Assembly: GCA_003554375.1 (NCBI GenBank)
Contig: PWGF01000233.1
Location: 1 to 37,053, forward strand
Reading direction: 5' to 3'
Source: Spirochaetaceae bacterium
GTDB taxonomy: Bacteria > Spirochaetota > Spirochaetia > DSM-27196 > SKKC01
Length of the DNA stretch: 37,053 nucleotides
This document shows positions 1 through 37,053 of this stretch, piece by piece. The first letter of the stretch is position 1; the number at the start of each line of letters is the position of its first letter. Made by a program: the position numbers and the translations under genes. The notes under the pieces are model-generated. The model was not told the DNA's origin. It worked only from the letters and a program-made list of their open reading frames with translations, and searched no databases.

Positions 1-12
1 GGATCTTGATGC

Positions 13-1266
13 ATGCCTGTGCAAGTGGGGGAGGCATGCGCCGCGCGGGCGGGGGCAAGGAGGAAGCGCCTTTTGCGCCAAGGAAAGCAGTTCATAACGA
101 TCACCTTCAGTCTCCTGGCCCTGCTCGCAGCGACGGCACCGGCTGAGCGTGTCCACGAGCCGCGCCTCGCCCCGGCTGACCCCATCGCCGAGGGGATGGG
201 ATCAGCAACGGTCGCGCTTCCCGGAGACGGCCGTTCGTTCTTCAGTAACCCTGCAGGATTCGCGTCGCCCGGTGGAGAGTTGACGGTTGCCACAGGGGCG
301 GGGGCGGTGCGAGCTTCGCGCTCCAGCTTGGCCCGAATGCCTACCGATCTGCTGCTTGGGAACATGTCATTAACGCCGGACGGTCTCCCACGCTATTTCG
401 ATTCCGCCGTGTACGAAGGCCGGTTTCGACAGCGGGGCTCTGCAGGGATAGGCTTCGCCGGTAGTGGTCTTGGGCTAGCCCTCTTCGGAGCCGGGGAGAT
501 GACCTTGGAAGGTGGAGATGAGCCGACGGGGAGCTTGCTGAGTGAGCTGACTCTGGTAGGAGGACTCGGTGCTCCGCTGGAAGCGCTTGGGGGGCGATTC
601 CAATTTGGTGTTTCCGCGCGGCCGTTCGTGCGAATCTACGCCCCCGAGCTGTTCGGGGCGGAGATGGAGCGATATGAGGCGCTTCGTGAGGGGGAGTCCG
701 TAGTGGGAGCGTTCGGTGATGTGCCGACACGGAACGGCTTCGGTATAGCACTGGACGCGGGTGCGCTTTTCGAGCGGGGACCGTTCAGTGTTGGCATAGC
801 GGCGTTTGATATCGGTGATACGTCACTCTCGTATGAGGGGCACCCGTTGAGCAGTGTCGCGGACTCGTTTGCCGACGGCCGGCTGCCGGAAGGCGGAACT
901 GATGGTAACGAGCAGTTTGACCCTGATGCCCGCTACTTGGTACCGATGCAGACGCGCCTCGGAGCGGCCTTTTCCTCGGGTGTTGGCGCCTCTCTCTTCG
1001 GGACTGACTTGCTCTCAGTTACGCTAGGCGCGGAGCTTCGTGACTTACATTCTCTATTCTTCAAATCCTATTCTCCGACCGAGAATCTGCACACCGGGCT
1101 TGAACTGGAGCTTGCGCGTTTTGTTTCCGGACGGGCCGGCTACGCCGGAGGTGACTATACGCTCGGCGCTGGAATCCGGCTGGGCATCTTTCGATTGGAC
1201 AGCACGCTCCGTTTTGCCGAAAATGAAAGTGCGGAAGCTACGTTAGGTGCGTCGATTCGATTTTAG
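13..1266 (+). CDS. Outer-membrane beta-barrel protein, FadL/TraF/PorV-like (true start uncertain)
   Basis: Signal-peptide-like hydrophobic stretch, N-terminal GMG-x-A...F-SNPAG motif, amphipathic beta-strand pattern, C-terminal Phe (SIRF). Confidence 0.65.
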   Translation: MPVQVGEACAARAGARRKRLLRQGKQFITITFSLLALLAATAPAERVHEPRLAPADPIAEGMGSATVALPGDGRSFFSNPAGFASPGGELTVATGAGAVRASRSSLARMPTDLLLGNMSLTPDGLPRYFDSAVYEGRFRQRGSAGIGFAGSGLGLALFGAGEMTLEGGDEPTGSLLSELTLVGGLGAPLEALGGRFQFGVSARPFVRIYAPELFGAEMERYEALREGESVVGAFGDVPTRNGFGIALDAGALFERGPFSVGIAAFDIGDTSLSYEGHPLSSVADSFADGRLPEGGTDGNEQFDPDARYLVPMQTRLGAAFSSGVGASLFGTDLLSVTLGAELRDLHSLFFKSYSPTENLHTGLELELARFVSGRAGYAGGDYTLGAGIRLGIFRLDSTLRFAENESAEATLGASIRF

Positions 1267-1453
1267 ACGCCCGGTCGCCGAGCCTGGGGATTGCGGGCAA
1301 GCGCAAGGTTGCGGCAGCAGCGCCGGTTTGCGGTATTTCGATCCACCTGCAGGTGGTTTCCGCCGAGAGGCAGCGTCTTTCTCGGGACGACGCGAAGCGC
1401 TTCTGTGCCGGCGTGTCGGTCCAATGAGTAGACGTGCGATTAAAGGGGGTCCC

Positions 1454-2134
1454 ATGGGACGAGTACCGGCGGTTATGATCCGGGTGTGCGTGGTCGCGCT
1501 ATTGTCGCTTTCTTTCGTCGCATGCGAGCAGGTGTTTACCACCAACTGGTTCGGGTGGGCTCGGAGTCAGCCCGGCTCTATGTCCGACGAGGGGTTGGAC
1601 CGTTATGCTCGTGACGCGCTCCGCAGCGGAAACGACGTCCGTATGGCCGATGCGTTCGAGGAGCTGGCCGAGCGTTATGAAGACGAAGACGGGGATCTCG
1701 ACGAGCAGTACTGGCCGACGCTTCTGGATCTCGGGTTTGCCGTGTCCGGCGTGGGCGCCGTCGTGCTTTCGTTTCCGGAAGCGGGGGACGAGGGGTTCGC
1801 GGCCCTCGAGACGCAGATTCTGGCGGTTGATGACGAAGTAACGGACAGAACGCTGGCATGCCTCGATGAGATCGAGCCCGAAGCCGCGGGCGGCGATCGC
1901 TTTCTGTATGGGGCGTTGGCGGCGACCTTTCGGGCGGTTCAAGAAGCCGAAGGATGGGACGAGGTAGCGTCTGCTCCCTCCATGGGGGACCTGGATACGG
2001 ACGTTGCCGATAAGCTCGTTCGCGCGTTGGAATATGCGGATGAGGCGGAAAGGCTGCTCCTGGAGGGAGGCAAGATGAACGAGTTAAGAGAAGAGATGAT
2101 CGAAGTGGTCCGGGGGCTCGATCCTGATGAGTGA
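1454..2134 (+). CDS. Acidic hypothetical lipoprotein
   Basis: ATG at 1454 preceded by AAGGGGG, in frame with ORF 1247..2134; hydrophobic signal ending in lipobox SFVA-C; mature part D/E-rich and helical-looking. Confidence 0.65.
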   Translation: MGRVPAVMIRVCVVALLSLSFVACEQVFTTNWFGWARSQPGSMSDEGLDRYARDALRSGNDVRMADAFEELAERYEDEDGDLDEQYWPTLLDLGFAVSGVGAVVLSFPEAGDEGFAALETQILAVDDEVTDRTLACLDEIEPEAAGGDRFLYGALAATFRAVQEAEGWDEVASAPSMGDLDTDVADKLVRALEYADEAERLLLEGGKMNELREEMIEVVRGLDPDE

Positions 2135-2298
2135 TTCGGCTGCGTGGCCCCTCCAGCTGCGTAGGGCGATACAAGAGACGCCCGATCGCGCTATTCGCCT
2201 CGTCTGAGCAGGTCCCGCCGGGACCTGCAGTGGTATCCGGAGGTCCGGATCGGAATGACCAGATCAGTCGCTTTCGATAGGCGAAAAGGAGAGTTCGT

Positions 2299-3477
2299 GT
2301 GAGGTGGGTTTCGGTTGTTCTAGCAGGTGTTATGACCTTTGCGGCCGCTTTCTCCGCAGCAAGTTGGGAACGAGAGGCGGAGCTCTTCCGCGTGGTCAGC
2401 CCCAGGGCGCGTGCGTTGGGAGGGTATCACGCGGCGATGGCGGATGATTTCTACACCATGTTCAGCAATCCAGCGGGGTTTCGTTCGGTGGAGCGTACGA
2501 TCAACCTTGCAAGAATCGGCGGACACGCGTCGGGTCAGGGATTTCGCCTTCTTGAGCATGCTCTGGACGAGGACTTGGACGCGGAAGCGGTGTTCGGCGA
2601 TGACGGCGCAGCGGAGGATCTCTTAGGTGGCCACGCAGCGCTCGAGGTAACCGGGCCGCTGGCTTTCGGCTACGCGGGGAATGGAGCGGGGTTTGGACTC
2701 TTCAACAGCACAGGCGCAGTAGTCGCGGCGGACGCAGTGGGTGCCACGGAGTTGGTAGTCCGGGAGCACCTTGTCATGCGTGGCGGTTACGCTTTTCGTC
2801 TTGCCGGCGCTCGCGAGTCCTTGCCGACTGTCGACGCCGGCCTCACGTTGAATGCGTTCGTGTTGGGAGAGGGGAGGGACACCGTCCAGCCACTCGATGT
2901 ACCGGACTTGATCGATGATCCGTTTCAGACCGTGCAAGGCGATTTGCCGTTCGCGTTGCGGACGGGGGTCGGGCTTTCGGTGGGATTACTGGTGGACTGG
3001 GGAGGAGATTTCGCGGTCGGTATTACCGCGGATAACGTGTACGCGCCCCGGTTTGGGTTCGAATATGAGTCCCTCGGTGCGTTTATGAACGGCGACGGCG
3101 ATGGTGAGGAGTATACCGATCTCGATCTCGCGCCACTCGATTTGTCCTTCGGCGTAGCGGGCGACGTTCCGATCGGACCGTTGGCGCCTTACATCGACGG
3201 CGTGCGGCTTTTCTTGGATTACCGGGACGCCCTCGATTTCGTCGTGCTCGACCATGCGGATCATCCGCTTCTGAAGCTTAGCTTGGGCAGTGAAGTGACG
3301 GTTCTTGATATCGTCGATCTGCGGTTCGGACTAGGCCGCGGTCTCCCTGCCGTGGGAGTAGGGCTCGATCTGGAGTTTCTGAGCGTGAATGGAGCCGTCT
3401 ATGGCGCGGAGCTCTCTTCGCAACCGGGGGGGAATCCGGTGTATAACGTCGCCTTCGGCATAGACGTCACCTTATAG
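2299..3477 (+). CDS. Outer-membrane beta-barrel protein, FadL/TraF/PorV-like (paralog of first gene)
   Basis: GTG start after AAAGGAGA; signal peptide; SPRARALGG...MFSNPAG motif; beta-strand-rich C-terminus. Confidence 0.7.
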   Translation: MRWVSVVLAGVMTFAAAFSAASWEREAELFRVVSPRARALGGYHAAMADDFYTMFSNPAGFRSVERTINLARIGGHASGQGFRLLEHALDEDLDAEAVFGDDGAAEDLLGGHAALEVTGPLAFGYAGNGAGFGLFNSTGAVVAADAVGATELVVREHLVMRGGYAFRLAGARESLPTVDAGLTLNAFVLGEGRDTVQPLDVPDLIDDPFQTVQGDLPFALRTGVGLSVGLLVDWGGDFAVGITADNVYAPRFGFEYESLGAFMNGDGDGEEYTDLDLAPLDLSFGVAGDVPIGPLAPYIDGVRLFLDYRDALDFVVLDHADHPLLKLSLGSEVTVLDIVDLRFGLGRGLPAVGVGLDLEFLSVNGAVYGAELSSQPGGNPVYNVAFGIDVTL

Positions 3478-3535
3478 AACAAGCGCTCATAGAGCGAGGG
3501 TGGGCTGCTCGCTATGCGTGACGGGCCGGCGGCCG

Positions 3536-3563
3536 TTGACACAAGGCTTGGCCACGGTATAAG
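3536..3563 (+). promoter_or_regulatory. Sigma70-type promoter for tRNA-Lys
   Basis: TTGACA (3536-3541), 16 bp spacer, TATAAG (3558-3563), 13 nt before the tRNA. Confidence 0.6.
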
Positions 3564-3576
3564 TTAGCGCCCGTTC

Positions 3577-3649
3577 GGGCCGCTAGCTCAGGTGGTAGAG
3601 CAACGCCCTTTTAAGGCGTGGGTCGATGGTTCGAATCCATCGCGGCTCA
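3577..3649 (+). tRNA. tRNA-Lys(TTT), CCA not encoded
   Basis: Acceptor GGGCCGC/GCGGCTC+A, D arm GCTCAGGTGGTAGAGC, anticodon arm ACGCC-CTTTTAA-GGCGT, T arm GATGG-TTCGAAT-CCATC. Confidence 0.97.
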
Positions 3650-3896
3650 TTATAGCCCTTTGCTTAGCCGTTGGTTATACTTCTTTCCGCTTCATTGCAT
3701 CCGTACCCTGAGATGCGGTCTGAGAAGGATCGAGTGTGGGAGGTGCGCCGTGCGGCGTTCCCAGATGACAGGCGGTATGGTTGTCGATACCGCGAATGCC
3801 GACTGCGAGCGTTCCCGCGGGTTCTCCGAACGGGGGTTTCCCCGAATCGGATTGACGAGGCGCCCTTTCAAAACGGCGGTTTCGGCTTCCGCGGGT

Positions 3897-5393
3897 TCAC
3901 CTCGGCAGATAGCTGCTGCGAAGCTGCTTGAAAACCGCGTGGCGCCGGCGGAGCCATTCGTGCCGATCGGGACGCGGCTCAACGGGGGCTGAAGGAGGAG
4001 GTGCGGCCCGGGCGACCGCGTCTTCGAAGTCGGAATAGTGTCCGCCGGCAATAGCTCCCAACATTGCAGCCCCGACAGCCGACGCATTGGGTTGCTGCAT
4101 AGGCCGAAGCGGATGGCCGACCGTGTCCGCAAGGAGCTGGAGATACTCGGGGGACCGCGCCCCGCCGCCGCCTACCTTGATGGTGGCTCCGTTGCGCCCT
4201 CCCGCGGCCGCTATTCCCGCGGAACGAAGAACTGCTTCCAGTGCCTCACTGATCGCGAAGACTACGCCCTCCAAAGAGGCGTACCGGAGCGCGCGGCTCG
4301 AATGGGCCCGCCGGAGTCGCAGCCACGCGCCTGTTGCATCCTCACGCATGATCGGTGTCCGCTCACCGGTCAGATACGGCAAGAAGAACGGGCCATCCGG
4401 ATCGCTCGTAGTTTCGCAGCATTCAGCGGCTTCGAGCAGCTGATTCCATTCGATGCCGAGGATGTCGCAGACCCAGGTTAGTGAAGCCCCGGCGTTCTTG
4501 ACGCTTCCCTGAAGGGCGGTACCGCGAAGATGGCTGAAGACGTTCAGTCCGTGATGAACTCCGATCGTACCGAGGGTCGGCGAAACGACCTGGCCCCCGG
4601 TCCCGAGCATTACCTGAACGTCCCCCGGAGCAAGCACGCCGTTAGCAAGACATGCGGCTTGCTGGTCTCCGGCGCCGGTAGCGACGACGGTACCGGGCTC
4701 GAGAGCGAGAATCTGCGCTGCTTCTGTAGTCAGTTTGCCGCCGACTTCGCCAGGCTCCTTGACCGGTGGAAGAATGTGCTCGGGCAGATCGAAGAGCCGG
4801 CATACTTCGGGTGCCCACCGGCGCCTGCCTACATCGAACATGAGCGTAGCCGAGGCGTCGGTAGGGTCGGTCGCGATGTTGCCGGTCATGCGGTAGCGAA
4901 CGTAGTCTTTCACATGGAGAAGGACTGCCGCCTTTTCAAGCGACTCCGGCTCGTTCCGCGCGAGCCATACGAGGGGGCAGAGGGTTAATCCCGCAGCCAC
5001 TTGGTTCTGCACGCGCGAGAGGAGACCGGCCGCGGAGAGCCGCGCTTCGATTTCCGGCACCAGTGGACCCGCACGGGTGTCCATCCAGGTGACGGCCGGA
5101 CGGATCACCGAGCCGGTGTCGTCGAGCAGAACGAATGAGTGCATCTGTCCGGTAAGTCCGACCGCTAAGACTCGTAGTGCGCCTTGGCTCTTTCGAGCTG
5201 CTTCGACGGCCTCGCGGGTAGCTTCGCAGACGGCCAGCCACCACTGCTCGGGTATCTGCTCGGCCCATCCTGAGCCTGGTAAGCTCGTCTCATACGGACG
5301 TTGCGCTTCGCTCAGGATATGCCCGTCGAAGTCGACAAGACATACCTTCAGCGCCGAGGTGCCCAGGTCGACTCCGATTGTCGTCTCTCTCAT
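3897..5393 (-). CDS. xylB: Xylulokinase (FGGY kinase)
   Basis: GVDLGTS, GLTGQMHS, W.D.R, GAGDQQA, LPYLTGERTP and GGGARS motifs. Confidence 0.85.
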   Translation of the reverse strand: MRETTIGVDLGTSALKVCLVDFDGHILSEAQRPYETSLPGSGWAEQIPEQWWLAVCEATREAVEAARKSQGALRVLAVGLTGQMHSFVLLDDTGSVIRPAVTWMDTRAGPLVPEIEARLSAAGLLSRVQNQVAAGLTLCPLVWLARNEPESLEKAAVLLHVKDYVRYRMTGNIATDPTDASATLMFDVGRRRWAPEVCRLFDLPEHILPPVKEPGEVGGKLTTEAAQILALEPGTVVATGAGDQQAACLANGVLAPGDVQVMLGTGGQVVSPTLGTIGVHHGLNVFSHLRGTALQGSVKNAGASLTWVCDILGIEWNQLLEAAECCETTSDPDGPFFLPYLTGERTPIMREDATGAWLRLRRAHSSRALRYASLEGVVFAISEALEAVLRSAGIAAAGGRNGATIKVGGGGARSPEYLQLLADTVGHPLRPMQQPNASAVGAAMLGAIAGGHYSDFEDAVARAAPPPSAPVEPRPDRHEWLRRRHAVFKQLRSSYLPR

Positions 5394-5516
5394 AGCCCCA
5401 TGTCCAATTCTGAGTGATATGACCAGACTCGCGTGTTGTCACGGAGGAAGGCGGCTTCCCCGCGCCGGCGCGAGCCCGGGCAGTAGCTGTCGGCCGGAGC
5501 CCGACATGCGAGGATC

Positions 5517-6548
5517 TCACATGAGCGGGATGCCGTCCTTCCTGCACTCCTCCGCCATGGACTCCGGCCAGACCGATGCTTGGACCTCGCCGATGTGTGC
5601 TTTCCGCAGCAGGAACATGCAGAGACGCGACTGCCCGATGCCACCCCCGATCGTCTGGGGAAACTCACCCGCCAGAAACCGCTTGTGCCAGTAGAGCTCC
5701 TGCCGCTCCTGATTCTCCGTCAGAGCGAGCTGCCTGAGCAGCGCCTCACGATCCACTCGAATTCCCATAGACGATAGCTCCAGGGCTTTGTCGCGTACGG
5801 AGTCCCAGACGATGATGTCACCGTTCAGGCCGAAGCGACCGGGAGCTGTTTTCGTGGACCAGTCGTCGTAGTCCGGCGCGCGACGGCCATGAGGTTGCCC
5901 GTCGGAGAGCGCCCCACCGATGCCAACGACGAAAACGGCTCCATACTCTTGCGCAAGGCGGTCTTCGCGCTCTTCCGGGGTGAGCTCCGGATATCGTGTC
6001 CGAGCCTCTTCTGCATGGATTATTGCGATGCTTTCGGAGAGGCGGAGCGGGATGTCGGGATACTGTTCGTGGACGGCAAACTCGGTCCGCTTGACGGCGT
6101 TGTATATTCGCCGCACGATCTCGTACAGGAACGACTCGTTGCGCCGTCCTGATTGCATGACGAGCTCCCAGTCCCACTGGTCCACGTAGATCGAGTGCGT
6201 GGCATCGATGACGTCGTCCGGCCGAATTGCGTTCATGTCCGTGTATATTCCGGTTCCCGTCTCGTAACCGTAGTCGGCGAGCGCCATTCTCTTCCACTTG
6301 GCGAGCGATTGGACAATCTCCATTTCCGCTTCTTCGAGGTGGGCGACCGGAAACCTCACCGGCCGCTCGACGCCGGTCAAATCGTCGTTAATGCCGCTTC
6401 CCCGCCGCACAAATAGCGGCGATGTGGCTCGGAAGAGCCTGAGCTCGGTCGACAGCGTTCGCTCGAAAAAGGTCTTGATCTGCTTGATCGCGGTCTCGGT
6501 TTGCTTGATATCCAGAATAGGCCGATACGGCTTCGGTACAATCGACAT
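5517..6548 (-). CDS. asnA: Aspartate--ammonia ligase
   Basis: NDDLTGVERPV, EIVQSLAKWKR, HSIYVDQWDWE, RAPDYDDW and TIGGGIGQSRL motifs. Confidence 0.96.
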   Translation of the reverse strand: MSIVPKPYRPILDIKQTETAIKQIKTFFERTLSTELRLFRATSPLFVRRGSGINDDLTGVERPVRFPVAHLEEAEMEIVQSLAKWKRMALADYGYETGTGIYTDMNAIRPDDVIDATHSIYVDQWDWELVMQSGRRNESFLYEIVRRIYNAVKRTEFAVHEQYPDIPLRLSESIAIIHAEEARTRYPELTPEEREDRLAQEYGAVFVVGIGGALSDGQPHGRRAPDYDDWSTKTAPGRFGLNGDIIVWDSVRDKALELSSMGIRVDREALLRQLALTENQERQELYWHKRFLAGEFPQTIGGGIGQSRLCMFLLRKAHIGEVQASVWPESMAEECRKDGIPLM

Positions 6549-6555
6549 GGCGGTG

Positions 6556-6585
6556 AGAATAGTGTGGTTAAGGCCGGAAGAGCAA
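6556..6585 (-). promoter_or_regulatory. Putative promoter for a leaderless asnA mRNA
   Basis: Minus strand TTGCTC-N18-TATTCT, 7 nt before ATG, no Shine-Dalgarno. Confidence 0.5.
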
Positions 6586-6590
6586 CCCTG

Positions 6591-8411
6591 TCACGGTACG
6601 AGCGCGCCGGCCTGTGCAATGACTCCGCCCAGGAGAAATGCCGTGAGAACCGTCAGGACAAGTAACGCGATCGCAGCGCGCAGGCCGAGCTCTCTGGCCA
6701 AAGTGGCTACCACGGCAATGCACGGCACGTAGAAAAGTCCGACTGTGGCGCCCACGAAAGTCTGAAGCGTCGTGATCTCCATGTCCAGGAGCGGAAGCAC
6801 GGTGAGCTCCCGCCGCACGACGCCGAGTAGCAGCGGCGTCGCAGCCTCCTCCGGGAGACGAAGCCAGCCGGTCACGATGGGTGAGAGAAGCGCGCCGACC
6901 CGAGTCAGGATTCGGGTTTCGTAGAGGACCGCCGCGACGCCGACAGCCGCGACCATCGGGAGGGCACCGTCGACGAGGAAGTGCCGGACTCTTGCCAGAA
7001 GCTTCCGGCCCAGAACGCGCGGCTGTGGCACCAGGAGCTCCGGGATCTCCAGGATGAGTTCCGAGCGGCGGCCGGGAAGGAGTGCGTCCATCGCGAGACC
7101 TGCGACGGCGATGACGGCGAAGGAGAGACCGAAGAGCGCGACGACAAGCAGTATGCTCCGCTCGGCAAGCAGCGCAAAGATAGCGCCGGTTTGGGCAATG
7201 CATGGGACGGCAAGCGATATGAGGGTCGCCACGATGGCGCGTTCTCTGCCGGATCCCATGGCGCGCGTCGAGAGAATGCCCGGAATCGCGCATCCGTACC
7301 CAAGCAGGAGCGAGATGACATGTGACCCCCGCAATCCGATCTTACCCAGAAGCCCGTCGAGGAGAATTGCCAGTCGCGGAAGGTATCCGGAGTCCTCGAG
7401 GAGAGCCAGCACGAAGTAGAAGGAGAGTACGTATGGCAGCACCAGGGTAAACGGCCACTCGATGCCTTTGATGAGGAAGCCGTACTCGCCGATGAGAACG
7501 TCACGGGCAATCCCGGCCGGGACGAGTGACGCGACCCCTTCGCTCAAGGCCGGGAAGAGGTATCCTCGAGCTATAGGGAGGAGGAATGCCTGTCGAACCC
7601 CCATCCCGATGCCCACGATTGCCCCGAAGCTCACCGCAAGCACCCCGAAGGCAATCAGGAGTCCCGGCCACGGGTGCACCAGGGCGTCGCTCTGCGCTGG
7701 GTAGGATGCGGTCCGATCCCGCGGGTGGCCCGCCGGAGGCGCAGGTGCGGCCGGATTCCGCCCTTCGAGGTCCTGGATCTCCTCGAAGTGATCGGGGCAG
7801 TTGGAGCGCTCGGAGACGCATTCCTGTGCGATCTCTTCCGCGTGACGCCAGTAATCGCCTGTGAACGGTTCGGGGACTCTCGGGTGACTCAAAGTATCGG
7901 CAGCCGCAGCCTCCAATCGGTCCAAGCCCCACCCCGTGGGAGCGGCAGTGGGGATCACCGGTACGCCGAGGCGCTTCGCCAGAGTCTCCGAATCGATGTG
8001 TTTCCCCTTAGCGCCGGCAATGTCGCTTCGGTTGAGCGCGACCACCGTAGGCTGCCCCGCGGGAAGAATTTCGAGAATGAGGTGTATGCTACTATCCAGG
8101 TTGACCGCGTCGGCAACGATGAGAACGAGGTCGGCCGGCTCGCGGAGCATGGTGGTGGTGACTCGCTCGGCCTCGTTTGTTGCCGAAAGCGAATACGACC
8201 CGGGTAGGTCGATCAGGGATATCCGGTGGTCGCCGAGCCTGCCCGTGCCCTGAGCAACGTCCACCGTGGTCCCCGGGTAGTTCGCCACCAAGGTCCCGAG
8301 TCCGGTGAGCCGGTTAAAAATGACGCTCTTGCCGACGTTCGGCGGTCCGGCAAGAAGCACGCGGCGCGTGCCTCTGCAATGGGCTGTTCGAGAAGCTTTG
8401 TGGCATCTCAT
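6591..8411 (-). CDS. feoB: Ferrous iron transporter FeoB
   Basis: G1 GPPNVGKS, NYPGTTV, DLPG.YSL, LEDSGYLPR, gate motifs LGYGC.IP and FYVPC.A; multiple transmembrane segments. Confidence 0.92.
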   Translation of the reverse strand: MRCHKASRTAHCRGTRRVLLAGPPNVGKSVIFNRLTGLGTLVANYPGTTVDVAQGTGRLGDHRISLIDLPGSYSLSATNEAERVTTTMLREPADLVLIVADAVNLDSSIHLILEILPAGQPTVVALNRSDIAGAKGKHIDSETLAKRLGVPVIPTAAPTGWGLDRLEAAAADTLSHPRVPEPFTGDYWRHAEEIAQECVSERSNCPDHFEEIQDLEGRNPAAPAPPAGHPRDRTASYPAQSDALVHPWPGLLIAFGVLAVSFGAIVGIGMGVRQAFLLPIARGYLFPALSEGVASLVPAGIARDVLIGEYGFLIKGIEWPFTLVLPYVLSFYFVLALLEDSGYLPRLAILLDGLLGKIGLRGSHVISLLLGYGCAIPGILSTRAMGSGRERAIVATLISLAVPCIAQTGAIFALLAERSILLVVALFGLSFAVIAVAGLAMDALLPGRRSELILEIPELLVPQPRVLGRKLLARVRHFLVDGALPMVAAVGVAAVLYETRILTRVGALLSPIVTGWLRLPEEAATPLLLGVVRRELTVLPLLDMEITTLQTFVGATVGLFYVPCIAVVATLARELGLRAAIALLVLTVLTAFLLGGVIAQAGALVP

Positions 8412-8414
8412 GCG

Positions 8415-10193
8415 CTAGCTCTCGGCGGGCGTGACCCGGATTGCCGCGGCTACGGAACGCTGAAGAGCAACCTGACGCTCACCTACGGAGCACACGATCG
8501 GACCGCCCCATGGCTGCGCGGCTACGACCGTACACGGTTTTCCCGGCCGGAACCCAAGGGCTGCAAGCTGCGGGAGGTCAGGAGCATCTGCGATGGTTCC
8601 GCGTTGTTTTGGAGCAAGGTCGCAGAGGGCGCAGGCGAGCCCCCCTTCGCCGGCGCGGGGGCAGGGCTCGGAGGGCGGAGAGGCTTTGCGGCCTGCCCCG
8701 TCTGCATGCGCCGGTACTTCCGGGTTGCCTGAGTGCCGGCTGCCGGGGCGGGCCGGATTCAGCGAGCGAGCACCGTCTTTTGTTACCATCACGAGCTCCT
8801 TTCCTGCCGGCAGTTTCCGGCTCCTGCCGGGATCGAGAATCCCGAGATTGGCGGGTGTTAACCGCTCGTAGACACGCGACAACTCCCCTCTTGGGTTCCG
8901 ATACAGTATACGTGTTCCGGGTTCCGCTGCCGCCACGATGTGACGAAGCACTGCCGCCTTTGGAACGACGTGGAGCGCAACTATCACCGCAGCGAATCCG
9001 ACGCACGGGAAGCGCAGGGCATCACGGCAGATTATCCGCACGACCCCGCGTACGGAACGCCTCCGAACGACCTTGCGGGCTCGCCGGGCAGCGGCGCGAT
9101 CTCGTTCGAGGACGGTAACATAGCATCCTCCTGCGGCAAGCGCAATCGCAGTCGCAGGAAACGGGCCTCCCCCGACCATCAACACGTGATCTCCCGGCCG
9201 GACCCGCGCGGCGGATCGTTCCCGGTCGATCAGCGTCGCGTATGCCGTGCGGGCATAGAGCGCCCCCATCCACGGAATAGCCGCAGCCAAATGTTCCAGA
9301 GCGCCAACTCCGCGACAGACAAGGCGAGGTAGACGGGTTCGTTCAAAGCGGAAGTACCCCATTAGTGAACGTCCAACATGCCTCGTGGGCGTGTAAGCTC
9401 TGAGCGCAGGCGCGTGCCCGGATCTGTTGCGCTTTGCGGAGCCGACGTAAGCGTCGGCATTAAGGCCGGAGCTCGGGGTAAAACCGGCCCGACTCCCCGC
9501 AGCCTGAGATCGGCGGGCCTGAGATCGGCGGGCGTGACTATGGTGGGTCTGAGAATGGTCGGTCCGCCGAGAATGATTGGCCTGCTCGGTCGCGGTCGTA
9601 CCGGCCAGATGCAGCTCCGAGCGGTCGAACGTCGGCATCAGGTGGCGAACCGAGCGGCAGGGCGTATTGCGCTCCTCGAAGCGGCCGTACTCAGCTTCCA
9701 GGCTCCGCCGCGGCAGGCGAAACACCATTCGCCCTCCGACCCCATCGGCACCGTCCCCATCGGCATGCCCGGCCTGGACGCCCTTTACGAGAGAACGAGC
9801 TACGTTTCGTCGGATTGCGTCTTTCGGCTTTGCCTGGAGTGCAATCAGGGCGGCGTCCGCTGTAGGGAGATCGTCGGCTGCCGCATCCGCGCGTATTACC
9901 GTGAGCTGGTCCTGGAGCCCAAGGCGAATGATCAGCTCCCGCGCGTGTGTAACCGCTTCCGGATCCCGATCGATTGCAACCACCTGCACGCGAGCCATCT
10001 GTGCGCAGAGAATGGCGCTGAAGGGTACGGAGCCGCACCCCACGTTCAGGAGCCTGGTTCCGGGAACAAGCGCGAGGAGCCGGAGCTCCCGCCTGACGAG
10101 ACGCCGGTACGGCGCCGCGTAGAGCGCAAAGCCATACCGGCTTGTAGCAATTCGACGTTCCATTCTGCCAACCGCGTTGCAGATCACACCCAT
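8415..10193 (-). CDS. Fusion of two nicotianamine-synthase-like class I SAM domains with a C-terminal FeoA domain
   Basis: ATG at 10193 after GAGAAAGGA. Domain 1 NVGCGSVPFSAI...IALQAKPK; domain 2 MVGGGPFPATAI...VALHVVPK...RILYRNPRG; last ~75 aa LAALGFRPG...AQPWGGPIVCSVGERQVALQRSVAAAIRV is FeoA-like. Ends 3 nt before feoB. Confidence 0.75.
   Translation of the reverse strand: MGVICNAVGRMERRIATSRYGFALYAAPYRRLVRRELRLLALVPGTRLLNVGCGSVPFSAILCAQMARVQVVAIDRDPEAVTHARELIIRLGLQDQLTVIRADAAADDLPTADAALIALQAKPKDAIRRNVARSLVKGVQAGHADGDGADGVGGRMVFRLPRRSLEAEYGRFEERNTPCRSVRHLMPTFDRSELHLAGTTATEQANHSRRTDHSQTHHSHARRSQARRSQAAGSRAGFTPSSGLNADAYVGSAKRNRSGHAPALRAYTPTRHVGRSLMGYFRFERTRLPRLVCRGVGALEHLAAAIPWMGALYARTAYATLIDRERSAARVRPGDHVLMVGGGPFPATAIALAAGGCYVTVLERDRAAARRARKVVRRRSVRGVVRIICRDALRFPCVGFAAVIVALHVVPKAAVLRHIVAAAEPGTRILYRNPRGELSRVYERLTPANLGILDPGRSRKLPAGKELVMVTKDGARSLNPARPGSRHSGNPEVPAHADGAGRKASPPSEPCPRAGEGGLACALCDLAPKQRGTIADAPDLPQLAALGFRPGKPCTVVAAQPWGGPIVCSVGERQVALQRSVAAAIRVTPAES
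9502..9531. repeat. Perfect 15-bp tandem duplication in the inter-domain linker
   Basis: GCCTGAGATCGGCGG x2, encoding the RRSQA repeat. Confidence 0.85.
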
Positions 10194-10720
10194 CCAATCG
10201 TCCTTTCTCGTTCGTTGTAGCTCTTCCGGCTCGGCCCTTCGGGCGAGCGGCCTGTCCCGTCGGGCGAGCGGCCCGGCCCTTCGGACGCGAGGCGGCGCGG
10301 GAGCAGGATCGAAGCATGCGAAACGGCCGCGCGTGCCGGCACAGGACAGTTGCCCGGCGAACCTCTGCGGGCTCGATTCCGCCCTCTCGGCAAGCCGTCT
10401 GCGCTGCAGTACTCCGCAAGCGGGCAAGAGCGACTTGCAGGGCACTTCTCGCCTGCGACCTCCTTGTTTGCCGGAGCGCCAATCTTTGCCGGGGCGCCAA
10501 CGCTCGTACATTGAGGAGAGTCGAGAAGCCGTAGACCCGCAGGCCCGTGATGGAGAAACGCGAACGCAGCCGCCGCAGCCTTCCAGAATGCGTAGACGAG
10601 CGCGCCGGCAACGCGCGCGCATCCCCATACCACGCGGAGACCTCGCCGAGTGTGTTGTGCGCTCGGCGTCACGGAAGCCGAGATTGCGCTGGGACGCTGG
10701 GCAAGGCCCGCGAAACTCAC
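10184..10720 (-). CDS. Hypothetical membrane protein with Cys cluster, first gene of the feo operon
   Basis: GTG at 10720 after AAGGAG; one hydrophobic segment; C-x5-C-P-x4-C (CPASRSCPLAEYC); stop overlaps the start of the next gene. Confidence 0.5.
   Translation of the reverse strand: MSFAGLAQRPSAISASVTPSAQHTRRGLRVVWGCARVAGALVYAFWKAAAAAFAFLHHGPAGLRLLDSPQCTSVGAPAKIGAPANKEVAGEKCPASRSCPLAEYCSADGLPRGRNRARRGSPGNCPVPARAAVSHASILLPRRLASEGPGRSPDGTGRSPEGPSRKSYNERERTIGWV
10232..10285. repeat. Imperfect 21-bp tandem repeat (about 2.5 units)
   Basis: GGCCCTTCGGGCGAGCGGCCT / GTCCCGTCGGGCGAGCGGCCC / GGCCCTTCGG; encodes EGPGRSP-DGTGRSP-EGPS. Confidence 0.75.
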
Positions 10721-10802
10721 CGCTTTCTCCTTCTCGAGTAACCCAAGTGGCACCGAGACCCCTCGAAAGCCGGCGTTCCCGAGGAGTTTCGTGGAGCACA
10801 CT

Positions 10803-10849
10803 AGGTTGGTCCCGCCCAACTTTCTACTATATGGCGCATGGATTGTCAA
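10803..10849 (-). promoter_or_regulatory. feo operon promoter with DtxR/IdeR-like operator
   Basis: Minus strand TTGACA (10849-10844)-N17-TAGAAA, overlapped and followed by the palindrome AAGTTGG-GCGGGA-CCAACCT (10822-10803). Confidence 0.55.
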
Positions 10850-11075
10850 TGATGATCTGTTGAGAACGATAAGTCAGTGTCCTTCCATTAAATAGCTCGA
10901 ATGGTATTGATAGAAGGCGATACTCAAACGACAATAGCGTTCTCTTCACTCCAAGGCATTCTTTGCGTTCAACGCGCTTGTTCGTCCCCCTCTTTAGCGA
11001 GCTTCGAACTTACGATACCATGCGGGGCGCTCCGAAGCACGCGTAGATTCCGAGGTGGTAGAGAGGCGGAGGCTC

Positions 11076-11822
11076 ATGGCGGAGACAATGGGTACAAAAG
11101 CAGCCTTGCCCGGCAGCAGAGGCCGGGTGGTCATTGATACCAGCATATTCGTGAATCCGGACTCGATGAAATACTTCGGCGAAGGCGTAGGCCCCGCCGT
11201 GGAACGGTTCCTCGAGATCTGCCGCGAGCTCGGGCTCGAGATATACGTACCGCTCTCGGTGTTTCGAGAGCTTGCGAGCTTCCTCCCGCCATATACGCTC
11301 AAAACACTGCGCAGCCGTGCCGTGGTACGTGAGCCGGACCTCTACCATACGCATGTTCCCGCGGTGACGTTTCACACCTTCGTGCGGGAGCTGCGCCACC
11401 GCGTGAACAAAGGGCTTCAGATCGCCGAGCAGGCAATTAAGAGCGCCAACAATCCGGAGAATATCCGGTGGGTCAGACAGCACTATCGTGAGGCGCTGCG
11501 GACCGGAATCGTGGACAGCGTGGAGGATCTGGAAGTCGTGCTGCTGGCGCGCGAGGTGGACGGGATCGTCCTTACTGCGGATCAGGGGATTGCGTCGATG
11601 GCGGGCTGTTTTGGGATCGAGGTTTTTGCCGCGGAGGAATTCCTCGACTATTCCGAAGACAGCCGGACGCAGCATGGCGGGCGCGTTGATGGCGGTTCCT
11701 CAGAGGACGGCGGTTCCTCAGAGGACGGGGGTGCCTCAGAGGGTGCCTGCGCCCCAGAGGACCGTGGCACCTTAGGGGGTGACGGCACCTTAGAAAGTGA
11801 CAGCGCGTCAGAGGATGAGTGA
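11076..11822 (+). CDS. RNA-free ribonuclease P (HARP, Aq880/UPF0278, 'RNA ligase partner' PIN family)
   Basis: VIDTSIFVNP, ELRHRVNKGLQIAE, YREALRTGIVDSVEDLEVVLLA and TADQG match HARP motifs including the catalytic Asp residues. Start 11076 or 11088. Confidence 0.92.
   Translation: MAETMGTKAALPGSRGRVVIDTSIFVNPDSMKYFGEGVGPAVERFLEICRELGLEIYVPLSVFRELASFLPPYTLKTLRSRAVVREPDLYHTHVPAVTFHTFVRELRHRVNKGLQIAEQAIKSANNPENIRWVRQHYREALRTGIVDSVEDLEVVLLAREVDGIVLTADQGIASMAGCFGIEVFAAEEFLDYSEDSRTQHGGRVDGGSSEDGGSSEDGGASEGACAPEDRGTLGGDGTLESDSASEDE
11691..11798 (+). repeat. Degenerate 18-bp tandem repeat (6 units) in the HARP tail
   Basis: GGCGGTTCCTCAGAGGAC x2 plus four diverged copies, encoding GGSSED GGSSED GGASEG ACAPED RGTLGG DGTLES. 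Confidence 0.8.
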
Positions 11823-11823
11823 G

Positions 11824-12909
11824 ATGGAGCACGATCGAGATCGCGACTTCGAGCAGTTCACATTCCAGGGGAAAGCGTATCGCCGGTACAAGAAGGACCG
11901 GGAATCGCCTCGGGGGACAATCGAGATCCTGGACCAGGAAGGAGCCGGAGAGCGCAGTATTCCGGGATTCCCCTCCATCAGGCGGGTATACCGTCTGAAG
12001 CAGGGAATCCGCCGCCTTTTCGGGAATAGCCCGTTTCATGCCGAAGAGAAGCTGGACGGGTACAATGTGCGGATATTCCTGCACGACGGGCGTCTTCCGG
12101 CAGCCTCGCGGGGCGGCTTCCTCTGCCCGTTCACCACGGAGTGGGCGGAAATCTGGGGCGAGGACTGTAATCTTCACCGGTTCTTCCGTGACTATCCGGA
12201 TCACGTACTGTGTGGCGAGGTTGTGGGCGATAACCCCTACAACCGGCAGCGGGATCCGGAGCTCTCCGCCGGGGCGCATTTCTTCGTCTTCGAGATTGCC
12301 GCCCCCGACGGACAGTTCCTTCGTCCCGCCGATCGCTACCGTCTCGTGGAGGAGTACGATCTTCCTGCGGTGCCGAACCTCGGCGAGTTCCACGTCCGCC
12401 GTATCGATGCGCTCTACGAGCTGCTCCGGGATCTGAACGAGCGCGGGCGGGAGGGTGTGGTGCTCAAAGATCGCCGTGGGAAACGTCGCCTGAAGTTCGT
12501 CACCCCGACGAGCGACTTGCAGGATATCCGGGATGCTCTGGCGATCGGCTTCGATATGGCGAGCGGATACTTCTTCAACAGATATATGCGTGCGGTCATA
12601 TTCGTTCGCGAGCTGGGGTTGGACGAGGCGGAGTACGCACGCCACATCGGTCAGGCTTTCCTCGACGGTGTCCCGGGTTCCCACGAGTTCTCCGAAGCAA
12701 GCGAGCAGTATCGCATCTACGTGCGTGAGAGGCGCACCTGGGAGGCCCTGTACGAGAGACTTCAGTCGCACGTTCTTCTCAAGGAGGACAACGTCGTACC
12801 GGGCAGTGCTTTCGGACGCGACATGCTTCGGGTTGACTTCCGGCGCGTCTTCCAGCGCAGCTCACACCGTTACCGGCTCATGCTCGGCGGATACCTTCAT
12901 GCCGATTGA
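11824..12909 (+). CDS. ATP-dependent RNA ligase, Pab1020/Rnl3 (archaeal-type) family
   Basis: IPGFPSIRR, motif I EEKLDGYNVR, SRGGFLCPFTT, LCGEVVG.NPY, FFVFEI, REGVVLK, LKFVT. ATG 11824 after GAGGA (alternative 11815), adjoining the HARP stop. Confidence 0.9.
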   Translation: MEHDRDRDFEQFTFQGKAYRRYKKDRESPRGTIEILDQEGAGERSIPGFPSIRRVYRLKQGIRRLFGNSPFHAEEKLDGYNVRIFLHDGRLPAASRGGFLCPFTTEWAEIWGEDCNLHRFFRDYPDHVLCGEVVGDNPYNRQRDPELSAGAHFFVFEIAAPDGQFLRPADRYRLVEEYDLPAVPNLGEFHVRRIDALYELLRDLNERGREGVVLKDRRGKRRLKFVTPTSDLQDIRDALAIGFDMASGYFFNRYMRAVIFVRELGLDEAEYARHIGQAFLDGVPGSHEFSEASEQYRIYVRERRTWEALYERLQSHVLLKEDNVVPGSAFGRDMLRVDFRRVFQRSSHRYRLMLGGYLHAD

Positions 12910-13115
12910 GGCCCGCGGTCGGCGCGGGTGGGCAGCTGCGAAAGCTTCCGAGGTTGTCTTCGCGGCTCCTGCCCCGGTTCGCGCCCGCGGCCCCGCACGC
13001 GGGGCAACCAGCAGAGCTCGCTTCTCGAACTCGAGCCTCCCGACCGTTTCCCCACACGCGGAACCGAGCTTCCGCTTGCGTGCACATGAGACCATCTCGG
13101 GGTACAATCGTCGCC

Positions 13116-14174
13116 ATGAAGCGCTGTGTGAAGGTCTTGTCGGCCGTCATTCTGGGCCTTGTTGTGCTCGGAGCCATTGCGTGCGGAACTTCGCGGTTCC
13201 TTTCGCCTCCGAATGCTGGGCGTGAGCTGGCCCGGGTGTGGGAGGTTCCTCATCCGGCGGTGGTTGCCCACCGGGGCGCTTCGTGGCTTGCGCCGGAATC
13301 AACTGCGCCGGCCTATGAGTTGGCGCGAGATCTGGGTGCGGACTATCTAGAGGCGGATCTTCAGCGTACCCGTGACAGGGTCGTCGTGGCTTTTCACGAC
13401 GAGACGCTCGAGCGCACGACCAACGTGGAGGAGGTCTTCCCCGACCGTTCAACGGATCGAATCGAGACGTTTACCTACGGCGAGCTCATGGAGCTCGATC
13501 ACGGAAGCTGGTTTAACCAGGCATACCCTGAGCGCGCTCGCGATGCTTACGAGGGCCTGGGCGTCGTGACGCTTCGGGAGCTCATTGAAATTGCGGAGGC
13601 GGGACCGAACAACCCCGGCCTCTACCTTGAGACGAAGTCCGCTCAGAACCATCCGGGGATCGAGGAGGACGTCCTCGCGGTACTCGAGGACTTGTGCTGG
13701 TATCCGGAGGGGCCGGAGCTCGCCGGCCCGGACGTCACGGCAAACGCGGCGGTCGGGGCGCCGACGATCGATGTGGCCGCCGGCCGGAGCGGGATCATCT
13801 TCCAGTCATTTCACACCGGTAGCCTCGAGCAGCTTATCGAGCTGGCGCCGGAGATCCCAGCGGTCTATCTCATCAGCGCTGCGATGGCGGAGGAGAACGG
13901 TTTTCGCCGACATGTGAAGACCGCGACCGAGATGGGAGCTCTCGGGGTCGGGCCAGGTGGCCGGCTCGGGCTCCCGTGGAATACGGGGCACGCCCACCGG
14001 GAAGGGCTTTTGGTTCACAACTACACGATAAACCAGCCGTGGCAGATGCGGCTTCTGCGGAGCTTTGGTGCGGACGGAATCTTCACGGACCGGCCGGCGG
14101 TGGCGCTGGAGGTATTCGATCGCGCCGAAGAGATCGACGTCGATGCTATTCTGGATCGGTTGGAGCTAAAATGA
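13116..14174 (+). CDS. glpQ: Glycerophosphodiester phosphodiesterase, probable lipoprotein
   Basis: AHRGAS..APEST, YLEADLQRTRD, FHDETLERTT, GADGIFTD; signal MKRCVK...AIA-C. Confidence 0.88.
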   Translation: MKRCVKVLSAVILGLVVLGAIACGTSRFLSPPNAGRELARVWEVPHPAVVAHRGASWLAPESTAPAYELARDLGADYLEADLQRTRDRVVVAFHDETLERTTNVEEVFPDRSTDRIETFTYGELMELDHGSWFNQAYPERARDAYEGLGVVTLRELIEIAEAGPNNPGLYLETKSAQNHPGIEEDVLAVLEDLCWYPEGPELAGPDVTANAAVGAPTIDVAAGRSGIIFQSFHTGSLEQLIELAPEIPAVYLISAAMAEENGFRRHVKTATEMGALGVGPGGRLGLPWNTGHAHREGLLVHNYTINQPWQMRLLRSFGADGIFTDRPAVALEVFDRAEEIDVDAILDRLELK

Positions 14175-14192
14175 CCCCAAGGGAGGAAGGCT

Positions 14193-15227
14193 ATGACGTA
14201 CGTACCGGATTCGGAGCGATATAGCAGTATGGCATACCGGCGATGCGGTCGCAGCGGCCTTCAGCTGCCGGGCGTATCGCTTGGTCTTTGGCACAATTTC
14301 GGTGACGAGACGAGCCTGAGCAACGCGCGGGCGATGGTCCATAAGGCGTTCGATCTGGGGATCACCCATTTCGATCTTGCCAATAACTATGGCCCTCCCG
14401 CGGGCTCGGCGGAGTACAACTTTGGGCGCATCCTCCGGGAAGATCTTGCCGGGTACCGCGATGAGCTCGTTATCTCCACCAAGGCAGGGTACTACATGTG
14501 GCCGGGGCCCTACGGAGAATGGGGGTCTCGGAAGTACCTTCTGGCCAGCCTCGATCAGAGTCTCCTGCGGATGGGCCTTGACTACGTGGACATTTTCTAT
14601 TCCCACCGGTTCGATCCGAGCACGCCGCTCGAGGAGACGATGGGAGCTTTGGCAAGCGCGGTGAAGCAGGGTAAGGCGCTGTATGTGGGCATCTCCTCGT
14701 ATTCGGCGCGAAAGACGGCGGAGGCCGCGGAGATACTCCAGGACATGGGGGTCAAGCTCCTGATCCATCAGCCTTCCTACTCGATGTTGAATCGCTGGGT
14801 GGAGGAGGGGCTTCTGGACGAGCTCGAGCAGCGCGGGATCGGCGCCATTGCGTTCTCTCCGTTGGCTCAAGGGCTTCTGACCGGGAAGTACTTGGACGGC
14901 GTCCCGGAGGATTCGCGGGCCGTAACCGCTCCCGGCACTTTTCAGCGCGAGCGCTATCTCTCACCGGAGAATATCGAACGGATCCGCGCTCTGAATCGGG
15001 TAGCTCAGGAGCGCGGGCAGTCTCTGACACAGATGGCCCTGGCGTGGGTACTGCGAGATCGACGCATTACGTCCGTCCTGATTGGGGCGAGCCGCCCCGA
15101 GCAGATCGAGGAAAACGTAGGAGCTCTGGCCAACCTCGAGTTCTCGGAGCACGAGTTGGCGGAGATCGACCGCCACGCCCAAGAGGGGGATATCAACCTC
15201 TGGGCGTCTTCGAGCGAAGCCGGATGA
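14193..15227 (+). CDS. Aldo/keto reductase, L-glyceraldehyde 3-phosphate reductase (YghZ/Gpr-like)
   Basis: YRRCGRSGL.LP..SLGLWHNFG, FDLANNYGPP.GSAE, STKAGY.MWPGPYG, FSPLAQGLLT; SD GGAGG. Confidence 0.92.
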   Translation: MTYVPDSERYSSMAYRRCGRSGLQLPGVSLGLWHNFGDETSLSNARAMVHKAFDLGITHFDLANNYGPPAGSAEYNFGRILREDLAGYRDELVISTKAGYYMWPGPYGEWGSRKYLLASLDQSLLRMGLDYVDIFYSHRFDPSTPLEETMGALASAVKQGKALYVGISSYSARKTAEAAEILQDMGVKLLIHQPSYSMLNRWVEEGLLDELEQRGIGAIAFSPLAQGLLTGKYLDGVPEDSRAVTAPGTFQRERYLSPENIERIRALNRVAQERGQSLTQMALAWVLRDRRITSVLIGASRPEQIEENVGALANLEFSEHELAEIDRHAQEGDINLWASSSEAG

Positions 15228-15409
15228 TCTCGGAGGCCGGGCGCCGAACGCCGAAGCCGCTCCAGACGAACCAAGGTTACGGATAGACGGCAAGACTCCG
15301 ACGCGCCGGCGATCCGGAAGGTCGCGAAGCGAGTCCCGCGGGCGCTGTCCCCACGAGGAGATAGAAGAAGGGAGGCGAGAATTGATATACTACAATCGGA
15401 GGGCCTCGA

Positions 15410-15634
15410 ATGAGTGTGAGTATCAATCTTGACTTTGAACAGCTGAAATCGCTCGTGGACCAGCTCTCGAGCGAAGAGGCCGCTGAGCTCGCCGAGTATT
15501 TGCAACGAAAGGCGGCGTTGGATCGTCTTGAGCGCTTTCAGGAAGAGCACAAGGATATCTCGCTGACCGAAGAGGAGATCGCCGAGGAAGTCGAAGCCGT
15601 GCGCCGCGAACGCTACGAAGGCCAACGGCACTAA
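15410..15634 (+). CDS. Putative antitoxin (VapB-like) of a PIN toxin-antitoxin pair
   Basis: 74-aa acidic ORF with SD GGAGG, ending EEIAEEVEAVRRER; its TAA directly abuts the PIN gene ATG. Confidence 0.7.
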   Translation: MSVSINLDFEQLKSLVDQLSSEEAAELAEYLQRKAALDRLERFQEEHKDISLTEEEIAEEVEAVRRERYEGQRH

Positions 15635-16042
15635 ATGACGATTGTCCTCGACACCAACCTTTGGGTAAGTATGTTGCTGGGATTACGGGTCCGTAGACTT
15701 AGGCGGCACCTGTACAATCCGCGAATTCGGGTAGTGACCAGTAGCGAACAACGCGTCGAGCTTACCACAACGCTGTCGAAGCGAAAGTTGACGAGAGTTC
15801 TTACTCCCGCAGACCGAGAGTATCTTCTTCGCATCTATGATGACGTTGCCCACGAGATATCGGTAAGTGAGCAGGTGCACATGTGCCGGGACCCAAAGGA
15901 TGACTTTCTCCTCTCACTCGCTCTTGCCGGCCGGGCCCAGGTCATCGTCTCCGGGGACAAAGACCTCCTTGAGCTCCGAAGCTTCCGCGGGACTGAGATA
16001 CTCTCCTACAGCGAGTTCGAGAAACGGCTTGTCGCTCGATGA
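15635..16042 (+). CDS. Putative PIN-family (VapC-like) toxin
   Basis: IVLDTNLWVS, CRDPKDDFLL and IVSGDKDLL motifs. Confidence 0.88.
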   Translation: MTIVLDTNLWVSMLLGLRVRRLRRHLYNPRIRVVTSSEQRVELTTTLSKRKLTRVLTPADREYLLRIYDDVAHEISVSEQVHMCRDPKDDFLLSLALAGRAQVIVSGDKDLLELRSFRGTEILSYSEFEKRLVAR

Positions 16043-16165
16043 AGGATTTCTTCGCCGGCAAGAACATGCCTTTGCGCCGGCGGGAACCGGCGAGTCCGGC
16101 AGGGAAGGCGCCCAGAACACCTCGATAAGCGCACGGGAGCAGCAACCTTGGGACCCAGCGACGGC

Positions 16166-16999
16166 TCAGCCGCATAGCGCCTGCTCCTCGGTGGCCTGGA
16201 GCGAGACCGGAACGCGTTGGCGCCGGCGGAACTTGACGAGCGTCTCGACGCCGATCTCCTCGAGCAACCGGGTTACATGGTGCCGGCCGTGAGCGACTTG
16301 CTGCGGTGTGTGAGCATCGGAGCCGTAGGTCAACGGGACGCCGAGCTCGTGGAGAGCGCGGATGACCCACGGGGCCGGGAAGGTCTCTCCGCACTTGCGG
16401 AGGCCGGAGGTGTTGATCTCTACTGCTACATCCTGGGCGGCGATGACCTGGACGGTCTCCTCGATAAGCGGGGTCAGATCGGTATCGATGGGAGGGCCCA
16501 TCGCCTTGATGGCGTCGGGGTGCGCGATCACGTCGAAGAGCCCGGAGCGGGCGGAGCTCTGAACGGCTTCGAAGTAGCGCTCGTATATCTCGAGCGGGTC
16601 CGATGCGTCCGCCCACCGGCGGGGCGCGTATACGTGGTACGGGCCGAAGTCATGTACCGAGCCGATGACGTAGTCCACGCGGCTGTCTGCGAGGGCGTCG
16701 CGGTAGACCTGCTCGGTCCCCGGAAGGTAGTCGGCCTCTATTCCCACGAGGACTTCGAGCTCGTGCGCGTGTTCCTGTTGGAGGGCGGTGGCCTCATTCA
16801 GGTAGCGGCCGAAGTCGCTCCGTGCCATCTGAATCTTCGGCGAGGGGTGGTCGTCGGGATGGGCGAACAGGGGAGCGTGGTCGCTGAAACCGAGCGTGGA
16901 GACGCCGTTAGCTTTGGCGGCATGGACGTAGTCGGCAAGCGAGCCGCTTGCGTGGCCGCAGCGCTTGTGATGGGTGTGAAGATCGATTGTGCAGTACAT
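16166..16999 (-). CDS. Histidinol-phosphatase, PHP (HisJ/HisK) family
   Basis: DLHTH..CGHA, FSDHAP, GIEADY, DYVIGSVH, AHPD, EINTSG, GSDAH; SD AGGAG. Confidence 0.85.
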   Translation of the reverse strand: MYCTIDLHTHHKRCGHASGSLADYVHAAKANGVSTLGFSDHAPLFAHPDDHPSPKIQMARSDFGRYLNEATALQQEHAHELEVLVGIEADYLPGTEQVYRDALADSRVDYVIGSVHDFGPYHVYAPRRWADASDPLEIYERYFEAVQSSARSGLFDVIAHPDAIKAMGPPIDTDLTPLIEETVQVIAAQDVAVEINTSGLRKCGETFPAPWVIRALHELGVPLTYGSDAHTPQQVAHGRHHVTRLLEEIGVETLVKFRRRQRVPVSLQATEEQALCG

Positions 17000-17111
17000 A
17001 GTTACTCCTGTATGGGATCGTGAATCGACTCGAACGGACGCGAACGGTGCGCCCTGAGGGCCAGGACGGCGAGCTCCGCAATCGTTCCACCCGCGTCATG
17101 GACCGCGCGCT

Positions 17112-17645
17112 CTACGATGGGCCGTAGCGGTCGAACCAGGCGCGCTCGCCGAACGGCTTCTTTGGGGCCTGTGACGGTTCTTCAGCTGGGACGCCAACGG
17201 GCAGGAGCACTCGCACCTCCTGCTCCGCCGGAACGCCGAGCAGGCGGCCAATCCGGCCCGCCACGTCGTTGCTGCGGAGCACGCCGTCGATCCAGACCGA
17301 CGCGTAGCCGAGCGCGGTTATTGCGAGTAGCATATTCTCGGTTGCCGCGGCGTAGTCCTCGACGCCGAAGCTCAACTCATGGTCGCTTGTCGCGTCCGGG
17401 TCCATCACGACGGCGATGATGGCCTGGGCGGTGGTGAGGGCCGGCGAGCCCCCCGCGAGCTCAGCAATCTGTGACCTGATCTTCGGATCGGTGACGATCA
17501 CGAATGACGTCGACTGTCCGTTGTACCCGCTGGGTGCGCGGATACCGGCGTCTACGATTTTTACCAGGTGGTCGCGGGGCACCGGCGAGTCGGTAAACGA
17601 ATCACGGTAGCTCGCGCGGCGTGCTATTGCATCAAACAGTTCCAT
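17112..17645 (-). CDS. Nitroreductase family protein
   Basis: I.RR.SYR.F, APSGYNGQ, AATENMLLAITALGYASVW; SD GAGGA. Confidence 0.88.
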   Translation of the reverse strand: MELFDAIARRASYRDSFTDSPVPRDHLVKIVDAGIRAPSGYNGQSTSFVIVTDPKIRSQIAELAGGSPALTTAQAIIAVVMDPDATSDHELSFGVEDYAAATENMLLAITALGYASVWIDGVLRSNDVAGRIGRLLGVPAEQEVRVLLPVGVPAEEPSQAPKKPFGERAWFDRYGPS

Positions 17646-17882
17646 CTCATCCTCCTCTCTGAAGCCGGCTGGTGTGTGGCACCGTTCCGGTCAAAGCATC
17701 ACCGAGTGCGGCGGCCGCCGCAGCGCGCAGACGTTGAGCGGAAGGGGCAATAACCCGACCCTGGAAACCGGCGGGGCCAGGTCTTGCGCGTCTTGTTTAC
17801 AACCGCGGCGGTAGGGGGGCTCGATGACCGTCTTTGTGGTGTGTCAAAGCGCCTGACAGACAACACAAAGCCCGCGAGCACA

Positions 17883-17918
17883 CAAAAAGGGCCGAGCCAC
17901 ACGGAGTGACCCGGCCTT
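17883..17918 (-). terminator. Intrinsic terminator after tRNA-fMet
   Basis: Minus strand GC-rich hairpin GGCCGGGTCAC...GTGGCTCGGCC followed by CTTTTTGT. Confidence 0.75.
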
Positions 17919-17923
17919 CTCTA

Positions 17924-17996
<73 letters not shown>

Positions 17997-18008
17997 ATGT
18001 CTGCTGAG

Positions 18009-18038
18009 AACATACCAAAGGCCCTGCTCAAGCGTCAA
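18009..18038 (-). promoter_or_regulatory. Sigma70-type promoter for tRNA-fMet
   Basis: Minus strand TTGACG-N18-TATGTT with extended TG, 12 nt upstream of the tRNA. Confidence 0.6.
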
Positions 18039-18084
18039 CAGCCTTCCACGGTTCTCCGGCGCAATTCCTGTTGAACATCCGGCT

Positions 18085-18741
18085 CTATCCGTGTCGGTAC
18101 CGAATGATGAGCGTGAGCGCAACGGCAAGCACGACCGACACCACTGCGATGACGGGCCCCAGCAGTTGAAGCGCACCGTCCTGCTCCACGGATATATTAT
18201 ATCCGGCGTGCAGAACGACTGCTAGAACCAAGCTCCGCCCGATATGCCATTCGCGGATACGTCCCGCTATCGCTCCGCTGATGATGGCGGTGCAGCCTGC
18301 GTGGAGCGGGATTGCGGTGAAGGTTCGCAGCAAGACGGCGCTCCCGCCCGGTGACAGCAGCGCGCTCTCGACGATTCCGAATCCTGCTCCTACCGCCGCA
18401 CCGAGGACCGCCCCCTGTGCAGCGTCATATGCGGCCGGTGCTATACGGCGATCTCGATTGCCAATGAATCCGGCTGCAACGAGCGCTTTGGGGGCTTCCT
18501 CAGCAACGGCGACGTGTACGAAGTGGCCGAGCAAGTAGCCGGCGGTCGCTGCCCCGAATGGGATGAAGCCTAACAAGGTAGCGATGCCTGCTGAGGCAAG
18601 AACGAGCACCCCGCCGCTCAGTCCGGATTTGAGCAACCGCCCGAAAGGTGGTTGCTCCTGGAGGGGCAGGAGCACTGTTGCAAGCACGAGCGCGAGTGCC
18701 GTTATGGATACTGCAATCGCGAGTGCGGCATGCGGGTTCAC
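18085..18741 (-). CDS. PrsW-family intramembrane protease
   Basis: AEEAPK, G.GFGIVE, P.HA and LHAGYN motifs; highly hydrophobic; 4-bp overlap with the hisC stop. Confidence 0.8.
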   Translation of the reverse strand: MNPHAALAIAVSITALALVLATVLLPLQEQPPFGRLLKSGLSGGVLVLASAGIATLLGFIPFGAATAGYLLGHFVHVAVAEEAPKALVAAGFIGNRDRRIAPAAYDAAQGAVLGAAVGAGFGIVESALLSPGGSAVLLRTFTAIPLHAGCTAIISGAIAGRIREWHIGRSLVLAVVLHAGYNISVEQDGALQLLGPVIAVVSVVLAVALTLIIRYRHG

Positions 18742-19823
18742 CGTTTCGTCGTCGACCTTGCAGGGGCTTCATGAAGGGCCGCAATGGCCGTAAGCAGCCC
18801 TTCTGTGTCTTCCGGCTTCCCGACGGTTATGCGAACAGCCTCAGGAAGACCGAAACTCTCCAGTGGGCGAACCGCGTAGCCCGCGTCCATGAGTTGTGCG
18901 GCAAAGAGATGGGCCTCCATACCGGCTTCGATACACACGAAGTTCGCTGCGCTGGGGTAGGGCGTGAAACCGAGTTGGGATAGCCCTTTCGAAAGGCGGG
19001 CCCTCTCCTCAGCATTGCGAGCTACACAGTCACGCACGTATGACGGATCTTCGAGCGCTGCGGCAGCTGCCGCCTCGGCAACGGAGCTGACGTTGAACGG
19101 CGGCTTGACGCGATAGAGCGCTTCGATTAGCTCGGCACATCCGAACCCGTATCCAACGCGGAGTCCCGCCAACCCGTATGCCTTGGAGAACGTGCGAAGA
19201 ACGAGCAGGTTTTCGTACTGGTCCACGAGCTCCCGGGTGGGGGGGCGCCGACCTTCCGGGACGTAATCCACGTACGCTTCGTCCAAGACCACGAGGATCT
19301 GCCGCGGGATGTACTCGAGCAGATCCTCGATAGCGTCGGGAGCCATCGCCGTACCGGTTGGGTTGTTCGGATTGCACAGCCAAACAATCCGGGTGCGGTC
19401 ACCGAGGAACCGGCGAAACGCATCGGGATCGTGTGCACCGTGCCTCATCGGAACCTTCACCGGACTGCCGTCGTAGAGGGAGGTTACGCTGTGATACTGG
19501 CTGAAGGTGTGTTCCGCTGCGAGGCTCTCTTCTTTGGTATTCAGAAACGTCCCGGCGGCGATTGCCATGAGCTCATCCGAGCCGTTTCCTATAATGATCC
19601 GCTCTTCCTGGATGTCCAGATGTCCAGCCAGTGCGCTTCGCAATTTGCTGGAGAACTGATCAGGATATCGGCTGACAGCGGGCGCCACCAGTTGAAGCGC
19701 GGCAAGGGCTGCTGGGTGGGGGCCGTACGGATTCTCGTTACTCGATAACTTGACCGCCCCAGCCTTGGAGGTGCCAGGCGAATAGGTTGGGATCTGTTGA
19801 ACGGACAAACGCGGTGGAACCAT
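18738..19823 (-). CDS. hisC: Histidinol-phosphate aminotransferase
   Basis: KLSSNENP, GNGSDE, CNPNNPTG, LDEAY, RTFSKAYGLAGLRVGY; SD GGAGG. Confidence 0.93.
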   Translation of the reverse strand: MVPPRLSVQQIPTYSPGTSKAGAVKLSSNENPYGPHPAALAALQLVAPAVSRYPDQFSSKLRSALAGHLDIQEERIIIGNGSDELMAIAAGTFLNTKEESLAAEHTFSQYHSVTSLYDGSPVKVPMRHGAHDPDAFRRFLGDRTRIVWLCNPNNPTGTAMAPDAIEDLLEYIPRQILVVLDEAYVDYVPEGRRPPTRELVDQYENLLVLRTFSKAYGLAGLRVGYGFGCAELIEALYRVKPPFNVSSVAEAAAAAALEDPSYVRDCVARNAEERARLSKGLSQLGFTPYPSAANFVCIEAGMEAHLFAAQLMDAGYAVRPLESFGLPEAVRITVGKPEDTEGLLTAIAALHEAPARSTTKR

Positions 19824-19945
19824 GTCTTAACCTCCCCAATTCAGCTCCCGTTGGACGCGCCCCAAGGGCCCCGCGAGTACCAGGCGTCTATAGACGCATC
19901 TTCCGGGTAATCAAAGCAGCTGTCAACGCAACGCCTTCCTGGAAG

Positions 19946-20116
19946 AGGACAAACGCAGTTAGACAACGCCCCCAGAAGCGCGGCGGCGAGTGCCCTTCCT
20001 TGACGCTTGGCCGCGACGGGTGGCGACGTGCTCAGATAGGGAGGAATGCTCGTCTCATCGTATTCCGGCCGCCGATATACGACATAGAGCCATAGTGGTC
20101 CAACTGCGTTTGCTCT
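19946..20116. ncRNA. Candidate structured ncRNA (long rod with central bubble, 6S-like)
   Basis: Terminal repeat CAAACGCAGTTAGAC/GTCCAACTGCGTTTG (14 of 15 bp) with nested helices inside; folded by eye only. Confidence 0.35.
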
Positions 20117-20143
20117 GTGGTCGGAAGAGGGCTCGGCGCGGCG

Positions 20144-20560
20144 CTACCGGCCCTCCGAGCTGCCCGGCTCCGCCTCCGAACGCCGTTTCGCTGTGTTCGG
20201 CGGGTTCTTCTTGAGGTATTCGTGGTCCTCCGACATGTCCTCGATAAGGTCGGCGAGCTTCATCTGCAGGCTTGTCTCGGTTGTCTTTGCGAAGATGAGG
20301 TCGCGTGGATTGTCGAACAGCGATTTCACGGATTTCATAATTCGTGCTATCTCGGCATTGCTGAAGCCGTTCATTATGATCACCTTATTCTCGAGCGGAC
20401 CGTGCGCGCCTGGGTCGGCGCCGGACGTGGCGTTGGGCTCGGCGTCCGGCCCGGCGTTTGGCTTGGCCCGGCGTTTGGAGTCCGGCTCGGCATTGGGCTC
20501 GGCGACCGGCTTAGCGTCGGGCCGGGGAGCGCCCGGTTCATTGTGCGACGTCTCGGACAT
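20144..20560 (-). CDS. DUF3783-like protein with repetitive N-terminal extension
   Basis: SD AGGAG; core KVIIMNGFS...IFAKTTETSLQMKLADLIEDMSEDHE resembles DUF3783; AEPN/AEPD repeats at the N-terminus. Confidence 0.65.
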   Translation of the reverse strand: MSETSHNEPGAPRPDAKPVAEPNAEPDSKRRAKPNAGPDAEPNATSGADPGAHGPLENKVIIMNGFSNAEIARIMKSVKSLFDNPRDLIFAKTTETSLQMKLADLIEDMSEDHEYLKKNPPNTAKRRSEAEPGSSEGR

Positions 20561-20701
20561 TGCAGTACTCCTGTGTAGGTCGTGGTATTATCTTGATACC
20601 ATAGGAGGGGGGATATCGGGCTGACAAGAGGGCGGAGTCAACCGGACATCAATCACCGGCGTTGCCGGTGAGATATCATCATTTTTATACTTTTTAGAGA
20701 T

Positions 20702-23305
20702 ATGAAGTACGATAGTCTGACACTAAAGGCCCAGGATGTCTTGCAGCAGGCGTCCGGGGTAGCACAAGAATACAAGCATCCAACACTCGACGTAGACCAC
20801 CTGGCTTTGGCGATGATCCGCCAGGAGGAGGGCGTGGTACCGCCGTTGCTGAGCCGGATCGGCGCCGATCCGCGCGACCTGGAGGCCGGCATCCAGTCCG
20901 TGCTGGGCCAGAAACCGGTCGTGCATGGCGACGAAGCGCAGATGCAGCTCTCCTCCACCATGCAGAAGGTGCTCAACAGCGCGGAGAAGGAGGCGTCGGA
21001 TCTTAAAGACGAATACGTCTCGACCGAGCATCTCCTCTTGGCGGCGGTGAGCCGGAAGCATCCGGTGGCGGATAAGTTCGCTGAAGCAGGAGTCACGCGC
21101 GACGCAATTCTCACCGCGCTCAAATCGGTGCGCGGCAACCGGCGCGTGACGGACCAAGATCCGGAGAGCAAGTACCAGGTACTGGAGAAATACTGTCGCG
21201 ACCTTACCGCTGAGGCGCGCAAAGAGAAGCTCGACCCGGTCATCGGCCGTGACGAGGAGATCCGCCGGATCATGCAGGTGCTGAGCCGCCGCACCAAAAA
21301 CAACCCGGTTCTGATCGGAGAACCGGGCACGGGGAAGACTGCGATTGTCGAGGGCGTTGCCCGGCGCATCGTCTCCGGCGACGTGCCGGATAGCCTCAAG
21401 GACAAGCGGCTCCTCGCGCTCGACCTGGGATCGCTCGTTGCAGGGACCAAGTACCGTGGCGAGTTCGAGGACCGCTTCAAGGCGGTGATCCAGGAGATCG
21501 CGGAGTCGGAGGGGCAGATCATCCTCTTTATCGACGAGCTGCACACCGTCGTCGGTGCAGGTGCGGCCGAAGGCGCAGTGGACGCTTCCAACCTGCTCAA
21601 GCCCGCGCTTGCGCGCGGCCAGCTCCGGGCAATTGGCGCAACAACGCTCGATGAGTATCGCAAGCACATCGAGAAGGACGCCGCATTCGAGCGCCGCTTC
21701 CAGACCGTCTACACGCAGGAGCCGAGCGTCCAGGACACGGTCGCCATTCTGCGGGGACTCAAAGAGCGCTATGAGGTACATCACGGCGTCCGGATCACCG
21801 ACGAAGCGATCATCGCGGCAGCAACGCTCAGCGATCGCTACATCACCTCGCGTTTCCTGCCGGACAAGGCGATCGATCTCATCGATGAGGCGGCCAGCCG
21901 GCTCAAAATGGAGATCGAGAGCCAGCCGGTGGAGCTCGATCAGCTCGAGCGGCGCATTCTCCAGCTCGATATCGAACGGCAGGCGCTGACCAAGGAGAGC
22001 GATCAAGCCAGCGTCGAGCGTCGTGAGAAGCTGGAAGAGGAGCTTGCCGAGCTGCGGGCCAAGCGGGATGAGATGCAGATGGAGTGGCAGAACGAGAAGG
22101 AGCTCATCGAAGGGATCCGCTCGCTCAAGCAGCGGATCGAGGAGCTCAACGCCGAGGAGGCGCAGCAGGAGCGCCAAGGCAACCTGACTCGCGCCGCGGA
22201 GATCAAACACGGGCTCATTCCGGAGGCGGAGCGCGAGCTGGCCGAAAAGACGGCCAAGATCGACGAGCTGCAGGACGAACGGCGGCTGCTTCGCGAGGAA
22301 GTCGGGGACGAGGACGTTGCCCAAGTCGTGAGCGCTTGGACCGGTATTCCGGTGAGCAAGATGATGGCAAGCGAGATGGCGAAGCTCCTTGAGCTCGAGG
22401 CAACGCTCGGCGAGCGCGTGATCGGCCAGGAGCGCGCGGTCAACGCAGTCTCGGATGCCATCCGCCGGAACAAGAGCGGGCTCTCGGACATCAGCAGGCC
22501 CACCGGCGTGTTCATGTTCGTTGGGCCGACCGGCGTCGGAAAGACGGAGCTCGCCAAGACGCTTGCCGCGTACCTCTTCGACGACGAGCGGGCGCTGACC
22601 CGGATCGACATGAGCGAGTACATGGAAAAGTACTCGGTCAGTCGTTTGATCGGCGCGCCGCCCGGCTACGTGGGATACGAGCAGGGCGGTCAGCTTACGG
22701 AGGTCGTGCGGCGAAGGCCATATTCGGTCATTCTCTTTGACGAGGTGGAGAAGGCGCATGCGGACGTTTTCAACGTGCTGTTGCAGCTGCTCGACGAAGG
22801 ACGGTTGACCGACGGCCAGGGTCGCGTTGTGGACTTCCGGAACACGATCATCATCATGACGAGCAACCTCGGCAGTGACGTCATCCTGGGCGCCGAGAAC
22901 CCGGAGGAGCGGTGGCCGCAGATTCGGGAGCTTCTGCACGCCACGTTCAAGCCGGAGTTCCTGAACCGGCTGGATGAGATCATCATGTTCCACCGGCTGT
23001 CGAAGGAGCAGATCAAGAAGATCGTCGACCTGGAAGTCGAACGGGTGGCTCGCCGCCTTGGCGAGCGCAAGATGTCGATCGATCTGGACGAAACGGCCAA
23101 GGAGCATCTGGCTGCGGCGGGCTACGATCCGCAGTTCGGCGCGCGGCCACTCAAGCGGGCCGTGCAGAACCAGCTGCAGAATCCGCTGGCGCGGAAGCTC
23201 TTGGCCGGCGAGTTCAAGGAGGGCGACCGTATTGTCGTAAGCGCCGCCGACGGCGAGCTAACCTTTGAGAAGAGCAAGGAGCTTGCCGAGGCTGCAAGCG
23301 CGTAG
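20702..23305 (+). CDS. clpB: ATP-dependent chaperone ClpB
   Basis: Two AAA+ modules ([16 protein letters not shown]), long coiled-coil middle domain, [20 protein letters not shown]. Confidence 0.97.
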
Positions 23306-23366
23306 GCGCCAACCGCGCAGGTCGAAACGCGTAGCCGGGTGGGCCGCCGGCTCGTCCGGCTACCGA

Positions 23367-23395
23367 TTGACCTGCCGCCTCGGCCCGGATAGCCT
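23367..23395 (+). promoter_or_regulatory. Putative promoter for a leaderless argH mRNA
   Basis: TTGACC-N17-TAGCCT, 6 nt before ATG, no SD. Confidence 0.6.
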
Positions 23396-23401
23396 CCGGT
23401 C

Positions 23402-24772
23402 ATGGGCAAACTATGGGACAAGGGCTACGAGCTCGATGAGCTGATCGAGCGGTTCACGGTAGGGGAGGATTATCGGTTGGACCGTTCGCTTCTGGCTGCC
23501 GACGCGGTGGGAAGTGCAGCTCACGCGAAGATGCTGGCCTCCGTGGGAATCCTGAGCGATGAAGAAGCGGACGCGTTGGTCGGCGAGTGCCGCCGGATCG
23601 CTCGTGACGCGGCTGCCGGCCGGGTGGAGATTGCGCCGCAAGACGAGGATGGGCACACCGTGATCGAGCGGCGGCTTACCGAGCGTGTCGGAGAAGCGGG
23701 TAAGAGGATTCACACCGGCCGGTCTCGTAACGACCAGATACTTGCGGCGCTCCGCCTGTACGGTCGGGAGGCTATCTGGCGCCTTCTGGAGGAGGCGGGC
23801 GCGCTTGCTCGGTCATTGCTGGACCGTGCCGAACAGTCGGCTTCGGTGCCGATGGTCGGGCGTACGCATCTCCAACCGGCAATGCCGTCGAGCGTCGGGG
23901 TCTGGTTGGCTTCGTACGCCGAAGGGCTTGTCGATGACATGCTGCTTCTGACGACGGCGCGCATGCTCACCGATCGCTCACCGCTCGGGGCCGCGGCAAG
24001 CTACGGTACGCCTCTTCCGATCGATCGGTCGATGACGGCGCGGCTGCTCGGGTTCGCCTCAGTGCACAACAACGTTCTCGCCGTCAACAACGCACGCGGC
24101 AAGGTCGAGGCGGTCACCGTGGATGCCGTGGAGCACGTGATGCTAACGTTGTCAAAGCTCGCCACGGATCTGATCCTCTTTTCGCTTCCCGAGCTCGGAT
24201 ACGTTCAGCTGCCGGAGGAATTGTGCTCCGGCTCGAGCATCATGCCACAGAAACGCAACCCGGACGGTCTCGAGCTTCTGCGCTCTCGCGCTGCTACCGT
24301 GTCGGGATGGAGCACGCAAATCAAGAACGTGATCCGAGCTCTTCCCTCGGGGTATAATCGCGACTATCAGGATGCCAAAGAACCGTTTCTCCGCGCCGTG
24401 GAGACCGGCATACTTGCGCTCCAAGTGGCGCGACGGACTGTGAGCTCGATGGAGATTGACGCAGGGCGGCTGCGAGAGGGCTTTAGGCCGGAAGTCTTTG
24501 CCACGGATGCGGCGCTTGAGCGGGTGCGCGGCGGGGAAACCTTCCGCGATGCATACCGGTACGTAGCTACCCATCTCGAGGAGCTTGGGGAGCGAAATCC
24601 GGACGCCTCGCTCGCCGACCGTACGGCTGTCGGAACCGCCGGAAACCTGAACCTCGAGAGCACCAGAAACGAGGTGGAACGGATCGAGAAGAGCGAGGAA
24701 CGACGCCGGAGCGAGGCGCGGGCTGCGCTGCGAAGTCTCATGGGAGACGACCTACGCCTTGCGCTCCTGTGA
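23402..24772 (+). CDS. argH: Argininosuccinate lyase
   Basis: HTGRSRNDQ, GRTHLQPA, GSSIMPQKRNPD, LPSGYNRD. Confidence 0.95.
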   Translation: MGKLWDKGYELDELIERFTVGEDYRLDRSLLAADAVGSAAHAKMLASVGILSDEEADALVGECRRIARDAAAGRVEIAPQDEDGHTVIERRLTERVGEAGKRIHTGRSRNDQILAALRLYGREAIWRLLEEAGALARSLLDRAEQSASVPMVGRTHLQPAMPSSVGVWLASYAEGLVDDMLLLTTARMLTDRSPLGAAASYGTPLPIDRSMTARLLGFASVHNNVLAVNNARGKVEAVTVDAVEHVMLTLSKLATDLILFSLPELGYVQLPEELCSGSSIMPQKRNPDGLELLRSRAATVSGWSTQIKNVIRALPSGYNRDYQDAKEPFLRAVETGILALQVARRTVSSMEIDAGRLREGFRPEVFATDAALERVRGGETFRDAYRYVATHLEELGERNPDASLADRTAVGTAGNLNLESTRNEVERIEKSEERRRSEARAALRSLMGDDLRLALL

Positions 24773-24831
24773 CCGTGGCTGGTCGGCCGGCCGGCGGGTA
24801 AGTCCCTGGTCGGCGGGCGAGTGCTGCCGTA

Positions 24832-26001
24832 TTACTCGGGCAGGGTGGTCGGCATCTCCAAAGTGATCTCTCCGTCCGACAACCGGCGGAACATGCTCTG
24901 GATCTCCGCCCGGACCGCCTCGGGAACGTGGTCGGTGAAGCTCCGGTGCTCGAAGTCGAAGGCTACAGCGTTGTCGGCGACTCCTACGGTCTCATTGGTA
25001 CCGAATGCGAGCTTCCCCTCGATGAAGCGGTTGACGCGCTCTGCCGTAATCTCTTGGAGGCGCGCGTGGACAACGCCAACTACCGTTCCCACGGCGTCAT
25101 CATACGCGCTTCGATAGAAAGAAATCACCTTTCCATTGAAGGTATCCGCGGCACCGTGGACACCGGTGTCAGCGGCACCCGCGTATGTGAGGACCACACT
25201 GGCTCCATCGTCGAATAGCGCCCCGGCAGTGACCTCCGCGTGTTCGTGGTCCTCGAGATCTCCTACGAAGGCCGCCGGCACCGCCGCGTCTTCCTCGACG
25301 GTGCGGGCTCCGATTCGAGCAGCCGGCAGGAACACCTGGTTGAAGACCGGGGTTTCGCGTCCCCCGACTATCCCGACGTGGACGGTCCCTGCGTCATCGG
25401 CACGGTAGCTACTGAGAAGTCCCGCAAAATAGCCAGCGAGAAACGCTTGCTCTCGCCGGTTCACAAGAATCGAATGGATAGCGTCGTTTCCCTCCCAATG
25501 ACCGTCGATCACCAGAAATCGCGTGTCGACGAAGCGGGCCGACACGCTGTCGGCGACCTCGGCGAGCTTCGATCCGACCACTACGACAAGGTCGTATGCC
25601 TCCTCGGATAGCTCCGCGAGGCGCTCCGGCCACATCTCACGGTCCAATGGTAACTCATACACGGTGCGATTGACGTTGGCGAACTGTCCGGTTGCTTCCT
25701 CTGTACCGTCGGTCACCTCCTGAAGCTCCGGATTCGTGTCGATTGATCCCGGCGATACAACCGCGATGGATAGATCCCGCTCAGCCTCTCGCGGTTCTTC
25801 CGCCCGATCGCACGCGGCGATGAGGATGGTTGAGGCAAGCATCCAGGCAAGCGTCCGGATAAGGATGGAGAGCGTCCTCCGTTCAGGCTTTCCGCCGGTC
25901 GGCGCTGAGAAACGCATGTCGGCCGGCCTCGGGTTAGTGCTGGAAACGGGAGCGGTGGGGTTCGCCGCGGGCGTCTTGGCAGAGTTATCATCGGCGTTCA
26001 T
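24832..26001 (-). CDS. BMP-family ABC transporter substrate-binding lipoprotein
   Basis: ATG 26001 after GGAGGA; lipobox LIAA-C; F.VID, EQAFLAGYFAG and VGIVGG motifs. Confidence 0.8.
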   Translation of the reverse strand: MNADDNSAKTPAANPTAPVSSTNPRPADMRFSAPTGGKPERRTLSILIRTLAWMLASTILIAACDRAEEPREAERDLSIAVVSPGSIDTNPELQEVTDGTEEATGQFANVNRTVYELPLDREMWPERLAELSEEAYDLVVVVGSKLAEVADSVSARFVDTRFLVIDGHWEGNDAIHSILVNRREQAFLAGYFAGLLSSYRADDAGTVHVGIVGGRETPVFNQVFLPAARIGARTVEEDAAVPAAFVGDLEDHEHAEVTAGALFDDGASVVLTYAGAADTGVHGAADTFNGKVISFYRSAYDDAVGTVVGVVHARLQEITAERVNRFIEGKLAFGTNETVGVADNAVAFDFEHRSFTDHVPEAVRAEIQSMFRRLSDGEITLEMPTTLPE

Positions 26002-26188
26002 GATACGGGCATCCTCCGTATGAGTGCATGGGCTGATCCGCCCTTGAACCGGACCAGCAGACGGTACACTGATCCACAGCACGTGTCAAAACGTGCGGCC
26101 TGGGCTTAGGCATGGTGCCCGGTTCTGTGCGCACCTCTTCTGTCAGTGCCCGGTTGACCGCCGCCCTGGTCCCTGCTAAAGAAGGCTC

Positions 26189-27592
26189 GTGCAGGTCCCG
26201 CTGATTCTGTCCATAGACGTAGGAACAACCTCGATCAAGGCGGCTCTTATCGAGACCAGTGGCCGTCTTCGGGAGATGCGCCGGACTCCGGTTGTGCCCC
26301 AAGGAACGCCCGCCGCCGGTCTTCTGGGGAGGACCCTGGCAGAGCGTTGTTTCGCGTTGTGCCGGCAACTCGCACGCGATCAACAACCCGCGGTTATTGT
26401 AATCAGCGGCAACGGTCCCTCCGTTTTCCCGGTGGACGGAGATGGAAACGATCTAGCATATGCCTCGCTCTGGTTCGACCAACGCTCAGTGGAGCGGGTT
26501 GACCTGGGCGTGTCATACTACCTTCCGCGTGTGGCTTACTTCGTGGAGAAGGAGCCGCGGGCGGCGGCGCGCGCACGGTGGTTTCTCCCTTGCGCCGAGT
26601 TCCTAACCTTTCTGTTGACCGGGGAGGCGGCTGCGTTTATCCCATCGCCGCGATATGAGCCGTTCATGTGGACCGCCGAGTCTGCGCGTGCGGTACCAGT
26701 GGCTCCGGAGACTCTGCCGCCCTTCGTGCAGACCGGAAGCGAGGTGGGTAGGGTCACCTCTGTTGCCGGCAAACGTTCGGGTGTCGCGGCGAGGACCCCT
26801 GTGGTGGCGGGAGGCGCGGACTTCCTCATGAGCTTGTTGGGTACCGCGACTGTGGAACCCGGGCGTGTGTGCGACCGGGCAGGCACATCTGAAGGGGTGA
26901 ACTACTGTAGCCGGCACGAGGTTCGTGATGATCGCGTGCGGTGCCTTCCGCACATTCTTGAGCCGTTCCACAACGTTGCAAGAGTGCTTGCATGCACGGG
27001 CCGGGTTTTCGAGTGGTTTCGGGGAGTCAGCGGGCAAGATGAGCTCCCATATGACGAGATAATGAGGCGAATCTTGGCGACGCCGCCAACCGGAGGGCCT
27101 CGCTTCTTCCCGGCGGTAGGCGGCGAGGGAGGTCGTTGGGAGCTCTCGAGCGGTGTCTTTGAGGGGATAGAGGCCACTCACGGTCCCGGTGAGATTGGAC
27201 GTGCTGTTGTTGAGAGTATCGGGTTTGCTGCCCGCGAGGCGGTGGAGATACTGGAGGATGCCGGTTGTCCGGTGCGGGAACTCCGTCTTTGCGGCGGACA
27301 AGCCAGGAACTCGTTGTGGAGTCGGTTGAAGGCAGATATTGTCGGGCGGCCGATACTGGTTCCGGAGGTGGTGGACGCGGAGCTGCTAGGGAACGCAACC
27401 GCCGGACGGGCCTTCCTCGACGGAGAAACAAGGCTCGGCCAGGTGGCGGAGCAAGTCGTTCGCTTTGCACGCCGTGAAGAACCGCATTCGCGCCGGAGCG
27501 CTTGCTTTGCCGATCGCTACGGAGCGTATCAGGAGCGATACGACCAGTTGAAACGGCAGCACTTAGCGGGAGCGGGGGCAACCCCTGAATAG
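26189..27592 (+). CDS. FGGY-family carbohydrate kinase (substrate unknown)
   Basis: IDVGTTSIKA, GGADF, DRAGTSEG, AVVESIGF, CGGQARN..W...KADI. Confidence 0.85.
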   Translation: MQVPLILSIDVGTTSIKAALIETSGRLREMRRTPVVPQGTPAAGLLGRTLAERCFALCRQLARDQQPAVIVISGNGPSVFPVDGDGNDLAYASLWFDQRSVERVDLGVSYYLPRVAYFVEKEPRAAARARWFLPCAEFLTFLLTGEAAAFIPSPRYEPFMWTAESARAVPVAPETLPPFVQTGSEVGRVTSVAGKRSGVAARTPVVAGGADFLMSLLGTATVEPGRVCDRAGTSEGVNYCSRHEVRDDRVRCLPHILEPFHNVARVLACTGRVFEWFRGVSGQDELPYDEIMRRILATPPTGGPRFFPAVGGEGGRWELSSGVFEGIEATHGPGEIGRAVVESIGFAAREAVEILEDAGCPVRELRLCGGQARNSLWSRLKADIVGRPILVPEVVDAELLGNATAGRAFLDGETRLGQVAEQVVRFARREEPHSRRSACFADRYGAYQERYDQLKRQHLAGAGATPE

Positions 27593-27667
27593 TCTCCCTT
27601 CCCCGGGAGAGATGGCACTGGGACACTTTTTCAATCGCCTCGATTGCGGTATATTGGAGGAAAGGAG

Positions 27668-28216
27668 GTGCGTGTCGGCGTGTTCTTCTTTCTCTTCGGG
27701 TACCCATTCATCTTTCTCCTTCCGTTCCTGCTTGCCATCTTGGCAGTTCGGGCGGGTAGCCGCTACTTCGGGCCGCCGCCGGATCGATACGGATATACGG
27801 TTGACCGGTGGGGTGCGCCGGCCGACATGTTCCCGTATGACCCGTATCGTCGGCGGGTTCGGAGCACCGAGGCGCAGATTTTCAAGCTTGCGTACCGGTT
27901 AGGGGGGCGGATTACGGTTTCCGACGTCGTAGTAGCCTCCGGGCTGAGCGTGGATCAGGTCGAACGCATTCTCGAGCACATGGTGGATAATTCACGGGTC
28001 CGGATGGACATAGATGATGAGGGGATGGTCGTCTATGAGTTCCCGGAGATTCAAGCCCGTCTTCGGGAACGGGAATCCGGAAACTACGGGAGCACTGACG
28101 ACGCACAGCGGTCTCAAGGCGATTCGGCGTTCCGGACTGGTCATGAATGGGAGCCGGGCGAAAGTAGGCATACGAAGCGGCGGAATGCCGCGGAGGAAGC
28201 TTCCGGTACTCCCTAA
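27668..28216 (+). CDS. Hypothetical membrane-anchored protein with probable winged-helix domain
   Basis: GTG after GGAGG; N-terminal hydrophobic helix; IFKLA..LGGRITVSDVVVASGLS...ERILEHMV...G.VVYEF pattern. Confidence 0.6.
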   Translation: MRVGVFFFLFGYPFIFLLPFLLAILAVRAGSRYFGPPPDRYGYTVDRWGAPADMFPYDPYRRRVRSTEAQIFKLAYRLGGRITVSDVVVASGLSVDQVERILEHMVDNSRVRMDIDDEGMVVYEFPEIQARLRERESGNYGSTDDAQRSQGDSAFRTGHEWEPGESRHTKRRNAAEEASGTP

Positions 28217-28394
28217 CGGCGATGAGCGCGAGGCGAGGATCGTCGGCACTCGCCGGCGGAGCTCCGGCAGATCCGCTCGGTTTTCAGCGGTGCCTCCGGG
28301 TTCGCTCTCCCGTTGTGAACAACAATCACCGCCTCACCCTCAACGGCGATCGGGTGGACGCGTAGTACCCGGCAATCAGAGCAGTCTGACTCAC

Positions 28395-29960
28395 TTACTC
28401 TCGGTACTGGCGTGGATCGATCCCGTGCTTCTGCACCCTTAGTCCCATTATTCGCTCTGTTATTCCCAGCAGCCGAGCGGCGCGGGCCATGTTCCCTTTG
28501 GTGCTCTTGAGTGCGTCCAATATGACCTCTCGCTCGACGCTGTCGAGCGTTTCCTGGAGAGAGCCTCGAACCCCCGTATCCGTTGATTCCGCACTCTGGA
28601 GTGTCGGAGGAAGGTGGTGGCTGTGGATTACCTCGTCCGTCGAAAGGAGAATTGCCCGTTCGATGCAGTTTTCCAGCTCGCGTACGTTGCCCGGCCAGTG
28701 ATAGCTCATGAGAAGGTCGATGGCCGGCGTAGAGATCCGCCTGATGTTCACGTGACTCTCCCGCGCGTACTTCTCCACGAAGTAGTCGGCTAGAAGCGGG
28801 ATGTCGCTCTTCCGTTCTCGCACTGGGGGAAGGTGAATGGGGAAGACGCTGAGACGGTAGTACAGATCCTCGCGAAATGCTCCCCGTTCTAGGAGTTGTT
28901 CCAGGTTCTTGTTTGTTGCGGCTATCACTCGAGCATTTATCCGGATCGTCTCGTTTCCGCCGAGTCGTTCGATCTCTCGGTCTTGAAGGACCCGTAGCAG
29001 CTTGACCTGCGTAGTAGGTGACAGGTCGCCGATTTCGTCCAGGAAGACGGTCCCTCCGGCAGCCATCTCCAGGCGCCCCTTCCGGGCGGCAATTGCACCC
29101 GGCACGGCTCCCTTCTCGTGTCCGAAAAGCTCGCTCTCGATAACGTTTTCGGGCAGAGACGCACAGTTGACTTTGACAAACGGCTTCTCAGCGCGGCGGC
29201 TGTTGTAGTGGATTGACTGGGCGGCGAGCTCCTTTCCGGTACCGCTTTCGCCGCGAATAAGCACCGTGGTATCGCTCTGCGATGCTCGGGCGATCATCTC
29301 GAACACAGCCTGCATGGGCTTGCTCTTGCCGACGATGTTGGCAGGCCGAAACCGTTCCTGGAGCTCCTCGTGGAGCCGAGTGTTCTCTTCCAGCAGGCGC
29401 CTGCGTTCCTCCATGAAGCTCTGCCTGACTTTGACCGCCTGGGCGATCATGGAGCAGATAATCTGCAGCAGCCTCAGGTCCTCCTCCAGCTCCTCTTGCG
29501 AGGCCTTAGGTCGATCTACGCTAAAGGCACCGAGCGTCTCATTGCCCGTTTTGATTGGGACGCAGATGAAGCTGATCTCTTTTGCATGGTCCGCGGTGCG
29601 CGATTCGGTCCGGTCCAGGAAGTCCGACGCCTCCTCAACGTGAGGAATCACTGTCGGCTCCCCAGTCTCCACTACGCGGCCGGTAATGCCTTCGCCAAGC
29701 CGATAGCGGCCTTTCCGGCGCTGCTGCTCGCTGAGGCCATATGCGGTTTCGATGATGATCTCATCCGTCTCCCGGTCCAGGAGCGTAATGGCTCCCCGGA
29801 GTAACCCTAGATGCTCAGCTACCTCATTCAGAACCGGTTGGATAACCTGCTTCAGGTCCGGGCTTTGATCCAGAATCCGGCTGATACTGAGCAACAGGCG
29901 AAGCTCTTCCACGGTATTACGGCGCGGTTCGGTCTGTCGTGAAGCTACTCTGTCCGCCAT
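28395..29960 (-). CDS. NifA-like GAF-AAA+-HTH enhancer-binding protein with degenerate GAFTGA loop
   Basis: GAF domain (GEGITGRV, FICVPI), GESGTGKE, FLDEIG, FREDLYYRL, WPGNVRELEN, Fis-type HTH; loop reads GAVPGA. Confidence 0.88.
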   Translation of the reverse strand: MADRVASRQTEPRRNTVEELRLLLSISRILDQSPDLKQVIQPVLNEVAEHLGLLRGAITLLDRETDEIIIETAYGLSEQQRRKGRYRLGEGITGRVVETGEPTVIPHVEEASDFLDRTESRTADHAKEISFICVPIKTGNETLGAFSVDRPKASQEELEEDLRLLQIICSMIAQAVKVRQSFMEERRRLLEENTRLHEELQERFRPANIVGKSKPMQAVFEMIARASQSDTTVLIRGESGTGKELAAQSIHYNSRRAEKPFVKVNCASLPENVIESELFGHEKGAVPGAIAARKGRLEMAAGGTVFLDEIGDLSPTTQVKLLRVLQDREIERLGGNETIRINARVIAATNKNLEQLLERGAFREDLYYRLSVFPIHLPPVRERKSDIPLLADYFVEKYARESHVNIRRISTPAIDLLMSYHWPGNVRELENCIERAILLSTDEVIHSHHLPPTLQSAESTDTGVRGSLQETLDSVEREVILDALKSTKGNMARAARLLGITERIMGLRVQKHGIDPRQYRE

Positions 29961-30095
29961 CTCGTTACGCTCCGTGCTGTGCCTACATCCCTCACCATCC
30001 TACCGGTTTACCGATGCCGGCTCAAGGCGGCCGGCGACCGCACTTGTGAGGCTTCAAGGGCTCGGACGTCTCTCTTCGGTGGCCGCCGAGTTGCT

Positions 30096-31871
30096 CTATC
30101 GAGGGCCGATGACTCCTTCGTATACAATGAGCTCTTCGCCGTCCACGCTCACATGGAGGCCGTTTTCGAGGGCGGCGTACGCACCAGGGAGCTCGGAGAC
30201 GAAAACCAAATTCGGGTTCGATTCCCGGATCTCGTCGAAAGGAACGGGGCTCTTGTCCTCGGAGATCACTGCGCCGATTCCCTGGATGGTGTCCAGGTAC
30301 TCCCTCTCGAAGTGCCTGACCAATAGGACTTCGTCTCCCCGGTGGGCAAGGCGGCGGTAAGCTTCGTCCCTATCACCGCACTTTACGACGCGCCCGGACG
30401 TAACACCGCCGAAACCGGAGTGCCCACGGCTCAGAATATTGCCTAGGAAGTGTACTTTGACAGTGTTCATCATAATGGGGGAGTTGACCGGAATGCCCGC
30501 TGCGGTCACGACGCGGTCAAGGCGCTTCACATAGCCTGCTGCGAGTGCCTGACGGATAGAGTTCTGGATCATCTGGTCCGAATCGTTCACAAGCTCAGTG
30601 AGAACCGGGATCACCCCCCAGTGAAGCAGAAGCTGACGTTGGACTGTTTCGCTGACCGTAGCTGCGATAATATCGGCTTTCGGGCGAAATCGGCTGAGCA
30701 TCCGCGGGCTATTTCCCCGAAGCGTCGGGGTGATGATGGCGGCGGCTCCCACGTCCTGTGCCAGCGAGAAGGCCGACTTCGCAACGGCATATCCAATATC
30801 GGGCGTGTCGGGTGTGGTTTTGGCGTGCCGGGCGCAGCTGGCGACATATTCTTCCGAGCTCTCGACCGCCAGGGCAATTCGGTCGAGCACTTTGACCGAT
30901 TCCACCGGGTATTTGCCACCCGCCGTCTCTCCCGAGAGCATCACCGCGTCGGTACCGTCGAATATCGCGTTTGCCACGTCGGTCAACTCGGCGCGGGTGG
31001 GGTGGGGGTTGTAGATCATGGAGTCGAGCATCTGGGTAGCGGTTATGACCGGTTTACTGCTCCTGTTGCACTTATCGATTATGCGCTTCTGCGCCATGGG
31101 GATTTGCTCAATGGAGAGTTGTACTCCCAGGTCGCCCCGGGCGACCATGACACCATCGGAGACGCGGATAATCTCATCGACATTCTCGAGTCCCTCCTGG
31201 TCCTCGATCTTGGCAATCACTCGCATTGGCGAGTCGTACTCGCTCAGAAGGTCCTTGACGCCGGCTACGTTCTCAGGGCGCCGGACGAAACTGGCTGCAA
31301 CGAAATCCAGCCCCTGATCGGCGGCGAACGCGATATCCTCTCGATCTTTGGCGGTAACGGCCGGCAGGCTTGTTCGTACGCCGGGGACGTTGACGTTCTT
31401 CCGCGACCCAATGGTGCCGCCGCTCCGAACAACACAGTTGATGCGCTTGTCTAGGACGCCGACCACTTCGAGCTCGATAAGACCATCGGCGATGAAGATG
31501 CAGCTACCGGGGCGCACTTCGTCGGGTAAGCGCCGGTAGGAGACTGAGAGAAGCTCGGCGTTCCCCGGAACTTCTTCGGTAGTGAGGGTTATGCGGTTTC
31601 CGACGCGTAGCTCGATATCGCCGTCGCCTTCGATCCGGCCGGTACGGATCTCCGGCCCCTTGGTATCTACCATGAAAGCGACCGAAAGTCCTGTGCGCCT
31701 GCTTGCCTCTCGGGCCCGCCCGATACGCTCCTGGTGCTCTTGGTGTGTTCCGTGAGAGAAGTTCAGGCGCGCCACATTCATACCTGCCCGAAGCAGGTGC
31801 TCAACGGCCTCTACGCTGTCGACCGCAGGCCCAAGCGTACATACGATCCGCGTCTTTCGAAGTCTACTCAT
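30096..31871 (-). CDS. pyk: Pyruvate kinase with extra C-terminal domain
   Basis: TRIVCTLGPA, ARLNFSHG, DTKGPEIRTG, MVARGDLG, ATQMLDSM, MLSGETA. Confidence 0.96.
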   Translation of the reverse strand: MSRLRKTRIVCTLGPAVDSVEAVEHLLRAGMNVARLNFSHGTHQEHQERIGRAREASRRTGLSVAFMVDTKGPEIRTGRIEGDGDIELRVGNRITLTTEEVPGNAELLSVSYRRLPDEVRPGSCIFIADGLIELEVVGVLDKRINCVVRSGGTIGSRKNVNVPGVRTSLPAVTAKDREDIAFAADQGLDFVAASFVRRPENVAGVKDLLSEYDSPMRVIAKIEDQEGLENVDEIIRVSDGVMVARGDLGVQLSIEQIPMAQKRIIDKCNRSSKPVITATQMLDSMIYNPHPTRAELTDVANAIFDGTDAVMLSGETAGGKYPVESVKVLDRIALAVESSEEYVASCARHAKTTPDTPDIGYAVAKSAFSLAQDVGAAAIITPTLRGNSPRMLSRFRPKADIIAATVSETVQRQLLLHWGVIPVLTELVNDSDQMIQNSIRQALAAGYVKRLDRVVTAAGIPVNSPIMMNTVKVHFLGNILSRGHSGFGGVTSGRVVKCGDRDEAYRRLAHRGDEVLLVRHFEREYLDTIQGIGAVISEDKSPVPFDEIRESNPNLVFVSELPGAYAALENGLHVSVDGEELIVYEGVIGPR

Positions 31872-31937
31872 TGCGCCCTATGATACCCGGACTTGGGGGG
31901 AGCGAAAACCGCGTTGGTTGCGAGTGCTGCCACCTTC

Positions 31938-32402
31938 CTACGGCTTTTCCTCATTGTCTTCCTCGGCAAGAAGAAGACGGTACTCGTCCTGGCTAACCAG
32001 ATCCTCTGCTTCCGCATCGTCATTGGTTTCTGCCTCCAGAAGCCCCTGGACTTCCGCCACTACCCGACGATGCCGCGTCAGAAGGTCCTCCAGCTTCTGT
32101 CGAAAAGGGGTGAGATTGTCCGCGAAGGGGGCTGAATCGCTGAGAGCTTCCTCGAGGAGCCCTACGAATCGCCGTTCGGCCTTTCCTACGCTTCGTAAGA
32201 ACTCTGCGCGGCGTATGAGATAGATGTTCTCCCGTAACGACTCGCAGAGCCGGTTCAGCGTGCGGTCAAGGAAGATTATGTCCTCGATCATCTTATCCCG
32301 GAACATCTCCGCGTCCGGCTGCAGGTTCAGACCAGTCGAAAGGCCTTTGATGAGTGCATCGATGAACAGTAAGTTGTCTTCGTAGTTGATGCGTGCAGAC
32401 AT
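31938..32402 (-). CDS. Hypothetical helical protein
   Basis: 154-aa ORF filling the gap between pyk and rpsF, natural composition, acidic tail. Confidence 0.65.
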   Translation of the reverse strand: MSARINYEDNLLFIDALIKGLSTGLNLQPDAEMFRDKMIEDIIFLDRTLNRLCESLRENIYLIRRAEFLRSVGKAERRFVGLLEEALSDSAPFADNLTPFRQKLEDLLTRHRRVVAEVQGLLEAETNDDAEAEDLVSQDEYRLLLAEEDNEEKP

Positions 32403-32444
32403 GGAGCTCTACCCTTTCGAATCATCGGCAGCTAAGTATCGATC

Positions 32445-32474
32445 TTGACACTAGCCGGCTCTGCGTGGTAGCGT
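32445..32474 (+). promoter_or_regulatory. Putative promoter of the rpsF operon
   Basis: TTGACA-N18-TAGCGT with extended TG. Confidence 0.5.
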
Positions 32475-32667
32475 CCAGCTCACCTCTTTACTACTGGGTG
32501 GTATCGCTGGAAAGTTACATCCACCGGCCGAATCCGATGTAACTTTTCGTGTTTGCCTGAACGGCTGCACGATGACCGGATGGTGCCGGCCACAGTTGCG
32601 GACGGCTTCCGGCAATGACACAAGTATAGGGCTCAGTAGTCGCACATGTCCACAAGGAGGCTGAGTG

Positions 32668-32949
32668 TTGAAAACATATGAAGCGATGTGCGTCTTTCGT
32701 CCGGAGGACGAGACGTTCAGTAGGGGTAAGGATGAAGTTCGCAGCGAGCTCGAAGGGCTCGGGGCGAAAATTGTCAAAGAAGATGATATGGAGTTGCGGA
32801 CTCTGGCGTATCCAATAAACGGGTGCGAACAGGGGCATTACTATCTCTACGTCTTCGAACACGATCCGGCACAGGTTCAAGGGGTCGACCGGGCGCTCAA
32901 GTTCAAGCCTGATCTGATCCGGTTCCTCGTAGTACGCCAGGAAGAGTGA
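32668..32949 (+). CDS. rpsF: 30S ribosomal protein S6 (TTG start at 32668 or GTG at 32665)
   Basis: YEAMCVFRP, R.LAYPI, GHYY, LIRFLVVR; SD AAGGAGG; operon context. Confidence 0.93.
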   Translation: MKTYEAMCVFRPEDETFSRGKDEVRSELEGLGAKIVKEDDMELRTLAYPINGCEQGHYYLYVFEHDPAQVQGVDRALKFKPDLIRFLVVRQEE

Positions 32950-32956
32950 GACGTAT

Positions 32957-33391
32957 ATGGCCGATATTAACCATGTCGTGTTGGTCGGGCGGCTCGTGCG
33001 TGATGCCGAGTTGAAGTATGCCTCGTCCGGCGTCGCCATCACAAAATTCGGCCTGGCCGTTAACCGGCGGCGGAAGCAAGGTGACCAGTGGACGGATGAG
33101 GCTAACTTTTTTGACGTTGTAGTGATGGGGCGAATGGGGGAGGCCATTCAGCGATATCTGACCAAAGGTAAGCAGGTCGGAATCGAAGGAGAGCTCCGTC
33201 AGAGCAAGTGGGAGCAGGACGGTCAACCTCGGAGTCGGGTTGAAGTGTTTGCGAACAATGTTCAGCTTCTCGGTAGCCCGGGCGAGCAACGCTCCGGTGC
33301 AGCTTCGGAGGCATCGGCACGTGGAAGTGGATCAAGTGAAGCCGGCCGGGCCGGGATAGATGACGATTTCGAGGACGATGTGCCGTTCTAG
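32957..33391 (+). CDS. ssb: Single-stranded DNA-binding protein
   Basis: [27 protein letters not shown]-terminal DDVPF. Confidence 0.97.
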
Positions 33392-33492
33392 AGCTGGATG
33401 CTCTGAAGGTCTGGAGCACGACGCCGGGCCACCGCAATCGGGTCCCATGCGCTCCAGCGCAGCCAACGAAGACAGTAAAGGGAGTCAAGCAT

Positions 33493-33870
33493 ATGTCGGA
33501 TCAAGAAGCACGTGAAGGTACGGATCGACAGCAGGCCACGCAGGAAAGACAGCAGGCCACGCAGGAAAGAGAGACAGGTCGCTCCGGTCCTTCTGAAGGC
33601 CGGGATTCGGCCGGAGGCGATAGACCGCCTCGCGGCGGTCGCGGTGGAGGCGGCCGGCGAGGGCGCGTGTATTTTCGCCGCAAAGTCGACAAGATCAAGA
33701 CACAGAACCTAACGATCGACTACAAGCATCCCGAGGTGTTGCGCCGCTTCATCACGGACAGCGGGAAGATTCTCCCGCGGCGCATAACCGGCACAAGCGC
33801 GAAGAACCAGCGGCGGCTTGTTCGGGAGATTAAGCGTGCTCGGGTGCTCGGCATGTTGCCGATGGGTTGA
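33493..33870 (+). CDS. rpsR: 30S ribosomal protein S18 (Cys-free form, long N-terminal extension)
   Basis: IDYK...[19 protein letters not shown]...QR....IKRAR. Confidence 0.95.
33527..33570 (+). repeat. 21-bp tandem duplication in the rpsR 5' region
   Basis: GACAGCAGGCCACGCAGGAAA x2, encoding RQQATQE twice. Confidence 0.85.
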
Positions 33871-34004
33871 CGCCGGGCGGCGTTACCCCGTCAGGTCGCG
33901 TCCCCCGAGCCCCCGGGCTTGCGACCCATGGCAGATACAAGCCGGATTGAGCCTCTTGAAGGCAGACTTCTGAGGGGCGGAGCGCAGAAGGTCCGGAAGG
34001 ACGA

Positions 34005-34943
34005 ATGGAGAAGAAGATGTCGAGCCGTAGTTCCGACTGGGTTGCAGTCGGCAGCCTCAGTGTGCTCTCCACTCTCATGTTCCTTACGGGCCCGTTTATG
34101 CTCCTCTATCTTGCTCCGCTGCAGTTTCTCTACGGGAAGACCGACGGGAAGCACCTGGCCTATGGGTTGATTATCACCGCGATTCTCGTGGGGGCATTAT
34201 TCGTTTACCAAGCGGAGGAGCTGACTACGGCGACCTGGTCGGAGTTAGCTGCTCAAGTAGGGGCAATAGCCGCGCTCGGGTACGTCAACTTGGGGCGGAG
34301 TCCGCGGCCGCGCGCCGTTCGACTTCTGATTGGAGCTGGAGTTGCCGCGATGCTCGGCTGGCCGGCGGTAAACGAATTGATCGAGGGCGAAGCATTCACC
34401 GAAGTGCTGACGGCTCAACTCGGGCAGGTCGAGCAGGTGATGGGTCCCGCTGGTATGGCGGGGACCATGGCAAACGGTGACGTTGAGACCTTGGTAGAAC
34501 TTGGGCAGGGAATAGCAGTTCGCGCGTACGCGGTCGGCTATGTGGTTCTGATCGGCGTGAACTGGGCAATCGGGACAACTCTGATCTCTCGGCAGTCCAT
34601 GGTTGCTCGGTTTCGCGTTCCGCGAGGAACCTTGACGGTACTCGGAGTCGCATTGGCCGGAGCCGTCGCTGATGTGGCGCTGCAAATCGGGGGGCTCGGA
34701 CTGTTTGCGTGGAACCTGGCCTTGGGGATTCTGGTTCTCTATGCCGCGCAAGGATTCGGGGTGCTGCAGTCGTGGGCATTTGCCCGCGGACCGGCGGCGC
34801 GGCTGCTTGTGCCGTTGGCGGTAGTCGTGTTGCTCCTGATCCCCGTCACGGGCGGGGTGGTAGCGTTGGCCCTCCCGTTGTTGGGTTTGGCCGAGGAGCG
34901 GGCCCGGTGGCGGGATCGGTGGCCGCGTTGCGGCCGGCCGTGA
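34005..34943 (+). CDS. DUF2232/YybS-like membrane protein
   Basis: Many transmembrane segments, LYAAQGFGV motif, position between rpsR and rplI. Confidence 0.7.
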   Translation: MEKKMSSRSSDWVAVGSLSVLSTLMFLTGPFMLLYLAPLQFLYGKTDGKHLAYGLIITAILVGALFVYQAEELTTATWSELAAQVGAIAALGYVNLGRSPRPRAVRLLIGAGVAAMLGWPAVNELIEGEAFTEVLTAQLGQVEQVMGPAGMAGTMANGDVETLVELGQGIAVRAYAVGYVVLIGVNWAIGTTLISRQSMVARFRVPRGTLTVLGVALAGAVADVALQIGGLGLFAWNLALGILVLYAAQGFGVLQSWAFARGPAARLLVPLAVVVLLLIPVTGGVVALALPLLGLAEERARWRDRWPRCGRP

Positions 34944-35057
34944 CGCGCCGGGCCTACATGAGGTAGCTCACGGGTGAAGTGAACGAGAAGATCGGCGGCC
35001 GTTGCCGGGCGCGAGAAGCCAAAGAACCGGAGCGGTCAAAGAGGAGAAGAGGAAAGC

Positions 35058-35738
35058 ATGAAGGTCATACTGAACACGGATATTCCTAGTCTCGGCGAAG
35101 AGGGGGATGTATGCGACGTGGCTCCAGGCTACGCGCGGAACTACCTTCTGCCGCGTAAGATGGTTCTGCTGGACAACAAGGAAGGGCGTTCGATTATCGA
35201 GGGGCGCCGTGCTTCCATTGAGCGACGCAAGGAAGAGAAGCGAAAGGCGGCGCTGTCGACGAAGGAACGAATCGAGTCGGAGGCGCTCGAGCTGAAGATG
35301 CCCGCCGGCGCAAATGGGAAGCTCTTTGGATCGGTGAACAGTGCCACTATTCGTGAGGCGCTGGGGCGTCGAGGACTTGAGATCGACCGTAAGAACATCG
35401 ATATCCCGGAGCGCACGATCAAGGCTACCGGAAACTATCGCGTCGGTATCCGCCTCTATGGCGGCGAGGTAGCAGACCTTCAGGTGCAGGTTAGCCCGAC
35501 CGGCGGGCAATCCGCCGCAGCCGAGAAGAGTGCAGATGTCGCCGCGGACGGCGCGGAAGCAAGGGGAGAGAGCGCGGAGACTGCCCCCGAGGGCGCGCAG
35601 ACCGGCGGGGAGAATGCCGAGGCGACTGAAGCGGACAGTGAACAGGCTATCGGGGAGACCGGCCGTGAGACTGTGAGTCAAGAAGACAGCGCCGTGTCTG
35701 AGGCTGAGGCCGAAGAGACTGCGGATCAGTGGCAATAG
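35058..35738 (+). CDS. rplI: 50S ribosomal protein L9 with acidic C-terminal extension
   Basis: MKVIL..DI.SLG.EGDV..V.PGYARNYLLP, GKLFGSV. Confidence 0.96.
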   Translation: MKVILNTDIPSLGEEGDVCDVAPGYARNYLLPRKMVLLDNKEGRSIIEGRRASIERRKEEKRKAALSTKERIESEALELKMPAGANGKLFGSVNSATIREALGRRGLEIDRKNIDIPERTIKATGNYRVGIRLYGGEVADLQVQVSPTGGQSAAAEKSADVAADGAEARGESAETAPEGAQTGGENAEATEADSEQAIGETGRETVSQEDSAVSEAEAEETADQWQ

Positions 35739-35794
35739 TAGCTCTGTTAGCGAAACGGACGCCAGTTAACTGAGCACTGCATGGTGGAGTCGCT

Positions 35795-37053
35795 ATGAGC
35801 GGAATCGGAGGGCGTGTACCCCCTCATAACAACGAAGCCGAGATAGCGACACTCGGTGCAATGCTCCTGAACCCGGAGGCGGTGACAAGGGTCATTCCGA
35901 TTGTGCGTTCGCGTGACTTCTATCATGCAGCACATCAGAAGGTTTTCGACGCGGTCGTCCGGTTGATCGACAGGGCTGAGAGGCCGGACCTTATCACTGT
36001 CACGGAAGAGCTTCGTAGTTCCGGTGAGCTTGAAGGGGTTGGAGGTCCCGGCTATGTTGCGCAATTGACTTCGGAAGTTCCGGCAGCGGCCAATGTCGAG
36101 TATTACGCGAAGATCGTTCGCGATACCAGCACTCGGCGACGGCTGATCTCGATTGCGGACCAGCTAAGACAGGATGCGTTCGATGACGCTCAGGATGTGC
36201 GCCTGATGGTGGAGGAGGCGGAACGGCGGATCTTTGAGATTACCGATGAGAGTCAAATTGAGGGCTATAAGCCGGCACGCGAGATAATCGAGCGTACGGT
36301 GGAGGCCATTGAGCATCTTTACCGACACAAAGAAAGCTACACCGGGGTGCCGAGTGGACTGACGGAGCTCGACAATATGTTGAGCGGTTTTCAGGACAGC
36401 GAGTTCATAGTGGTCGGCGCTCGGCCCTCAATTGGCAAGACGGCGCTTGCTTTGTCGATGGCGGCAAATATGGCGCTCCATCGCAGCACACCAGTCGGTT
36501 TCTTCACGCTGGAGATGTCCGATATGGCGTTGATGCAGCGCCTCGTGTCGAGCGAAGCGCGGATCGGCAGTCAGAAGATCCGAACCGGATATCTTCTGCC
36601 TGCAGATTTCAAAAACTTGACGGACGCTGCAGGTCTCATCTACGACGCTCCGCTCTTCATCACCGACCAGCCGAATATGAAGCTCTTGGACTTGCGGGCT
36701 CAGGCCCGGCGCATGCGAAGTCAGGCGGGAGTGCGTATTATCTTCATCGACTATATAACGCTGATCCGGGCCGAGAATCCTGAGCTTCCGCGTCACGAGC
36801 AGATTGCTGAGGTGTCCCGTAGTCTGAAGGCTTTGGCACGGGAGCTATCTATACCCATCGTAGCGCTATCGCAGGTGAGTCGCGACAGTGAAGGGCGGCG
36901 TCCCACACTGGCGAATATCCGTGAGAGCGGATCGATCGAACAAGATGCGGATGTCGTTCTCTTTCTGCATCGAGAACGAGGTACGAACGAAGAGCACGAG
37001 ACGAATAACGTGGAAACGGAGCTGATTGTCGCAAAACAGCGAAACGGGCCACA
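35795..37053 (+). CDS. dnaB: Replicative DNA helicase DnaB (runs off the window end; absent from the ORF track)
   Basis: ATG 35795 after GGAG; RVPPHNNEAE, in-frame Walker A GARPSIGKT at 36416, FFTLEM, IDY, LSQVSR, RESGSIEQDAD, KQRNGP. Confidence 0.96.
   Translation, partial: MSGIGGRVPPHNNEAEIATLGAMLLNPEAVTRVIPIVRSRDFYHAAHQKVFDAVVRLIDRAERPDLITVTEELRSSGELEGVGGPGYVAQLTSEVPAAANVEYYAKIVRDTSTRRRLISIADQLRQDAFDDAQDVRLMVEEAERRIFEITDESQIEGYKPAREIIERTVEAIEHLYRHKESYTGVPSGLTELDNMLSGFQDSEFIVVGARPSIGKTALALSMAANMALHRSTPVGFFTLEMSDMALMQRLVSSEARIGSQKIRTGYLLPADFKNLTDAAGLIYDAPLFITDQPNMKLLDLRAQARRMRSQAGVRIIFIDYITLIRAENPELPRHEQIAEVSRSLKALARELSIPIVALSQVSRDSEGRRPTLANIRESGSIEQDADVVLFLHRERGTNEEHETNNVETELIVAKQRNGP

What the first reader, a model, noticed from the sequence alone, without database searches (positions are those of the whole stretch)
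11076..12909. Protein-only RNase P (HARP) coupled to an archaeal-type RNA ligase in a probable spirochaete
Seen: intact HARP motifs (D-T-S, YREALR, D-S-x-E-D, A-D-x-G); the ligase ATG lies 1 nt after the HARP stop with its SD inside the HARP gene. Known: HARP and Pab1020/Rnl3 ligases co-occur phylogenetically, mostly in archaea and a few bacteria; HARP leaves 5'-phosphate/3'-OH ends, the ends Rnl3 joins or circularises; their joint function is unresolved. Inference: direct operon coupling points to a cut-and-seal pathway (tRNA quality control, RNA circularisation or repair) rather than a simple backup RNase P, probably acquired horizontally.
Basis: partly seen in the sequence, partly recalled or inferred. 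Interest (0 to 1): 0.85.

Follow-up and report, generated by a model that had tools for sequence, protein, structure and literature searches.

The report
HARP nuclease–RNA ligase operon, horizontally acquired
A soda-lake spirochaete carries a tightly coupled two-gene operon for a protein-only RNase P homologue and an RNA-circularising ligase that it seems to have picked up from sulfate-reducing bacteria; the gene pairing itself is already published, so this is a new example rather than a new system.

Summary
11076-11822 (+) encodes a HARP (PF08745; TIGR03875 "RNA ligase partner protein"). 11824-12909 (+) encodes an Rnl3/Pab1020-type RNA ligase (TIGR01209). The ligase ATG lies 1 nt after the HARP stop, with a GAGG inside the HARP gene.

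The HARP-Rnl3 pairing is not new. It is in the TIGRFAM name, in a 2017 PIN classification and in a 2025 mBio paper.

- The pair is foreign to its lineage. HARP was found in 0 of 40 relatives and 2 of 400 other genomes of the phylum. Both genes nest inside Desulfobacterales, apart from another spirochaete HARP clade, and their GC3 matches the host.
- It belongs to a bacterial clade with the ligase co-directional and abutting downstream in 31 of 31 loci, an orientation the mBio paper found in only one bacterium.
- A 48-aa acidic tail built from 18-nt repeats is the longest C-terminal extension among the 80 loci compared.
- The missing rnpA/rnpB are assembly gaps in a genome 70% complete. Five of 5 tandem-pair genomes tested keep rnpB.

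Most likely this is an accessory, co-expressed RNA cut-and-seal module, not the housekeeping RNase P. The function is inferred. Interest is modest.

The parts
10907..10935 (+). Sigma-70-like promoter match (TTGATA-17-GACAAT) upstream of HARP; candidate operon promoter
   Evidence: 9 of 12 matches. It is one of 2 sites found in 10200-13400, against a shuffle mean of 0.6. This is a consensus match only.
11076..11675 (+). HARP core (residues 1-200): PIN_5 metallonuclease domain with an inserted helical hairpin
   Evidence: Family and structure matches. The start codon is supported by alignment A1. All 8 active-site residues of AaHARP are kept (D21, T22, S23, D147, S148, E150, D151, D169). The AF2 model gives block pLDDT of 69-96 over residues 11-200, with helices at 96-124 and 127-160.
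11676..11822 (+). C-terminal acidic low-complexity tail of HARP (48 aa: 13 G, 8 S, 7 D, 7 E) plus the TGA stop; built from 18-nt tandem repeats
   Evidence: TRF finds 11691-11742 (period 18, 2.9 copies) and 11766-11801 (period 18, 2.0 copies); register copies are. No comparable tail appears in the 20 of 46 homologues aligned; all 46 are 139-225 aa. Residues beyond query position 192 number 2-35 in the 80 loci against 56 here. pLDDT is below 50 for 201-248.
11810..11815 (+). Shine-Dalgarno-like AGAGGA for the ligase, inside the HARP reading frame
   Evidence: Read directly from the sequence; 9 nt lie between GAGG and the ATG at 11824.
11824..12909 (+). Rnl3/Pab1020-type ATP-dependent RNA ligase (361 aa)
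   Evidence: Family and PDB matches. K76, D78 and G79 (which I read, from recall, as the KxDG adenylation motif), E132, G135, E210, G211, K215 and K224 are invariant in 30 sequences. It is the only TIGR01209 match in G000.

Best explanation
A two-gene operon, HARP then Rnl3, was acquired as one unit by a soda- or salt-lake spirochaete from a Desulfobacterales-like donor. The transfer is old enough that its base composition now matches the host.

The two genes are probably transcribed from one promoter upstream of HARP and translated in a coupled way, since the stop and the next start are 1 nt apart. HARP is a Mg-dependent PIN_5 endonuclease whose products carry a 5'-phosphate and a 3'-OH. Rnl3 is an ATP-dependent ligase that joins exactly such ends within one RNA molecule.

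The most likely function is an accessory RNA trim-and-seal (processing, circularisation or repair) module. It would work alongside the ordinary ribonucleoprotein RNase P, not replace it.

Shown here: the gene identities, intact catalytic residues, tight coupling, conservation of the tandem pair, a foreign origin, and coexistence of rnpB with the pair in other hosts.

Inferred: co-transcription, that the two enzymes act on the same RNA, and what that RNA is.
For: Identity and catalytic residues.
- All 8 AaHARP active-site residues are kept, as are the cleavage-site arginines R94 and R133 (here R107 and R142).
- The ligase's K76-x-D78-G79, E210-G211-x3-K215 and K224 are invariant.

Coupling.
- The spacer is 1 nt, with an internal SD.
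- No promoter-like site lies between the genes. The one weak terminator-like site on the + strand lies inside the ligase, among 3 sites found against a shuffle mean of 2.7.
- In the 31 nearest loci the ligase is always directly downstream on the same strand. The candidate ligase start nearest its aligned N-terminus lies -53 to +51 nt from the HARP stop, in 30 of 31 loci (L008 had none listed), and several are 4-nt overlaps.

Transfer as a unit.
- HARP is over the cut-off in 0 of 40 relatives of the same family or order, and in 2 of 400 other genomes sampled from the phylum.
- In the HARP tree the window groups with 3 Desulfobacterales MAGs (SH-aLRT 96) inside a clade of 8 rows (the window plus 7 Thermodesulfobacteriota; 95). 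A separate clade of 11 rows (10 titled Spirochaetota, 1 untitled) has support 100.
- The ligase tree gives the same placement (97, 96, 98).
- An AU test rejects placing the window ligase with that spirochaete clade (p=0.0007).
- The contig itself belongs to the host. The AKR gene downstream is 64-81% identical to its best-matching homologue in 13 of 20 relatives. GC3 of the pair is 0.73 and 0.74, within the 0.63-0.82 range of neighbouring genes, while the three nearest donor loci (L004-L006) give 0.54-0.67.

Accessory role.
- rnpB is present in 5 of 5 genomes tested that carry a tandem pair.
- rnpB is present in 27 of 27 high-quality relatives.

End chemistry.
- Mass spectrometry of AaHARP products shows 5'-p...OH-3' ends (PMC12217051, passages read).
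- Rnl3 circularisation activity is as summarised in PMC12153264.

Recurrence.
- Contigs from two other soda-lake studies hold parts of both genes with 0-4 differences per listed piece.
- One X2 contig bridges the ligase end into the downstream flank (12512-13111).
Against: - No RNA data exist for this locus, so co-transcription is not shown.
- Nothing here tests a shared substrate.
- One of the four tRNA-elbow arginines of AaHARP (R102, whose Ala variant is severely defective in binding) is Gln here (Q115), and R109 is Lys (K122). Pre-tRNA recognition may therefore be weakened or changed.
- The mBio paper reports that four recombinant bacterial HARPs did not cleave pre-tRNA, and that ligase or HARP knockouts in archaea had no growth phenotype.
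- C/D-box RNAs, the known Rnl3 substrates in archaea, are not expected in bacteria (my own knowledge).
- Neither rnpB nor rnpA was found in G000 itself. Coexistence with the RNP enzyme in this organism is therefore inferred, not seen.
- Synteny with relatives could not define an insertion site. Only the AKR gene matched in 6 relatives' regions.
Confidence: 0.6

Rival explanations
1. Independent functions under one regulator. HARP acts as a backup RNase P and the ligase as a general RNA repair enzyme. Both are useful under alkaline or saline stress, they are kept adjacent only for co-regulation, and they share no substrate.
For: The mBio authors keep this option open. The hosts of this locus and of several nearest relatives are salt-lake or soda-lake metagenomes. 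HARP occurs without a ligase within 4 kb in 34 of 80 loci.
Against: In the 31 nearest loci the arrangement is invariably abutting or overlapping. The HARP and ligase trees are congruent down to sub-clades. That is tighter linkage than co-regulation alone usually keeps across phyla.
Confidence: 0.2
2. A toxin-antidote or conflict module. The PIN-domain HARP acts as an RNA-cutting toxin, and the ligase reverses the damage.
For: HARP falls in the VapC-like PIN group. A PIN_3 plus ligase conflict system has been proposed (PMC5499597). The TA idea is raised in the mBio paper. The pair moves horizontally as a unit.
Against: The ligase is 361 aa with no DNA-binding or antitoxin-like domain in Pfam. 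No mobile-element genes were seen among the 24 window ORFs scanned against Pfam. The ligase knockout in Thermococcus kodakarensis had no growth defect (as cited). AaHARP is a housekeeping enzyme, not a toxin.
Confidence: 0.12
3. HARP is the only RNase P of this organism, as in Aquifex, because the RNA-based enzyme was lost.
For: RF00010 and PF00825 have no match in G000. No blastn match to the rnpB part of any of the five relatives' loci used as queries.
Against: G000 is 70.5% complete in 559 contigs. YidC and L34, which I recall as the usual neighbours of rnpA, are also missing. The gene that flanks rnpB in two relatives of the same order sits at the very end of the 2504-nt contig C486, with rnpB expected about 1.1 kb beyond the end. 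rnpB is present in 27 of 27 high-quality relatives and in 5 of 5 tandem-pair genomes. One elbow-binding arginine is lost.
Confidence: 0.06
4. Artefact. The pair belongs to a Desulfobacterales genome and reached this bin through a chimeric contig or mis-binning.
For: The nearest homologues are all Desulfobacterales. G000 is a fragmented MAG.
Against: GC (0.60-0.61) and GC3 of the pair match the contig. The downstream AKR gene has close homologues in the relatives, and a FlaA-bearing genome is a spirochaete. Protein identity to the nearest donor is only 69-75% for HARP and 60-62% for the ligase. An X2 contig from another study joins the ligase end to the same downstream flank. A 3606-nt contig in X1 spans 9699-13304, but X1 may be the source run and is not independent.
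Confidence: 0.02

Closest known systems
HARP-Rnl3 gene pair as described by Seshadri & Gopalan, mBio 2025 (PMC12153264); earlier flagged by the name of TIGR03875 and by the PIN_5 row in Matelska et al. 2017 (PMC5499597)
   Same: The same two families sit next to each other, in an organism from a saline or alkaline habitat. The same hypotheses apply (coupled processing and ligation, repair, TA).
   Different: The paper calls the orientation 'typically bidirectional' and counts only 10 tandem cases, one of them bacterial (Desulfonatronospira thiodismutans). Here the pair is tandem with a 1-nt spacer. It belongs to a clade in which 31 of 31 loci are tandem, spread over MAGs titled Desulfobacterota, Dadabacteria, Chloroflexota and Spirochaetota. 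Spirochaetes are not among the bacterial orders named in the main text. Its Table S1 could not be read because supplements are closed.
Aquifex aeolicus HARP (Aq_880; PDB 8kd9, 7f3e, 7og5)
   Same: All 8 active-site residues are kept, as are R94, R125, R129, R133 and N98. The model predicts a PIN core with a helical hairpin.
   Different: R102 is Gln and R109 is Lys. The hairpin loop is 4 residues shorter. There is a 48-aa acidic disordered tail. The host lineage normally has RNA-based RNase P, whereas Aquifex lacks it.
Pyrococcus abyssi Pab1020 / Rnl3 RNA ligase (PDB 2vug) and the Aquifex homologue 3qwu
   Same: Alignment over nearly the whole length (residues 13-358 against 43-386 of 2vug, E=1.5e-50). 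The motif I lysine and other nucleotidyltransferase motifs are conserved.
   Different: It is about 30 residues shorter at the N-terminus than Pab1020; the TIGR01209 match starts at model position 31. The Lig_C domain scores 22.2 bits, under its cut-off of 25. The known archaeal substrates (C/D-box RNAs) are not expected in a bacterium.

Membership tests
HARP / PIN_5 (PF08745, TIGR03875) | Profile match above the curated cut-offs | tested here: met
   PF08745 143.7 bits against 27. TIGR03875 143.2 bits against 95.3. The NF00334x equivalog models are below their cut-offs (best 157.3 against 241), so it belongs to none of those named subfamilies.
HARP / PIN_5 (PF08745, TIGR03875) | Active-site residues of AaHARP: D7, T8, S9, D138, S139, E141, D142, D160 | tested here: met
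   D21, T22, S23, D147, S148, E150, D151 and D169, by alignment to 8kd9. The residue list comes from PMC12217051. All eight are invariant in A1 and A3.
HARP / PIN_5 (PF08745, TIGR03875) | tRNA-elbow contacts N98, R102, R109, R125, R129 and cleavage-site contacts R94, R133 | tested here: inconclusive
   N111, R134, R138, R107 and R142 are kept. R102 is Q115 and R109 is K122. The R102A and R109A variants of AaHARP are severely defective in binding.
HARP / PIN_5 (PF08745, TIGR03875) | PIN core with an inserted long helical hairpin | tested here: met
   AF2 model, mean pLDDT 75.6, with helices at 96-124 and 127-160 between core strands. No structural superposition was run.
HARP / PIN_5 (PF08745, TIGR03875) | Oligomer (tetramer to dodecamer) that cleaves the pre-tRNA 5' leader | not testable with these tools
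   Needs biochemistry. Four bacterial HARPs are reported inactive on pre-tRNA.
Rnl3 / Pab1020 RNA ligase (TIGR01209) | Profile match above the curated cut-off; nucleotidyltransferase domain | tested here: met
   TIGR01209 234.7 bits against 136.9. PF09414 87.7 bits against 27.
Rnl3 / Pab1020 RNA ligase (TIGR01209) | Motif I lysine (KxDG) and the other adenylyltransferase motifs | tested here: met
   K76, D78, G79, E132, G135, E210, G211, K215 and K224 are invariant in 30 sequences. The motif names are recalled, not taken from a call.
Rnl3 / Pab1020 RNA ligase (TIGR01209) | Pab1020-type C-terminal domain (PF18330) | tested here: inconclusive
   22.2 bits, under the cut-off of 25, but it covers 7-124 of 125 profile positions. 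The alignment to 2vug runs to residue 386 of 389.
Rnl3 / Pab1020 RNA ligase (TIGR01209) | ATP-dependent circularisation of single-stranded RNA | not testable with these tools
   Needs an enzyme assay.
Conserved HARP-Rnl3 gene pair | Adjacency conserved in other genomes | tested here: met
   46 of 80 loci hold a ligase within the flank. All 31 of L004-L034 are tandem. Of L035-L083, 15 of 49 are convergent and 34 of 49 have none, though some flanks are short.
Type II toxin-antitoxin pair | A small antitoxin with a DNA-binding or toxin-neutralising domain next to the PIN toxin | tested here: not met
   The partner is a 361-aa ligase with only ligase domains in Pfam.

The most novel reading that the evidence does not exclude
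The co-directional, translationally coupled HARP-then-Rnl3 operon marks a distinct bacterial lineage of the pair. It is present in at least 31 species genomes titled across four or more phyla, plus this one, and it spreads between phyla in anoxic saline, alkaline and subsurface communities. In that lineage HARP, with an altered elbow-reading surface (R102 replaced by Q or H in the Desulfobacterales sub-clade), would no longer serve as RNase P. Instead it would work with the ligase as one machine that makes circular or re-sealed RNAs in bacteria, a class of RNA processing so far documented only in archaea. The acidic repeat tail here could be a nucleic-acid-mimicking regulator of that machine.
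Probability: 0.15. Interest if true: 0.7.

Novelty: new member of a known kind. Interest (0 to 1): 0.3.

Why it matters
Why many prokaryotes keep a slow protein-only RNase P beside the RNA enzyme is an open question, and the ligase link published in 2025 is the main lead.

This locus adds three things:
- A clean case of the pair moving between phyla as one unit.
- Evidence that the tandem, overlapping arrangement is common in bacterial MAGs, where the 2025 paper counted one bacterial case.
- Evidence that tandem-pair hosts still have rnpB.

Together these point to a function of the pair other than housekeeping tRNA 5' maturation. They also suggest experimental hosts, namely cultivable carriers of the tandem pair such as Desulfonatronospira thiodismutans. 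On its own the locus does not reveal that function.

Tried and rejected
- Synteny for an insertion site. I fetched up to 18 kb around the AKR gene's closest homologue in 6 relatives and ran tblastn with 14 window proteins. Only AKR matched, so no empty site could be shown.
- Fused HARP-ligase proteins. A search of longer proteins (435-2000 aa) found none. The tool itself calls this weak evidence.
- Insertion scars. Only short imperfect repeats flank the pair (15 nt, 13 of 15 matching, at 11045-11059 and 12943-12957). I take these as chance.
- Rfam over the whole window. Only two tRNAs matched; no RNA family matches near the pair.
- RNA evidence. No RNA holder was listed, so co-transcription could not be tested.
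- Parts of the 8-kb stretch are uncovered in X2, X3 and X5, and I draw nothing from that.
- Complex prediction on HARP (A3) and the ligase (A2) gave no verdict (score 0.00, mark 0.32). It is not used as evidence either way.
- ClpB as a taxonomic probe.
- Supplements of PMC12153264 (Table S1, the taxon list) are closed. They may already list spirochaetes or more tandem cases.
- Of PMC12217051 and PMC5499597 I read only the passages returned by 'find'. Of PMC12153264 I read parts 1 and 2 of 3, that is all the main text and the start of the reference list.
- The claim that no paper treats HARP in spirochaetes rests on (1 paper, a chance co-mention; 0 papers for 'RNA ligase partner protein').
- Rows dropped. 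L030 and L031 were left out of A2 and A3 because their references contained a stop codon. The trees used HSP translations of all 80 loci for HARP and all 46 loci for the ligase.
- The group tested in the AU test was named after I had seen the tree.
Full report
**What is there**

The window is the whole 37,053-nt contig C499 of a MAG (G000: 4.25 Mb, 559 contigs, 70.5% complete, 0.8% contamination).

An ORF on the + strand runs to a TGA at 11820-11822. Its ATG at 11076 gives a 248-aa protein whose first residues (MAET...) align with the N-termini of its closest homologues. One base later, at 11824, an ATG opens a 361-aa ORF that ends at 12909. AGAGGA at 11810-11815 lies inside the first gene, with 9 nt between GAGG and that ATG. 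An in-frame GTG at 11797 is possible, but the three nearest homologues start at the position of the ATG.

**Gene 1 is a HARP**

- It matches PF08745 (PIN_5) at E=6.4e-42.
- It matches TIGR03875 'RNA ligase partner protein' at 143.2 bits, above the cut-off of 95.3.
- It matches seven PDB sequences named 'RNA-free ribonuclease P' at E 1e-34 to 1e-27.

I aligned it to the Aquifex enzyme in native numbering (8kd9) and read it against the cryo-EM paper (PMC12217051, passages only):
- All eight active-site residues are kept (D21, T22, S23, D147, S148, E150, D151, D169).
- Both cleavage-site arginines are kept (R107, R142).
- Elbow contacts N111, R134 and R138 are kept.
- AaHARP R102 is Gln here (Q115) and R109 is Lys (K122). 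The Ala variants at both positions bind pre-tRNA very poorly in that paper.

An AlphaFold2 model from a 30-row alignment shows the core with two long helices (96-124, 127-160). Residues 201-248 have pLDDT below 50.

**Gene 2 is an Rnl3/Pab1020-type ligase**

- It matches TIGR01209 at 234.7 bits, above the cut-off of 136.9.
- It matches PF09414 at E=1.3e-24. Lig_C (PF18330) scores 22.2 bits, just under its cut-off.
- It aligns to Pab1020 (2vug) at E=1.5e-50 over nearly its whole length.
- K76-x-D78-G79, E210-G211-x3-K215 and K224 are invariant in 30 sequences.
- It is about 30 residues shorter at the N-terminus than the TIGR01209 model.

**The pairing is already known**

- NCBIfam names the HARP family after it.
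- Matelska et al. [quoted passage not shown]
- Seshadri and Gopalan 2025 (PMC12153264; main text read) report that 665 of 751 HARP-positive genomes also carry the ligase.
- In that paper the two genes are co-localised in 127 of 164 bacterial cases.
- The paper proposes coupled processing and circularisation, repair, a toxin-antitoxin pair, or removal of 5'-adenylated leaders.
- It also says the orientation is 'typically bidirectional', with only 10 tandem cases, one of them bacterial (Desulfonatronospira thiodismutans).

**Conservation of the tandem form**

A scan of 185,579 species genomes with an alignment of HARPs found 289 relatives, of which the best 80 loci were kept. I ran tblastn with the window's ligase against them.
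- All 31 of the nearest loci (L004-L034; HARP 47-71% identical) have the ligase immediately downstream on the same strand.
- Of the other 49, mostly Nitrospirota, 15 have a convergent ligase.
- The remaining 34 of those 49 have none within the flank, and several of their flanks are short.

In 30 of the 31 tandem loci (L008 had none listed), the candidate ligase start nearest its aligned N-terminus lies between -53 and +51 nt of the HARP stop, often as a 4-nt overlap. By their record titles these 31 are Desulfobacterota, Dadabacteria, Chloroflexota/Anaerolineae and Spirochaetota MAGs, plus a few with less specific titles. With the window they form one clade in the HARP tree (32 rows, SH-aLRT 97).

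**Origin**

G000 is a spirochaete.
- FlaA gives 3 matches in G000 and none in the 14 control genomes.
- A neighbouring hypothetical protein's only named relative is a Spirochaetaceae MAG.
- G349, labelled 'same phylum', is the same place as L023, whose HARP sits among MAGs titled Spirochaetota.

HARP is rare in the lineage. It was found in 0 of 40 relatives of the same family or order. It was over the cut-off in only 2 of 400 other sampled genomes of the phylum.

The window's copy does not belong to the spirochaete HARP clade.
- The closest proteins (69-75% identity) are from Desulfobacterales or Desulfobacteraceae MAGs.
- The HARP tree places the window with three of them (96), inside a clade of 8 rows: the window plus 7 Thermodesulfobacteriota (95). 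The other spirochaete copies form their own 11-row clade (100).
- The ligase tree agrees (97, 96, 98).
- An AU test rejects joining the window ligase to that spirochaete clade (p=0.0007; the group was named after the tree was seen).

So the pair came in as a unit. It is not a chimeric contig.
- GC is flat across the region.
- GC3 of the two genes (0.73, 0.74) matches neighbouring host genes (0.63-0.82) and exceeds the three nearest donor loci, L004-L006 (0.54-0.67).
- The AKR gene downstream is 64-81% identical to its best-matching homologue in 13 of 20 relatives.
- Contigs from two other soda-lake studies hold parts of both genes with 0-4 differences per listed piece. One of them bridges the ligase end into the same flank.

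I could not define the insertion site by synteny.

**Is it the only RNase P?**

Neither rnpB (RF00010) nor rnpA (PF00825) is found in G000. This is best explained by the assembly.
- YidC and L34 are missing too.
- The gene that flanks rnpB in two relatives of the same order lies at the last bases of the 2504-nt contig C486, about 1.1 kb short of where rnpB would be.
- rnpB is present in 27 of 27 high-quality relatives and in 37 of 41 overall.
- rnpB is also present in 5 of 5 genomes tested that carry the tandem pair: two spirochaetes, two Desulfobacterales and 'Bacterium HR37'.

**A local peculiarity**

The last 48 residues of HARP (11676-11819) are an acidic Gly/Ser/Asp/Glu tail. It is made almost wholly of 18-nt tandem repeats.
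- The 46 database homologues are all 139-225 aa long, and none of the 20 I aligned has a comparable tail.
- In the 80 loci the extension beyond the last conserved helix is 2-35 residues, against 56 here.
- The nearest relatives have about 5 nt between the genes.
- So roughly 140 nt of repeats were inserted, yet the HARP frame stays open to within 1 nt of the ligase start. That keeps the coupling.

Whether the tail has a function is unknown. It could be a nucleic-acid mimic, a regulator, or neutral.

**Mechanism**

The most likely reading (0.6) is an accessory, co-expressed RNA trim-and-seal module. HARP makes 5'-P and 3'-OH ends, shown by mass spectrometry for AaHARP. Rnl3 joins such ends. The substrates are unknown. 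C/D-box RNAs, the archaeal substrates, are not expected in bacteria, and the Q115 change makes strict tRNA-elbow reading uncertain.

The rivals are:
- independent stress functions (0.2);
- a toxin-antidote pair (0.12);
- sole RNase P (0.06);
- an artefact (0.02).

Complex prediction gave no verdict and is not used.

**Verdict**

The finding is a new member of a known, recently published kind. It adds modest but real information: the breadth of the tandem clade, transfer between phyla, rnpB coexistence, and the acidic tail. Interest is 0.3.

Noticed in passing
window 6594-10799 (-): FeoB (6594-8411) is followed upstream by a long ORF holding FeoA and two nicotianamine-synthase-like or methyltransferase-like stretches. 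This may be a metallophore plus ferrous-iron uptake cluster. The 794-aa ORF is probably several genes or partly non-coding.
   Followed up: no
window 10227-10293: A 21-nt tandem repeat (3 copies) lies in the region upstream of HARP. A contig of run X3 differs here: it skips 54 nt and has 12 other letters. The repeat may vary between populations.
   Followed up: no
G000 contig C486, 2086-2504: The contig ends inside the gene that lies about 1.1 kb from rnpB in relatives G011 and G024. This is a concrete place to extend the assembly to look for rnpB.
   Followed up: partly
window 11045-11059 and 12943-12957: An imperfect 15-nt direct repeat (13 of 15 matching) flanks the HARP-ligase pair on both sides. 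It is probably chance, but it sits where an insertion scar would be.
   Followed up: no
L031:3254-4318 and L030:1103-1702: In one Spirochaetes MAG the reference L031:3254-4318 (tblastn ligase coordinates) translated with one stop codon; whether the gene is broken was not examined. In one Anaerolineae MAG the HARP and ligase frames overlap by about 53 nt.
   Followed up: no
L035 (record titled Candidatus Micrarchaeota archaeon): Its HARP and ligase branch as sister to the whole bacterial tandem clade, but its ligase is convergent. The branches are long, so the placement is unsure.
   Followed up: no
window 3577-3649 (+) and 17923-17997 (-): tRNA-Lys(ttt) and tRNA-Met(cat) genes are the only Rfam matches in the window.
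   Followed up: no
window 13-1263 (+): This is a lineage-restricted hypothetical protein with no Pfam match. Only 3 database relatives were found. One is 100% identical and lies on a 73-kb contig of another assembly.
   Followed up: no
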